From Gammaproteobacteria bacterium (lineage in GTDB: Bacteria > Pseudomonadota > Gammaproteobacteria > Eutrophobiales > Eutrophobiaceae), in contig CBDEUK010000002.1 in NCBI GenBank assembly GCA_965243205.1, positions 736,001-800,000 on the forward strand: 64,000 nucleotides of DNA. The letters are read 5' to 3'. This document shows positions 1 through 64,000 of the stretch, one piece after another (positions within the stretch are counted from its first letter, which is position 1; each line of letters opens with the position of its first letter). The position numbers and the translations under genes are program-made. Below the pieces are notes generated by a model that saw only the letters and a list, made by a program, of their open reading frames with translations, was not told where the DNA came from and did no database searches.

Positions 1-915
1 CATGCACCCATCACTTTACTTGCATCAAAGCTTGGCCATTGCTCACGGAATTTATCTTCATACTTCTTCAATAAATCAACCGTCGCATCATTGGCATAAG
101 TGATCTCGAAATCACGATTGATCATGATCACAGGGCTTTGAGCACCATCGATTGCAACCTGTAAACGTGCTGCTTCAAGTTCTTTCTTGCGAACATCGGT
201 CACGTCCTGCCATTCCAAGGTATTACCAATGTAATTACCGTCCAAATCAATTTGCGCAGAGACCGTTAACGCAAACTTCAATCCATTGATTTCAATATCA
301 GTTTGATACGGTAGGTTATTTGGATCACTTAATAACTTACGTTGATGTTCTGGATTCTTATGGAACATATCAATGCATGTTCCCATCACTTTGCTCGCAT
401 CAAAGCCTGGCCATTTTTCACGAAATTTATCTTCATACTTCTTCAATAAATCGACCGTCGCATCATTAGCATATGTGATCTCGAAATCACGATTGATCAT
501 GATCACAGGGCTTTGAGCACCATCGATTGCAACCTGTAAACGCGCTGCTTCAAGTTCTTTCTTGCGAAGATCAGTTACATCTTGCCACTCTAAGGTGTTA
601 CCAATGTAATTACCATCCAAATCAATTTGTGCAGAAACAGTTAATGAAAACTTCAATCCATTGATTTCAATGTCGGTTTGATACGGTAAATTATTTGGGT
701 CACTTAATAATTTACGTTGATGTTCTGGGTTTTTATGGAACATATCAATACAAACACCCATCACTTTACTCGCATCAAAGCTTGGCCATTGCTCACGGAA
801 TTTATCTTCATACTTTTTAAGTAATTCTATTGTTGATCCATTAGCATAAGTAATCTCGAAATCACGATTGATCATGATCATTGGGCTTTGAGCGCCATCG
901 ACTGATGCTTGTAAA
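1..915 (-). repeat. 375-nt (125-aa) near-identical tandem PAS-domain repeats, about 2.4 copies visible
   Basis: tacttcttcaataaat-type motif recurs at 61, 436 and 811; long identical stretches between copies. Confidence 0.95.
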
Positions 916-2615
916 CGAGAAGCTGCTAATTTCTCAGCGCGTAACTCTGTCCCATCGGTTGCATATTTGACGACTTTAAATGGCTTGCCATCCGAATCAA
1001 ACATTGGGTTATAACTGGCATTCAACCAAACCTCTTCGCCTTTTTTATTGAATCGTCGATACTGACCTGATTCAGCTTCGCCTGAAGCAAGACGATCCCA
1101 AAAATCTTTGTATTCAGCACTTTGAGCATATTCTGGATCAACAAACATACGATGATGCTTACCTTGAATTTCTTCTAAACTGTAACCAGTTGTGTCTAGA
1201 AAATTTTGATTTGCTATGATAATGGTTCCGTCAAGATTAAACTCAATGACTGCTTGAGCTTTACTAATTGCTTCGAGTTTGCCAGAAAAATCTGCATTTT
1301 CAGCTCTTAGCTTTTTAAGCTCTTGTTCCATTTCTTCGACATCACTGTTCTCAACGTTATTTACGTTTTCTTCGCTCATCGTATTTACCTCCGGTGGGTG
1401 TTCATATGCCTCGAGCATTATTTTTGAAACTTTAGTTAATGCTTGAGCCCAAGCATCGTGTATTTGATTCGTCCATGCTTCACCACAGATATCTTGAAGC
1501 ACATTAATTAATGATTCTCTAATTGCAGGGTAATGTGTTTCTACTGCCCCATAACTTTGATACAACTTTCCTAATTCTCGAATAACTTCTATAGAGTCTT
1601 GAGAATTTGGGTCAGATGTATTCACCATACCAACTACATCCATTAATTTTTGTTTTTTCCCTGTTACATAAACATCACCAAATAAATCTTTTAATTCGGG
1701 ATGTTTTTCAAATAAAACTTCATGAAATCGGTCTACTATAATTTCTTTTTGTGCCAATATTTTTTCAAATCCGTCTTCAAGTATTTCATCTTCCTTATCA
1801 TTGTCATTAACACTTGAATCCAAAGACCCTATTTCTGTTTCTACTTGTTCTTCTACTGATTCCATCTGCTCTTCTAGAGCTTCTATTTGTTGCTCATCTT
1901 CAACTGAACCTTCTTCATCCAATAATGGCTCCTCTATTTCAGGCTCATCATTTTGTTCTTCTACTGATTCCATCTGCTCTTCTAGAGCTTCTACTTGTTG
2001 CTCTTCTTCAGCTGCATCTTCTTCATTCAACAATGGCTCTTCTATTGCAGGCTCATCATTTTGTTCTTCTACTGATTCTGTCTGTTCTTCTAAAGCTTCT
2101 ATTTTTTGCTCTTCTTCTAGTGAATCTTCTTCATTCAACATCGACTCTTCTATTTCAGAGTTATCATCTTCAACAATATTGTTATTTTCGATAACTTCTT
2201 TTGATTCATCTTGATTCATCAATTCAATTAAATTGTCGAACGTTATTTTCCAAGCGTCATTAATAGAATCATCATAGTGATCACCCAATAATTCTTGTAT
2301 CGTTTGAAGAAATATCGATTTAATCGCTTGAGCGTGTTCGTTGGTGAATCTAAAGAATGAATATTTTTCCGATATGGACTGTAATTGTTCTTTTATAATA
2401 TCTTTATCACGAATATTCGATATGACTGTATCGATTAGGCCAATAAACTGATGGTTTCTTTCAGCGACATCCATTGTATAAAATATGGATTCGAACTCAG
2501 GATGTTGTTCATATAATTTACTAAATAACACAGACGACAAATCATCTAAGCCTTCTGAAATTATCATAAAGCTAGATTCTATGACATCAAGTTCTGTATT
2601 ATCTTCATTCCACAT
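1..2615 (-). CDS. Soluble Aer2-like chemoreceptor, N-terminal part (globin-like x2, acidic repeat linker, PAS_3, at least 3 Aer2-type heme-PAS); 3' end lies beyond the window
   Basis: Hand translation from ATG 2615 (GAGAG upstream) gives a continuous frame to the left edge: MWNEDNTELDVIESSF...LYEQHPEFESIF...AWK; second globin-like block FEKHPELKDLF...HYPAIRESL...AWAQA; QAVIEFNLDGTIIIANQNFL...WLNASYNPMFD (PAS_3); repeated DMFHKNPEHQRKLL...KFSLTV...NTLEWQDVT. Directly downstream of cheY-cheA-cheW. The MCP signalling domain is not visible in the window. Confidence 0.88.
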   Translation of the reverse strand, partial: MWNEDNTELDVIESSFMIISEGLDDLSSVLFSKLYEQHPEFESIFYTMDVAERNHQFIGLIDTVISNIRDKDIIKEQLQSISEKYSFFRFTNEHAQAIKSIFLQTIQELLGDHYDDSINDAWKITFDNLIELMNQDESKEVIENNNIVEDDNSEIEESMLNEEDSLEEEQKIEALEEQTESVEEQNDEPAIEEPLLNEEDAAEEEQQVEALEEQMESVEEQNDEPEIEEPLLDEEGSVEDEQQIEALEEQMESVEEQVETEIGSLDSSVNDNDKEDEILEDGFEKILAQKEIIVDRFHEVLFEKHPELKDLFGDVYVTGKKQKLMDVVGMVNTSDPNSQDSIEVIRELGKLYQSYGAVETHYPAIRESLINVLQDICGEAWTNQIHDAWAQALTKVSKIMLEAYEHPPEVNTMSEENVNNVENSDVEEMEQELKKLRAENADFSGKLEAISKAQAVIEFNLDGTIIIANQNFLDTTGYSLEEIQGKHHRMFVDPEYAQSAEYKDFWDRLASGEAESGQYRRFNKKGEEVWLNASYNPMFDSDGKPFKVVKYATDGTELRAEKLAASRLQASVDGAQSPMIMINRDFEITYANGSTIELLKKYEDKFREQWPSFDASKVMGVCIDMFHKNPEHQRKLLSDPNNLPYQTDIEINGLKFSLTVSAQIDLDGNYIGNTLEWQDVTDLRKKELEAARLQVAIDGAQSPVIMINRDFEITYANDATVDLLKKYEDKFREKWPGFDASKVMGTCIDMFHKNPEHQRKLLSDPNNLPYQTDIEINGLKFALTVSAQIDLDGNYIGNTLEWQDVTDVRKKELEAARLQVAIDGAQSPVIMINRDFEITYANDATVDLLKKYEDKFREQWPSFDASKVMGA
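1845..2160 (-). repeat. 108-nt (36-aa) Glu-rich tandem repeat x3 between the two globin-like domains
   Basis: ttgttcttctactgattc at 1845, 1953, 2061; encodes units like EPAIEEPLLNEEDAAEEEQQVEALEEQMESVEEQND. Confidence 0.93.
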
Positions 2616-2632
2616 CGTTTATCTCTCGAATA

Positions 2633-3157
2633 TTAGTGTTCTAATTGTGAACCGATAACTTCAACATCTACCAGTTGATCGATGTCTAATAAGATCAACA
2701 TTTTTTCATCGACGGTTGCTAAACCTTTTATAAATTGAGTATCAATCGCACCGCCAAAATCTGGAGCATCTTTTAACTCATCGTTGCCAACGTTATAAAC
2801 TTCCGAAACTGCATCAACAACAAAACCCATTGTTCTTTCACCTTTATGTGAATGCACATTCAGAACCACAACCACTGTCATGTTGTTGTATTCTGCTTTT
2901 TCCATATTAAATCGAACTCGCAAATCAATAATTGGCACAATCGTGCCTCTTAAATTGATAACGCCTTGAATATATTCTGGCGTATTAGGTATTTCAGTTG
3001 CCGCATCCCAACCTTTTATTTCCTGGACTCGTAAAATATCCACACCATATTCTTCACCAGATAAAATAAATGTTAAAAATTGATTACCATCGCCATTCAT
3101 TTGTTCATCGATACTTATTTCATTAGACTGTTCTTGATTCATTGTTTCGAAAGTCAT
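2633..3157 (-). CDS. cheW: Chemotaxis coupling protein CheW
   Basis: QFLTFILSGEEYGVDILRVQEIKG...GVINLRGTIVPIIDLR; start moved from 3190 to ATG 3157, which has GAGGTG just upstream. Confidence 0.96.
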   Translation of the reverse strand: MTFETMNQEQSNEISIDEQMNGDGNQFLTFILSGEEYGVDILRVQEIKGWDAATEIPNTPEYIQGVINLRGTIVPIIDLRVRFNMEKAEYNNMTVVVVLNVHSHKGERTMGFVVDAVSEVYNVGNDELKDAPDFGGAIDTQFIKGLATVDEKMLILLDIDQLVDVEVIGSQLEH

Positions 3158-3164
3158 AGGCACC

Positions 3165-5234
3165 TCACGCGGCTTTAAATTCTGATTCAAATCGATTGTT
3201 AACTTGAGTACTTTTTTTGGTTAGATGCAATGTGCCTGCGATATCAAGTATCATTGCCACAGTGCCATCACCTAAAATTGTCGCTCCTGATATTCCATCT
3301 ACTCTTTGATAATTAGTTTCTAAACTTTTAATAACAACTTGTTGTTGCGATAATAAATCATCTACAAAAATTCCTGCTTTTTGTCCTTCAGACTCCACTA
3401 TTACTAATAGCCCATCTTCAAGGTCTGATGGATCTCCATTAAGATTAAATACCTCACGTAAACGAACAATCGGAATGTAATCTTCTCGAACTCTGTATAA
3501 TTCGCCTTTACCCGGAAGGATATTTAGATTTTTATTTTGTATCTGTATTGACTCAATAATTGAAACTAACGGTATGATATAAATTTGATTGGAAACTTTG
3601 ACCAATTGACCATCTAATATGGCTAACGTTAATGGCAAGCGAATTCTAAATGTACTTCCCTTTCCTTCCTCGGATTCAACTTCGACAATACCACCTAAGT
3701 CTTTAATGTTTCTTCTAACAACATCCATACCTACACCGCGTCCTGAAACATCACTGACTTCCTTAGCTGTAGAGAAACCCGGCATAAATATTAATTCATT
3801 AATTTTCTCATCTGGTACAACTTCATTTTCACCAACTAGTCCATTTTCTTTAGCTTTAGCAAGAATTCGTTCTTTATTTAATCCGGCACCATCATCATTA
3901 ATTTCTATAACGATATTCCCGCCTTCATGAAATGCATTTAAATGTAATAACCCAGTTTCTGGCTTACCAGCTTTCACCCGATCTTCAGGCATTTCAATTC
4001 CATGATCCAAAGAATTTCTAACTAAATGCACCAACGGATCACCAATTTTTTCCATGACGGTTTTATCTAACTCTGTTTGTTCACCTGAGAGTTTCAAATC
4101 AATTTTTTTATTGAGTTTATTGCTTAAATCTCTTACCAATCTAGGAAAGCGATTAAATGAGAAACTAATTGGCAACATACGAATTTGTAAAACATTTTCT
4201 TGTAGCTCTCTGGTATTCCTTTCTAACAAGGCCAATCCATCTTTTAATTTTTCTACGTCTAACTGTTCTGCATTTTCATCAGAACCAAATTGGCTGAGCA
4301 TAGACTGCGTTATAACCAACTCACCAACCATATTGATCAATGTATCGATTTTATCTATTCCAACACGAATAGACGTTGATTCAGAGCTTGATTTTTTTTC
4401 TTTTGCTGATGCTGCTGGAGTTTCAGGAGTTTTTTTATTCTGATTGGATTGAGTTACTGTGTCAGATTGATTTGAACTTTCAGTTTCTTTAGATTCAGCA
4501 TTAGTTGTGCCTTCATTTGATAGAATAGGGATAATTTCAAGTTCACAATCCCCATCAACCCATTCAAATATTTCAACAATTTTTTCTTTTTCAACATTAA
4601 CCTTTAATGTCATGTGCCAGGATAAATAACATGTCTCAAAATCAAATGACTCAAACGATGGTAATTTATCGTCATTGACTTCGACATCTAATTCACCTAA
4701 CTCGGATAATTCTTTAATTAACCTTAAAGGATCATTACCCGTTAAAAACATATTCTCAAACGGAATAAAATCGATTGTCCATCCTTCTATATTTTCTGAT
4801 GCAGCATCATTGTCTGATGAACCTTTAGAATCGGATGAACTATCATTATTGGATAACAATTCTTCTAATTTGGATTGCAATGATTGAGTCGCTTCAACAT
4901 CTAACTCATCTGAATCTCTAGTTGCAGTTAACATATTTCTCAATACATCAACAGATTGCAATAAGAGTTCAATAGCCTCTTTACTTACCATGCGATCGCC
5001 TGCGCGCATTTCATCTAGTAAAGTTTCTAATACATGAGTGAAGTTTGCTATCTCAGTAAAACCAAACGTACCGCTACCACCCTTTATGGAATGTGCGGCA
5101 CGAAAAATTGTATTGATTGTCTCAACGTCTGGCTCACCGACATTTAAATCCAATAAGCCAGTTTCCATATCATCAAGACCTTCAAAGCTTTCTTCGAAGA
5201 AAACCTCATGAAATTGCGACATATCTACTGACAT
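3165..5234 (-). CDS. cheA: Chemotaxis histidine kinase CheA
   Basis: Hpt IFRAAHSIKGGSG, HLVRNSLDHGIE, DDGAGL, SGRGVGMDVV, C-terminal CheW-like domain. Confidence 0.98.
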   Translation of the reverse strand: MSVDMSQFHEVFFEESFEGLDDMETGLLDLNVGEPDVETINTIFRAAHSIKGGSGTFGFTEIANFTHVLETLLDEMRAGDRMVSKEAIELLLQSVDVLRNMLTATRDSDELDVEATQSLQSKLEELLSNNDSSSDSKGSSDNDAASENIEGWTIDFIPFENMFLTGNDPLRLIKELSELGELDVEVNDDKLPSFESFDFETCYLSWHMTLKVNVEKEKIVEIFEWVDGDCELEIIPILSNEGTTNAESKETESSNQSDTVTQSNQNKKTPETPAASAKEKKSSSESTSIRVGIDKIDTLINMVGELVITQSMLSQFGSDENAEQLDVEKLKDGLALLERNTRELQENVLQIRMLPISFSFNRFPRLVRDLSNKLNKKIDLKLSGEQTELDKTVMEKIGDPLVHLVRNSLDHGIEMPEDRVKAGKPETGLLHLNAFHEGGNIVIEINDDGAGLNKERILAKAKENGLVGENEVVPDEKINELIFMPGFSTAKEVSDVSGRGVGMDVVRRNIKDLGGIVEVESEEGKGSTFRIRLPLTLAILDGQLVKVSNQIYIIPLVSIIESIQIQNKNLNILPGKGELYRVREDYIPIVRLREVFNLNGDPSDLEDGLLVIVESEGQKAGIFVDDLLSQQQVVIKSLETNYQRVDGISGATILGDGTVAMILDIAGTLHLTKKSTQVNNRFESEFKAA

Positions 5235-5285
5235 CGATAGAATCCTTTTTATTTATTACGTTTAAACAAAACTAATCTTTCTGAA

Positions 5286-5648
5286 TTAACCCAATACCTT
5301 TTTAATGGTTGCGATTAATTGATCAGGGTTAAATGGTTTGACAAGCCAGCCTGTAGCACCTGCAGCCTTGCCTTGTGCTTTTTTATCACCCGCTGATTCT
5401 GTGGTTAACATCAGCATTGGTACATGTTTATAGTTAGGTAGCTTTCTTAATTCTTGTATTAATGTGATCCCATCCATAATCGGCATATTGACATCCGTTA
5501 ATACTAAATCTGGGCTGCTAGATTGAGCTTTAGTTAAAGCATCCTGACCATCATTTGCTTCGATCACATCATATCCAGCACCTTTTAAAGTAAAACTCAC
5601 CATTTGGCGCATTGATGCGGAATCATCTACGGCTAATACTGTTGCCAT
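5286..5648 (-). CDS. cheY: Chemotaxis response regulator CheY
   Basis: AVDDSASMR, LTDVNMP, LTTES, KPFNP; first gene of the che cluster. Confidence 0.96.
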   Translation of the reverse strand: MATVLAVDDSASMRQMVSFTLKGAGYDVIEANDGQDALTKAQSSSPDLVLTDVNMPIMDGITLIQELRKLPNYKHVPMLMLTTESAGDKKAQGKAAGATGWLVKPFNPDQLIATIKKVLG

Positions 5649-5691
5649 GCGAAATATCTCCTATATAAAGTTATTACCAATCGGTAATCTT

Positions 5692-5718
5692 TTATCGACT
5701 TGGAAACCACTCTCTTGA
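5692..5718 (-). promoter_or_regulatory. sigma28 (FliA)-type promoter of the che operon
   Basis: Minus strand TCAAG-N14-GTCGATAA vs consensus TCAAG/TAAA-N14/15-GCCGATAA. Confidence 0.7.
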
Positions 5719-5949
5719 GTTTTTTTTCAAAATTGGCATGTCGTTTTAGTTGGATGAAATATCAAACAAAAATAGGACTTATTTGATGAGTTATGTATTA
5801 AATACTGAAAATATATGCACACAACGAAGATATTTCGTAACTTATTGATATAATTAAGTTATTTTGAATATGGTTTTGGCTTATGAACGATTTTTATACG
5901 CAATATTTAAAAATCGTCGATTAGCAGTATCTGTGTATAATAGCGCCCC

Positions 5950-6600
5950 ATGAAAAATCCCTTAGTCAAAACCCTTTTTATAATCGTCATACTCATCGCT
6001 TTCAGCGCTGGTTTTGGCATTTATTCTTCGAGCTATTATCAAAATAAAGCCAATCAAACCGTATCCATCCCAGGTTTTCTTTGGCCGAATCCAAAGCAAT
6101 TAAGAGCATTTGAAACCATTAACCAAAACGGTGAAATATTTGGCTTAGATAATCTAATAGGCAATTGGTCTTTTTTATTTTTTGGTTTTACTCATTGCCC
6201 TGATGTATGTCCTATTAGTCTGGCTGTATTAAATGAAGTTGATTCCATCATCCAAAAAAACGGCGCTGATACACCAATACAAACAATATTCGTTACTGTC
6301 GATCCTGAACGAGATACAACGGAAGTTCTTAAGCAGTATATTGAATACTACAATAAAGACTTTATTGCGCTTGGAGGCAACAAAGAACAAGTTGATAGTA
6401 TCGCCCGACAAATTGGTGTTGCTTATGGAAAATCACAAATAGAATCTGATACAAAATATCAAGTCGACCACAGTGCTTCTATCTTTTTAGTCGACCCTAA
6501 AGGTCGCTTTGTTGGCGTTTTCTCTTCTCCACATGAAGTACAGCCTATTCTTGAACAATTTAATTCCATTCGAACTTATCTAGATAAACAATCTCAATGA
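5950..6600 (+). CDS. SCO1/SenC family copper chaperone
   Basis: FGFTHCPDVCP (CxxxC), TVDPERDT, VDHSASIFLVDP; N-terminal TM helix. Confidence 0.95.
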   Translation: MKNPLVKTLFIIVILIAFSAGFGIYSSSYYQNKANQTVSIPGFLWPNPKQLRAFETINQNGEIFGLDNLIGNWSFLFFGFTHCPDVCPISLAVLNEVDSIIQKNGADTPIQTIFVTVDPERDTTEVLKQYIEYYNKDFIALGGNKEQVDSIARQIGVAYGKSQIESDTKYQVDHSASIFLVDPKGRFVGVFSSPHEVQPILEQFNSIRTYLDKQSQ

Positions 6601-7058
6601 ATATAGTAAAAATAATCTCTGTTTATTTATTTTCTTTTTGTTTCTGTCAAAATGTATTCTGCGAATCCAAAATTTCCATAGAAGATTTATGGATCAATGA
6701 AGCGCCGCCTAATATGACAGTATTAGCAGCTTATGGGGCGATTCATAACAACACTGATTCTGATTTAATATTAGAAAAAATTGAAAGTTCTCAATTCGAA
6801 ACCATAGAAATTCATACAATAATCATCAAAGATGATATATCAAAAATGTTGAAGCAAGATAACTTCTCGGTAAAAAAAGGAGCCCATGCTAAATTTTCTC
6901 CAGGTGGTATGCACATCATGCTTTATGAGCCTAAAACGCCTGTAAAAAAAGGAGATAGTTTTGATTTTATCTTTTATTTTTCAGACGGCAGTCAAGTGCA
7001 AACCAAAGCCATTGTAAAAAAGCTATCTGAAACTTCTAATCACCATCATCATCATTAA
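6597..7058 (+). CDS. Periplasmic copper chaperone PCu(A)C
   Basis: Signal peptide, AAYG, EIHT..M..GGMHIML copper motif, His5 C-terminal tail; ATGA overlap with SCO gene. Confidence 0.9.
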   Translation: MNIVKIISVYLFSFCFCQNVFCESKISIEDLWINEAPPNMTVLAAYGAIHNNTDSDLILEKIESSQFETIEIHTIIIKDDISKMLKQDNFSVKKGAHAKFSPGGMHIMLYEPKTPVKKGDSFDFIFYFSDGSQVQTKAIVKKLSETSNHHHHH

Positions 7059-7075
7059 ACATAAACGTTGTTAAT

Positions 7076-7933
7076 ATGTTGCATTTGTTAAAAGTACTGC
7101 CTCAATATATCGTTCCTCAGCATGGTCTTACTAGCATTGTTTATCGTCTAACACGCATTCGTCAAAGAGCCATAAAAAATTTCTTAATACAGCGTTTCAC
7201 CAAACTGTTTTCTCTTGATCTCAATGATTATGTTCGTCAAAAACCTGAAGAATTTGATAGCTTTAATGACTTTTTTACTCGCGAATTAAAGCCGGATGCT
7301 CGTCCCAGAGATAATAGCGTCGATATTATTTCCCCTGTTGATGGTTTTGTAAGTGAATTCGGAATTATGCAAGAAAACCGCTTAATTCAAGCTAAAGGTA
7401 AAGATTATTCATTGCATGATCTTTTAGCTAATGAAAAAGAATTAATCAGTAAATATGAAAATGGCTTTTTCAGTACTTTATATTTATCACCTAGAAATTA
7501 TCACCGCATTCATATGCCTGATGATGGAATATTACGCAATGTTATCCATGTACCAGGAAAACTATTCGGTGTAGGAAAAAGCACGACAAATACTGTCAAT
7601 AATTTATTTGCTCGTAATGAAAGAGTGATTTTAGATTTTGATACCGAATACGGTTCAATGAGTTTGGTAATGATTGGCGCTATTTTTGTTGGCAGTATGG
7701 AAACAATATGGCAAGGACAGATCACGCCTTCAAAACAAAGACAAATTCAAAAATGGCAATCTGATTTAAATTCTGAAAACGCTCAACAAAAGATTGGAAA
7801 TGAAATCGCGCGTTTCAATATGGGTTCAACAGTTATTTTATTGTTTAGTAAAGATTCTATCAATTGGATTGATGACTTGAAGACAGGTATGCCAATTAAA
7901 ATGGGCCAAGGTTTGGCCAAATATAAAAATTAA
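7076..7933 (+). CDS. psd: Phosphatidylserine decarboxylase proenzyme
   Basis: SFNDFFTRELK, SPVDG, YLSPRNYHRIHMP, RFNMGST autocleavage motif. Confidence 0.96.
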   Translation: MLHLLKVLPQYIVPQHGLTSIVYRLTRIRQRAIKNFLIQRFTKLFSLDLNDYVRQKPEEFDSFNDFFTRELKPDARPRDNSVDIISPVDGFVSEFGIMQENRLIQAKGKDYSLHDLLANEKELISKYENGFFSTLYLSPRNYHRIHMPDDGILRNVIHVPGKLFGVGKSTTNTVNNLFARNERVILDFDTEYGSMSLVMIGAIFVGSMETIWQGQITPSKQRQIQKWQSDLNSENAQQKIGNEIARFNMGSTVILLFSKDSINWIDDLKTGMPIKMGQGLAKYKN

Positions 7934-9372
7934 CTTAATATTTTAATACATAAATTCATCAGCCCTGCTGGAAATAAACCTAAAAGTAATACTGATAACC
8001 CATTAATACTTAAGATGAAACGGAATGTTTGCGAAGCTTTTATCGCTGTTAAGTTTTGAGCTTCATCAAAATATATGAGTTTTATTACCCTTAAATAATA
8101 ATACGCACCAATAATTGAAAAGAATACAGTAATAACTGCTAACCAAACCAGATCTGCTTTTACCACATCGGATAAAACATAAACCTTAGCCCAAAACCCA
8201 AGAAATGGTGGCACACCAGCAAGTGAAGACATAAGTATTAACATGATAAAAGCAAACCAAGGGTTTCGTTGAACTAATCCTTGATAATCAGCCAACTCAT
8301 CAGCTTCAGCATCACGCCTACCTAATAAAATCACTATCCCAAATACTGCTAAACTCATAATCGAATAACTGATGACATAAAATAATGCATCAGAATATCC
8401 AGATGCATCAACAGAGGATGTATCGAAAGATAATAGACCCAATAATACAAACCCCATATGAGCTATCGTTGAATAAGCAAGCATTCTTTTTATATTCGTT
8501 TGTGCAATTGCAACGATATTGCCTAATGCAATCGATAAAATTGCAATCGTTATCAATATTGTTTGCCAATAATCAATTAAGTTTAAAAAACCGCCACCAA
8601 TAACTCTAAAAGCAATGGCAAATATTGCTAACTTAGATATTGTGCTTATAAACAAAACTACCGACGTTGGTGAACCTTGATAAACGTCAGGTACCCACAT
8701 ATGAAATGGTACTGTACCAAATTTAAACGCAAGCGCTGCAATGATAAAAACTAAAGCAAATCTCATTAAAACAGGGTCATATTGCTCTAGCTCAATCACA
8801 TTTTTGATTGCCTGAATATCAATGCTACCTGTTACACCATAGAGAATAGAGATACCATAGAGCAATAAACCAGAAGCGATTGCACCCATGATAAAATATT
8901 TCATAGCTGCTTCTGAAGCTGCAGAGGAATTTCTATGCATGGCTACCATTGCATATAAAGAAAGCGACATTAACTCCAAACCTAAATAAATCACTAATAG
9001 ATTTGCAGCAGAGGCAATAATCATAATGCCTAAAACACAAAATAGTCCTAAGACATAATATTCACCTCTTAACCAACCATGTTCAGATAAATAATTATCA
9101 GAATAATAAAAAATAATGATAGCGAGTAAACAAGTTATGATTTTAATAACTGAAGCAAGTTGATCGTGTATAAATAAACCATTAAAGAGATAGGATTCAT
9201 CCTCTGGAAAAACAAAAAATAATAAACATATAATTATAATAATAATAATTTCAGATAGATAGAATGTAGAATTTCTTTGTTTTTTAAAAAACGTATCAGC
9301 GATTAATAAAATACTGGCTAAGCACAGCAAACTTAATTCGGGCGATGATATTGCAAGCTCAGATAAAATCAT
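7930..9372 (-). CDS. nuoN: NADH-quinone oxidoreductase subunit N
   Basis: EAAMKYF, FKFGTVPFHMWVPDVYQG, KRMLAYS; last gene of the nuo operon. Confidence 0.97.
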   Translation of the reverse strand: MILSELAISSPELSLLCLASILLIADTFFKKQRNSTFYLSEIIIIIIICLLFFVFPEDESYLFNGLFIHDQLASVIKIITCLLAIIIFYYSDNYLSEHGWLRGEYYVLGLFCVLGIMIIASAANLLVIYLGLELMSLSLYAMVAMHRNSSAASEAAMKYFIMGAIASGLLLYGISILYGVTGSIDIQAIKNVIELEQYDPVLMRFALVFIIAALAFKFGTVPFHMWVPDVYQGSPTSVVLFISTISKLAIFAIAFRVIGGGFLNLIDYWQTILITIAILSIALGNIVAIAQTNIKRMLAYSTIAHMGFVLLGLLSFDTSSVDASGYSDALFYVISYSIMSLAVFGIVILLGRRDAEADELADYQGLVQRNPWFAFIMLILMSSLAGVPPFLGFWAKVYVLSDVVKADLVWLAVITVFFSIIGAYYYLRVIKLIYFDEAQNLTAIKASQTFRFILSINGLSVLLLGLFPAGLMNLCIKILS

Positions 9373-10890
9373 TTATTTCAACTTTCCTATACTTACTTGG
9401 TCAATTAAATTATCAACACTAGCTGATAATAATTCTAATAATGGTGCAGGCCATAAACCAAATAATAAAACAAAAAAAGTTAATGTGATTAAAATACATT
9501 TCTCTCTATTATTAATATCTTTTAAATATTCGACTTCAGCATTTTCGATCTTGCCAAACATGACTCTTTTATACATCCATAAAGTATAAGCAGCACCCAA
9601 AATCAATGTAATCGCTGCAAAGAAGGCAATCCAAAAATTCATTTGAAAACTACTGATGATGACTAAAAACTCACCAACAAAACCGGATGTGCCTGGCAGC
9701 CCAGCATTAGCCATCGCAAAAAACAACATAAATGCTGCGAACGTAGGCATACTATTAATTACACCACCATAATCACTAATGTTTCTGGTATGCATACGAT
9801 CATATAAAACACCGATACATAAAAATAATGCCGCAGATATAAATCCATGTGAAATCATTTGAATAATTGCACCTTGAACGGCCAACATACTTGCTTGTTG
9901 AGAATATTGTTGAGATAGCAGACCAAAAACGATGAAAATACCTAATGTGACAAAGCCCATATGAGATATAGAAGAATACGCTATTAGCTTTTTCATATCT
10001 TTTTGCACCAATGCAACAAAACCAATATACACAATGGCGATTAAAGATAATGCTATCATTATATTTGCGTAATACTCACTACCATCTGGAGTGATAGGTA
10101 AATTAAAACGCAAGAATCCATAGCCACCTAACTTCAACATAACAGCGGCTAAAACCACTGAACCAGCTGTAGGAGCCTCTACATGCGCATCAGGCAACCA
10201 TGTATGCACAGGCCACATAGGAATTTTAACTGCAAATGCTAAAAAGAAAGCAATAAAGATCCATTGCTGCTCGAGCAATGTCAAAGGTAAAGCATGATAA
10301 TCTAAAATACTGAATGAATTGCTTTGTGAGTATAAATATAACAAAGCTATCAACATAAAAACTGAGCCAAAGAACGTATATAAAAAGAATTTAATCGTAG
10401 CGTATATTCTGTTTGCTCCACCCCATACCCCAATAATTAAAAACATTGGAATTAACAAGGCTTCCCAGAAAACATAAAACAAGGCAGCATCGAGTGCCGC
10501 AAACACTCCATTCATACAACCAGCCAACATTAAAAATGCTGCCATAAATTGTGCAGCATTTTTTTCTACTACTTCCCATGCAGACCATAAAGCTAAAACG
10601 GTTATAAAGTTATTCAATAACAGCATTGATAAAGATATACCATCAACACCTAAATAATAATAAACATTAAAAGCTTCAATCCATGATATTTTTTCCACAA
10701 ACTGCATTTCAAATGTTTTTGAAGAAAAATTTATTGCCAAATAGATTGAGACTAGAAACGTTAATAAACTAATTATGAAAGATAAGCTTTTTGCTGTTGC
10801 TTGTTGTTTTTGCGCGATAAACAATACCCAAAAGCTACCCAGGATAGGAATCCAGATTGTTAGGCTTAATAATGGCAGTTCAAATAACAT
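9373..10890 (-). CDS. nuoM: NADH-quinone oxidoreductase subunit M
   Basis: VKIPMWPVHTWLPDAHVEAP, KKLIAYSSISHMG; likely start ATG 10890 (MLFELP). Confidence 0.97.
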   Translation of the reverse strand: MLFELPLLSLTIWIPILGSFWVLFIAQKQQATAKSLSFIISLLTFLVSIYLAINFSSKTFEMQFVEKISWIEAFNVYYYLGVDGISLSMLLLNNFITVLALWSAWEVVEKNAAQFMAAFLMLAGCMNGVFAALDAALFYVFWEALLIPMFLIIGVWGGANRIYATIKFFLYTFFGSVFMLIALLYLYSQSNSFSILDYHALPLTLLEQQWIFIAFFLAFAVKIPMWPVHTWLPDAHVEAPTAGSVVLAAVMLKLGGYGFLRFNLPITPDGSEYYANIMIALSLIAIVYIGFVALVQKDMKKLIAYSSISHMGFVTLGIFIVFGLLSQQYSQQASMLAVQGAIIQMISHGFISAALFLCIGVLYDRMHTRNISDYGGVINSMPTFAAFMLFFAMANAGLPGTSGFVGEFLVIISSFQMNFWIAFFAAITLILGAAYTLWMYKRVMFGKIENAEVEYLKDINNREKCILITLTFFVLLFGLWPAPLLELLSASVDNLIDQVSIGKLK

Positions 10891-10897
10891 AAGACTA

Positions 10898-12883
10898 TTA
10901 AAATAAAACCTGATGAACAAATACAGCAATGAATATTAACAGCGCTAAGATCATGAAAAACACATAATCAAAGAGTAAACCTGTTTGAATTTTACGGATC
11001 CAGGTTGATGCTTTACCAATACCATTTGCAGAACCATTCACCAACAAACCGTCTATGAACGTTTTATCAGACCAAGTCCATAATAAATGACCAAGACCTC
11101 TGGAACCTTTTGCAAACAAAAATTGATAAAGATCATCAAAACCATATTTATTAATTAAGATATTTTGCAGCCAAGACAGTTTTTCAGATAAACGTTGTGG
11201 AAAATTTGGATTAACACAATAACAATACCAAGAAATAACGACACCTAATAACACTAATATCAAAACTAATGGTGCTTCTGTAATGCTATGCAGGATCATT
11301 GAAAATGGTCCATGAAAATGTGCAGTAAATTCAGCAAGTGCTGTATGTTGAGGTGAGACATGAATCATTGAAGCAAAGAAATCCGACACTAAAAAGGTCT
11401 CAATCGTAAAGTAACCTAAAACAAGTGAAGGAATTGCTAAAATAACTAACGGAATGTAAACGACCGCTGGTGACTCATGTAAATGCTCCCAAGATTTTCT
11501 ATCCATTCTTTCTTTACCGTGAAATACCATAAAGAACAATCGGAAACTGTATAAAGATGTTATAAAAACTCCGATTAATAATGAGTAGTATGCAAACTCA
11601 GCTGCGGGTAGATGTGAATGATGAACTGCCTCGATAATACTATCTTTCGAATAAAAACCCGATGTTCCAGGAAAACCAACTAACGCTAATGTACCGATAA
11701 GACTAGTCAACCAGGTAATCGGCATGTATCGGTATAAGCCGCCCATCTTTTTCATATCTTGAATATGGTGCATACCGATAATTACTGAACCTGCCGCTAA
11801 AAATAATAAAGCCTTAAAAAAAGCATGAGTTATTAAGTGAAACATTGCCGCAGCATAAGCCGAAGCACCAAGAGCAACGGTCATGTAGCCAAGTTGAGAT
11901 AATGTAGAATACGCTACCACTCTCTTTATATCGTTTTGAACAATCCCTAATAAACCCATAAATAACGCAGTGACCGAACCGATTATCAAAATAAAATTCA
12001 ATGCAACTTCAGATAATTCAAACAACGGAGACATCCTACAGACCATAAAGATACCTGCAGTTACCATCGTTGCCGCATGGATTAAGGCTGAAATCGGTGT
12101 AGGCCCTTCCATTGAATCTGGTAACCAAACATGCAGCGGAACTTGTGCCGATTTACCCATTGCGCCAATAAATAAACAAATACAAATAACCGTGATGACC
12201 GACCAAGTTTCAGCACCCCAAATTTGTATCGTTGCATGTTCTAAAAAAGGCGCCTGAGTAAATACAGATTCATAATCTAAGGTATTAAAATAAAAATATA
12301 TGGCAGCTATGCCTAATAGGAATCCAAAATCACCAACTCGATTAACCAAAAATGCTTTTAGATTTGCAAAGATTGCAGATTCTTTTTGATACCAAAAACC
12401 AATCAATAAATACGATACAACACCAACGGCTTCCCAACCGAAAAATAGTTGCACGAAATTATTCGACATTACCAACATCAACATGGCAAATGTGAATAAA
12501 GAAATATAAGCAAAAAATCGCTTGTATCCAGGATCATCATGCATGTAACCAATGGTATAAATATGCACCATTAAAGATACAAAACTCACCACCATCATCA
12601 TGCATAAAGTAAGATTATCGATAAGAAAACCAATTTGGAATGTTACGGTTTCTAATTCAATCCAATGATAAAGCGTTAAATTAATAGATTCTTGCTCAGC
12701 TGATGAAAAAATAGAAAACAACCAGAAAGATAAGCCTGAAGAAATTGCCACGCCAATTATCGTTATCCAATGCGCAGCGATTCGATGGACAAACCCGCCG
12801 CCTAAACCGACTATAATCGCTGCAACTAAAGGAGAAAAAGCGATTATCATACTTAGTGATTTTATGTCGTAAAGAAAACTCAT
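10898..12883 (-). CDS. nuoL: NADH-quinone oxidoreductase subunit L
   Basis: [41 protein letters not shown]. Confidence 0.98.
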
Positions 12884-13185
12884 CCGTTTAATTTATCCAT
12901 GTCTTTTACATTGATAGAGTTAATGTTTCTAAATAAAACTACCAAAATAGCTAAGCCAATCGCTGATTCAGCTGCTGCCACCGTCAATATGAAAAAAACA
13001 AATATTTGCCCAGTGATATCGCCATAGAACCAAGAGAAGGCAACGAAATTCATATTTACAGAAAGCAACATCAACTCAATGCACATTAATAAAATAATCA
13101 AATTTTTTCGATTGATAAATATGCCAGCAATACTAATGCAAAATAAAATCGCTGAAAGTATTAATATGTCTGTTAATACAATCAT
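12880..13185 (-). CDS. nuoK: NADH-quinone oxidoreductase subunit K
   Basis: [20 protein letters not shown]. Confidence 0.97.
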
Positions 13186-13784
13186 TATGATTCCTTATTC
13201 TCGGTAGGAATATTGACTAGACGAACGCGTTGAGAACGATCCGTTGCAACTTGAGCATCTATAACCTGTTGGTGTCTCGACTTTTTACCACGGAACGTTA
13301 ACGTGATAGCCGCAATCATTGCGACTAATAAAATGGCGCCCGCGATCTCGAATGGATAAAGATAATGCGTAAATAACTCTAAACCTAATTCTTCCGCATT
13401 GCTTAATTCTAAACTGGTTTGAACATTGATTTTTACTGTATCAAAGTATTGTGAGTTCAAGGCTAAACCCATAGCAACAACCATTAATAATGAAACGATA
13501 ATGCCGACGGGTAAATATCGAATAAAGCCTGCTCTGAGTTCAGAATAATTAATGTCCAACATCATCACGACAAATAAGAACAACACCATGACTGCGCCGA
13601 CATAAACTAATATTAAAACAATGGCTAAGAATTCTGCCTGTAATAACAACCAAATTCCTGATGAGAAAAAAAACGCTAACACTAAAAATAAAGCTGAATA
13701 CACAGGATTACGAGCAGTAATCACCATTACTGCAGACAGTATTAATAAACTTGCAAAGATATAAAAAAGTATCTGTTCAATCAT
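13185..13784 (-). CDS. nuoJ: NADH-quinone oxidoreductase subunit J
   Basis: [22 protein letters not shown]. Confidence 0.97.
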
Positions 13785-13786
13785 AT

Positions 13787-14275
13787 TTAACGATACATCG
13801 CCTCTTTTGCTCTATCTTCTGCAATTGATTGTTCAGCCAGGTCACCAATTTCTAACAAGCGTTGTTTTGTCATTAATAAATCACCTCGTTGTTCACCGTG
13901 ATATTCAAAAATACGTGTTTCAACAATAGAGTCTACGGGACAAGATTCTTCACAAAAGCCACAAAAAATACATTTGGTTAAATCGATATCATAGCGTTTG
14001 GTACGTCGAGTACCATCATCACGTTGTTCAGATTCAATGGTAATAGCAACTGCCGGACAAACTGCTTCGCATAATTTACAAGCAATACACCGTTCCTCTC
14101 CATTCGGATATCTTCTTAATGCATGTAAACCACGAAAACGTGAAGATTGAGGTGTTTTTTCTTCGGGATATTGCACTGTCACTTTTGGTTTAAACAAATG
14201 CTCTCCTGTTAACTTCAAACCTTTTAGCAGTTCCCATAAAAATAAACTTTTAATGTAGTTTTTTATTGCGTTCAT
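13787..14275 (-). CDS. nuoI: NADH-quinone oxidoreductase subunit I
   Basis: Two CxxCxxCxxxCP ferredoxin motifs ([24 protein letters not shown]). Confidence 0.98.
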
Positions 14276-15345
14276 AGATCAAACCACGGTGGAATTTGAA
14301 ATAAGACAAGTAATGCAACAACCACTAACCAAACGATGGTAATCGGAATAAATATTTTCCATCCTAAACGCATAATTTGATCATATCGATAACGAGGGAA
14401 TGTTGCGCGAAACCATAAAAAACAAAATAACATTAATGTTGTTTTTACTAACAACCAAATAATACTGGGCTCACTTAACCAGGGAATGATTGAAGGGAAA
14501 GGCGATAACCATCCACCCAAAAACATTAACGCCGTTAAAGCTGATATTAAAATCATGTTGGCATATTCCGCCATAAAGAAAACGGAAAAGGCCATGCCAC
14601 TGTATTCAACATGAAATCCTGCAACAATTTCCGATTCACCTTCAGCCACATCGAACGGTGCACGGTTGGTTTCTGCTACGCCAGAAATAAAATAGATAAT
14701 AAACATTGGAAACAATGGCAACCAAAACCAATGAACCAACCAACCCGATTGAGCCCTTACAATATCGCCAAGATTTAAACTACCGGAAGCGATAAGAACA
14801 CCGACTAAAGCAAAACCCATTGCCAATTCATAAGCTACGATCTGAGCTGCTGATCGTAGCGCACCTAGAAAAGCGTATTTAGAATTTGAAGCCCAACCAG
14901 CAATGATAACGCCATACACTGATAATGATGTTAACGCTAATATATAAAGTAACCCTGCGTTGATATCAGCTAGAACCATATAATCATTAAATGGTATAGC
15001 TGCCCAAGCTGCTAAAGAAGGTGCTAAGGATAAAATCGGTGCAATAATGAATAAGAATTTATTCGAGCCACGAGGCACAATAATTTCTTTGAACATCAAC
15101 TTAATTGCATCGGCGATCGGTTGTAACCAACCTCTTGGCCCTACACGGTTAGGACCAACACGCGATTGTATATAGCCAATGACTTTACGCTCAGCAAACG
15201 TTAAATAAGCAACACAAAGTAATAATGGCGCAATTAATAAAACTATTTTAATACTGGTTTCAATGGTGAATATTGCATTCGCGTGCAATGACTCTGGAAA
15301 GGCCCAGCTGACTGGAATAGCGATAAGAGATCGTAAATATTCCAT
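14272..15345 (-). CDS. nuoH: NADH-quinone oxidoreductase subunit H
   Basis: [39 protein letters not shown]. Confidence 0.98.
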
Positions 15346-17474
15346 TAAGTGCCAGCCTCGCGTTGTTGTAGTGAAGCAGCATGGCGTAATAATGAATCAA
15401 TAGAATAAACTTTTCTTTGATAGTTAGGTGATGAGTTTTCCGTATTGACATTTCTTATATCAAATTCATTCATCTGATTGGAATGATTTTCGATCGAGCC
15501 TAATGTTTTAGCAATCGAATTATGCAATTCATCAAAACTATTGAATTGAATAGAATCTATATTTAAACGAGAAGCCAACTCACGTAATATTTTCCAACCT
15601 TGTTTGATTTCTGCTTGTGGTTTTACTAATTGTTTAAAAGCTTGCAAACGACCTTCAATATTAATAAAACTACCATCTGTTTCAGCAAACAATGCTAATG
15701 GCAACAACACATTCGTTGAACCTTTTAAACTTTCAGAATCATATCCTGTTATAGCAACTGAAAACTCAGCATCATTCAAAGCTTGAGTAAGGTTTTTAAT
15801 ATCTTGTTCTGGCTCTACATTAAATAAGACATATGATTTCAAACCTTCTTGAATCATATTTTGTGTATTGAGACCATTTTTAGAAACCGCACCTGCTAAC
15901 CAAGCACCAGAAGCATTTGCACCTTGGGTTAAAAAGCCTAATTTTGCATTTGAAGCGTTTGCTATTGATGAAGCAAGTGTTGTAACAATTGAAAACTGTG
16001 AATGACTAAATGCATTACTTCCTATTAAGACAAGAACTTTTTTGGAATTGACTAAGGTTTCTGCAATAGTCTTATGTTGTTCAGATAAAGTTATATTACT
16101 TAGATATTCATTAAGACCAAATAAATCTTTATTGTCGGTTTTATCATTTACAATATGTGATATAGCAGATAAATGTTCAACTAACTTATCATCTCCTGTA
16201 ATCAGTTGTTCAAATAATGAATAATTTGCATCCATGTCAATTGAACCTAAGCTCATCACCTTAGCACCTTTCAAAGCTGCTTTGCGAATACGATGATTTA
16301 ACATGGGCTGTTGATATCGAATATCACTATTGATTAATAAAACTGCATCCATGTTTTCTAAATCGCTTATAGAACAACCTAGCGATGGAAATGCGGGCAT
16401 AACCGAATCGTTCGAAAAATCTTGTTGCTGTAAACGATGTTCGATATTGTTACTACCAAAACCACGCAATAAACTCTGAAATAAAAACATTTCTTCGGTT
16501 GTAGCAGACGGTGATATCAAACCACTAATAGTTTCGGCTCCATGCATTCGTTTTACTTTTTCTAAACCTTTAACACAAAAATTTAAAGCTTCATCCCAAG
16601 TAACGGTCTTCCATTCATTGTTTTGTTTTATTTTTGGTTGTAATAATCGTTCTTCAGCGTATAAGCCTTCATAACTAAAGCGATCTCGATCAGAGATCCA
16701 AACTTCATTGACCGCTTCATTCTCAGCAGGCACAACACGTTTGATAGTATTACCTTTGGTATGAATTTCTAGATTTGATCCCACACAGTCATGAGGTGCG
16801 ATGCCTTTACCTTGTTTCATTTCCCAAGAACGTGCAGAAAAACGAAATGGCTTAGACGTCAACGCTCCGACTGGGCAGACATCGATCACATTACCCGACA
16901 ATTCGGAGACCATGCTTTTTTCTATGTAAGTGCCAATCTCCATATGTTCACCGCGACCCGTGGCACCTAATTCTCTTAAACCCGCTATCTCTTCACCAAA
17001 CCTCACGCAACGCGTGCAATGTATGCAACGAGTCATTTCGGTTTTAACTAGTGGACCGATATCTTTATCTTTTACAACACGCTTACTTTCTTGATAACGA
17101 GATACATCACTACCATACCCCATCGCTATATCTTGTAATTCACACTCACCACCTTGATCACAAATCGGGCAATCCAAAGGATGATTGATCAATAAAAATT
17201 CCATCACCGATTGTTGCGAATCCATTGCAAGACCAGATTGGGTTTTAACTACCATGCCATCGTTAACTGGTGTGGCACAAGCCGGTAAAGGTTTTGGCGC
17301 TTTTTCTACTTCGACCAAACACATGCGACAGTTTGCAGCGACCGATAATTTAGGGTGATAACAAAAACGTGGAATATAAATATCATTAGCATCGGTTACC
17401 TCAATCAACATCTGGCCTCTTTTGGCCTCTAAGGTCTTACCGTCTACTTCAATGCTAATGGTATCGTCTGACAT
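15345..17474 (-). CDS. nuoG: NADH-quinone oxidoreductase subunit G
   Basis: [39 protein letters not shown]. Confidence 0.98.
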
Positions 17475-17475
17475 A

Positions 17476-18771
17476 TTAAGCAGCCCTTTCCCCTACACCA
17501 TTCACCATGCAGCGTTTATGTATTATGTGATATTCAAATTCGTCATAAAATTGTTTTACAAAACTTCGAACTGGCCAAGCTGCTGCATCGCCTAAAGCAC
17601 AAATAGTACGACCTTCGATCTTACTGGCAACGTCATCTAACTTAGCTAAGTCTTCTGGTAAACCTTGTCCATGTTCAATTCGACTCACCACACGATACAA
17701 CCAGCCCGTACCTTCTCGACAAGGCGTGCATTGACCACAAGATTCTGAATAATAAAAACGTGAAATGCGTTCTAATGCTTTAACCATGCAGGTTGTTTCA
17801 TCCATAACGATGACTGCGCCTGAACCTAATAATGAACCCGCTTCTTTTATAGAATCGTAATCCATGTTCACATCCATCATAACGTCGCCTTTTACAACAG
17901 GCACAGATGAACCACCTGGGATGACAGCTTTTATTTGATGGCCATCACGAATACCACCCGCCATTTCTAATAAAGTTTTAAATGGTGTACCCAAAGGCAC
18001 TTCAAAATTACCTGGATTATTCACATGGCCACTGACTGAAAAACATTTTGTGCCACCACTATTAGGCACACCTTTTTCTAAAAACCATTTAGGCCCACGT
18101 AATACAATAAAAGGAACTGATGCAAATGATTCTGTGTTATTCACAGTGGTAGGTTTGCCATATAACCCATAGTTAGCAGGGAATGGTGGTTTAAAACGTG
18201 GCTGACCTTTTTTACCTTCTAAGGATTCTAATAAAGCGGTTTCTTCACCACAGATATAAGCACCTGCACCTAATGAGGTATAAATATCTACCGAGATATC
18301 ACTGCCTAAAATATTTTTTCCTAACAAACCTTCTTGATAGGCATAACGTAAAGCTTGTTCGAATCGATTAAACGGTTCATCCATAAACTCACCACGTATA
18401 TAGTTATAGCCAGCTTCAGCACCCATGGCATAACAAGCAATCGCAATTCCTTCAACAACCGCGTGTGGATTAAACCGTAAAATATCTCTGTCTTTACACG
18501 TACCTGGTTCACTTTCATCTGAGTTACATACAACGTATTTCGGGCCTGGAGAATTCATCATGAAACTCCATTTCACGCCTGTCGGAAACCCTGCTCCACC
18601 ACGACCACGCAAACCCGATTCTTTTATGTCTTCTATAATTTTTTCGCGCGGAATCTTTTCTCTAATGATCCGTTTCCATGCTTCATAACCGCACACTTGC
18701 ATGTAACTATCAATGCTCCAAGGCTCTGGGTATTGTAAGGTCGCGTAACAAACTTGATTTAACTCTTCCAC
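17476..18771 (-). CDS. nuoF: NADH-quinone oxidoreductase subunit F
   Basis: [38 protein letters not shown]. Confidence 0.98.
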
Positions 18772-19259
18772 TAATCCAAGTCCTCGATAATCTTAATTGC
18801 AGACTCTGGTGTAAGCTTTTCATAATACTTATGATCCACCATCATCATTGGCGCTCCACAACAAGCTGCTAAGCATTCTTCTTCAACTTTTAAATAACAA
18901 CGATTGTCTTTAGATGTTTCACCATGTTTAATGCCTAAATGATTTTCCAAGGCTTCAACGATTCGATCGGAACCATTTAACATACAAGAAATATTGGTAC
19001 ATACAGAAATACTGTGACGACCAACTGGTTTGGTTTCAAACATGGAATAAAACGAAGCCACTTCATACACAGCCACACTTGGCATGTCTAAATACTCAGC
19101 AACGGCATCCATTAACTCTGTGGTTAAATAACCATTATTTTCATGCTGTACTTCTCGCAAGGCTGCTAACACAGCCGACTGCTTACGCTCCACTGGATAC
19201 TTTGCGATCCAATGGTCGATCTCTTTTTTAGCGTGTTCACTGAGTACGTGTTTAGTCAT
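18771..19259 (-). CDS. nuoE: NADH-quinone oxidoreductase subunit E
   Basis: [20 protein letters not shown] 2Fe-2S ligands. Confidence 0.97.
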
Positions 19260-19269
19260 AATGATTTAA

Positions 19270-20523
19270 TTACCTATCAATTTCTCCAAACACAATATCC
19301 TGCGTACCAATCACTGCCACAACATCAGCCAACATATGCCCTTTCACCATCTCATCCATAGCAGATAAATGCGCAAACCCTGCTGCACGAATTTTCACAC
19401 GATACGGTTTATTCGCACCGTCTGAAATTAAATAAATACCAAACTCACCTTTCGGATGTTCCACTGCGCTATACACTTCGCCTTCAGGTATACAATACCC
19501 TTCAGTGAATAATTTAAAATGATGGATCAAGGCTTCCATATCACCTTTCATTTCTTCACGTTTAGGTGGTGCTAACTTATGATCATCTAACATGACAGGA
19601 CCAGGATTCTTACGTAACCAATCAATACATTGTTTAATAATTCGATTTGATTGGCGCATCTCTTCTATACGTACTAAATAACGATCGTAACAATCGCCGT
19701 TCATACCAACGGGGATATCAAAGTCTAATTTGTCATAGACTTCATATGGCTGTTTCTTGCGCAGATCCCATTCTATGTTTGAACCGCGTAACATAGGCCC
19801 TGTAAAACCTAAGGCCTTAGCGCGCTCTGGTGTGACTACTCCAATACCAACCGTACGTTGCTTCCAAATTCGATTATCCGTTAATAACGTTTCGTATTGA
19901 TCGACACATGCTGGAAAACGCTTAGTAAAATCTTCTAAGAAATCTAAGAAACTGCCTTGGCGATTTTCATTAAGCTTTTCTACTTTTTCACCATTATGCC
20001 AAGGTGAAGGTTTGTATTGCGGCATAAAATCAGGAAGGTCTCGGTTAACACCACCTGGACGGTAATACGTTGCATGCATGCGCGTACCTGAAACCGCTTC
20101 ATAACAATCCATTAAATCTTCGCGCTCACGGAAGCAATATAAAAAGACTGTCATCGCACCAATGTCTAAACCATGTGCGCCTAACCACATTAAATGATTT
20201 AAGATACGCGTAACCTCATCAAACATCACTCTTATATACTGAGCACGTAGTGGTGGTGTAATACCTAAGAGTTTTTCGATCGCCATGACATAAGCATGTT
20301 CATTACACATCATTGAGACGTAATCGAGTCGGTCCATATAACCAATGCTTTGATTATACGGTTTTGATTCGGCTAACTTTTCCGTACCACGATGTAATAA
20401 ACCAATATGCGGATCAGCGCGTTCAATGACTTCACCATCCATTTCTAAAATTAAACGCAACACACCATGAGCCGCAGGATGTTGCGGCCCAAAGTTCATA
20501 GTCATATTGCGTATTTCAGGCAT
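19270..20523 (-). CDS. nuoD: NADH-quinone oxidoreductase subunit D
   Basis: [31 protein letters not shown]. Confidence 0.98.
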
Positions 20524-20525
20524 GC

Positions 20526-21194
20526 TTATTCTTCAACTTTCTCATAACGGTTATCGTGACGAATCACGCGTGGTACTAACACACGGTTTTCAATGGTCAC
20601 AGGTTGATATACAACCCGTTCTTTTTCTGGGTCATAACGTACTTCAACATTACCTTCTAAAGGAAAATCTTTGCGAAACGGATGACCAATAAAACCGTAA
20701 TCCGTTAATAGTCTTCTTAAATCTGGATGGCCATCAAATAGAATTCCGAACAAATCAAACGCTTCACGCTCATACCAATTGGCTACAGGCCAAATAGAAA
20801 CGACGGATGGAATAGTTAATGACTCAGAATTGATTAAGCACTTAAGTCGTAAACGATGATTATGTGTAATTGATAATAAATGGTACACAACCACATAACG
20901 TGCGCCATGAAAATTAGATTCTACTTCAGAATCTTCTTTATTAACTGCACGAGAAAAACCCGTTTTAGTGGTTGATTGAGTTTCCCAATCGGCTTGACCA
21001 TACGTACTGTAATCAACTGCACTTAAATCTGATAACTGTTCAAACGCTAATTCAGATTCATCGCGTAATAATTTACATGTTTCTAACAATGCATCAGATT
21101 GAATAACAACTGTAATTTGTTCCGTTCGATCGCAATAAACAATCTCTTCATCCGCGAGATGTCGCTCAATTTTATTAAGTAAAGATTGAGTCAT
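20526..21194 (-). CDS. nuoC: NADH-quinone oxidoreductase subunit C
   Basis: [29 protein letters not shown]; not fused to NuoD. Confidence 0.97.
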
Positions 21195-21207
21195 ATAAAA
21201 TTCCTAA

Positions 21208-21693
21208 CTACGAAGCGATTGAATTAGTACGTTTTATTTTCTTCTGTAACTGCAAGATGCCAAACAACAAGGCCTCTGCTGTTGGTGGACAGCCTGGAAC
21301 ATAGATATCAACAGGAACAATACGATCACAACCACGCACAACGGAATAGGAATAGTGATAATAACCACCACCATTCGCACATGATCCCATTGAAATAACC
21401 CATTTCGGATCAGCCATTTGATCATAAACACGTCTTAAGGCAGGCGCCATTTTATTCACCAAAGTCCCTGCGACGATCATGACATCGGATTGCCTCGGAC
21501 TGGGTCTGAAAACAATTCCAAATCGATCTAAATCATAACGAGATGCACCCGCGTGCATCATTTCAACCGCGCAACAGGCAAGCCCAAAGGTCATGGGCCA
21601 CATTGAACCCGTTCTGGCCCAATTGATTAGACTATCCGCAGTTGTTGTAACTAAACCGGGCTCATGTACTTTCGCGTCTAACTCAATCGTCAC
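21208..21693 (-). CDS. nuoB: NADH-quinone oxidoreductase subunit B
   Basis: [21 protein letters not shown]. Confidence 0.98.
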
Positions 21694-21696
21694 AAC

Positions 21697-22065
21697 TCAC
21701 TCCCACTCCAATGCGCCTTTGCGCCATTCATAAATGAAACCAATGACCAGGACAGCCAGAAATAACATCATTGCCCAAAATCCCACCATGCCCACTTCTC
21801 TGAGAACCACAGCCCAAGGAAATAGAAAGGCAATTTCTAAATCAAAAATAATGAACAGAATCGCGACGAGATAAAATCGTACGTCAAATTTCATACGTGC
21901 GTCTTCAAAGGCTTCAAAGCCACATTCGTATGGAGAATCTTTTTGGGAATGGTTAGATTTACGGCCAAATAAGCGACCAAAGGTAAGTCCTAGAACAATT
22001 AATACCGTGCCTAAGATCAGGCCAATGATCAGGAAAATCAATATCGGTACATAATTCTCTAACAT
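21697..22065 (-). CDS. nuoA: NADH-quinone oxidoreductase subunit A
   Basis: [35 protein letters not shown]. Confidence 0.98.
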
Positions 22066-22214
22066 CTCTCGTAGATACTTTTGTAAGAATGATTTTATGT
22101 TCTAGTTAATAAGGCGACCCACTTTCTCGCCCTTATTTCTAATTGCATTTATACCATATAACCACCATCTACGTCTTTAATAATTAGAGATTTTTTTGTT
22201 ATTGCTAACTTTGT

Positions 22215-22241
22215 CTTGAAAAGTCTTTGTTCAACCCATAT
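22215..22241 (+). promoter_or_regulatory. sigma32 (RpoH) promoter of ibpA
   Basis: CTTGAAA-N13-CCCATAT upstream of a small heat-shock gene. Confidence 0.8.
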
Positions 22242-22247
22242 CTAAAT

Positions 22248-22359
22248 ATTAACCATGGGTCTCACAGTAGAGCATGGTTATTTTAAAGGTCTGAAAACGT
22301 AATCAAGAATCGTTTTCAGTTTTATTAAATATATTGCTTCATAGGAGAATATACATATG
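22248..22359 (+). promoter_or_regulatory. ROSE-like RNA thermometer in the ibpA 5' UTR
   Basis: Hairpins AACCATG..CATGGTT and CTGAAAACG..CGTTTTCAG, then ATATTGCT-TCAT-AGGAGAATAT, where UUGCU can pair with the AGGA Shine-Dalgarno. Confidence 0.7.
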
Positions 22360-22809
22360 ACAACTCTAGACTTAACACCACTCTATCGCAGCAGCATCGG
22401 TTTCGACCGTGTCGGTTCATTACTGGATGCAGCGCTTAACACAGAACAAAGTTACGGCAGTTATCCTCCGTACAATATCGAAGTCACAGGTGAGAATGAT
22501 TATCAAATCAGCCTGGCCGTCGCGGGTTTCGATGAAACTGAATTGGATATTCAAACAGAAAAAGGCGTGCTGACAATTCACGGTAAGAAATCATCAAACA
22601 CTGATGAACGCCAATTCTTACATCAAGGCATTGCTAACCGTTCATTTAAACGTAAGTTTAATTTAGCGGATCATGTAGAAGTGACTGGTGCTTCACTGGA
22701 TAAAGGTTTACTTACTATCAAGTTAGTAAAAGAAATCCCTGAAGCGATGAAACCAAAACAAATCCCGGTGAATGGAGTAAAGCCGGCACTGCAAGAACAC
22801 GCAGCGTAA
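22357..22809 (+). CDS. ibpA: Small heat-shock protein IbpA/Hsp20
   Basis: DLTPLYRSSIGFDR, YPPYNIE, LAVAGF, LHQGIANRSF, IPEAMKP. Confidence 0.95.
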   Translation: MTTLDLTPLYRSSIGFDRVGSLLDAALNTEQSYGSYPPYNIEVTGENDYQISLAVAGFDETELDIQTEKGVLTIHGKKSSNTDERQFLHQGIANRSFKRKFNLADHVEVTGASLDKGLLTIKLVKEIPEAMKPKQIPVNGVKPALQEHAA

Positions 22810-22828
22810 TATAACTTTCTCCTCCTCT

Positions 22829-22866
22829 TACCAGTAGTGGCTATGCTGCTACTGGTATTTATTTTT
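22829..22866 (+). terminator. Intrinsic terminator after ibpA
   Basis: TACCAGTAG..CTACTGGTA stem followed by T-rich tail. Confidence 0.75.
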
Positions 22867-22917
22867 CTAGTATAACCATATAATAAAGCCATCCAATATT
22901 TATCAGATACTTTATAT

Positions 22918-23349
22918 ATGACATCTGAAATACATTCTAAAATTCGTATTAACTTTATAACTGCGTTATTCAGTTTGCTGTTTGCCATACTGGGCTTTAG
23001 TTATAACGCTTGGCGCATGGAGGTAACGGAAGACAATAGCAACATCCGCACGGCTTCGTTTGAAGTGTTAAAAGAACTTGCTTCTTTAGAACAAAATATT
23101 TATTCCTTACACTATGATAAAAACCAAGTTGAAGGCAGTCCTCGAAAAGGTTGGGTCAGTGTTGGATTGATTAATGAGTTAAGTGTATTAATCAATGACG
23201 ATGTGCATGTGCAAGCACAAGCTTTAAAAACGGTTTGGAATGACAACTGGTCAAATATTGAAGCCAGTAATGATTCTACTGAACGGGTAGTTAAAGCAAT
23301 AGAAAATGTACGCGAAGAAATTACTGCCACTTTATCTATGTTGAAGTAA
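22918..23349 (+). CDS. Hypothetical membrane-anchored protein
   Basis: 143-aa ORF, one N-terminal TM helix followed by SYNAWR and an amphipathic helical body. Confidence 0.75.
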   Translation: MTSEIHSKIRINFITALFSLLFAILGFSYNAWRMEVTEDNSNIRTASFEVLKELASLEQNIYSLHYDKNQVEGSPRKGWVSVGLINELSVLINDDVHVQAQALKTVWNDNWSNIEASNDSTERVVKAIENVREEITATLSMLK

Positions 23350-23528
23350 AAAATTCCCGGCCATGCAGACCGGGCTCGACATGGGGAGTCTAATAAGTTT
23401 GCTCAAATGAATGAGCTGGGCAACTGGTTCGGAAATATATAACAAACTCCCTCAAATGAGGTTTCAACTCAATGAAGTTTTTTTCATCGTTTTATGACAA
23501 GCTTTAATAAATAGTTGAGTTAAGATTG

Positions 23529-23924
23529 CTATTTCTTTGATTTCTTATTCTTATTTTTCTTGTCAGATTTTTTATTTTTATCTTTAGATTTTTTGGACTT
23601 CTTATCTTTATCCTTCTTTTTAGCCTTATCTTTCGCTTTATCTTTTTTCTTATCCTTAGACTTTTTATCTTTACTGGCTTTTTTAGGTTTACTTTTTGAG
23701 TTTTTTTTCAGCGTTTTCTTTGTGGTAGTTTTCTTGGATGAATTCACAATATCATTTGCAGCTTCCAAGGTTTTCTGAGCTCTAAGAGCACCAAAACCTG
23801 GAACCGTCATTAATTTTGCCTTGCCAGCTTTAATAATCGCTTCGGCCGTTTTAAAGCCATGTTCTTGAAGTACTTTTGCCGTTTGAGGGCCGATGCCATT
23901 AATCTCTACTACGGGTGTTGCCAT
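23529..23924 (-). CDS. Helix-hairpin-helix protein with Lys-rich, histone-like C-terminal tail
   Basis: INGIGPQTA and VPGFGALRA HhH motifs, then ~65 aa KKDK-rich tail; AGGAG SD. Confidence 0.85.
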   Translation of the reverse strand: MATPVVEINGIGPQTAKVLQEHGFKTAEAIIKAGKAKLMTVPGFGALRAQKTLEAANDIVNSSKKTTTKKTLKKNSKSKPKKASKDKKSKDKKKDKAKDKAKKKDKDKKSKKSKDKNKKSDKKNKNKKSKK

Positions 23925-24060
23925 GACAAACTCCTACTTATTTTTTATCTAACAATATAATAGTGCATCTAATTACATTCTTCAGTTCAGACAGTAAAAT
24001 CGGCGGTTTTTTAATCAATTAGGTCTGGTTTTTGCTGCAATTTTTGAAATTTATTCAAAA

Positions 24061-24093
24061 TTGACATCAAACCGACATATATATGTAATAATC
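24061..24093 (+). promoter_or_regulatory. Pho-box-like 11-bp direct repeats upstream of btaA
   Basis: TTGACATCAAA / CCGACATATAT / ATGTAATAATC, resembling PhoB half-sites CTGTCAT at 11-bp period. Confidence 0.5.
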
Positions 24094-24136
24094 TCCGCTG
24101 CGAGAATGACAGAACTAGGAGCCTCAGCGACACACT

Positions 24137-25309
24137 ATGGTTACGAAGCTAAAACGTAAACTCTTACATGGCACTCACGATTTTTTCTTCAAAAAAGTAC
24201 ACAATAGCTGGCTGATTTATAACGCCAGTTGGGAAGACCCTCGCATCGACCGACAACTGCTTGAACTTGATGAAAACAGCAAAGTTGTTGTACTAACCAG
24301 TGCTGGCTGTAATGCTCTGGATTACCTGCTCGATTCTCCAGCAGAGATCAATGCCATTGACATGAACCCACGTCAAAATGCGCTACTGAACCTTAAATTA
24401 GCGATTATCAAACATCGTAACTTCGAAGACTTATTCAAAATGTTCGGTGAAGGTTCTCACCAAGATTTCCGCAAAGTATACGCAGATGTACGAGATTCGC
24501 TAAGCGATTCCGATAAAGAATTCTGGGATAAAAAAATCGTCTATTTTGATACCAATAGCCGCAAGAAATCATTCTATTATTATGGCGCCTCTGGCTTATT
24601 GGCGTGGATGATCAGCAAATATCTCACGCGCAATAAAGAATTACGCGATGGCTTATTCAGCTTATTTGATGCGCAAAGTCTGGAACAACAAAAAGAAATT
24701 TTTGACCGTATTGAACCGATGATTTGGGGTAAGTTTATGACGTGGTTGGTGCGTCAACCATCGACTATGGCATTAGCTGGCGTTCCTCGCCCTCAAATTG
24801 ATTTAATCAAAGAGCAATATCCAGGTGGACTGGGTGGTTTTATCAGCGATAAATTCCGCCATGTGTTTACCGAAATCTTAGCTGAAGATAATTACTTCTG
24901 GCGTGTGTATTTAACAGGCTCATATTCAAGTAAATGTTGCCCAAATTATTTGAAGTCAGAAAACTTCTTCAAATTAAGAACCAACGCCAACAGTGTTAAA
25001 ACTCACAACAATACCGTAACGGGCTTTTTGAAAGAAAACCCAGGTGAATACACGCATTTTATATTATTGGATCATCAAGATTGGTTGGCGCAGCATGATC
25101 CAATTGCCTTAGAAGAAGAATGGCAAATGATTCTTAAAAACAGTGCCCCAGGTAGCAAAATACTCATGCGTTCTGCTGCAACCGAAATTGATTTTCTTCC
25201 GCAACAAGTCACTGAATCATTACGCTTCTTTCCAGAAAAAACCGATGCCTTGCATGTAACTGACCGAGTTGGTACTTACGGCAGCTTATACTTTGCAGAG
25301 GTTCTATGA
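24137..25309 (+). CDS. btaA: S-adenosylmethionine:diacylglycerol 3-amino-3-carboxypropyl transferase BtaA (DUF3419)
   Basis: IYNASWEDPRID, TSAGCNAL.YL, IDMNPRQNALL.LK, DNYFW..YL, LLDHQDW, DRVGTYGS. Confidence 0.88.
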   Translation: MVTKLKRKLLHGTHDFFFKKVHNSWLIYNASWEDPRIDRQLLELDENSKVVVLTSAGCNALDYLLDSPAEINAIDMNPRQNALLNLKLAIIKHRNFEDLFKMFGEGSHQDFRKVYADVRDSLSDSDKEFWDKKIVYFDTNSRKKSFYYYGASGLLAWMISKYLTRNKELRDGLFSLFDAQSLEQQKEIFDRIEPMIWGKFMTWLVRQPSTMALAGVPRPQIDLIKEQYPGGLGGFISDKFRHVFTEILAEDNYFWRVYLTGSYSSKCCPNYLKSENFFKLRTNANSVKTHNNTVTGFLKENPGEYTHFILLDHQDWLAQHDPIALEEEWQMILKNSAPGSKILMRSAATEIDFLPQQVTESLRFFPEKTDALHVTDRVGTYGSLYFAEVL

Positions 25310-25941
25310 GTTCAAGTGATGTAGCCAACACCTCGGCACTGCAAAAATACTACAAACTCCATGCTTCAATATATGATGCCACTCGTTGGAGTTTTTTATT
25401 CGGTCGTCAAAAGATCATTGACCTTGCGGCGAAAGAAATCGATCCAAAAACAATCTTAGAAGTGGGTTGTGGTACTGGTCGTAACCTTCAAGCATTAGCT
25501 AAAGCATTTCCAAATGCAGAAATCACAGGCTTGGATCTTTCCAGTGATATGTTAGCGATTGCTGAAAAGAAATTAGCTAATAATCCGAATATTAATGTTG
25601 TCGAACAAAAATACGATAAACCGATTACTGATTCGGCAGGTAATATCAAACAATACGATTTAATTTTATTCTCGTATGCCTTATCAATGTTTAATCCAGG
25701 GTGGGACGAAGCAATAGAAGCTGCAAGTGATCAACTTAGTCATGGTGGCATGGTAGCAGTTGTTGATTTCCATCACAGTCGATTCAAATTCTTCCGTAAC
25801 TGGATGCAAGTCAACCACGTTCGTATGGAAGCTCACCTACAACCGTTCTTACAAGAAGAGTTTTCGTTTATCTTAAATAAACCGATCAATGCCTACCAAG
25901 GCATTTGGCAGTATTTATTGTTTATTGGAAGGAAGAAATAA
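25306..25941 (+). CDS. btaB: SAM-dependent methyltransferase BtaB (DGHS N-methyltransferase)
   Basis: IYDATRWSFLFGR, LEVGCGTGRNL, FSYALSM, VVDF; ATGA-coupled to btaA. Confidence 0.82.
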   Translation: MSSSDVANTSALQKYYKLHASIYDATRWSFLFGRQKIIDLAAKEIDPKTILEVGCGTGRNLQALAKAFPNAEITGLDLSSDMLAIAEKKLANNPNINVVEQKYDKPITDSAGNIKQYDLILFSYALSMFNPGWDEAIEAASDQLSHGGMVAVVDFHHSRFKFFRNWMQVNHVRMEAHLQPFLQEEFSFILNKPINAYQGIWQYLLFIGRKK

Positions 25942-26047
25942 TTTTATAGTTTTGCTGCTAATGCTCGGAAGAATATCAAAACTATAAAGCTGATTTTAAT
26001 TAATTGCTTGAATTCTGTTTTTTTTACATACCTACAAAAATATCTCG

Positions 26048-26105
26048 AAAAAATATTTACATTCAATCGACCGCATTAGTCAGCAGCAGGAATGATTAGC
26101 TAGGG
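26048..26105 (-). mobile_element. Highly degenerate attC-like site (third of array)
   Basis: Minus strand CCCTAGCTAATCATTCCTG...GATTGAATGTAAATATT overlapping the stop of 26100..26570. Confidence 0.35.
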
Positions 26106-26570
26106 TGCACTTTCTTTAACTTTCTCAATTAATGGATAATATTTCTCTGCGATATGTCCATCTAGAACTTCACGGAATTCTTGGCTAAGAAATATTTCTT
26201 TCGCTATGAAAGTTTCATTTGAGAAGCGCATATCATTAAACATTTTGTTTTTTCCTGAAGCCATTTCATAAAGTAATTTAATATAATCTTCTGATGCAGC
26301 ATCAAATAACCATAAAGCTGGGACAGGCTCAGTATCGAAGCTTCTCATACAATTATATTTTGGAAAGAGCGTAACAATGCTTTTTACGAATAGTTCACAA
26401 CTTTCTCCTTTTCGAACTTGACCATTCGCGCATTGATGATAAGCACGGTCAATCTCAAGATACTTCTCAGGGAATGGGCATGCCTGTTCATCTGCAATCG
26501 CAGTAGAACTAATCATTAATAAAAATGTAACTACTATCTTTTGTATATTGTTCTGCATTCTATTTTCCAT
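26100..26570 (-). CDS. Hypothetical secreted Cys-containing protein (putative gene cassette)
   Basis: Signal-peptide-like N-terminus (STAIA-DE), four Cys; flanked by attC-like sites. Confidence 0.75.
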   Translation of the reverse strand: MENRMQNNIQKIVVTFLLMISSTAIADEQACPFPEKYLEIDRAYHQCANGQVRKGESCELFVKSIVTLFPKYNCMRSFDTEPVPALWLFDAASEDYIKLLYEMASGKNKMFNDMRFSNETFIAKEIFLSQEFREVLDGHIAEKYYPLIEKVKESAP

Positions 26571-26574
26571 TAGA

Positions 26575-26643
26575 CCTTAATATCATGCTCTGGGGCTAAC
26601 CAGAACATAGCGTAGGTCCGCCCTAAGCAGCAATTTATTAAGT
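26575..26643 (-). mobile_element. Degenerate integron attC site
   Basis: Minus strand ACTTAAT-AAATTGCTGC...GCCCCAGAGCATGAT-ATTAAGG; R'' overlaps the upstream stop, R' lies 4 nt before the next ATG; cores AAT/ATT instead of AAC/GTT. Confidence 0.6.
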
Positions 26644-27186
26644 ATTTTGTCTGTATTTTCTATAATACTCTTCGATAGTATCGAGGAGTTCTTCATAACT
26701 AATTTTTAAGGAGTTCGCTGAAATATTAATTGGTGTGCCACACATTTTTACGTTTGCTTTATTGGCCATACGTTTAAGTGCATTACCAGTATTAACGTAC
26801 TTTTCAGGATCTTGAACTAATATGGATACAAACTTTTGCTTTTGTACCTGATACTCATTTATACCCACAACTTCAGACCAGGGGATAACTCCGGCAGAAA
26901 CACCACTCGAGTTATCTAAAATTCCCTCTTCATTTAGGATTAGCCCTGGAGCTTTATCAAATAATTTCTTTAAACCAACTAACGCACATAGACCAAAGAA
27001 TACGATACCGATCACCCCTATTCCGTATACAAGAGCTGGACTATTAAATCTTCTAGAACTTTCAATAGAGTCTGTATCTAATGTTAGAAACCAAACACCT
27101 AGAGCAACAAATATAGAAGCCCCTACTATAAGTAGAATGATTTTCAGTTTGCTAAGATAAATTATTTTTTCATTCGATAATGACAT
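26638..27186 (-). CDS. STM3941-like two-TM membrane protein (putative gene cassette)
   Basis: LSKLKIILLIVGASIFVALGVW, PGLILNEEGILDNSS...IPWSEV; family recognised from memory. Confidence 0.75.
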   Translation of the reverse strand: MSLSNEKIIYLSKLKIILLIVGASIFVALGVWFLTLDTDSIESSRRFNSPALVYGIGVIGIVFFGLCALVGLKKLFDKAPGLILNEEGILDNSSGVSAGVIPWSEVVGINEYQVQKQKFVSILVQDPEKYVNTGNALKRMANKANVKMCGTPINISANSLKISYEELLDTIEEYYRKYRQNT

Positions 27187-27201
27187 TTTGATTCATTGTT
27201 T

Positions 27202-27259
27202 GCATAACGTTTGAGTTCAACCAACCGCGTAAGCGTTCGACTGGAATGACTTCTTAGGT
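27202..27259 (-). mobile_element. Integron attC site (short, 58 bp)
   Basis: Minus strand ACCTAAG-AAGTCATTCCAGTCGAACGCTTACGCGGTTGGTTGAACTCAAAC-GTTATGC, 15 nt before the ATG at 27186; same layout as aadA-type 59-base elements. Confidence 0.7.
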
Positions 27260-27335
27260 GATTATGAACTCATAAATAATTCAAAATATTTTACGCTTTT
27301 ATCTTTCTTAGTTGAACGTCGTTGGAAACTATAAT

Positions 27336-27421
27336 TGGTGCCGATGGCCGGAGTCGAACCGGCACGGGCTAAGCCCACTACCCCCTCAAGATAGCGTGTC
27401 TACCAATTCCACCACATCGGC
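27336..27421 (-). tRNA. tRNA-Leu (GAG)
   Basis: GCCGATGTGGTGGAATTGGTAGACACGCTATCTTGAGGGGGTAG...GGTTCGACTCCGGCCATCGGCACCA; 86 nt, long variable arm, encoded CCA; usual position after secG. Confidence 0.97.
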
Positions 27422-27482
27422 TTGTTTGAGGAAGGGCTGATAAGAATTCAGCCCTTTGTTTGAATTGTAATTATAGTATGAA

Positions 27483-27986
27483 TTATTGCGGTAAAGCAGG
27501 AAGGTCTTCTGCTTGTTGCTCAACGTCTTGTTGAATCTCTGCTGCTTCTTCTTCCACTGATTCTTTAATTGCTTCAACAGTAGTTGCTGGATCCCATGAA
27601 TCAGTAGCAGCGTCTAGATTTCCACCTTCTGCTTTAGCTTTTTCAGCCGCTTGCTCTAAAGCTTTTCCAAGTTCTTCCGTCGCAGCGTCTTTTTCAACTT
27701 GTTCAACTAATTCAGTATCATCAATCAAACTTGTAGGTGCTTCTCGATTCGCTGCTAGATAACCTAGAGCTAAACTATTTGCTAAAAAAATTGCTGCTAA
27801 AATAGCGGTTACTTTTGTAAAGAAGTTACCTGAACCTTGACTACCAAACACAGTACCCGATGCGCCACTGCCAAAAGCTGCACCCGCATCAGCACCTTTA
27901 CCGTGTTGAATTAAAATAAAACCAATCAGTGTTAAGGCAACAAAAACCTGAACCACTAATAAAATTGTTTGTGCAAATTCCATCAT
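27483..27986 (-). CDS. secG: Preprotein translocase subunit SecG with long acidic C-terminal tail
   Basis: ILIQHGKGADAGAAFGSGASGTVFGSQGS; start at ATG 27986 or 27983 overlapping the tpiA stop. Confidence 0.95.
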   Translation of the reverse strand: MMEFAQTILLVVQVFVALTLIGFILIQHGKGADAGAAFGSGASGTVFGSQGSGNFFTKVTAILAAIFLANSLALGYLAANREAPTSLIDDTELVEQVEKDAATEELGKALEQAAEKAKAEGGNLDAATDSWDPATTVEAIKESVEEEAAEIQQDVEQQAEDLPALPQ

Positions 27987-28741
27987 TGTTTCCTCATTGC
28001 ATGACAAATCGAAAGAAAGTCTGCGGCCTTTAACGAAGCACCGCCGATTAAACCACCATCGACATCTGTCATTGAAAATAAATCATCGGCATTGTCGGCC
28101 TTGACGCTGCCACCATATAAAATTCGTATCTTGTCTGCAATTTGCTCATCATGTCTCGCTAATTGCAATCGAATAAAAGCATGAACTTCCTGAGCTTGTT
28201 CTGGCGACGCTGTTTTCCCAGTACCAATCGCCCAAACCGGTTCATAGGCAATCACCGCGTTTGAAAAAGCTTCGATTCCAGCTTGTTTAATCACCGCATC
28301 CAATTGTGCCGCAATGACAGTCTCGGTCTCATCAGACTCACGTTGTTCTAATAATTCCCCTACACATAAGATGGGTATGAGCCCAGACTTTACAACCGCA
28401 TCAAATTTTTCCGCTACCAATGCATCGGTCTCACCGTAATATTCACGACGCTCAGAGTGGCCGATGATCACGTATTCACAGCCCAAATCCTTAACCATCG
28501 ATAAAGCAATTTCACCCGTGTAAGCGCCTTTTTCAATATGCGAAGCGTTTTGTACACCAACCGCAATACTACTTTCCTTTAATAAATCAGCTACTTGCGG
28601 AACATAAATATATGGTGGACAGATTGCGACTTCGCCTTCTGTATTCAGACCATCTCTTATCCCCGTTACCAACTCTTCATTAGCAACCATTGAACCATTC
28701 ATCTTCCAGTTACCAGCAACGAGTGGAGTGCGTGATGTCAT
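27983..28741 (-). CDS. tpiA: Triosephosphate isomerase
   Basis: AGNWKMN, GHSERR, AYEPVWAIGTG, LYGGSV, LIGGASL. Confidence 0.99.
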   Translation of the reverse strand: MTSRTPLVAGNWKMNGSMVANEELVTGIRDGLNTEGEVAICPPYIYVPQVADLLKESSIAVGVQNASHIEKGAYTGEIALSMVKDLGCEYVIIGHSERREYYGETDALVAEKFDAVVKSGLIPILCVGELLEQRESDETETVIAAQLDAVIKQAGIEAFSNAVIAYEPVWAIGTGKTASPEQAQEVHAFIRLQLARHDEQIADKIRILYGGSVKADNADDLFSMTDVDGGLIGGASLKAADFLSICHAMRKQ

Positions 28742-28833
28742 AATAAATTAAATCGCCCGAATTAAGTTCGATAGTTAAAAAAGGGGGCAAGCTTACCGAG
28801 CCAAAGACTGGAAATCAAATAATAATCACGTAT

Positions 28834-29493
28834 TTAGGTCGGTTTTTGGCCTAGGACAAAACAGTGTTTGCAATCACTCTGCTTCGAGCATTTCTCCTTG
28901 GCATGTCGCACAATCAGAGCATGATATTCATTAAATAATTGTACATCTTCTCGACCTAAATACCCTTCGAATCCTAAACGTAATTCTTCATATGATTCAT
29001 TACCCTCAACCATCTCAAGTGCTAATAACAACCGACGTGTATATGCATCAATCACAAATACCGGCCGCTCAAAAGCATAAAGTAAAATGTCATCAGCGGT
29101 TTCAGGTCCAACTCCATTTACGGTTAATACTGCATCACGTAACTCTGGGGTTTTTAAGCGATTAAGTTTTCTAAACTGACCTTGCTCATTAAACCACTGA
29201 CAGTAATTTTTTAAACGTTTGGTTTTAACATTGAAATAACCGCTTGGACGAATTAACTTTGCGAGATCGGATTCCGATAATTCTAAAATGGATTCAAGCT
29301 TTAAAACTTTAGCCTGTTTTAAATTATGAATCGCTTTTTCAACATTTATCCAAGCTGTGTTTTGCGTAAGAATAGCACCGACCATCACTTCAAATCGGCT
29401 AGAAGCAGGCCACCAATCTTGTGGCCCATAGGCAGTTAATAATCGATCATAAACGCTGAGTAGCGTCTTTTGGTTAAACGACTTTAAAACTAT
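28834..29493 (-). CDS. Endonuclease III-related HhH-GPD DNA glycosylase (COG2231-like); start probably non-canonical ATA 29493
   Basis: GAILTQNTAW, IRPSGYF, GVGPETADDILLYA, VIDAYTRR; frame stays open upstream of the tracked GTG and encodes the family N-terminus YGPQDWWP. Confidence 0.85.
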   Translation of the reverse strand: MVLKSFNQKTLLSVYDRLLTAYGPQDWWPASSRFEVMVGAILTQNTAWINVEKAIHNLKQAKVLKLESILELSESDLAKLIRPSGYFNVKTKRLKNYCQWFNEQGQFRKLNRLKTPELRDAVLTVNGVGPETADDILLYAFERPVFVIDAYTRRLLLALEMVEGNESYEELRLGFEGYLGREDVQLFNEYHALIVRHAKEKCSKQSDCKHCFVLGQKPT

Positions 29494-29499
29494 GTTGGC

Positions 29500-30396
29500 T
29501 TAACCTTGTTTCTCTAATTTATTTTGGAATTGATAAAGCCTAGCTGAATCAACTGGATTACTTAGATAAGCATCCATACGTCCAGACATTTGTGCATCCA
29601 AAGTTTGAATTCGTGCATTCGGTTCTGGATGCGTTGCATGCATTTGTTTATACGATTCACTAGTTGAAGGATTGATTCGGTTTAACGTATCTAACACACC
29701 CATTAAACCATAAGGGTCGTAACCTGCACGGGCAGCGATAACGACGCCAACTTGATCGGCTTCAAACTCATCATCTCGATTTAATCCACTCTCCCAAACA
29801 TCAACTCCAAGAGTTGTTAATTGATTAACAAGTGTGCCCCAACCTCTACCAAATTTCTGTGAGATCACTTCACCTGCAATGTCTTTCATAAGACCATTAC
29901 GTGCACGTTCTTTGATATCTTCAAGATGATGCTGAACAATCACATGGCCAATCTCATGCGCTAATACGCCAGCCAATTCAGACTCATCACGAAATAACAT
30001 GAATAAACCTTTCGAGATAAACACATACCCGCCTGGGGCAGCAAAAGCATTAATCGTATTATCATCTAATACGCCAAACCGCCAAGGGAGGTTAGGACGT
30101 TCCGTTTGACTCACTAACCACATACCAATTTTATTTACGTATTGTTGCAATTCAGGATCATTAACTAATGGTGCCGCACCTAATAACTGAGAGGACATGT
30201 TTTGTCCGAGTTCGATTTCTTTTGGTTCATCAAATTCTGCAAAAGCGTCTTTATTGTTAACAACAATGTCTATGCCTTTGGTCACATCTTCAATAAAACC
30301 TAAATCTAAGGCCGATGCAGAGATAGCGAGGATGCTTATAATACTTATCAATAAAAGCCGTTTTGTATTCGTAAATAGTTTGTTAAAAATCTTCAT
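29500..30396 (-). CDS. M48 family zinc metallopeptidase, secreted
   Basis: NAFAAPGG, LAHEIGHV (HExxH), EFEAD, THP; signal peptide. Confidence 0.92.
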   Translation of the reverse strand: MKIFNKLFTNTKRLLLISIISILAISASALDLGFIEDVTKGIDIVVNNKDAFAEFDEPKEIELGQNMSSQLLGAAPLVNDPELQQYVNKIGMWLVSQTERPNLPWRFGVLDDNTINAFAAPGGYVFISKGLFMLFRDESELAGVLAHEIGHVIVQHHLEDIKERARNGLMKDIAGEVISQKFGRGWGTLVNQLTTLGVDVWESGLNRDDEFEADQVGVVIAARAGYDPYGLMGVLDTLNRINPSTSESYKQMHATHPEPNARIQTLDAQMSGRMDAYLSNPVDSARLYQFQNKLEKQG

Positions 30397-30415
30397 TGTA
30401 ATTATCTCTCTTTAA

Positions 30416-31033
30416 CTACCAAAGACTATCTATGGCTTTATTAATAAGATCATTATCGTCTTTCTTTTTTGGTGTTTCAGTTTTTGTAGACTCAGGTTGG
30501 CTTGTTGATTTATTCGAAGAAGATGATGAGACAGTTGTCTTAATATTTTCAAAATAGGCGACATTATTAGACCGTAGAGGAACTGATGACGCGTATTTTT
30601 TTCCGTCGCTCAATGTCTGCTTAAAGTTATCAAGTTTAGCGAGCTCCTGAGGATTCGGTTGAGCCTTTTTAACATCACCTGGTCCTAGACCGCGAATACC
30701 AATAGTGGCTGATGCGTTTGATTGTTGAGAACTTGAACCCGCAATAACACGTTTTAAACGACTGAACCAACTGGTATTTGATTTAATCTGCACATCGTAG
30801 CTTCGAACCCAACCCGATTCACCACTCTCAGTTTTGACTTGATACCAACCGCCTTTTCTGGAATCAATCGTGATGCTTGAACCTTGCTTTAAAGTTGCTA
30901 CAACAGAAGATTGTAAATTTGCTGAGGAATAGAGTTTAGAATCAACACTCACTGAAGCCGTCTTAGCAGCCGCTATAGCCAGTGTCACACCAGCAATTCC
31001 CAATAAGAGAAGAAGAAATTTTACCGTACGCAT
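30416..31033 (-). CDS. Secreted SH3b-domain protein
   Basis: Signal peptide, GGWYQVKT..G.SGWV SH3 signature, ATIGIRGL motif; upstream of M48 peptidase. Confidence 0.82.
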   Translation of the reverse strand: MRTVKFLLLLLGIAGVTLAIAAAKTASVSVDSKLYSSANLQSSVVATLKQGSSITIDSRKGGWYQVKTESGESGWVRSYDVQIKSNTSWFSRLKRVIAGSSSQQSNASATIGIRGLGPGDVKKAQPNPQELAKLDNFKQTLSDGKKYASSVPLRSNNVAYFENIKTTVSSSSSNKSTSQPESTKTETPKKKDDNDLINKAIDSLW

Positions 31034-31086
31034 AGCGTTCCCTTATTTCATGTATTTAATTATTAGATAATAACTTACCTAGAAGT

Positions 31087-31827
31087 TTAGTCTACTTTAG
31101 ACGCTGCTACCAAACTATCAATTTCTTTTTGTTCCAATTCCCACACATTTCCCACTCTGCGCTTGGGTTCTAAGAAATATGGCCCATAACGCACTCGGAT
31201 TAATCGACTGACCACTAATCCTTGCGATTCCCATAAACGTCTGACTTCTCGGTTTTTGCCTTCCATAAGCACCACATGATACCAATGGTTGGCTCCTTCG
31301 CCGCCAGATTCAACAATATCCGTAAATTTGGCAAATCCATCTTCTAATTCAACGCCATCACGTAGTGTTTGCAGCTGTTCATCGGTAGCAGTACCAAGAA
31401 CTCGAACTGCGTATTCGCGGTCAATCTCGCTGCTTGGATGCATTAATCGATTCGCGAGCTCGCCATCGTTTGTGAAGAGCAATAATCCAGAACTGTTGAT
31501 ATCCAAACGACCAACGCTGATCCAACGACCGCCTTGGATACGTGGTAATTTTTTGAAAACAGTAGGACGACCTTCAGGATCATTGCGTGTACATATTTCA
31601 CCTTCAGGTTTGTAATAAGCAATGACTCGAGTCTTTGAATTTTTTTCAAACCGTTGGCGTTTTAAGACTTTGCCATCGAGTTTAACAATGGTGTTATCAT
31701 CAATTTGATCGCCAAGCCCAGCTTTTTTCCCATTGATATCAATACGACCATCTTTGATCCAACGCTCAATCTCGCGTCGAGAACCAAAACCGGCACGAGC
31801 AAGAACTTTCTGAATTCTCTCGGCCAT
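31087..31827 (-). CDS. rluB: 23S rRNA pseudouridine synthase RluB
   Basis: [16 protein letters not shown] (S4), [22 protein letters not shown]; follows scpB. Confidence 0.93.
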
Positions 31828-31870
31828 TGATTAGTTAAATTGAAAACTGAGCAAAATTAAATAAATAGAT

Positions 31871-32644
31871 CTAACCAGTGAATGGAATGACATTATCCGA
31901 TTCTTCTAACTCTTCAGAGTCATTTTCTTGCACTGAATCGGACTCATCAATTTCATGTGCTTGCTCTATATGAGCAACATCATTTGATTCTTCATCTGTG
32001 GACTCTTCAGTCGCTTCTAGCTTTTGCTCAGCCGCAGCTTGTTGATCTTCAGCGATGGCTTTTTTCACTTCTTCATCCAAACCTTCAAATAAATCTGGAT
32101 TCATTTGGTCAAAGTCTTTTATCTCAGCTAAAGGCGGTAATTCGGAAAGCTTTTTTAAATTAAAGTAATCTAAAAATTCCTTCGTCGTCGCCAATAAGCT
32201 CGGCTTACCAGGCACATCACGATGGCCAACAATTCGCACCCACTCACGTTCTTGTAAGGTTTTTACAATGTTAGAGCTGACAGCAACACCACGAATATCT
32301 TCGATCTCGCTACGCGTGATTGGTTGGCGATAGGCAATAATGGCTAATGTTTCTAATAAAGCCCGAGAATATCTCTGAGGTTTTTCATCAAAAATACGAT
32401 TAACCCAATCAGCGTATTTTTCTTGCACTTGCATACGAAAACCACTGGCCACTTCGACTAACTCAAAACCACGGTCTTGGTAATCTTGTTGTAATTCTTC
32501 CAAAGTTTTACGAATAGCGCCTCTATCAGGCGGTTCAACATCTAATTCAAAAATCTTAGATAGATCAGAAATATTCATGGGTGAATCAGCCGCCATTAAT
32601 ACGGCTTCAAGCGTATTTTTTAATTGTTGTTGTTCCATATCCAT
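31871..32644 (-). CDS. scpB: SMC segregation protein ScpB
   Basis: SRALLETLAIIAYRQPITR.EIE.IRGV, FLDYFNL..L.ELP; acidic tail. Confidence 0.96.
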   Translation of the reverse strand: MDMEQQQLKNTLEAVLMAADSPMNISDLSKIFELDVEPPDRGAIRKTLEELQQDYQDRGFELVEVASGFRMQVQEKYADWVNRIFDEKPQRYSRALLETLAIIAYRQPITRSEIEDIRGVAVSSNIVKTLQEREWVRIVGHRDVPGKPSLLATTKEFLDYFNLKKLSELPPLAEIKDFDQMNPDLFEGLDEEVKKAIAEDQQAAAEQKLEATEESTDEESNDVAHIEQAHEIDESDSVQENDSEELEESDNVIPFTG

Positions 32645-32658
32645 TATCTATATATTAA

Positions 32659-33516
32659 TTATGCTGCAGCCTTCACGTAGATCGGGCCATTAGTATCGTT
32701 TTGTACCATTTCAATTAATGCCGATTTTAGTAGTTCTAAAATCGCTAATAGTGAAACGATAACTCCCGCTCTGCCCTCTTCAAATGTAAACAATTGAGTG
32801 AAATCGATAAAATCATCGGAATCGACTTTTTCTAATACGATACTCATACGTTCACGTAACGATAACGGCTCACGGGTAATTAAATGGTGGGTATACATAT
32901 CTGCACGATTTAGTACATCGGCAAAGGCTTTTAAAATGCTATCCAATTCGACAGTGGGTGGTTCTTGTTGAGATTTTCGATAGGGAAAATCGACAATCGC
33001 CGAAAAGACTTCACGATTCATGCGAGGTAATTCATCGATATCTTCAGCGGCCTGTTTGTAACGTTCATATTCTTGTAAACGTCTGACCAATTCAGCACGT
33101 GGATCATCTTCCTCTTCTTCTTCTACTGGACGTGGCAATAGTAAACGAGACTTAATTTCTGTCAGCATGGCCGCCATTAATAAGTATTCTCCAGCCAACT
33201 CCAATTGCATTTCTTCCATCAGCTCAATGTACTGCATATATTGCTGGGTAATTCGAGCAATCGGTATGTCCAAAATATCCAGATTTTGTCGTTTGATCAG
33301 GTACAACAATAAATCCAATGGCCCTTCGAAGGCCTCAAGGAATACTTCCAAAGCCTGTGGTGGAATGTATAAATCTTTTGGGACTTCGGTTATCGGCGAA
33401 CCTTGCACAATCGCAAAAGGCATTTCAGACTGTTCTGAGCCTGCATGAGATTCGTGTTCTGCTGTATCTATTTCAGCATCGGTATCTTCTGAGGATTCAA
33501 CATCTTCAGTATTCAA
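32659..33516 (-). CDS. scpA: SMC kleisin ScpA
   Basis: FEGPLDLLLYLI, IKSRLLLP, DPRAELVRRLQEYE, LAILEL. Confidence 0.96.
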   Translation of the reverse strand: MNTEDVESSEDTDAEIDTAEHESHAGSEQSEMPFAIVQGSPITEVPKDLYIPPQALEVFLEAFEGPLDLLLYLIKRQNLDILDIPIARITQQYMQYIELMEEMQLELAGEYLLMAAMLTEIKSRLLLPRPVEEEEEDDPRAELVRRLQEYERYKQAAEDIDELPRMNREVFSAIVDFPYRKSQQEPPTVELDSILKAFADVLNRADMYTHHLITREPLSLRERMSIVLEKVDSDDFIDFTQLFTFEEGRAGVIVSLLAILELLKSALIEMVQNDTNGPIYVKAAA

Positions 33517-33639
33517 TATTCTTCACCAGCAATGTGTAAATTTAAGGAATGATTATTCTTATATATAGGGTTCTGCCGTAGCAGAATTAGGAGGCGAGTA
33601 TAACATGGAAGTGACTTGGTTTTCGTCGAAAAAATGATT

Positions 33640-34260
33640 TCAGAGCAACCAGGTCACATCACCTTTGCCTTGGCGAACGACTTCGATGGTATCGCCAACC
33701 ATATCTAATACGGTCGTTTCTTCAATGCCACCGTTGCCACCATCTAAGATCAAATCGACTTGATTGCCAATTTTTTCTTGGATCTCAAAGGGATCCGTTA
33801 ATGGTATGTCTTCTCCAGGTAATATTAAGCTGGTACTCAAAATTGGCTCACCAAATACGGACAAAAGCTCTAACGCAATTCGATTGGCTGGAACACGTAG
33901 GCCTATGGTTTTTTTAGACGGATGTTGCAGTCTTCTAGGTACATCACGACTGGCAACCATTAGAAAGGTATAAGGACCAGGCGTTAAAGATTTTACTAAG
34001 CGAAATGAGCTGTTTTCTAATTTGGCAAAATTACCTAAATCTTGCAGATTCTGGCAAACCAAGGTCATGTGGTGAGATTTATCCAAACGACGAATTTTAC
34101 GGATACGATCCACAGCATTTTTATCTTCCAAATGACAAGCCAAGGCATAGCAAGAATCCGTTGGATAGACAATTATCCCCCCTTTGTGCAAGGTAGCCGC
34201 AGCCTGATTCAACAAGCGTGCTTGCGGATTTTCAGGGTGTAATGTCAGTAACTTCGCCAT
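33640..34260 (-). CDS. yciO: YciO/Sua5-family (YrdC-like) protein
   Basis: HPENPQARL, YPTDSCYAL, TPGPYTF, TIGLRVP. Confidence 0.92.
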   Translation of the reverse strand: MAKLLTLHPENPQARLLNQAAATLHKGGIIVYPTDSCYALACHLEDKNAVDRIRKIRRLDKSHHMTLVCQNLQDLGNFAKLENSSFRLVKSLTPGPYTFLMVASRDVPRRLQHPSKKTIGLRVPANRIALELLSVFGEPILSTSLILPGEDIPLTDPFEIQEKIGNQVDLILDGGNGGIEETTVLDMVGDTIEVVRQGKGDVTWLL

Positions 34261-34321
34261 TTGTTTTTAACTTCGTTTTTCCGTTATGATGCTGCTTTTG
34301 TATTCTTTTATAATAAAATCT

Positions 34322-34894
34322 ATGAAATTCTTATTTGACTTCTTTCCGCTGCTTGCGTTCTTTCTCGCCTTTTATATTCCTGAGGATCGTGAACAAGCCA
34401 TCTACATTGCGACTTATACATTAATCATTTCCAGTGTGATTCAGATCGTTCTTTATTGGCTATTGTTTCGAAAATTCGAAAAGATGCACCTTATCACATT
34501 TGTTGTCGTGCTGATATTTGGTGGGCTGACCATATACCTACAAGATGAAAATTTTATTAAATGGAAACCAACGATTGTTAATTGGTGTTTTTCCATTGCC
34601 TTATTCGCCAGTCATTTCATTGGTGACAAACCATTATTCCAACGCATGATCAATATGGCAGATGATAAAGTCACATTACCTAGACATGTCTGGCGCAATA
34701 TTAATATGAGTTGGGCAATCTTCTTTTTGTTCCTTGGCTTTGTAAACTTGTATGTTGCGTTTAATTACAGCACGGAATTTTGGGTGAACTTTAAAGCTTG
34801 GGGCATGACATTATTGAATTTCACTTTCTTAATCGGCATGGGTGTTTATATGTATAAATACCTTAAAGATGAACCAGAAACATCACAAGAATAA
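34322..34894 (+). CDS. yciB: Inner-membrane septation protein A YciB/IspZ
   Basis: MKFLFDFFPL, FGGLT, FIKWKPT, WVNFK; start at ATG 34322 matches the family N-terminus. Confidence 0.93.
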   Translation: MKFLFDFFPLLAFFLAFYIPEDREQAIYIATYTLIISSVIQIVLYWLLFRKFEKMHLITFVVVLIFGGLTIYLQDENFIKWKPTIVNWCFSIALFASHFIGDKPLFQRMINMADDKVTLPRHVWRNINMSWAIFFLFLGFVNLYVAFNYSTEFWVNFKAWGMTLLNFTFLIGMGVYMYKYLKDEPETSQE

Positions 34895-34915
34895 AAAGCA
34901 CAGGGGAACAACTCA

Positions 34916-35212
34916 ATGTATTATTTAATAATGGGTATCGATGTTGAAAACAGTTTAGAAAAACGCATGAGTGTACGTGCTGATCATATTGCACGATTAG
35001 ATTCTTTAAGAGATGAAGGCCGCTTGTTAACTGCAGGCCCTAACCCTGCAATCGATAATGAAGACCCAGGTCCAAACGGTTTTACTGGTAGCGTGATCAT
35101 TGCTGAATTTGAATCGTTAGACGCTGCGCAATCTTGGGCTGATGACGATCCTTATATTAAAGCTGGTGTCTATGACAACGTCATCGTAAAACCATATAAG
35201 AAAGTCTATTAA
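34916..35212 (+). CDS. yciI: YciI family protein
   Basis: [29 protein letters not shown]. Confidence 0.93.
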
Positions 35213-35478
35213 TGGATAGAGTGGAAGCGATTCGTCAACGAATCACGGAATCCTTATCTCCATCAACACTAGAAATTACTGACGATTCACATCTACACAA
35301 AGGTCATGCTGGTGCAGCCAGTGGTGCAGGCCATTTTACGGTTAATGTCATTGCAGATGTATTTAAAGATAAATCACTTATTGAAAGACATCGCATGATT
35401 TACCAAGCCGTGAATGATTTAATGCGAACCGAAATTCATGCTTTGAGTATTCAAGCTAAAACTCCGGAAGAAGAATAA
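35212..35478 (+). CDS. bolA: BolA family protein
   Basis: DDSHLHKGH, GHF.V, RHRMIY, IHALSI. Confidence 0.93.
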   Translation: MDRVEAIRQRITESLSPSTLEITDDSHLHKGHAGAASGAGHFTVNVIADVFKDKSLIERHRMIYQAVNDLMRTEIHALSIQAKTPEEE

Positions 35479-36290
35479 TCAAAGGTAATAAACCTTTTTT
35501 AAAATGGCCAGGCGGTAAATACCGTATCGTCTCGCGTATTTTAGAGCGTTTACAACCTGGTAAACGTTTAATAGAACCGTTTCTAGGTTCAGGCTCAGTT
35601 TTTTTAAATGCTGAGTATGATGAATATCTATTAGGTGATAGTAACCCTGATTTAATTAATTTATATCATCAGTTAACAACTGAACCAAATGAATTTATTC
35701 GTTATTGCAAACGTTTTTTTAATGATAAAAAAAACCAAGAAGATTGGTTTTATAAATATCGTAAAGATTTTAATCAATCGAATAAGCAACGTAGAAAAGC
35801 TGCTTTATTTTTATATTTAAATCGACATTGTTATAACGGTTTATGTCGGTACAACAGTCGAGGTGAATTTAACACACCTTTTGGACGATATAAAAAACCT
35901 TATTTCCCTGAAAAAGAAATGCAAAATTTCTTTGAGTATTCAACTAAAGCTAAATTTTTAAATGCAGATTTTTTTGAAACGATGTCACAGGCAAAAAAAG
36001 GTGATGTTATTTATTGTGACCCACCTTATGCGCCTTTAACCAACACGGCATACTTTACAGATTATCATGTAGGTGGTTTTAATTGGGATGATCAAATTGA
36101 ATTAGCAAAGCTAGCTGAGGCGTTGGCAAAAAAAAATATACCTGTTGTCATTTCTAACCATAATACAAAAGAAATTAAAAAATTATATAAAGAGAAAGGT
36201 GCAAAGATAATTTCGTTTGATGTACAAAGAAATATTAGTTGCAAGGGTAATAATAGAAAAAAAGTAAAAGAAATTCTTGCTGTTTTTTAA
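35478..36290 (+). CDS. dam: Dam-family DNA adenine methyltransferase, full length about 270 aa, no canonical start codon
   Basis: Frame is open from 35460: KPFLKWPGGKY, IEPFLGSGSV, LYLNRHCYNGLCRYN, then YCDPPY, ISNH, QRNIS; the ORF track found only the last 123 aa. Confidence 0.9.
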   Translation: MKGNKPFLKWPGGKYRIVSRILERLQPGKRLIEPFLGSGSVFLNAEYDEYLLGDSNPDLINLYHQLTTEPNEFIRYCKRFFNDKKNQEDWFYKYRKDFNQSNKQRRKAALFLYLNRHCYNGLCRYNSRGEFNTPFGRYKKPYFPEKEMQNFFEYSTKAKFLNADFFETMSQAKKGDVIYCDPPYAPLTNTAYFTDYHVGGFNWDDQIELAKLAEALAKKNIPVVISNHNTKEIKKLYKEKGAKIISFDVQRNISCKGNNRKKVKEILAVF

Positions 36291-36352
36291 AATAACCAGA
36301 CTGATTTTCAAAAAGTATTTTAACGATAGTTATCTCTTGATATATTCTAATA

Positions 36353-37180
36353 GTGGCTGCTAAATCAAATCTAATACAAGAAAAACACATCTTCACCAAT
36401 GAAAACCTAAAATCAGAGCTATGCTTTGAAGGCAACCATGGTGAAGTCGTACTTTTTAGCCATGGCAATATAAAAAATCATAATTCCAATGAAGATTCAG
36501 CGGCCGTTATACATCTGAATGCAAACCATACCATCTTAATGGTTGCTGATGGTCTTGGTGGACATGCAGAAGGCGCAAAAGCTTCAAAATATGTTGTCGA
36601 AACGTTGTGTGAAGACCTCACAAAAAATTCTTCTGCAAATATTCAGGAAACAATCAATCAATCATTAGAACGCAGTAATGAGTTGATTTGTCGTTGGAAA
36701 AATAATGCCGGAACTACGATTGCTATCGCGGAAATTTTAGATAACAAAATTAGAACCTATCATGCAGGTGATTCAGAAATACTAATTTGTGGTGCGAAAG
36801 GCAAAATCTGTTTAAGAACTACAGCACACTCACCGGTTGGTTATTCGATAGAATCAGGGCAACTGAGTGAAGAAGATGCCATGCTGCATCCTGATAGACA
36901 TTATATTTCTAACTATCTTGGCCATAGGACAATGCATATCTGTACAAGCCAGTTTAAAAAAATAAAACCACGTGACACATTAATCTTAGCCACCGATGGT
37001 TTATTCGATAATTTAACCAAATCTGAAGTTATTAATACCATTCGCACAGGGCAATTAAAAAACTCTGCTAGTCATTTGATTGAACAAGCGCACACTAAAA
37101 TGACTGACTTTGAAAACCACATCGTATCTAAACCCGATGATATGACATTTATATTATTTCGTCTGAGTCGTTCAACTTAA
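36353..37180 (+). CDS. PP2C/PPM-family Ser/Thr phosphatase
   Basis: NEDS, MVADGLGGH, GTT, AGDS, LATDGLFD, DD motifs. Confidence 0.9.
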   Translation: MAAKSNLIQEKHIFTNENLKSELCFEGNHGEVVLFSHGNIKNHNSNEDSAAVIHLNANHTILMVADGLGGHAEGAKASKYVVETLCEDLTKNSSANIQETINQSLERSNELICRWKNNAGTTIAIAEILDNKIRTYHAGDSEILICGAKGKICLRTTAHSPVGYSIESGQLSEEDAMLHPDRHYISNYLGHRTMHICTSQFKKIKPRDTLILATDGLFDNLTKSEVINTIRTGQLKNSASHLIEQAHTKMTDFENHIVSKPDDMTFILFRLSRST

Positions 37181-37247
37181 AACTGCATAGTGCAATACGT
37201 GTTTATTTGTTACTCTTCGAAAAATATACAACAAATTATTTTTTAAA

Positions 37248-38375
37248 ATGGATACAACCGTAAAACTTGCAGAAGAATTAATTTCTAGACAGTCAGTAAC
37301 GCCTGAAGATGGTGGTTGCCAAAAACTATTAACCGAACGTTTAGAAAAAATCGGATTTAAAGCCGAACAAATTGACTTTGAAGATGTGAAAAATCTTTGG
37401 ATCACTCATGGTGAAGGACAACCTGTGTTTGCCTATTTAGGTCACACTGATGTGGTTCCAACAGGTCCGCTTGAAGAATGGGATTCAGATCCATTTACAC
37501 CAGAAATTCGTGATGGATATTTATACGGTCGTGGCGCTTGTGACATGAAAGGCAGTATCGCCTGTATCGTAACCGCACTCGAACGATTCATTCCTGAAAA
37601 CCCAAATCATGAAGGGACAATCGGTGTTTTATTAACCAGTGATGAAGAAGGCATTGCCATTAATGGCGTAAAACGTGTTATCGAAACGTTTGAGGAACAT
37701 GGTACTAAAATACAATGGTGTTTAGTCGGTGAACCATCTAGTGAAAAATCCATTGGCGACATCATTCGTCCAGGCCGACGCGGTTCTTTAAATGCTGTAC
37801 TTACGATTCATGGCATTCAAGGCCATGTTGCGTTTCCGGAAAAAGCACGAAACCCAATCCATCAAGCTAGCCAAGCCTTAACGGATTTATGTAATGAACA
37901 ATGGGATAATGGTAATGATTTTTTTCCGCCCACAGGTTTTCAAATTGTTAATCTGCAAGCTGGCACTGGCGCTGAAAATATCATTCCAGGCGCTTTAGAA
38001 GTCGGATTTAATTTTCGCTTTTGCACCGAAAGCACCGAAGAAGGTTTGAAACAACGTGTTTTAGAAATATTAGATAAGCATAATTTAGACTATGACATCC
38101 GCTGGCGCTTATCTGGTTATCCATTTTTAACGGAAGACGGTGAATTACTAGAAGCCGCCAAGTTTGCAGTAAAAACCATCACTGGAAATGATAGCACCCT
38201 ATCAACTGCAGGTGGCACGTCGGATGGTCGCTTTGTTGCACCCACAGGCGCAGAAGTCATAGAATTAGGCTTGGTCAATGAGACCATACATAAAATCAAT
38301 GAATGCGTTAAAGTCGATGATTTAATCACTCTGTCATCCATTTTTGAAACACTATTAAATAAACTATTTAAATAA
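37248..38375 (+). CDS. dapE: Succinyl-diaminopimelate desuccinylase
   Basis: [39 protein letters not shown]. Confidence 0.97.
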
Positions 38376-38386
38376 TAAGTCTTATC

Positions 38387-38923
38387 ATGAAAAAATTAGA
38401 AGAACTATTTGAAACACTCTTATTCAGCACTCGTTGGTTATTAGCACCTATCTATTTTGGTTTATCATTTGCTGTGTTAGCGCTTGGTATTAAATTCTTT
38501 CAAGAGATCATCCATGTCTTTAGTCATATCAATGAATTGAAAGAAACTGATTTAGTACTAACAACACTATCATTAATAGATATTACATTGGTTGGTAGTC
38601 TTATTGTGATGGTCATGTTCAGTGGCTATGAAAACTTCGTCTCTAAAATAGATGTAGATGCAGGTAACGATAAACTGGATTGGCTAGGTAAGCTTGATGC
38701 TAATACTTTAAAGTTAAAAGTAGCGGCCTCTATCGTTGCTATTTCATCCATTCATCTACTCAGAAAATACATGGAAATACCTTCCATCTATGAAGAACAT
38801 GAATTGGATATCGCACACAGCAAACTGATGTGGTACACCATAATTCATATGGCCTTTGTTGTATCTGCCCTAATGCTGGCATATCTGGATAAAATCGCTT
38901 TCGCCGCTCATCGCGACCATTAA
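38387..38923 (+). CDS. UPF0114/TIGR00645 (YqhA-like) membrane protein
   Basis: [38 protein letters not shown]. Confidence 0.9.
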
Positions 38924-38943
38924 AAAACGTTAACCTTCAGGGC

Positions 38944-38970
38944 TTAAGTTTTATTAAGCCCTGCCGATAG
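38944..38970 (+). promoter_or_regulatory. sigma28-type promoter overlapping the hairpin after the upstream gene
   Basis: TTAAG-N14-GCCGATAG; AGGGCTTAA..TTAAGCCCT inverted repeat covers the -35 and spacer. Confidence 0.65.
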
Positions 38971-38998
38971 CCTATTCACACTCGTATAACTAATAAAA

Positions 38999-39820
38999 GT
39001 GAATAACGCTATGATAAATAACCAAGAAGCAGAGCAGCTTATACAAAAATCATTATTAAATGGTGTCGATATTGGTGTTCTCATTACCAATGAAGAAGAC
39101 ACTATCGTCTGGGCAAACGATGCATTTTGCCAAATTTTAGATGTTTCCTATGGTTCTATCGACAGAACCTCCGCCATTTCTTTACTGGATTTAGATCCAT
39201 TCGGGCATAACAGCAGTCAGTTTCGTGTCAAAACCAAACGTGCTGACGATGAAGATATTTGGCTAACCTGTTTTCAAATCAGTGAATCTACTCAAGACGA
39301 TATGAAAGTCTTCATTCGATATTTTATCGATATCTCAGATCTACAACGTCGACAAAAAATGCGTCTCGCAGTAAGTTCAGGTTTTGAAGCATCAAGAATG
39401 GACCCAGAAACAGGTGTATTAAACCGTCGAACCATTATTCAAGAACTCAATACTGAAATTTCACGTAGTCGTCGTTATGAAAACCCATTAAGCGCTATTT
39501 TAATTCAGTACTCTACATCCAGTGCTCTGTCTGTTGAAAATGTAGAAACGAAAGAACAAGCCATTGCCAACGCCATTAACTCTGAATTACGTTGGGTCGA
39601 TATTATTGGCAGCTTAAGTAAAGGTTGTTTCTTAATTGTACTACCTGAATCCAGTGAGTCAGGTGCTGAACAAGCTTGGAATAAAATTTCTACAGCTCTA
39701 CAACCTTTCATCAATGAAAAACAATATCAGGTAAGTTATTCAGATTGGCAAAAAGATAATAATGCCGATGAATTTATTGCTCGCCTACAATCTGATTTAC
39801 AAATCTCAAAGGTGGCTTAA
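38999..39820 (+). CDS. PAS plus degenerate GGDEF protein
   Basis: IVWANDAF (PAS), DPETGVLNRR, E..RSRRY..PLS; A-site is SKGCF, I-site RWVD retained. Confidence 0.85.
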   Translation: MNNAMINNQEAEQLIQKSLLNGVDIGVLITNEEDTIVWANDAFCQILDVSYGSIDRTSAISLLDLDPFGHNSSQFRVKTKRADDEDIWLTCFQISESTQDDMKVFIRYFIDISDLQRRQKMRLAVSSGFEASRMDPETGVLNRRTIIQELNTEISRSRRYENPLSAILIQYSTSSALSVENVETKEQAIANAINSELRWVDIIGSLSKGCFLIVLPESSESGAEQAWNKISTALQPFINEKQYQVSYSDWQKDNNADEFIARLQSDLQISKVA

Positions 39821-39850
39821 CCAGCCACCTTCATTTACAAATTCTCTAAA

Positions 39851-40576
39851 TTAAGCTCTATCTCTTTTATGAGTTGGCATTAAACTCATTAAGCCAACCA
39901 CCATCATCCAAAATGCTCCAGGTAATGGTACTGGGCTAGTAGCAGATGCACGTTCACCATAAATCGCTTGTATACCGGCTATATCATCATTTGATAAACC
40001 GGTCAGCGAACCATTAATAAACGCATCTAATATAGAGTCTTCTTCTTCAGAATGGCCTAATCCTAATGAGTGTCCAATTTCATGTAATGCAACAAGAAAA
40101 ATACTATAGGGTGTACCTGTATCAGCAAGGCTCCAGCTGCGAGCATCTCCATCTTGTTTATTTTCATTAATGTTAGCGTTAAACATGATATCGCCAATAC
40201 TTGGAAACCACGCATAGGCTAAACCATTATTACTAATACCTAGATCACCAGCAATTTTAATATCTGCTTGTTCTGGATCATTCGCTAATTCAAAATCGAT
40301 ATCTGCAACTGCTGACCATGCGCTGAATGCATTGGATATTTCAGTTTCATAACCATTTGGCATAAAGGTGGATAAATCGACCACATTCGATTGCACACAA
40401 CCTTGAGCACAGAATGCAGATGTAGTGAATCCGTAGGTAACTGTGCCGCCTGGATTCAGAAAACCTGGTTCGCCCCATTTTTGATTAGGGCCTATGACAA
40501 TTTCATAAGCATGAACGCTTGAGAAAAAAGAAAATAAAAGGATAAAAGATACTAAAAATTTATAAAAAGACTTCAT
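39851..40576 (-). CDS. Matrixin (M10A) metallopeptidase with VPLPA/PEP-CTERM sorting signal
   Basis: Signal peptide, HEIGHSLGLGH zinc motif, DDIAGIQAIYG, C-terminal PVPLPGAFW-TM-HKRDR. Confidence 0.9.
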   Translation of the reverse strand: MKSFYKFLVSFILLFSFFSSVHAYEIVIGPNQKWGEPGFLNPGGTVTYGFTTSAFCAQGCVQSNVVDLSTFMPNGYETEISNAFSAWSAVADIDFELANDPEQADIKIAGDLGISNNGLAYAWFPSIGDIMFNANINENKQDGDARSWSLADTGTPYSIFLVALHEIGHSLGLGHSEEEDSILDAFINGSLTGLSNDDIAGIQAIYGERASATSPVPLPGAFWMMVVGLMSLMPTHKRDRA

Positions 40577-40633
40577 GACTACAGCTCCTAAAACGAGTAC
40601 ATATTATTTTTGGTATGCCCTACACTTTAGTAG

Positions 40634-40660
40634 TTAACGGCTGCATGTTTGATTTCTTGA
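40634..40660 (-). promoter_or_regulatory. sigma28-type promoter upstream of the matrixin gene
   Basis: Minus strand TCAAG-N14-GCCGTTAA. Confidence 0.55.
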
Positions 40661-40786
40661 ATAATTTATGTGAGTTGGTTGGCAACAGAATTTTGCTAAA
40701 CGTGAAGCTAATCACGTAAAAACCATTAAAGTTATAAATAAAAAACCCCGCATTGCGCGGGATTAATATCAGACTATTTCTGAAAA

Positions 40787-41662
40787 TTATTCTTCAAATG
40801 GCTGTAAGTCTGTTCCATTCGATTCAGATTTACCTCGCAGGTAAATCACGTAGTAAGCAAACGCAATTAACCCTGCGCCCCCCACTATATTTCCTAAAGT
40901 AACTGGAATTACATTGTTCAAAAAACCGCTCATATCCAGTAAAGCAATCTGTTCTTCACTTAAAGAGCTTTTATATAAAATATCGGGATTTAATTTGGCT
41001 AAAATACCTAAAGGGATCATAAACATGTTTGCAATACAATGCTCAAAGCCCATCGCGACGAATGCTGAAATAGGCATAATGATCGCTAAGATTTTATCAG
41101 TCACTGAACGTGCGGCATACGTCATCCAACTCGCTAAACACACCAAAGCATTACAAAATACACCCAAGAAAAACCCCTCAACAAAAGTGTGATCAACTTT
41201 GTGTAATGCAATATTCATTGCAGTAACTCCCACTTGATAATGATGGCCTTCTAAATAACCAGATAGATACACAAACCATAAAGTAATCAACGCACCAATA
41301 GCGTTCCCCAAATATACCAATAACCAGTTACGTAGAATTTGCATAGTTGAGATCAAACTATTCGCCCAAGCCATGACAATTAAATTGTTACCTGTAAATA
41401 ATTCAGCACCAGCAATGACGACCAAAATAAATCCGAGTGAGAACGCAATACCACCCAACATCTTCGATGCACCCCAAGCCGTTGATGGTTCTGTCATCAC
41501 AACGGTGTAATACATCGCGCCAAAAGAAATAAACACACCAGCTAATATCGCTAACATCATCATTTTATTAAACGGCATCTTGGCCTTGGTAACCCCAATC
41601 GATTGTAATCTGTCTGCTACGTCGGCTGGTGAGTGTGGATCAAATTGATTGTATAAAGACAT
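40787..41662 (-). CDS. Formate/nitrite transporter (FNT) family protein
   Basis: AGAELFTGN, CNALVCLA, GFEHCIANM, VTLGNIVGG. Confidence 0.94.
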   Translation of the reverse strand: MSLYNQFDPHSPADVADRLQSIGVTKAKMPFNKMMMLAILAGVFISFGAMYYTVVMTEPSTAWGASKMLGGIAFSLGFILVVIAGAELFTGNNLIVMAWANSLISTMQILRNWLLVYLGNAIGALITLWFVYLSGYLEGHHYQVGVTAMNIALHKVDHTFVEGFFLGVFCNALVCLASWMTYAARSVTDKILAIIMPISAFVAMGFEHCIANMFMIPLGILAKLNPDILYKSSLSEEQIALLDMSGFLNNVIPVTLGNIVGGAGLIAFAYYVIYLRGKSESNGTDLQPFEE

Positions 41663-41733
41663 AACTTACCTCTTAGATAATTTAATTAAGATGATGTGAA
41701 CATCTTTCTTCACCATCATAAGGAATAAGATAC

Positions 41734-41759
41734 AAAAACGGGGCTGTTGCAGCCCCGTT
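41734..41759 (-). terminator. Intrinsic terminator after aceA
   Basis: Minus strand AACGGGGCTG-CAA-CAGCCCCGTTTTT. Confidence 0.85.
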
Positions 41760-41786
41760 ACTAAAGGAGGGATTGAATAGTTCTTT

Positions 41787-43121
41787 TTAGAACTGTTCTT
41801 CTTCTGTAGAACCTTCTAATGCACGTACTGAAGACTGTCCACCTTGAATAACAGTAGTAACGTCATCAAAGTAACCTGCGCCAACTTCTTGTTGATGAGA
41901 TACGAAGGTGTAACCACGTTCGCGAGCTGCAAATTCTGGCTCTTGAACCATTTCGGTGTAGTGCTTCATACCTTCGCCACGAGCATAGTTGTATGCGAAG
42001 TCGAAAGTGCGATACCACATAGCATGGATACCCGCTAATGTAATGAATTGGAATTTATAACCAAGTGCTGACAAATCTTCTTGGAAAGAAGCGATTTGTT
42101 TGTCATCAAGGTTTTTCTTCCAGTTGAAAGAAGGTGAACAGTTATACGCTAATAATTGTCCTGGGCATTCTGCTTGAACAGCTTCAGCGAATTCACGTGC
42201 AAAACCAATATCAGGTGTACCTGTTTCACACCAAACTAAATCAGCATATGGAGCATAAGCAACACCACGGCTAATCGCTTGCTCTAAACCATTTTTCACA
42301 CGGTAGAAACCTTCATTAGTACGTTCGCCAGTTAAGAAAGGTTTGTCGTTATCATCAAAATCAGATGTCACTAAGTTAGCTGCTTCTGCATCGGTACGAG
42401 CAAGAACGATAGTAGGAACACCCATAACGTCAGACGCTAAACGAGCTGCGATTAATTTTTGAACCGCTTCTTGAGTAGGCACTAATACTTTACCACCCAT
42501 GTGACCACATTTTTTAACAGCCGCTAATTGATCTTCAAAGTGAGCACCAGCAGCACCGTTTTGAATCATGTTTTTCATTAATTCGTATGCATTTAAAACA
42601 CCACCAAAACCTGCTTCCGCATCCGCAACGATTGGTAAGAAATAATCGATTGCTTCATCTTCTGACATTTTGCCATCAGCAATATTTTTCCATTGGATTT
42701 CATCAGCACGTCTGAAAGTGTTATTAATACGACGAACCATAGTAGGTACTGAATCGTATGCATATAAAGATTGATCAGGATACATTGTCTCTGAAGTGTT
42801 ACCGTCAGCAGCTACCTGCCAACCAGATAAGTAAACAGCTTCTAAGCCTGCTTTCGCTTGTTGCATCGCTTGACCAGCAGTGATTGCACCGAATGCATTC
42901 ACATAACCTTTAGTCGCAGTACCATTCACTTTTTCCCAAAGTTTTTCAGCACCGTTTTTGGCTAGAGTATGTTCAGGTTGAACACTACCGCGAAGACGAA
43001 CCACATCTTCTGCTGAATAACCGCGTTTTACATTTGCCCAACGTGGGTTTTCCGCCCAATCTTTTTCCAGTTGTTTAACTTGATCTTCTCTTTTCACAGG
43101 GATGTCCTCCAGAGTTTGCAA
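41787..43121 (-). CDS. aceA: Isocitrate lyase
   Basis: [42 protein letters not shown]. Confidence 0.98.
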
Positions 43122-43311
43122 GAGTGAGTTGTAATAAATCGTTTACGCCTTTGCTCAATATTTCCAGCCACATCAAAAGACTAGTTCAAATATCGGACAT
43201 GGCGCCCTTAAATTTAGGAGTGTGAAAAATAGTGAGATATCTACTATTTATCAAGCTAATTATGTTAATAATAAGTATTAATTAATTTAATAATAAAGCT
43301 ATAATTCAATT

Positions 43312-44241
43312 ATGGACCGCTTCTACTATAAACAAAATCGTATCAAGCAATTACGAGCTTTTTGCTCCACTGCACAATTGAAAAACATGTCCAAAGCAGC
43401 TGAGCAAATGTTCCTAAGTCAGCCCAGTATTTCTCTTTTAATTCAATCACTTGAGAAAGATATGGGGCATACGTTATTTACTCGTCAAGGACCAAAAATT
43501 CAACTCACTACTGAAGGCGAAACCTTATTTGAATTAGCCCTACCATTGGTTGAAGGACTGGAAACCTTGGGCGAAACCTTTGAAGAAAAGTGTAAAAATT
43601 TGATTACGGGGAAATTAAATATCGCAGCGGTTGAGGCAATTATTTTATATATCTTGCCAGATATTATTGAACGCTATAACGATTCCTTCCCAGATATTCA
43701 GATCAAACTCGATAACTGTTCGGCCGCTGTTGGAGTAGAAAAAGTTCGTAATGGTGAAGTTGATTTTGCGATTGGTTCAACGCTGAGCGTGCCGTCGGAC
43801 GTTGTTTACCTGCCGATTTATACCTTTAACCCTGTATTGATCACGCCAATTGGTCATCCGCTAATCCACAATAAACAAGTTCGAATGCATGATATCAGTA
43901 AATATGGCCTGATCTTATCGCCACAACATATGTCGACCTGGCAAATGGTGGATTTGGTATTTAAACAAAATCATGTGGATTACAAAGTAAACCTGGAAGC
44001 TGGCGGTTGGGAAGTTCTTAAAAAATACGTCGAACATGGGCTTGGTATCTCGATCGTCACCGATATTTGCTTATCTGGTGATGAAAAGCTCGAACGAATA
44101 CCACTCTCTGAATACTTCCCCAAACGAACCTATGGCCTATTCTTACGCAAAGGCAAAGTATTATCGCCTGCTGCCAGAGAATTCATACAATGTGTCGATG
44201 TTCAAGCTTTGGGTAAATTTCAGCAATTGGATGCTAACTGA
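43312..44241 (+). CDS. LysR-family regulator divergent from aceA
   Basis: N-terminal HTH (SKAAEQMFLSQPSIS..I..LE), substrate-binding domain; AT-rich shared intergenic region. Confidence 0.93.
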   Translation: MDRFYYKQNRIKQLRAFCSTAQLKNMSKAAEQMFLSQPSISLLIQSLEKDMGHTLFTRQGPKIQLTTEGETLFELALPLVEGLETLGETFEEKCKNLITGKLNIAAVEAIILYILPDIIERYNDSFPDIQIKLDNCSAAVGVEKVRNGEVDFAIGSTLSVPSDVVYLPIYTFNPVLITPIGHPLIHNKQVRMHDISKYGLILSPQHMSTWQMVDLVFKQNHVDYKVNLEAGGWEVLKKYVEHGLGISIVTDICLSGDEKLERIPLSEYFPKRTYGLFLRKGKVLSPAAREFIQCVDVQALGKFQQLDAN

Positions 44242-44376
44242 GCCTTGATATTCAGGCCAACCGCCTCCATAGTAGATATCAGATTGGCACAAAGCCTGCG
44301 TTCAAAAAAAGAACTTGAAACAACACCTTACAAGGTATAATTATTAGCATTAGGTAGTAGAAATAAAGGTAGGGTC

Positions 44377-44703
44377 ATGTCTGGAGACAATGACAATCAA
44401 CATGATTATGAAGACGGTTTAGTCGTACAAGAAGACGAACCGAAACTTAAACAGCCTCCGCTGTATCGAGTCATTCTTTTGAATGATGATTACACTCCGA
44501 TGGATTTTGTTGTGTACATTTTGGAAACCTTTTTTTCCATGGACAGACAAAACGCAACACACGTAATGCTTGAAGTACATACCAAAGGTAAGGGCATCTG
44601 TGGCATGTTTCCATATGATGTTGCGGAAGCCAAAGTGTCTCAAGTCAATAGTTTCTCTCGCGAGAACCAACACCCATTGCTTTGTACAATGGAAAAAGAT
44701 TAG
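44377..44703 (+). CDS. clpS: ATP-dependent Clp protease adaptor ClpS
   Basis: [33 protein letters not shown]. Confidence 0.98.
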
Positions 44704-44718
44704 AGGTAATTCATCACA

Positions 44719-47004
44719 ATGTTAGATAGAGAACTTGAACAAACTTTAAATGAAGCGTTTGCCCGAGCCAGAGATCAACGTCATGAATTCATTACCGTTG
44801 AACATTTATTATTCGCGTTATTAGAAAATTCATCTGCAGTTCAAGTTTTAAAATCCTGTGGTGCGGATATCAATATTTTACATACCGACTTAGAACAATT
44901 TATTGATTCAAACTCACCTAAGCTAGCTGACGATGATGATCGCGATACACAACCTACACTTGGTTTTCAACGAGTTTTACAACGCGCGGTTTTTCACGTG
45001 CAATCATCTGGTAAGAAAGAAGTCACTGGCGCAAATGTTTTGGTTGCTATCTTTGGCGAACGTGAGTCACATGCCGCTTTCTTTTTAAATCAACAAAACA
45101 TTGCGCGCTTAGATGTTGTGAATTTTATTTCACATGGTATTAGTAAAATCTTAGATGAAGATACCGCTGAACATGAAATTCAAACGGGTGAAACAACTGC
45201 TGCTGAAGCAGAAGAACAATCGACTAACCCTCTAGATAATTTCACTGTTAACTTAAATCAATTAGCAAAGAATGGAAAAATCGATCCACTTATTGGTCGA
45301 GAAACTGAATTAAAACGTACCATACAAATTTTATGTCGCCGTCGTAAAAATAATCCTTTGTATGTTGGTGAAGCTGGTGTTGGTAAAACCGCTATCGCAG
45401 AAGGCTTAGCCAAACAAATCGTTGATGGAGATGTACCTGAAGTTTTAAAAGATGCGACCATTTATTCATTAGACATGGGTGCTTTGTTAGCCGGCACTAA
45501 ATACCGTGGTGATTTTGAAAAACGTTTGAAAGCAATTATTAATCAATTACAAAAAACACCAGATGCAGTTTTATTCATCGACGAAATTCATACCATCATT
45601 GGTGCTGGTGCGGCTTCTGGTGGAGTAATGGATGCATCGAATTTAATTAAACCTGTTTTAGCTTCTGGCGATTTAAAGTGCATCGGCTCAACAACCTATC
45701 AAGAATTCCGTGGCATCTTTGAAAAAGATCGTGCCTTAGCCCGACGCTTTCAAAAGATCGATGTAAATGAACCCAGCATTGATGAAACAACCGCAATCTT
45801 ACAAGGCCTTAAATCACGCTTTGAAGAACATCATGATATTAAATATACGAATGAAGCTTTACGCGCTGCGGTTGAATTAACCGAACGTTATATTTCCGAT
45901 CGACATCTTCCTGATAAAGCCATCGACTTAATTGATGAAGCTGGTGCATCACAACGTCTATTGCCAGAAGACTTACGTAAAAAAGTGATTGATGTTGAAG
46001 ATATTGAGAACATTCTTGCTGTTATTGCACGCATACCACCAAAAACGGTTTCTACTTCAGATAAAGATGTCATGAAGAATTTAGAACGCAATTTAAAAAT
46101 GGTGGTATTCGGTCAAGACCAAGCTATTGAATCCATGGCAACGGCGATTAAGATGTCACGTTCTGGTTTAGGCGAACCTGAAAAACCAATTGCATCATTC
46201 TTATTTGCTGGCCCTACTGGTGTCGGTAAAACCGAAGTCTCTAGACAACTGGCTAAGATCATGGGCATCGAGTTGATTCGTTTTGACATGTCTGAATACA
46301 TGGAACGCCACACCGTTTCACGATTAATCGGTGCACCTCCTGGTTATGTCGGTTTTGATCAAGGTGGTTTATTAACCGACGCGATTAATAAAAATCCTCA
46401 CGCAGTTTTATTACTCGATGAAATTGAAAAAGCACACCCTGATGTTTTCAACTTGTTATTGCAAGTAATGGATCATGGTACGTTAACCGATTCCAATGGT
46501 CGCAAATCTGATTTCCGTAACGTTGTGATCATCATGACAACAAATGCGGGGGCGGATCAAATCAGTCGTGCATCAATTGGTTTTGCGCAACAAGATCACT
46601 CTGGTGATTCATCTGAAGTCATTAAACGAACCTTCAGCCCTGAATTCCGCAATCGTTTAGATGCCATTGTTAACTTTGGTCCGTTAGATGAACGCACTAT
46701 TACTTCCATTGTTGATAAATTCATTATCGAACTTGAAACTCAGTTACATGATAAAAATGTTGATATTGAAGTCGATGATGCCGCACGTAAATGGTTAGCT
46801 ATTCATGGCTATGATAAAATCATGGGTGCAAGACCAATGAGCAGGTTGATTCAAGATAAAATCAAACGTCCATTAGCTGAAGAACTATTATTTGGTAATT
46901 TAGAAAACGGCGGACATGTTTACGTTACTGTTGTGAATGATGAACTGAGCTTAGATGTTCTCGCTAAAACCGATAACGAATCAGAAGAAACTGTTAAACA
47001 ATAA
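44719..47004 (+). CDS. clpA: ATP-dependent Clp protease ATP-binding subunit ClpA
   Basis: [29 protein letters not shown] loop; follows clpS. Confidence 0.98.
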
Positions 47005-47024
47005 TAAGCCTGAATATTAAACAT

Positions 47025-47056
47025 AAAAAAAGCGGCGTTATTTACGCCGCTTTTTT
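47025..47056. terminator. Bidirectional intrinsic terminator
   Basis: AAAAAAAGCGGCGT-TATTT-ACGCCGCTTTTTT between convergent genes. Confidence 0.9.
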
Positions 47057-47091
47057 GTTAATAACTTAACTAAGTTAAGCTGAATACTTAA

Positions 47092-47847
47092 TTAGCTTTG
47101 CTTACGCGCTCTTGGTAATAATAAACCAATTGCAGAAGCAAATAACCAAACACCAGCAGGAATAGGCACTACTTGCGCGTTGAACGCTTCAACCCCTTCT
47201 TCGAAAGCTAATTCACCTAAACCATTGTTGAAGAATAATCCAAAAGTAATTGAATCAGTAATACCAGCTTGATCAGTGGTGAGAGACATTAGAATTCCAT
47301 ACGCACCTAAAACGCCATTAAATAACTCAAAGTCTAAGTGATTATGAATCAGACCTAAGCCATCAGCCTGTCCAAGAATATTTTCTAAACCGCCAGAAAA
47401 GCTAGCAAGATCAGTAGTCGTACTACCATCAATGACTGATACATCAGCAGGTCCTTGAACATCAGAAATAGAAATACTCGCTGAACCTACTGATTCAAAA
47501 GAATCTCCGTCCCAATATTGCAATGGTCCTAACACATTAAAACCGACGAATGTTCCAGGTGTAGCTGCACCAAATCCATTTTCTGCAAAAAATTCATCGC
47601 TATTAAAGCCAGGATCATCTGTTTCTGTAAATGGAGCTGCTTCAAGAAAATCCGCTTCAAATACAAAACCCTCAGCCGAAGGCTCAATTTCAATAGTGCC
47701 GCCAACAAACCCAAACTCTACATCACTGTGAACTTCAGTCGCATACACATTTGTAACACTCAAAAATCCAGAAATACTGATCGCAATCACTGATGACCAT
47801 TTTCTTGAATTTTCCCCTTTGAAATTCAATAAACTGTTTAAAAACAT
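47092..47847 (-). CDS. His-motif surface protein with VPIPA/PEP-CTERM sorting signal (putative zinc-binding)
   Basis: Signal peptide (VYA), HSDVEFG, TDDPGF, LQYWDG, HNHLDF, C-terminal VVPIPAGVWLF-TM-RARKQS. Confidence 0.85.
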   Translation of the reverse strand: MFLNSLLNFKGENSRKWSSVIAISISGFLSVTNVYATEVHSDVEFGFVGGTIEIEPSAEGFVFEADFLEAAPFTETDDPGFNSDEFFAENGFGAATPGTFVGFNVLGPLQYWDGDSFESVGSASISISDVQGPADVSVIDGSTTTDLASFSGGLENILGQADGLGLIHNHLDFELFNGVLGAYGILMSLTTDQAGITDSITFGLFFNNGLGELAFEEGVEAFNAQVVPIPAGVWLFASAIGLLLPRARKQS

Positions 47848-47943
47848 AATAACTAAAACCTCCCAATAACAATAATTTACATGCTTTTATTAAGATATCT
47901 TCATAGATTTTTTTGAGAAAACTACCCTGAAAATATATAATTT

Positions 47944-47983
47944 ATAACGTTATATCATAACAAATGTTATGTTATAACATTTC
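47944..47983. promoter_or_regulatory. Two overlapping Zur boxes in a divergent promoter
   Basis: CAAATGTTATGTTATAACATTTC (47961-47983) has 2 mismatches to GAAATGTTATA-N-TATAACATTTC; second weaker box ATAACGTTATATCATAACAAATG (47944-47966). Confidence 0.85.
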
Positions 47984-48037
47984 TAAGTTATATTAAATAC
48001 AATAAGCCCAATATTTTTTAAAAATCACATTTTTTAT

Positions 48038-50530
48038 TTGTTTCGTATGTCTATGGAAAACATAGTAAAAGCTGCTTCTGTTAATGGCGTTAGGTTGTTA
48101 TTGTGCTTTTGCACATTTAACAGCTTATATGCTCAAGATATGCGCGTTCCTAGAAAGCAACTGCCTGCGAAACCATCCATTGAAAATCAATCACTTAATC
48201 TAATTTCAATTCAATCCATGAATATCGAGACCGAATTACTCGCTGATTTTCTAAAAAGAGGTAATTTAGTAGCAGATGCTGGAGACGTTCAAAATAATTT
48301 AGTAGTGGATGACATTATTTTTTCAGATGAATATGACGATTCCGAAATCGATCCATCTTTGTATGAAGAAGAAAATCTCAAACAAGAACCTGTTGAAACG
48401 GTTCAACAAAATAATATAGAAACTGTAGAGACAGAGCCTGTAGAAACTGAAAACATCCTGGAAGTTGATGATGTTCTAGTAACAGGTGAAAAGGAAGGGT
48501 CTCCAGTCGAACCTATATCCACTTTAGAAGGCGATGAATTAACAAAAGAGCTTGGTTCCACATTGGGCGAAACCTTGCAAAACCAGGCAGGTGTACATAA
48601 TGCGACGTTTGGTCCTGGCGTTGGAATGCCTGTTATCAGAGGCATGACAGGTTCTAGAATTCAAATCCTGCAAGGATCAATGGGAAATTACGATGCATCC
48701 TCTGTCAGTCCTGATCATGCTGTCACTATAGAACCATTGCTTGCTAAAGAAATTAAAATTCTTCGAGGCCCAGATACTTTACGTTACAGTGGTAATGCAA
48801 TGGGCGGTGCCATTGATGTGAAAACCGCACGCATTCCAGATTGGTTTCCAGAAAATGGAATTGAAGCTGCGTATGAAACTCGCTATGACACAAATTCAGA
48901 ATTATTTGCAAACGTTTTTAAAATCGATGCTGGTAAAGGACCACTGGTTGTACACCTTGATGGTTACGAACGCAGTTCAAATAATATTGAAATCCCAGGC
49001 AATGCACTCAAAGAAGATGCTGTACTCGAGCAATTTGGCAACCTTGTTGAATTTGATAATACTAATGGAGAAGTACTTAACTCAGACACCGAAAGTACAG
49101 GCTATTCAATTGGCTCATCATTAGTTTTTGAAAAAGGCTTTATTGGAGCAGCGGTTAATATAATCGATAACAATTATGGAATACCGCCCGGTGGTATCCC
49201 ACCTCATAACGATGATCCAACAATAACTGAAGTAACACCCGAGAATCTACGCATTGATATGGAACAAACTCGTTGGGACGTTCATGCTGAAATTTATGAT
49301 GTGATACTAGGCATAGATAGTATCTCTTTTAAAGTAGCCAATATCGATTATGCACATGATGAAGTAGCCAGAGGTGTTCCAGTAACTTCTTTTAATAGTA
49401 AAGCCACTGAAGTACGTATGGAAATGGAATATTCATATAATGAGAATTGGAAAGGTAATGTCGGTTATCAATGGTCCGAACAAGATTGGACAGATCCTGA
49501 TTTTGGCGCAACAGGGACAGAATCCTTTCTTATACCTTCAGATATTATAAAGAACAGTTTCTTTTTTATTCAATCTGCTGATTTTGAAAAATTAAATATC
49601 AAAGCTGGATTTCGTCGTGAATCACAATTGATTCGATCGGATATAGAAAGCGCCGTCGTATTTAATAGTCCACCTGCCATTCCTATCCCACAAAAATATC
49701 ATCATAAATCTAATTCTGGTTCTATTGCGGCTCAATATAATTTTACCGAACAATTAAGTTTCAGAATGTCATTAACGAAATCTGAGCGGACACCCGCTGT
49801 TCAGGAACTGTTATCTCTGGGTCCGCATTTTGCGACTCGAACCTATGAAATATTTAACCTATTTTTAGTTAATGAAACTTCATCTAATATTGATCTCGGA
49901 CTAGCTTTCCAGAATAAACATCTAGATTTTGCTATTAATCTTTTTCATAACGATATAGAAAATTATATTTACTTAGAAAGGTTAAGCGGCGGTTTAGCTT
50001 TTTATGATATTGAGGCAAGACGACCTCAAGGAAACTGTGTTCAATTATCAGGTTGTTTACTCACGTATGGATATCAACAACAAGATGCCAATTTTTTTGG
50101 TTATGAAACAGAACTTAAGCTACGTGCTCCAAAACTTTACAACATTGAAACAGAATTTGGAATTTTTTCAGATTATGTGCGTGGTTTTTTCGATAAAGAT
50201 AATGCAGCAGGTGATGTACCACGTTTACCGCCAAGACGAGCAGGCTTATTTATGAATAACTCATGGCGCTCTTTTGATTTCAACATCCGTTGGACACATG
50301 GGTTTGCACAGCATCGTGCTGGATTAGAAGAAACAAAAACTGATAGTTATGAACGACTCGATCTTGGACTGAGTTTTAATAAGTTATTAAACCTCGGTAA
50401 TGAGATTATGTTTTTTCTTAAAGCGAAAAATTTAACCGATGCTGAAATCAGACATTCAACATCTTTTCTAAGAAATTTCACTCCTGAACCAGGCCGCTCA
50501 TTAGAACTCGGCTTGCGTTGGAGTTTTTAG
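48038..50530 (+). CDS. TonB-dependent receptor, ZnuD-like
   Basis: TonB-box-like DVLVTG, plug TLGETL...FGPG...PVIRG...SPDHAV...LRGP.TL.Y, VPRLPP, IRHSTSFLR...PGRS, terminal Phe; exact start uncertain (48038/48047/48053). Confidence 0.92.
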   Translation: MFRMSMENIVKAASVNGVRLLLCFCTFNSLYAQDMRVPRKQLPAKPSIENQSLNLISIQSMNIETELLADFLKRGNLVADAGDVQNNLVVDDIIFSDEYDDSEIDPSLYEEENLKQEPVETVQQNNIETVETEPVETENILEVDDVLVTGEKEGSPVEPISTLEGDELTKELGSTLGETLQNQAGVHNATFGPGVGMPVIRGMTGSRIQILQGSMGNYDASSVSPDHAVTIEPLLAKEIKILRGPDTLRYSGNAMGGAIDVKTARIPDWFPENGIEAAYETRYDTNSELFANVFKIDAGKGPLVVHLDGYERSSNNIEIPGNALKEDAVLEQFGNLVEFDNTNGEVLNSDTESTGYSIGSSLVFEKGFIGAAVNIIDNNYGIPPGGIPPHNDDPTITEVTPENLRIDMEQTRWDVHAEIYDVILGIDSISFKVANIDYAHDEVARGVPVTSFNSKATEVRMEMEYSYNENWKGNVGYQWSEQDWTDPDFGATGTESFLIPSDIIKNSFFFIQSADFEKLNIKAGFRRESQLIRSDIESAVVFNSPPAIPIPQKYHHKSNSGSIAAQYNFTEQLSFRMSLTKSERTPAVQELLSLGPHFATRTYEIFNLFLVNETSSNIDLGLAFQNKHLDFAINLFHNDIENYIYLERLSGGLAFYDIEARRPQGNCVQLSGCLLTYGYQQQDANFFGYETELKLRAPKLYNIETEFGIFSDYVRGFFDKDNAAGDVPRLPPRRAGLFMNNSWRSFDFNIRWTHGFAQHRAGLEETKTDSYERLDLGLSFNKLLNLGNEIMFFLKAKNLTDAEIRHSTSFLRNFTPEPGRSLELGLRWSF

Positions 50531-50573
50531 CAATTTTTTTATATTGATATTTATATTTGTAGGGGAAATACCA

Positions 50574-51425
50574 ATGTTACGTTTAATGGTTTTTTTATCT
50601 GGCTGCTTGTTCTCAATGACTACAATGGCCGTGCATCTGGATGTCGCAGTATCAAACGATGGCGGAAAAATAAAAACGGATTTTTGTCTAGCAGGTGGAC
50701 CTGCATGTGATCAGCTTCCAGTTCTAGACTTTCTAGGTATTCCACCCTTAACTGCACCTGTCGACTTAGAAACAGGCAAAAATATTTTTATATCAGATTT
50801 TGATGATTTTGAAGGTGGTCCAAATGGTGTTGATGATCCCGGTTTTATTTCTGGTGCTAACCAACTGCCTGCTACTACTAAACTCAGTTATACAGCCGTA
50901 GGTCAATTACAATATTGGGATCCTGCAACGGGTGAATGGGGTAATACAGTTCCAGGAACAACTCGCATAGAATTATTTGGTGGCACTGAAAGTTTGATCA
51001 TAACTGACCCTGTTATTTGCGGCGGTCTTCCATTTTGTATTATTGAACAAGCAACCAGCACTTTATTTTCTGAATCTGGTATCAGTGGTGCACCTGTATT
51101 AGCAGTTGGAGATACTGATGCAACAGGCCAACTTCATGTACACCTCGATTGGTTTATTGAAGATAGTAACGATAATCCTGGCGGTCCAAATGGTGCCTAT
51201 ATGGTTGAGATGCATATGACGGCTCCTGGACTTACTGACAGCGATCCATTTTTTGTAATGTTTGCTAAAGGATTAACTACAGAACAATTTGGTGAAGCAC
51301 TTGCCGATAGAATCGTAGCTCCAGAAACACAAGTTCCAATGCCTACCGTTTATATTTTTATTCTGATGCTTTTATTACCAATGATTGCTACAAAATATTT
51401 AAAACTAGGTAATGCTAAATATTAG
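50574..51425 (+). CDS. Second His-motif surface protein with VPxP-TM-basic C-terminal sorting signal
   Basis: ATG 50574 with AGGGG SD, signal peptide, HLDVAV, VDDPGF, LQYWDP, HVHLDW, two Cys pairs, C-terminal QVPMP-TM-KYLK. Confidence 0.82.
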   Translation: MLRLMVFLSGCLFSMTTMAVHLDVAVSNDGGKIKTDFCLAGGPACDQLPVLDFLGIPPLTAPVDLETGKNIFISDFDDFEGGPNGVDDPGFISGANQLPATTKLSYTAVGQLQYWDPATGEWGNTVPGTTRIELFGGTESLIITDPVICGGLPFCIIEQATSTLFSESGISGAPVLAVGDTDATGQLHVHLDWFIEDSNDNPGGPNGAYMVEMHMTAPGLTDSDPFFVMFAKGLTTEQFGEALADRIVAPETQVPMPTVYIFILMLLLPMIATKYLKLGNAKY

Positions 51426-51527
51426 ATTTATTAATTCTGAGTAACACCGTTGATAACTTTAGGTCGGGTTTTGCCCGACCATATTTATCAATTTAAACAA
51501 GCTTGCCATACACACCAATAAGTTTTA

Positions 51528-52316
51528 TTACGCTGCTTGTTCTTCTGACTTTTCTTCAGATGAATCGGAAGCTTCTTCATCACCCAAGATTTCATTCATA
51601 AGTTCATCTGCAATATCATCTGACTCTGCTTCTTCATTAGTAGAAGCATCATCTTCTGATATATCCACAACGTCGCCTTCTTCTTCAACTTCGCTTTCAT
51701 CAACGTTACTAACTTCAGCAGATTCTGCCTCTTCTGATGTTTCAGACTCTGCTGAATTATCAGATGAGTCACTTTCATCTGCATTTGTCATCATGTTGGT
51801 ATATTCACTCATAAGAACATCCATTTCTTCAGATGTCGATTTCAATTTAGTCTCTAAATTTTCTTTTTCTTCTGATAATGACTCGTTTTCTTTTTCTAAT
51901 CTTTCTTGAGCTTCTGTATCAACTAAACCTTCACCACTTTCTCTACCGAGCACCATTGCAGAATTAATTAAACCTGAGACCGAATCTCCTAGTGGGGTAA
52001 TATCATCAAGGCTTTGTGTACGTATCGCTTTAATCATGTCTTTAAAGAGTTGATTTTGCCCTTCGACTAAACCTTGTAAACCTTTTTTTATCGCTTCTGG
52101 ATCAGTTAATCCAGGTTGCAATATTATCTCAGCCATTTTCTTTTTGTTATCTTCGCCTTTTTCTTTTATGTCTTTAATTAAGGCATTAAGCGCTTTTACA
52201 GCTTTATTGTTCTTTCTTTTCAGAGCAAATAACAAACAAACATTCACAAACAGAAGAAAACCAATAATTTCTAAAGAAAGAATTAATAATGCAGGATTAT
52301 TCATATATTCAATCAT
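51528..52316 (-). CDS. Membrane-anchored coiled-coil protein with very acidic C-terminal tail
   Basis: N-terminal TM followed by KRK, heptad region LEKENESLSEEKENLE, Asp/Glu-rich tail; ATGA-coupled to upstream gene. Confidence 0.8.
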   Translation of the reverse strand: MIEYMNNPALLILSLEIIGFLLFVNVCLLFALKRKNNKAVKALNALIKDIKEKGEDNKKKMAEIILQPGLTDPEAIKKGLQGLVEGQNQLFKDMIKAIRTQSLDDITPLGDSVSGLINSAMVLGRESGEGLVDTEAQERLEKENESLSEEKENLETKLKSTSEEMDVLMSEYTNMMTNADESDSSDNSAESETSEEAESAEVSNVDESEVEEEGDVVDISEDDASTNEEAESDDIADELMNEILGDEEASDSSEEKSEEQAA

Positions 52317-54193
52317 AATATTTCCTCAGGATATACGTAGGCTGCTTCACGTACTTTTTTAAACCATCTCCAAGCTAAAAATAAAATAAGATATACAACA
52401 TTACCTATTGCAACAGGGATAACTATTTGCATCATGTTAGGAGACGCTGACTCTTCAACAATAACTTCTTGTTGTATAGGAGCTTCAGTTTCAGCCATTT
52501 CTATGAACTCACCTAATTTTATTTCAGGATGATTAATAACAACTTCTCTACCAGAAGGACTTATTGTTTTTAAACGAAGGTTAACAATACTTTGTCCAGC
52601 TTGATCGGGGGTATATTGGAATAACCAACCGCTTTCTATGTCTATTAGATCGATTGTTTGCTGTATATTTTTTTGATTAGTTATTTCAACTGTAAGGTTA
52701 GATTGTTCCAAATAAATTAATTCTGGAATTATCTTGATTAGAAATTCCCATGTAGGAAATATTTCTTCTTGGTTTTCAGTTTCATTCTCTTTTACAGAGC
52801 CTGATATAGCTGAAAGCATTTTTTTTGCGTCTTTTTTAGCTCCTTTTTCCTCTACAATTTCTTGCCATGAAACCTCGATAGGCGAAGCATGCGCAGTTAT
52901 AGGAAAACGTTTTTCACGGATAAAAGTTTCGCTTTCTATTTTTAGAACTAATTCTTGTTCACCAACTTGCCATTCAGTTCCATGTTGATAGGTAATCAAA
53001 CCTTCAGCGCTTGGTGAATCTAAAGGTTTAATATGTTGTTCGCCTGAAGCATATGTTGTTACCAGATTACTTTTAATTAATTTTAGAAAATCAGATCGTG
53101 TAATTTTTTCTCCTTTTTCCTCCATCCATACTTCTAATGAAGCCTCTTCACCATTTAACACCACACTTGGCAAATCAGATGTTTGTAATTTTAAATCCGT
53201 TACAATCATCGCACGGTTATCTGGATCTTCATCTGCAATTAATTGCCAAACACCCGCTTCAGGTTGTTTGATTGAAATTAAGTCATAACCTGTATCATTT
53301 TTCCATTTAAGATATTCAAAAGATGATGATTTATCATAAACAACACCTTGCGGTGAGATCAGTTGCGTCGGTTTCGAATCCGATTTACGAAAAACTAATA
53401 AGGTTAATTCTGAAATACTATTATCGACATTAACTTTATTACCTTCTAATGGAACAGTATCTTGAGGTGCAGATTGCTCAAACAAACTCATGAACGTTCT
53501 TTGTAATAAATCTGCATTATCAACTTGTTGATAATGTCCTTCTGTAGCAACAGCCAATTCTTTTAATAAACGATGATCTGCATTTTTAGATAAAGCAATA
53601 GTATGCACATTAACTTTCTGTTCTTGTAAAGAAGTAATGACACTATCTAGTATACGATCCCGTGATGCCATACTAACTAATGAGTTTTTATCTATATCAA
53701 CAATACCATCCGTTAAAAGAATAATAGAACGTTGACGATTGGTATCTTGAGTCCACTTCGTTTCTGCTGAAACTAATGCAGATTCAATATTGGTATAAAG
53801 ATCTCGTGATTGGTATCGATTACTATGCTGCTCAGCCATACGTTTCCATTCTTCAGAAACAGAATCAAACGGTACTAACTCTCGCACTGAAGTGCCAAAT
53901 AAATAAATACCAACCTTAGCATTTTCAGGAGCCATTCCTGATAACAGTCTGATGGCAGGTGAGCGCATATTAAGAGGATCGTTTTGTTTCATACTGCCCG
54001 AAACATCAACAAAAACTATAACTTCTGAATTAATCTTATCTTTAGGCTTGTCTGCTTTGGAGTTATTACTTTCAACTGGTAAACCCAATAAATCGTTGCC
54101 AATACCCATCATCTCTGGCTGCGCATGAGCACCCAAAGTGAATATCGCAAAGATAATCATTGCAACTAATTGATGTAATGAAAATTTATTCAT
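52313..54193 (-). CDS. VWA-domain membrane-anchored protein (TIGR03503-like)
   Basis: Signal peptide, MIDAS DVSGSM...TNIE...LLTDG, YDLISIKQPEAGVWQ block, C-terminal TM plus WRWFKK. Confidence 0.85.
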   Translation of the reverse strand: MNKFSLHQLVAMIIFAIFTLGAHAQPEMMGIGNDLLGLPVESNNSKADKPKDKINSEVIVFVDVSGSMKQNDPLNMRSPAIRLLSGMAPENAKVGIYLFGTSVRELVPFDSVSEEWKRMAEQHSNRYQSRDLYTNIESALVSAETKWTQDTNRQRSIILLTDGIVDIDKNSLVSMASRDRILDSVITSLQEQKVNVHTIALSKNADHRLLKELAVATEGHYQQVDNADLLQRTFMSLFEQSAPQDTVPLEGNKVNVDNSISELTLLVFRKSDSKPTQLISPQGVVYDKSSSFEYLKWKNDTGYDLISIKQPEAGVWQLIADEDPDNRAMIVTDLKLQTSDLPSVVLNGEEASLEVWMEEKGEKITRSDFLKLIKSNLVTTYASGEQHIKPLDSPSAEGLITYQHGTEWQVGEQELVLKIESETFIREKRFPITAHASPIEVSWQEIVEEKGAKKDAKKMLSAISGSVKENETENQEEIFPTWEFLIKIIPELIYLEQSNLTVEITNQKNIQQTIDLIDIESGWLFQYTPDQAGQSIVNLRLKTISPSGREVVINHPEIKLGEFIEMAETEAPIQQEVIVEESASPNMMQIVIPVAIGNVVYLILFLAWRWFKKVREAAYVYPEEIL

Positions 54194-54405
54194 TTAATAG
54201 TTATCGTAATTTATATGAATAACTTAAATAATTTAGCTTGTGAGGAGCTTTGATAAATAGAAATGGATTTCTAAAAAATGCCGAATATGATGCGATTAAT
54301 ATTAAGTAAATATGGAGTTCTAGCTAATTTAACAAATAATTATTCTTAGCTAACACAACTTATTGATATTAAAAAATAAATTCTATTTTTTTAGATTCTG
54401 AATAC

Positions 54406-55500
54406 TTACTTGAACAGTTTATTTTTGATGTTTCGTAATATGGGTGTGAAACGGTACTTAAGCAAATGAAATAAGTTTGGCTTAAATCCGTTACGAAATA
54501 CCTCGATATCAACATGATTTGCTCGAAGATCAGTCCAATATTTTAGGTATTCGTATTCATCCGCACAGGTAAAATATTCACTTATTGAATCGTCAGCAAA
54601 ACAATCTTCGAGCACTTTGTATAATAAAACAGTTCCTGGATTATGCTCCTTATATCGGTCGTCATAATCTGCGCGAAGTGGGTATACAACACCTTTCTCA
54701 ATTAAATGGAATTCAAAACTGATGGGAATACCTTGATATCGCATAAACCAAAGAACCACTTGTCCTTCTGGTCCATACACATCTGTTAAGCGAAAGATAA
54801 AATCTTTACCCCCAGGGAAAGATGATAAGTCCGTATTATTTTTTCTTTTCCAACTGTTTGAAGATACCGTACACATCTCATCCATGAAGTTATTATTACT
54901 CGATGTAAGAGTATGTTTCTCTATAGAGTATTCATCAGATTTTTTGAAACGATTATATTTTCGATTAATGCTTTTGCGATATTTTTTAGGGCGTGATTTA
55001 AAATAATCATCCCACTCACCAGTAGTTGGGATGACTGGCGTTATTAAATTTTCATCCATTCCAAATGAATGATTACTGTCTTGTGTAGCGATAGTATAAA
55101 AATGATTCTCATTAGGTATTTTACTAAAGCAACTAAGATCCGTAGTGATTGAGTCCATCATCAAATTATAAATATCTTTGCGTTTATTCTCAGTGAGCTC
55201 AGGTATAAACAGAACATCTATGAAGGGTGCATACCCATTTTCAATTAAACAAGTAGTCTTGAATGACACCCCACAGCAATTACGTTTAGTAATCATCAAT
55301 GGCGCAATAGCTAGGAGTTTTTCCTGCTCTCTAATACAGATTATATGTAGAGATTCGTCAACTGAGAAAATAGGCCACCAAACACTGAGCCATTTGTGGG
55401 TAAGAGGTAATGTTCTATTACCTAATTGATCGGTCAGTTCATTCCACTCATCTTCAAGTGTCAAGAACTCTTCAAACGTCTGAATAATTATTATGTCCAT
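54406..55500 (-). CDS. GNAT acyltransferase, CelD/BcsL-like (Acetyltransf_6)
   Basis: EWNEL...WLSVWW...LLAIAPL, WDDYF..R.KK.RK, YD..Y...NPG..L, YLKYW. Confidence 0.85.
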   Translation of the reverse strand: MDIIIIQTFEEFLTLEDEWNELTDQLGNRTLPLTHKWLSVWWPIFSVDESLHIICIREQEKLLAIAPLMITKRNCCGVSFKTTCLIENGYAPFIDVLFIPELTENKRKDIYNLMMDSITTDLSCFSKIPNENHFYTIATQDSNHSFGMDENLITPVIPTTGEWDDYFKSRPKKYRKSINRKYNRFKKSDEYSIEKHTLTSSNNNFMDEMCTVSSNSWKRKNNTDLSSFPGGKDFIFRLTDVYGPEGQVVLWFMRYQGIPISFEFHLIEKGVVYPLRADYDDRYKEHNPGTVLLYKVLEDCFADDSISEYFTCADEYEYLKYWTDLRANHVDIEVFRNGFKPNLFHLLKYRFTPILRNIKNKLFK

Positions 55501-55656
55501 ACTAAATTGTTTCTTGTTAGTCAGGCGAAAGACATCACTTTATTTAATAGACTAACATCAGATACAGAAACTGGCAATCCTTCACAATAACTTATTTAAT
55601 AATAACGCTGTTTGAAGATTATGCTAGCTTAACGTAATTGGAGTTTAGTAAAAACT

Positions 55657-57000
55657 TTATAATTCTTTTATAAAAACCTTTGAATTTCTAGAATAATTAT
55701 AAAACTCTTGTTTTTCGATAGGTAATGATTCAAAACTTGATTCTTGAAAACCTTTCTCAATAAACCAATGTTCAGTTTGAGTTGTCAGTAAAAATAGTTG
55801 TTTGATGCCCTGCTCTTTTGCTTCGTCTTCGATTTGTTTAAGTAAAGAAGCGCCTTTTTGTTGCTGTTGATATTCAGGGTGAACAACTAAACACGCAAGT
55901 TCTGCAATATCATTAGCAAAACTATGTAAAGCAGTACAAGCAATCACTGCTCCATCACGAACCATTACAGTATAATCATTAATCTCTAATTCAAGATGTT
56001 CTTGTGAACGTTTAATTAACACACCATCATCTTGTAATGGATTGATTAACTCCAATATGCCAGGAATATCTTCTGAAGTTGCTTTACGAATTTCATCAAA
56101 CGGTGTTTGGCTAATTAAAGTACCAATACCATCTCGCGTAAATAATTCTTGTAACAAACTACCATCATTATTTTGATCAATTAAATGCACACGTTCAACA
56201 TTATGCTTACACGCTAAGATCGCATGTTCCAACTCTGCATATGGCGATTGATCTCTTTCACCTGAAGCAATCAAAATCTTTTCAGCTTGTGTTTGTGTTA
56301 ATTGCCTTAATAACTCGCCATCTTTATTTTGAATACCTTGATACGGAAAAATGAAACATAATTTTTGTGCCTTAAGTTCAATCGCTATTTGACTCGCAAT
56401 TTCTAGAGCACTGATATCAAATAACTCACCGGTAATTGAATAACCAACAGGTGGGATAATAACAATATCACCTTGATTGAATTGATTGGTAATTGCATCC
56501 ACATCAACGTTTCTAACATGGCCTGTGTAAAGTAAATCAGTACCTTCGATCACACCTGCTGGTTTAGCCGTTACATAATTTCCTGTAGAAGCTTGAATAC
56601 GTGCGCCTTCCATTGGTGAGTTAGGTAACTTCATGGAAAGTTTGGACATCAATTTTATTTGCAATGAACCAACGGCTTCTTGAATAAATTGTAAGGATTC
56701 AAAGTCAGTGACTCTTAAACCTTGAACGTAGTGTGATTCAATATTCTGTTCGGAGAGTTTCTTCTCAATTTGCGGTCGTGCGCCAAAGGTCAGAACCAAT
56801 TTAATGCCTAAACTGTTTAACAAGGCAATATCATGAATGGTCGAATCCAATTGTTCCGACTGCATAAGTTCACCTGAGAGATGGATCACCATCACACTGC
56901 CACGATGACTGTGAATATAAGGCGCAACACTGCGAAACCAAGTTACAAACTGTTCTTGGTCTAAAATACTATTTTGTGTTGTGTCAGTTTTATTCAACAT
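55657..57000 (-). CDS. argA: Amino-acid N-acetyltransferase (N-acetylglutamate synthase)
   Basis: FR..APYI..HRG, GARPQI, ELFTRDGIGT, LLTTQTEHWF..GF, YNYSRNSKV. Confidence 0.96.
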   Translation of the reverse strand: MLNKTDTTQNSILDQEQFVTWFRSVAPYIHSHRGSVMVIHLSGELMQSEQLDSTIHDIALLNSLGIKLVLTFGARPQIEKKLSEQNIESHYVQGLRVTDFESLQFIQEAVGSLQIKLMSKLSMKLPNSPMEGARIQASTGNYVTAKPAGVIEGTDLLYTGHVRNVDVDAITNQFNQGDIVIIPPVGYSITGELFDISALEIASQIAIELKAQKLCFIFPYQGIQNKDGELLRQLTQTQAEKILIASGERDQSPYAELEHAILACKHNVERVHLIDQNNDGSLLQELFTRDGIGTLISQTPFDEIRKATSEDIPGILELINPLQDDGVLIKRSQEHLELEINDYTVMVRDGAVIACTALHSFANDIAELACLVVHPEYQQQQKGASLLKQIEDEAKEQGIKQLFLLTTQTEHWFIEKGFQESSFESLPIEKQEFYNYSRNSKVFIKEL

Positions 57001-57006
57001 TAATTT

Positions 57007-58158
57007 TTACTCAATACATAAACGATGAATCAATTTATGAATGATTTCTGTCATCGGTTGTAATCGTTCGATGGGCACAAACTCATTGGCCTGATGTGCC
57101 ACATCAATATCGCCGGGGCCCATTATAATCGTTTCCATGCCCATTGCATTCAAATAAGGCCCTTCCGTTGCAAAAGCCACACTACTGGCTGAATTATCTG
57201 AAAGTTCTTCCGCCAGTTTTACTATTCTTGCATTATCTTCCGTATGCATCGCTGGCAGACCATCAAACAAATCTGCAAATTCAATTTTCAAACCCAAACC
57301 AGCAATCGCATTGCTTGCAGCTTTTCTAATTAACTGACGAGTCTCTGCTATTTCCATACCAGGCATTAAACGCACATCCAAACTTAACTCGCATTCAGCA
57401 CAGATACGGTTCGGATTATCCCCACCATGCAAACTACCTAAGTTCATCGTTGGGTAAGGCACAGCAAAACCAGGATTATGATACTGTTCTTGCAACTGAG
57501 TTCTTAAAGCCATTAATGCCGACATGACTTTATTCATACCTTCCAACGCATTATTGCCTAATTTTGGATTACTTGAATGCCCTGCTTTACCAATCAATTT
57601 GATGCCTTCCATCATCACACCTTTATGTGAATTGATCGGTTTTAATCCAGTCGGCTCACCGATTAATGCATGACGCCCAAGTTGTTTACCTGAATTCGCT
57701 AACGCCATTGCCCCTGACATGGTACTTTCTTCATCCGCTGTGCCTAAAAATATAATTGGTCTTTTTAGCTGCTTTTGATCAATTTGCGAGAGTACATCCA
57801 TCACCAATGGAAAAAAGATTTTCATATCAGTTGAACCCAGTCCAAATAACTTGCCATCTTTTTCCGTAAGCTTAAACGGATCTTGCTGCCACCGTTCTGC
57901 ATTAAAAGGCACAGTATCCGTATGACCAGAAAGTACTAAGCCACCCTCGCCTTGGCCAAAACATGCAATGACATTACTTTTATCTGGCTTACCATCAATC
58001 GGCATCTCTTCTACTTCTCCGCCTAAATCTTCTAACCAACCCGCTAAGAGGCTAGTCACACCCTGATTACTTTGATCAAATGCAGGGTCGACACTGCTCA
58101 CTGACGGCGTAGCAATCAATTGTCGAAAAGACTCCATCATTCCTGGATATTTCTGCAT
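57007..58158 (-). CDS. argE: Acetylornithine deacetylase
   Basis: LSGHTDTVP, GLGSTDMK, ADEESTM, GGDNPNRIC, AHQANE. Confidence 0.95.
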   Translation of the reverse strand: MQKYPGMMESFRQLIATPSVSSVDPAFDQSNQGVTSLLAGWLEDLGGEVEEMPIDGKPDKSNVIACFGQGEGGLVLSGHTDTVPFNAERWQQDPFKLTEKDGKLFGLGSTDMKIFFPLVMDVLSQIDQKQLKRPIIFLGTADEESTMSGAMALANSGKQLGRHALIGEPTGLKPINSHKGVMMEGIKLIGKAGHSSNPKLGNNALEGMNKVMSALMALRTQLQEQYHNPGFAVPYPTMNLGSLHGGDNPNRICAECELSLDVRLMPGMEIAETRQLIRKAASNAIAGLGLKIEFADLFDGLPAMHTEDNARIVKLAEELSDNSASSVAFATEGPYLNAMGMETIIMGPGDIDVAHQANEFVPIERLQPMTEIIHKLIHRLCIE

Positions 58159-58258
58159 TTTTTATATGCCTATTTTGTAAAAGTTAGACTGAAAATTGTC
58201 ATTGACTGGTGTATTCTAACGCACCTTTATGGTTGCACTAAAATAAGAACTTATCGCT

Positions 58259-59938
58259 ATGACAGAAAAACTCAATAAATATTCATCTCGCATCACACAA
58301 CAGAAATCACAAGGTGCTTCACAAGCCATGCTATACGGTACTGGCATGACCGAAGCCGACATGGATAAAGCGCAAATCGGTATTTCCAGTGTTTGGTACG
58401 ATGGTAACACTTGTAACATGCATTTGAATGACTTGGCTGCCAAGGTCAAAGAAGGAGTAGCCGCTGCGGGCTTAGTGCCTATGCGCTTCAATACCATTGG
58501 AGTCAGTGATGGCATTTCCAATGGTACAGATGGTATGAGTTTTTCTTTGCAATCACGTGACATCATTGCTGATTCAATCGAAACCGTGATGTCAGCACAA
58601 TGGTATGACGGCAACATTTCCATTCCCGGTTGTGATAAAAACATGCCTGGCTGCATTATGGCGATGGGTCGTTTAAACCGACCTTCATTAATGATCTATG
58701 GTGGCACCATCAAACCTGGCCATCGTAACGAACAAAAGCTCGATATCATTTCAGCGTTCCAAGCCTATGGTGAATACATTGCCGATACTATTTCTGATGA
58801 TGAACGTTTAGATATCGTTAAAAAATCTTGCCCAGGCCCTGGTGCCTGTGGCGGTATGTACACTGCAAACACAATGGCATCTGCTATCGAAGCAATGGGT
58901 ATGTCATTGCCTTATTCTTCTTCTACGCCTGCGGTTGATCCAGGCAAGATAGATGAATGCATACATGCTGGCGCAGCGATGAAAAACTTATTAGAAAACG
59001 ATATCAAACCACGCGACATCATGACACGTGAGGCGTTTGAAAATGCAATGGTACTGATCACGATCTTAGGCGGTTCAACCAATGCAGTTTTACATTTAAT
59101 TGCAATGGCACGTGCAGTGGATGTGGAACTCACCATTGATGACTTCCAAACTGTTTCCGATAAAACACCATTCATTGCCGACTTAAAACCAAGTGGTAAA
59201 TATGTGATGGAAGATTTGCATAACGTCGGTGGTATTCCAGCCGTTATGAAATATCTTTTAGAGAATGGTTTGATTCATGGTGATTGCTTAACCGTGACAG
59301 GTAAAACCATTGCCGAAAACCTAAACGATGTACGAGATTTAAGCTATGGCCAAGAAATTATTCAACCGTTGAATAAACCGATTAAAGATTCAGGACATAT
59401 CAGAATTTTAAAAGGAAACTTTGCACCTGAAGGTTCTGTTGCCAAGATTACTGGTAAAGAAGGTTTAAACTTCCGCGGCCCTGCGAATGTTTTCGATTCT
59501 GAAGAAGACATGCTGGCTGCATTAGAACAGAATAAAATTAGCAAAGGTGAAGTCATTATCATTCGTTACGAAGGTCCTAAAGGTGGTCCAGGTATGCCTG
59601 AGATGTTAACGCCGACTTCTGCGGTTATAGGTGCAGGTTTAGGTAAAGATGTTGCAATGATAACGGATGGTCGTTTCTCAGGTGGCTCACATGGTTTTAT
59701 CATTGGTCACGTCACACCTGAAGCTCAAGAAGGTGGACCAATTGCTTTGGTAAAAGACGGTGACATCATTAATATCGATGCGAATAAAAATAGTATTGAT
59801 GTTGAAATCTCAGATGAAGAATTAGCACAACGTAAAGCTGAGTGGACAATGCCTGCTTACAAAGCCACACGCGGAACGTTGCATCGTTATATCAAAACAG
59901 TAAAGAATGCTTCGGAAGGTTGTGTGACTGACGAATAA
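58259..59938 (+). CDS. ilvD: Dihydroxy-acid dehydratase
   Basis: [44 protein letters not shown]. Confidence 0.98.
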
Positions 59939-59966
59939 TTTTATTAATTTATATAAAGGAAATTAT

Positions 59967-60572
59967 ATGAAACATTTAATATCGGTTTTGTTTTTGAGTT
60001 TACTATGCTCGATCAGTTTTGCGAATGAAAACTATATTCTTGAAATTGATGGTAAGACTTTTGATATTGGTATCGACAAAGTAAAAACGATAAATATCAA
60101 TGGAGATGAACACTCTGTAAAACTGATGCAAAAAGCATTTATAGAATACAGCAGTGGTTTATTTAGCTTTACACATGATAAAGACTATCAACCAAACAAA
60201 ACTGATTTAGGCCAAGGTATCTACCAATCCGCTATGATGTCGGCACTTGGAACGGTCATCATTGTACAAGAATATACAAACATAAATCCTTCGACACTCA
60301 TAGACTTAATGTTACAAGAAGTGACTCGAGAAGAAGTTCAAATAGGCTATACATATAAAGAAGAACCAATCTCTCAAACAATCGATGGCAAAACTTTAAA
60401 CGGTAAACTAGCCATCACATCATCGAAAAATGAAGAATGGAAACGCGCAGTCTATGCTCATGGCAAAGACCAAGAAGGTATATTAATCATGACGATGATT
60501 GAAAAAGAAAATTACAATACTGAAACAAAAATCATTGATGAGTTTTGGAAGAACTTCCAAATTAAATTTTGA
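59967..60572 (+). CDS. Hypothetical secreted protein
   Basis: 201 aa, signal peptide (SFA-NE), AAGGA SD; no family recognised. Confidence 0.78.
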   Translation: MKHLISVLFLSLLCSISFANENYILEIDGKTFDIGIDKVKTININGDEHSVKLMQKAFIEYSSGLFSFTHDKDYQPNKTDLGQGIYQSAMMSALGTVIIVQEYTNINPSTLIDLMLQEVTREEVQIGYTYKEEPISQTIDGKTLNGKLAITSSKNEEWKRAVYAHGKDQEGILIMTMIEKENYNTETKIIDEFWKNFQIKF

Positions 60573-60678
60573 CTACGCAACACTTAACTCTATAAATCTT
60601 TCTAAAAAGATATGTCAGTATAATTTACTACTAATTAGTAAATTGCTCAAATTTAAAACACTCTGACACATTTGTATT

Positions 60679-60711
60679 AAAAAAATGCCGACCAATTATT
60701 TGGTCGGCATT
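60679..60711. terminator. Intrinsic terminator for the RTX gene
   Basis: AAAAAAATGCCGACCAA-TTAT-TTGGTCGGCATT. Confidence 0.85.
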
Positions 60712-60740
60712 CATTAGATAGTAACTAAATTAATATTAGT

Positions 60741-63700
60741 TTATTGCCAAGCAGCTGCAATAGCCGTATTAAGTTCATTTTGTTGTTGAACAGTTAATCC
60801 ATCAATCGATGCTGGCTCCGTTGTACTAATTGATGCCATAACAGAAACTAATTGATCTAATTGATTTAGTAACAATGTTTTACCATCTGATAGTTCAAAA
60901 GTCTCAACTTGATAGTTTGCATTTAACATCTGGTTACTTACTGTTAACTTATCTTCCGAACCAATCACACTGATCTCGAGGTTGTTTCCAATTTTTCTAA
61001 ACCATAAATCATTTGCTGAAATGCCCGATTGAAATGTAACTTTGTCTTGATTCCCAGCCGCTGCATCATAATCATAAATCGTGTCTTGACCAGAGCCTAA
61101 GCCAAAGTGATAAATATCATCTCCATAGCCTCCGCTCATATAGTCATTGCCAGCACCTCCGTCTAAAATGTCATTACCATTGTCTCCATACAACGAGTCA
61201 TTTCCATCTTCGCCAAACAAGGTGTCGTTATCATTGCGACCATAAAGATAATCATTACCATCGCCACCACGCAACACATCATTACCATCCTGGCCATACA
61301 CCCAGTCGTTACCACCACCTGCGTTGATAACATCCGATGTCGCATAACCCGTGATCGTTTCACCATTGCTCGTTCCAACCAACAAGGTCTCCTTGATCCA
61401 ATCCAACACCCACGTCGTGCCATCCGCAAAACGAAGTTCTTCAATACTGTAACGCTCATCACCATCATTGAGTAAATAGTTACTCAACGTTAATTTGTCC
61501 GAGGTACCAACCACACTCAAAACTAGATTATTTCCGGTACGACTCAACTGAATATCGGTCGGCGCAATACCAGCCCCAAACTCAACCACATCCAAGTTAC
61601 CAGCCGTTGGGTCATAATCCGATATCGTGTCTTGACCAGAGCCTAAGCCAAAGTGATAAATATCATCTCCATAGCCTCCGCCCATATAATCATTGCCAGC
61701 ACCTCCGTCTAAAATGTCATTACCATTGTCTCCATACAACGAGTCATTTCCATCTTCGCCAAACAAGGTGTCGTTATCATTGCGACCATAAAGATAATCA
61801 TTACCATCGCCACCACGCAACACATCATTACCATCCTGGCCATACACCCAGTCGTTACCACCACCTGCGTTGATAACATCCGATGTCGCATAGCCCGTGA
61901 TCGTTTCACCATTGCTCGTTCCAACCAACAAGGTCTCCTTGATCCAATCCAACACCCACGTCGTGCCATCCGCAAAGCGAAGCTCTTCAATACTGTAACG
62001 CTCATCACCATCATTCAATAAATAGTTACTCAACGTTAATTTGTCCGAGGTACCAACCACACTCAAAACTAGATTATTTCCGGTACGACTCAACTGAATA
62101 TCGGTCGGCGCAATACCAGCCCCAAACTCAACCACATCCAAGTTACCAACCGTTGGGTCATAATCCGATATCGTGTCTTGACCAGAGCCTAAGCCAAAGT
62201 GATAAACATCATCTCCATAGCCTCCGCCCATATAGTCATTGCCAGCTCCTCCGTCTAAAATGTCATTACCATTGTCTCCATACAAAGAGTCATTTCCATC
62301 TTCGCCAAACAAGGTGTCGTTATCATTGCGACCATAAAGATAGTCATTACCATCGCCACCACGCAACACATCATTACCATCCTGGCCATACACCCAGTCG
62401 TTACCACCACCTGCGTTGATAACATCCGATGTCGCATAGCCCGTGATCGTTTCACCATTGCTCGTTCCAACCAACAAGGTCTCCTTGATCCAATCCAATA
62501 CCCACGTCGTGCCATCCGCAAAGCGAAGCTCTTCAATACTGTAACGCTCATCACCATCATTCAATAAATAGTTACTCAACGTTAATTTGTCCGAGGTACC
62601 AACCACACTCAAAACTAGATTATTTCCGGTACGACTCAACTGAATATCGGTCGGCGCAATACCAGCCCCAAACTCAACCACATCCAAGTTACCAGCCGTT
62701 GGGTCATAATCCGATATCGTGTCTTGACCAGAGCCTAGGCCAAAGTGATAAACATCATCTCCATAGCCTCCGCCCATATAGTCATTGCCAGCACCTCCGT
62801 CTAAAATGTCATTACCATTGTCTCCATACAACGAGTCATTTCCATCTTCGCCAAACAAGGTGTCGTTGTCATTGCGACCATAAAGATAGTCATTGCCATC
62901 GCCACCACGCAACACATCATTACCATCCTGGCCATACACCCAGTCGTTACCACCACCTGCGTTGATAACATCATCACCATTTGTACCAGTAAAGGTTTCT
63001 GAAGTGACAGTACCATTAGTATCAGAAGAACTAGAGCCACTGTCGTCATTACTATTTGAACTACCTGCAGCGATCAGAGTATCAATTTCATTACGCCCCC
63101 ATATTTCAGATGGTGTAGATTCAAAATGAAATTCTTCTAGTTGGTATTTTGGGTCAGTTCCATTTGACCAAAAATAATATTCCAAAGTCAGTTGTGTATT
63201 GACATCCAATGTTAAAATTAAATTATATCCAGACTGCTGTGCTGAAATTTCTGAAGGTAAAATATCGCCTTTAAAAATGACTTTATCTAATTTATTAGTA
63301 CCGTTATCGTAAAGGTAAATAGAATCTTTCCCATAGTTACGACCGAAATAATAGATGTCGTTTCCATCACCTCCATATAACCGATCGTTCCCTGCTCCTC
63401 CATCAAGAATATCATTACCATTCTCACCAACGAGGTAATCATTGCCATCATCTCCATTTAACACATCATTACCTTCACCGCCATAGACTGTATCGTTACC
63501 TGAACCAGCATCTAATGTGTCATTGCCATCAAAGCCGTAAACAACATCATCACCAGCACCAGCATTTAAAGTATCATCACTGGCATATCCACCTAACCAA
63601 TCATTTCCATCAGTTGCTGAATTCAATGCAGCATCTAGTAGATAATTAGTATCCCAAATCGTATCAGGTGAAGATTCAAATTGGATTTGGTTTATGTATG

Positions 63701-64000
63701 AGCCATAGTAATTACCAGGATCATTTAGGCCATCGCGAGTGAAGAAGTTTTTGACGATGAGGCGATCTTCGCCAGTAGGACTGGAAACAACCAATGTTAA
63801 GTCATTTTGATTCGCACCATTACCATTCTCGCGTTTAATCGTAACATCAGAAGGTAAAATATCACCAATGAACTTAATAATATCCGTTTCTTCAGTGGCG
63901 CCATAAATACGGGTATTCTCTATTCGATCAGTGCCGTATCCTCGACCAAATAGATAAGTGTCATTTCCTCCCTCGCCACGAAGCGTATCATCGCCAGTAC
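60741..64000 (-). CDS. Large RTX / haemolysin-type calcium-binding protein, C-terminal part (type I secretion substrate); 5' end lies beyond the window
   Basis: Many GGxGxDxLx nonapeptides, IEELRFADGTTW blocks, C-terminal LVSVMAS...IAAAWQ; frame checked open from 63794 to the right edge. Confidence 0.95.
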   Translation of the reverse strand, partial: TGDDTLRGEGGNDTYLFGRGYGTDRIENTRIYGATEETDIIKFIGDILPSDVTIKRENGNGANQNDLTLVVSSPTGEDRLIVKNFFTRDGLNDPGNYYGSYINQIQFESSPDTIWDTNYLLDAALNSATDGNDWLGGYASDDTLNAGAGDDVVYGFDGNDTLDAGSGNDTVYGGEGNDVLNGDDGNDYLVGENGNDILDGGAGNDRLYGGDGNDIYYFGRNYGKDSIYLYDNGTNKLDKVIFKGDILPSEISAQQSGYNLILTLDVNTQLTLEYYFWSNGTDPKYQLEEFHFESTPSEIWGRNEIDTLIAAGSSNSNDDSGSSSSDTNGTVTSETFTGTNGDDVINAGGGNDWVYGQDGNDVLRGGDGNDYLYGRNDNDTLFGEDGNDSLYGDNGNDILDGGAGNDYMGGGYGDDVYHFGLGSGQDTISDYDPTAGNLDVVEFGAGIAPTDIQLSRTGNNLVLSVVGTSDKLTLSNYLLNDGDERYSIEELRFADGTTWVLDWIKETLLVGTSNGETITGYATSDVINAGGGNDWVYGQDGNDVLRGGDGNDYLYGRNDNDTLFGEDGNDSLYGDNGNDILDGGAGNDYMGGGYGDDVYHFGLGSGQDTISDYDPTVGNLDVVEFGAGIAPTDIQLSRTGNNLVLSVVGTSDKLTLSNYLLNDGDERYSIEELRFADGTTWVLDWIKETLLVGTSNGETITGYATSDVINAGGGNDWVYGQDGNDVLRGGDGNDYLYGRNDNDTLFGEDGNDSLYGDNGNDILDGGAGNDYMGGGYGDDIYHFGLGSGQDTISDYDPTAGNLDVVEFGAGIAPTDIQLSRTGNNLVLSVVGTSDKLTLSNYLLNDGDERYSIEELRFADGTTWVLDWIKETLLVGTSNGETITGYATSDVINAGGGNDWVYGQDGNDVLRGGDGNDYLYGRNDNDTLFGEDGNDSLYGDNGNDILDGGAGNDYMSGGYGDDIYHFGLGSGQDTIYDYDAAAGNQDKVTFQSGISANDLWFRKIGNNLEISVIGSEDKLTVSNQMLNANYQVETFELSDGKTLLLNQLDQLVSVMASISTTEPASIDGLTVQQQNELNTAIAAAWQ
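61081..62972 (-). repeat. 546-nt (182-aa) near-identical tandem repeat, about 3.5 copies, within the RTX gene
   Basis: gtgtcttgaccagagccta at 61081, 61627, 62173, 62719. Confidence 0.97.

Follow-up and report, generated by a model that had tools for sequence, protein, structure and literature searches.

An Aer2-family chemoreceptor gene with two strongly diverged globin-fold domains in a gammaproteobacterial chemosensory cluster

Aer2 receptors are a model for PAS–haem gas sensing. In a 64,000-nucleotide stretch of gammaproteobacterial DNA (hereafter, the window), a first-pass annotation made from the letters had described an unannotated chemoreceptor that combined two globin-like domains, an acidic spacer, a PAS_3 domain and at least three Aer2-type haem-PAS domains, and had read it as a gas/redox receptor with three kinds of sensor fold. 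The locus raises the question of whether such a receptor gene is intact and which of its folds would sense a gas.

Gene structure and domain order

We found the receptor gene on the minus strand, where it begins with an ATG at window position 2615 and is cut by the window edge (3..2615; 871 aa, open at its 3′ end). Beyond the edge the same frame stays open to 1462 aa (G000:C2:734227-738615, equivalent to L004 12227..16615). The ATG is located 17 nt past the cheW stop codon, is preceded by a GAGAG Shine–Dalgarno-like stretch 7 nt upstream and aligns with the start of the orthologue from the same genus, confirming the annotated single frame directly after cheY-cheA-cheW. The encoded domains follow the order globin, acidic spacer of three 36-aa repeats, globin, PAS_3, four Aer2-type haem-PAS domains, HAMP, MCP signalling domain and EWEEF, and are distributed as follows (evidence in brackets):

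3..2615, minus strand: 5′ part of the Aer2-family receptor gene, residues 1-871 (ORF, Pfam, motifs, NCBIfam)
2223..2600, minus strand: globin-fold domain 1, residues 6-131, very diverged, with Phe31 at B10, Phe45 at CD1, Arg53 at E7 and Tyr85 at F8 (Pfam, AF2, Foldseek)
1788..2222, minus strand: acidic spacer, residues 132-276, three 36-aa (108-bp) repeats (composition, repeats; no Pfam family)
1401..1787, minus strand: globin-fold domain 2, residues 277-405, with His297 at B10, Phe312 at CD1, Lys320 at E7 and Tyr352 at F8 (PDB 3S1I, Pfam, AF2)
1257..1400, minus strand: linker, residues 406-453, acidic and helix-like by eye, EEMEQELKKLRAEN (sequence; without assigned family)
951..1256, minus strand: PAS_3 domain, residues 454-555 (Pfam PAS_3, E 8.5e-19; PDB)
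576..950, minus strand: putative haem-PAS copy 1, residues 556-680, with His627, Leu658, Trp677 and DVT (motifs, PDB alignment)
201..575, minus strand: putative haem-PAS copy 2, residues 681-805, with His752, Leu783 and Trp802 (motifs, PDB alignment)
3..200, minus strand: putative haem-PAS copy 3, first 66 residues (806-871), its His877 motif past the window edge (motifs)
G000:C2:734227-736000, left of the window: remainder of the receptor gene, comprising the end of haem-PAS3, haem-PAS4, HAMP, MCPsignal and the C-terminal EWEEF

Pfam analysis of the full-length receptor returned Globin in two stretches (E 2.6e-12), PAS_3 at residues 466-551 (E 8.5e-19), the repeated PAS as PAS_8 in three stretches, HAMP_2 at 1091-1145 and MCPsignal at 1214-1370 (E 9.4e-56), and the C terminus reads DDEWEEF, an xWEEF pentapeptide. 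The HAMP and signalling domains, together with cheR, cheD and cheB, were thus all present to the left, where the annotation had suggested looking for them. A hydropathy scan of the 1462 residues gave no transmembrane segment (19-residue maximum 1.26), extending to the whole protein what had been noted for its visible part.

The spacer between the globin-fold domains (residues about 136-285) is 44% Asp+Glu and consists of the three 108-bp repeats, in agreement with its description as acidic. Its most acidic 60-aa stretch reaches a fraction of 0.48, compared with at most 0.33 in the other family ORFs over 300 aa that we compared, and none of the globin–Aer2 relatives among them has a stretch as acidic. 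Two plus-strand ORFs opposite this region, 1801-2214 (137 aa) and 1814-2194 (126 aa), were rejected as genes, being Ser/Leu-rich mirror images of the acidic repeat.

Among solved structures, the PAS_3 domain comes closest to the PAS domains of the sensor protein 3EWK (MmoS; E 1.9e-12) and the aerotaxis receptor 8DIK (E. coli Aer; E 7.2e-12), which bind FAD. Both have an Asn, presumably a flavin contact, at a position where the receptor has Arg, and FAD was not adopted as the PAS_3 cofactor despite the similarity.

The gene contains two sets of tandem repeats (375 bp ×3 and 108 bp ×3), inside which short-read contigs break, and one could suppose that the repeats were mis-assembled or that the N-terminal part is the untranslated remnant of a dying gene. 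Independently assembled Logan contigs from four runs of one sample, possibly the source of the assembly itself, cover the whole gene with no differing letters, indels or joints, and one 1089-bp contig covers residues ~248-610, from the end of the spacer through globin 2 and PAS_3 to the start of haem-PAS1; no stop or frameshift between the globin and PAS parts appears in the contigs of the four runs. None of the contigs alone covers all repeats, so the repeat copy number lacks independent confirmation, but copy-specific contigs match each repeat with 0 differences in the four runs. Moreover, the repeat copies differ mainly synonymously, a pattern not expected had repeats been collapsed or expanded in assembly. 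With 1462 open codons, a ribosome-binding site and a start shared with the orthologue, we regard an artefact or a dying gene as extremely improbable.

Aer2-type haem-PAS domains and the chemosensory cluster

The motif FHK[ND]P[ES]HQR occurs four times in the receptor, at residues 626, 751, 876 and 1001, and only the first two lie inside the window, which ends at residue 871 just ahead of the His motif of copy 3. The earlier count of at least three haem-PAS domains, an extrapolation, therefore stands, the full set being three tandem copies and one diverged copy. The annotation had the His motif, F[SA]LTV and LEW in each repeated PAS; the His motif is indeed present in all four, and FSLTV/FALTV and LEW recur in the three tandem copies, but haem-PAS4 has FSVNA and VEW. 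At the H-beta Leu position the tandem copies have Leu and PAS4 has Val, as does the last PAS of orthologues; this Val, where characterised Aer2 domains have Leu, is a point against the reading favoured below. E121-W122-x-D124 is invariant across the four copies and is followed by DVT or DIT.

Comparison of the repeated PAS with solved structures gave 3VOL (E 7.3e-22), 4HI4 (E 5.8e-19) and 6CEQ (E 1.8e-18), in alignments that pair the His of FHKNPxHQR, the Leu of FSL, the Trp and W-D-x-T. Residues 696-1462 are colinear with the NCBIfam Vibrio Aer2 model NF041847 (‘aerotaxis transducer Aer2’, an equivalog; profile positions 43-804 of 804) and score 1248.4 bits against a cut-off of 1200. By these sequence criteria the receptor is a member of the Aer2 PAS–haem type, as first annotated, with putative haem-pocket residues in all four PAS domains. 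The tandem copies diverge chiefly at synonymous sites (dN/dS 0.064-0.067 at dS 0.47-0.90) and are under strong purifying selection.

In the available parts of PMC10107281, characterised Aer2 receptors contain between one and three PAS domains and lack globins, as the annotation had stated, and the same parts give the PAS position roles and the EWEEF pentapeptide of these receptors. The present protein has in common with the Aer2 receptors of Vibrio vulnificus, V. cholerae and P. aeruginosa that it is soluble, carries the E-eta His, the I-beta Trp and DxT, places HAMP before the MCP domain, ends in an EWEEF-type tail and is encoded after cheY-cheA-cheW. It differs in having four haem-PAS domains, three of them a tandem triplication, in 1462 aa, compared with one to three in about 800 aa, and in its extra PAS_3, two N-terminal globin-fold domains and acidic repeat spacer.

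By analogy with these three characterised receptors, O2 would bind b-type haem held by the E-eta residues His627, His752, His877 and His1002, the bound O2 being stabilised by the I-beta Trp. PAS4, which lies nearest to HAMP, would relay the signal through its DxT motif and the HAMP domain to the module that controls the kinase, with the upstream haem-PAS copies modulating the PAS4 signal, and the EWEEF tail would recruit CheR for adaptation. O2 sensing by the receptor most likely runs through the haem-PAS domains, and the protein is expected to be cytoplasmic and to signal into an F7-type CheA/CheW/CheY pathway of its own. The genes of this pathway that lie in the window are:

2633..3190, minus strand: cheW, 185 aa (Pfam CheW, E 1e-36)
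3165..5234, minus strand: cheA, 689 aa, with Hpt, dimerisation, HATPase and CheW-like domains (Pfam; NCBIfam CheA, E 6e-197, under the model cut-off)
5286..5648, minus strand: cheY, 120 aa, receiver domain (Pfam Response_reg, E 4e-28)

The complete cluster reads cheY-cheA-cheW, receptor, ParA-like ATPase, STAS protein (128 aa), a 185-aa protein of no family, cheR, cheD, cheB and a second MCP gene, and ends with a 571-aa CrsR-like regulator in which Response_reg, SpoIIE and HATPase_c_2 form a receiver–PP2C–anti-sigma kinase. A genome of the same genus has the cluster in the same order. At the level of gene order, the string cheY-cheA-cheW-aer2 ... cheR-cheD-cheB plus a second MCP fits an F7-type cluster with three inserted genes. 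The proposed match to the P. aeruginosa Che2 (F7) cluster thus holds for the type, but with the ParA-like, STAS and unknown genes inserted and the CrsR-like regulator added, the cluster resembles Shewanella che1 more than it does P. aeruginosa Che2. Judged by gene content, it shares with the S. oneidensis che1 (F7) locus, as given in the available parts of PMC9855816, CheA/Y/W/R/D/B, a soluble Aer2 (Aer2so), a second short MCP (McpA), a receiver–PP2C–anti-sigma kinase (CrsR) and a STAS protein (CrsA), and adds the ParA-like ATPase and the 185-aa protein. Globins are not reported for Aer2so there, the word ‘globin’ having 0 occurrences in PMC9855816.

The domain order of the 571-aa protein is the one that PMC6482189, in the parts available, gives for CrsR/HsbR. 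With the STAS protein in the che cluster and RpoS elsewhere in the genome (453 bits; cut-off 378.7), the gene set is of the CrsR/CrsA type in domain content. Because the cluster has the receiver–PP2C–anti-sigma kinase and STAS pair, as Shewanella che1 does, the pathway may, at about even probability, control an RpoS partner switch instead of or besides swimming, a link drawn from gene content. Two further CheA-type kinases are encoded in the genome, one of them ~2 kb from a FliA-like sigma match.

Globin-fold domains without the canonical haem pocket

Each globin-like domain alone passed the Pfam Globin cut-off of 22 bits (31.3 bits for globin 1 and 28.1 for globin 2), as against 56-69 bits in relatives. 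AF2 models, whose input alignments included canonical globins, had pLDDT values of 89.5 and 85.4, and Foldseek matched them to 3S1I with TM 0.85/0.91 (globin 1) and 0.80/0.86 (globin 2). Both domains are thus predicted to adopt the 3-on-3 globin fold, as the annotation had claimed. The best matches are of the F type (Hell’s Gate globin I, Vitreoscilla haemoglobin and flavohaemoglobin), and neither domain matched Protoglobin (PF11563) at E up to 0.01. In the accessible parts of PMC7475203 and PMC13401364, HemAT-type sensors join S-family (protoglobin-like) globins directly to the output; like them, the present receptor has a globin fold N-terminal to an MCP signalling domain in one protein, but its globins are F-type without the proximal His, and ~800 residues of PAS lie between them and the output.

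Hell’s Gate globin I (3S1I), Vitreoscilla haemoglobin and the HGbRL globin domain (3WFW) resemble the receptor domains in fold (TM 0.80-0.91) and globin 2 in sequence (E 6e-15 to 3e-8), yet carry His in the column where both receptor globins carry Tyr. The alignment of globin 2 to 3S1I (E 6.3e-15) sets Tyr opposite the proximal His, and the proximal-His column of 3S1I, 3UBC and 3WFW is Tyr in both domains. Phe-CD1 is retained in both, and Tyr-B10/Gln-E7/His-F8 are replaced by Phe/Arg/Tyr in globin 1 and by His/Lys/Tyr in globin 2. Globin 2 otherwise retains the F-type signature (YGA, HYP, AW and IMLEAYE), and globin 1 keeps almost none of the family signatures, even YG and HY being absent. Of 300 related globin-domain instances, 285 have His at F8 and three have Tyr, two of these three being from this receptor; sporadic non-His F8 residues (L, F, N, M, Q, Y) occur in other proteins of the set, most of them with at least two globin stretches. 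The same genome encodes elsewhere a canonical single-domain globin with Tyr/Gln/His intact.

Divergence of both domains is very fast. Terminal branches measure 3.42 changes per site for globin 2 and 8-10 for globin 1 (median 0.21), in a quick-search tree with SH-aLRT support in which the program flagged long-branch joins and deviant composition for both domains, leaving their placement unsure and globin 1 unplaceable. Identity to the same-genus orthologue is 86% in the MCP domain, 70-81% in haem-PAS, 71% in PAS_3, 68% in HAMP and 40% in globin 2, with globin 1 not alignable. The highest identity to globin 2 found in 1.84 billion cluster representatives was 39%, and a metagenome scan with globin 2 gave no closer relative, its three matches being weak and partial, 38-62 residues long at 29-47% identity. 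A homologue search with residues 1-440 yielded none among 7993 scored candidates; the acidic repeats are suspected to have dominated its search words. No close relative sharing the Tyr state was found among the cluster representatives or in the metagenome scan, and for this reason no dN/dS is given for the globins.

The annotation’s reading, in which sensing is shared by two working O2/NO/CO haem globins, a PAS_3 with flavin and the haem-PAS domains of Aer2 type, has in its favour that all three folds are present, and it is plausible for the wider subfamily, whose globins keep the full Tyr/Gln/His pocket. For this receptor we consider it very unlikely: proximal His, Tyr-B10 and Gln-E7 are gone from both globins, and PAS_3, although matched to 3EWK and 8DIK at E 1e-12, has Arg opposite their Asn. 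Since the triad is replaced and the tree branches are very long, the domains are unlikely to be ordinary O2-binding haem globins.

Both globins pass Pfam and give confident models, so they are not simply decayed. His, Lys and Tyr side chains can ligate haem iron, and Tyr at F8 locks the haem ferric in human Hb M variants. The His B10, Lys E7 and Tyr F8 of globin 2 could mean altered function instead of loss, and the His-to-Tyr change shared by both domains could reflect selection. A neofunctionalised pair of globins might add a non-O2 input (redox state, sulfide, NO, peroxide or lipid) to the Aer2 core, either by holding haem through Tyr-F8 in an Hb M-like or catalase-like ferric state, the sixth position perhaps being taken by His297 or Lys320, or by binding a non-haem ligand as RsbR-type globins do. 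The identical change in two confidently predicted folds would fit this idea, as would the swap of B10 and F8 in globin 2 (Tyr/His to His/Tyr) with E7 becoming Lys while Phe-CD1, HYP and the IMLEAYE helix are retained. Many carriers of globin–Aer2 receptors have names of sulfur-oxidiser lineages, which would suit such an input. The available parts of PMC8717448 document globins without haem in which the proximal position serves a different ligand, and the third-best PDB match, 3WFW, is HGbRL, Lys-His hexacoordinate according to the parts available of PMC4476040. However, globin 1, with its signatures nearly all lost and no place on the tree, looks like a case of relaxed constraint, and the sporadic non-His F8 residues in multi-globin proteins suggest that inert copies are tolerated; we judge neofunctionalisation unlikely. 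Its specific form, in which globin 2 and perhaps globin 1 would be Hb M-like, with ferric haem bound through Tyr-F8 and His-B10/Lys-E7 at the sixth position, and would sense redox state or a ferric-haem ligand such as sulfide or NO on top of four O2-sensing PAS-haems, is doubtful to a greater degree. Were it true, one cytoplasmic receptor would read the oxidant and the reductant sides of an oxic–sulfidic interface, and an RpoS partner switch would receive the result. Should haem still be bound by the Tyr-F8 domains, these would to our knowledge be the first known case of naturally occurring globins with a proximal Tyr in a signalling protein.

The reading that we favour, and hold to be probable, is that of a soluble Aer2-family receptor that feeds its own CheA/CheW/CheY, senses O2 through haem-PAS and carries degenerate globins in a structural or modulatory role. 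The two N-terminal globin folds would derive from the haem globins found at the N terminus of this receptor subfamily. In the present lineage they most likely no longer bind O2 in the ordinary way, because Tyr-B10, Gln-E7 and His-F8 have been lost and divergence is very fast; they were probably kept as structural or modulatory N-terminal modules, haem-PAS1 having been triplicated.

Globin–Aer2 receptors in other genomes

We found globin, Aer2-PAS and MCP in one ORF at 60 of 78 loci from species-representative genomes, mostly those of uncultured Gammaproteobacteria. The combination, which the annotation did not recognise as described, is therefore common in genomes, and no paper describing globin-bearing Aer2 receptors was found in the searchable literature. 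Up to seven F-type globins stand in one protein ahead of one to four Aer2 haem-PAS domains. Uncharacterised members such as the same-genus orthologue (L014 8398-12060), P0186, P0217 and L019 share with the present receptor the N-terminal F-type globin(s), one to four Aer2 haem-PAS domains, HAMP, MCP and xWEEF. The other receptors examined keep Tyr-B10/Phe-CD1/Gln-E7/His-F8, which the present one does not: in family receptors Y-F-Q-H occupies these positions in 26 of 28 globin instances, the two exceptions being those of this receptor. A genome scan gave Y-F-Q-H in 83 of 84 globin instances, a count of no evidential weight, since the scan patterns themselves contained RFYE and H..YGA. The receptor is thus an unusual variant within a widespread, unstudied group and not a new kind of system.

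This large unstudied branch, with F-type globins ahead of one to four Aer2 haem-PAS domains, offers a natural system for studying how two different haem sensors are combined in one receptor, of which the present protein, its globin triads lost and its first haem-PAS triplicated, would be a natural ‘knock-out’. The same-genus orthologue retains two canonical globins, and comparison with it constitutes a ready-made experiment on the globin contribution. In the orthologue, PAS_3 and haem-PAS domains number two each, against one and four in the present receptor.

The receptor gene and its domains

The first-pass annotation had claimed an unannotated open frame encoding a chemoreceptor with two globins, a PAS_3 domain and at least three Aer2-type haem-PAS domains, placed directly after cheY-cheA-cheW. 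The frame is real: it runs on the minus strand from an ATG at window position 2615 to the left edge (3..2615, 871 aa, 3'-open), with the ATG 17 nt past the cheW stop and a GAGAG stretch 7 nt upstream. In the genome (window = G000:C2:736001-800000) the whole frame comprises 1462 aa, at 12227..16615 of L004, the stretch reaching left of the window. In Logan assemblies of four runs, all of a single sample and possibly the assembly's own source, contigs covered the full gene with zero differing letters, indels or joints; no contig spanned all the repeats, and a single contig joined the spacer end, globin 2, PAS_3 and haem-PAS1. Two plus-strand ORFs (window 1801-2214 and 1814-2194; 137 and 126 aa) are Ser/Leu-rich and antisense to the acidic repeat, and were rejected as mirror artefacts.

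The HAMP and MCP signalling domains, and cheR, cheD and cheB, sought leftward of the window, were all present in the genome continuation by Pfam. The protein ends in DDEWEEF, and a search of the whole receptor revealed no hydrophobic segment (top 19-residue hydropathy 1.26).

Pfam domains of the receptor
Two stretches: Globin (E 2.6e-12)
Residues 466-551: PAS_3 (E 8.5e-19)
Three stretches: repeated PAS (PAS_8)
Residues 1091-1145: HAMP_2
Residues 1214-1370: MCPsignal (E 9.4e-56)

The protein carries the Aer2 haem motif FHK[ND]P[ES]HQR at 626, 751, 876 and 1001, four copies in all; the earlier count of at least three was correct yet extrapolated, as the window holds two whole copies and 66 residues of a third. 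Three of the PAS units are tandemly repeated with a 375-bp period (3.0 copies, 88% matches); protein identity to copy 1 is 86% and 87% for copies 2 and 3, and 41% for the fourth PAS. Differences among the tandem copies are mostly synonymous (dN/dS 0.064-0.067, dS 0.47-0.90), and therefore the triplication is old and every copy has been kept by selection. The spacer between the globins (44% Asp+Glu) contains three 36-residue repeats, whose constraint (dN/dS 0.36-1.3) is not comparable to that of the haem-PAS copies; its acidity is unmatched among the compared family ORFs longer than 300 aa (0.48 versus at most 0.33 Asp+Glu per 60 residues).

The receptor passed the NCBIfam equivalog 'aerotaxis transducer Aer2' (1248.4 bits, cut-off 1200), its residues 696-1462 aligning to profile positions 43-804 of 804, and one tandem PAS copy matched three structures. 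The FHKNPxHQR His, the FSL Leu and Trp-x-Asp-x-Thr were all aligned in 3VOL and 4HI4; in 6CEQ the His and Leu matched, the chain stopping short of the Trp column.

Structures matched by one tandem PAS copy, with depositors' names
3VOL: Aerotaxis transducer Aer2 (E 7.3e-22)
4HI4: Aerotaxis transducer Aer2 (E 5.8e-19)
6CEQ: Methyl-accepting chemotaxis protein (E 1.8e-18)

CheR2 binds the Aer2 pentapeptide, and by analogy with characterised Aer2 receptors the EWEEF tail here would recruit CheR. O2 would likewise bind the PAS haems, with haem-PAS4 driving the HAMP region and kinase-control module and the upstream haem-PAS copies modulating. According to PMC10107281, the number of PAS domains in characterised Aer2 proteins is one in P. 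aeruginosa, two in V. cholerae and three in V. vulnificus and Leptospira; in these domains the E-eta His holds the haem and the I-beta Trp stabilises O2; in V. vulnificus Aer2, which ends in EWEEF, the HAMP-nearest PAS transmits the signal and the preceding PAS modulates it.

Globin domains with altered haem pockets

Both N-terminal domains (residues 6-131 and 277-405) are globin folds. Searched alone, globin 1 and globin 2 scored 31.3 and 28.1 bits against Pfam Globin (cut-off 22). Globin 2 matched Hell's Gate globin I (3S1I, E 6.3e-15), HGbRL (3WFW), flavohaemoglobins and Vitreoscilla haemoglobin, and globin 1 matched neuroglobin (E 8.5e-5). AlphaFold models, which lean on input alignments of canonical globins, superposed on 3S1I with TM 0.85/0.91 for globin 1 (pLDDT 89.5) and 0.80/0.86 for globin 2 (pLDDT 85.4).

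The pocket residues depart from those of the family. Using helix labels that we take from general globin nomenclature, the Tyr-B10/Phe-CD1/Gln-E7/His-F8 set was found in 26 of 28 globin instances of receptors retrieved with residues 275-700, both exceptions being the receptor's own.

Haem-pocket residues
Family norm (26/28): B10 Tyr, CD1 Phe, E7 Gln, F8 His
Globin 1: B10 Phe31, CD1 Phe45, E7 Arg53, F8 Tyr85
Globin 2: B10 His297, CD1 Phe312, E7 Lys320, F8 Tyr352

MAFFT alignments gave the same assignments, and in PDB alignments with 3S1I, 3UBC and 3WFW, Tyr352 occupies the column of their proximal His. Of 300 instances in a HMMER alignment of all globin stretches from the 150 best representatives and four orthologues, 285 had His at F8, 3 had Tyr (two being the receptor's own) and 12 had another residue or a gap. 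The sole other Tyr-F8 globin of the 300, residues 171-299 of P0029 (a 436-aa protein with two matched globin stretches), retains Tyr-B10. The remaining signature is intact in globin 2 (YGA, HYP, AW, IMLEAYE) and mostly gone in globin 1.

Identity to the orthologue in the same-genus genome G001 is very uneven between domains. A quick tree built from 84 globin domains, to which long-branch warnings apply, placed globin 2 in the group holding the orthologue's second globin; terminal branches had a median of 0.21 changes per site, against 3.42 for globin 2 and 8-10 for globin 1.

Identity to the G001 orthologue by domain
MCP: 86%
Haem-PAS4: 81%
Haem-PAS1-3: 70-72%
PAS_3: 71%
HAMP: 68%
Globin 2: 40%
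Globin 1: no meaningful alignment

A Tyr at F8 would lock the haem ferric, by analogy with catalase and other Tyr-ligated haem proteins and with the Hb M variants of human haemoglobin. Because pocket residues are lost and divergence is accelerated, both globins are probably no longer O2-binding haem domains and may persist as structural or modulatory modules. In the non-haem globins RsbR, phycocyanin and photoglobin, the proximal position is re-used for other ligands (PMC8717448). Elsewhere in the genome, an ordinary single-domain globin of 135 aa keeps Tyr-B10, Gln-E7 and His-F8; it lies directly downstream of a 125-aa CxxCH protein (L012 1492-2280, minus strand; G000:C2, about 1.668 Mb), possibly as a globin/cytochrome c pair.

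A globin-bearing branch of Aer2 receptors

The combination of globin, Aer2 haem-PAS and MCP, which the first-pass annotation did not recognise as described, recurs often in sequence data. When one genome per species was scanned with an alignment of receptor-linked globins, 78 loci were found; in 60 of them (57 complete) a single ORF encodes a globin together with an MCP core and one or more Aer2 motifs, carrying 1-4 haem-PAS and 1-4 globins each. Among the 150 best representatives for globin 2, the Aer2 motif was present in 20, nine of them also with the MCP core.

Related receptors
G001 orthologue, 1220 aa: globin-globin-PAS_3-PAS_3-two haem-PAS-HAMP-MCP-DDEWEEF
Same-family genome, 787 aa: globin-one haem-PAS-HAMPs-MCP
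Another family of the class, 943 aa: globin-three haem-PAS-HAMP-MCP

P0124, P0182, P0186, P0192, P0261 and L019 each contain four Aer2 motifs, the maximum among those examined. Record titles of the scan loci are almost all uncultured Gammaproteobacteria (Thiohalobacter, Ectothiorhodospiraceae, Chromatiales, Sulfuriflexus, Thioalkalispiraceae and Woeseiaceae among them), with a few other phyla; one protein is labelled 'hydrothermal vent metagenome'.

Full-text search, with most subscription journals outside its reach, returned no paper on a globin-Aer2 receptor fusion. Aer2 (PAS-haem) and globin-coupled (HemAT-type) receptors form separate classes in a 2026 aerotaxis review, and a 2020 globin review places MCP-coupled globins in the S family, with the F family comprising flavohaemoglobins or single domains (PMC7475203; PMC13401364). 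The receptor belongs to a globin-bearing branch of Aer2 receptors that is common yet undescribed, and within this branch its two Tyr-F8 globins, acidic spacer and triplicated haem-PAS make it singular. The original observation was confirmed, and its interpretation, a multi-input receptor with a combination of folds not recognised as described, borne out in part.

The protein P0217 (1855 aa) carries seven canonical F-type globins in tandem and two Aer2 motifs; other such arrays occur in P0003 (2461 aa, 14 matched stretches) and L069 (four), and multi-globin bacterial signalling proteins of such size are seemingly undescribed in the searched literature. A globin with Aer2-type haem-PAS and no MCP core was seen in P0012, P0050, P0060, P0062, P0090, P0134 and L058, and the pair appears to be joined also to other output domains.

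The chemotaxis cluster and its possible output

Upstream of the receptor lie cheY, cheA and cheW on the same strand, a layout that had been matched to the P. aeruginosa Che2 gene order. Downstream, the order is identical in G001, including the trio between the receptor and cheR (L004 10464-12201, G000:C2:732464-734201, minus), just left of the window.

Genes downstream of the receptor, in order
ParA/MinD-type ATPase, 251 aa
STAS protein, 128 aa
185-aa protein, below every Pfam and NCBIfam family threshold
cheR, cheD, cheB
Second MCP, 434 aa
L004 4517-6232, minus: receiver + PP2C (SpoIIE) + HATPase_c_2 protein, 571 aa, last in the cluster

The ATPase may position the cytoplasmic array. The 571-aa protein shares the domain order of CrsR/HsbR, which PMC6482189 describes as receiver-phosphatase-kinase/anti-sigma proteins controlling RpoS with a STAS antagonist. 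In PMC9855816 the Shewanella oneidensis che1 locus comprises CrsR, CrsA, six che genes and two MCPs, of which the soluble Aer2so is one. RpoS in this genome scored above its curated cut-off, and gene content suggests an RpoS partner switch as a possible part of the output.

The genome encodes two additional CheA-type kinases (G000:C2:189036-189200 and G000:C1:245805-245984), one in a 1393-aa open frame and the other, of 687 aa and some 2 kb away from a FliA-like sigma-factor hit, probably belonging to the flagellar pathway; therefore the receptor's cluster need not steer the flagellum.

Upstream of cheY (window 5950-9372) lie plus-strand ORFs of 216, 153 and 285 aa, the second ending in five His; beyond them is a 480-aa minus-strand ORF that is very hydrophobic. 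The three plus-strand ORFs also flank the G001 cluster, and the first and third flank the cluster of a further genome, G018.
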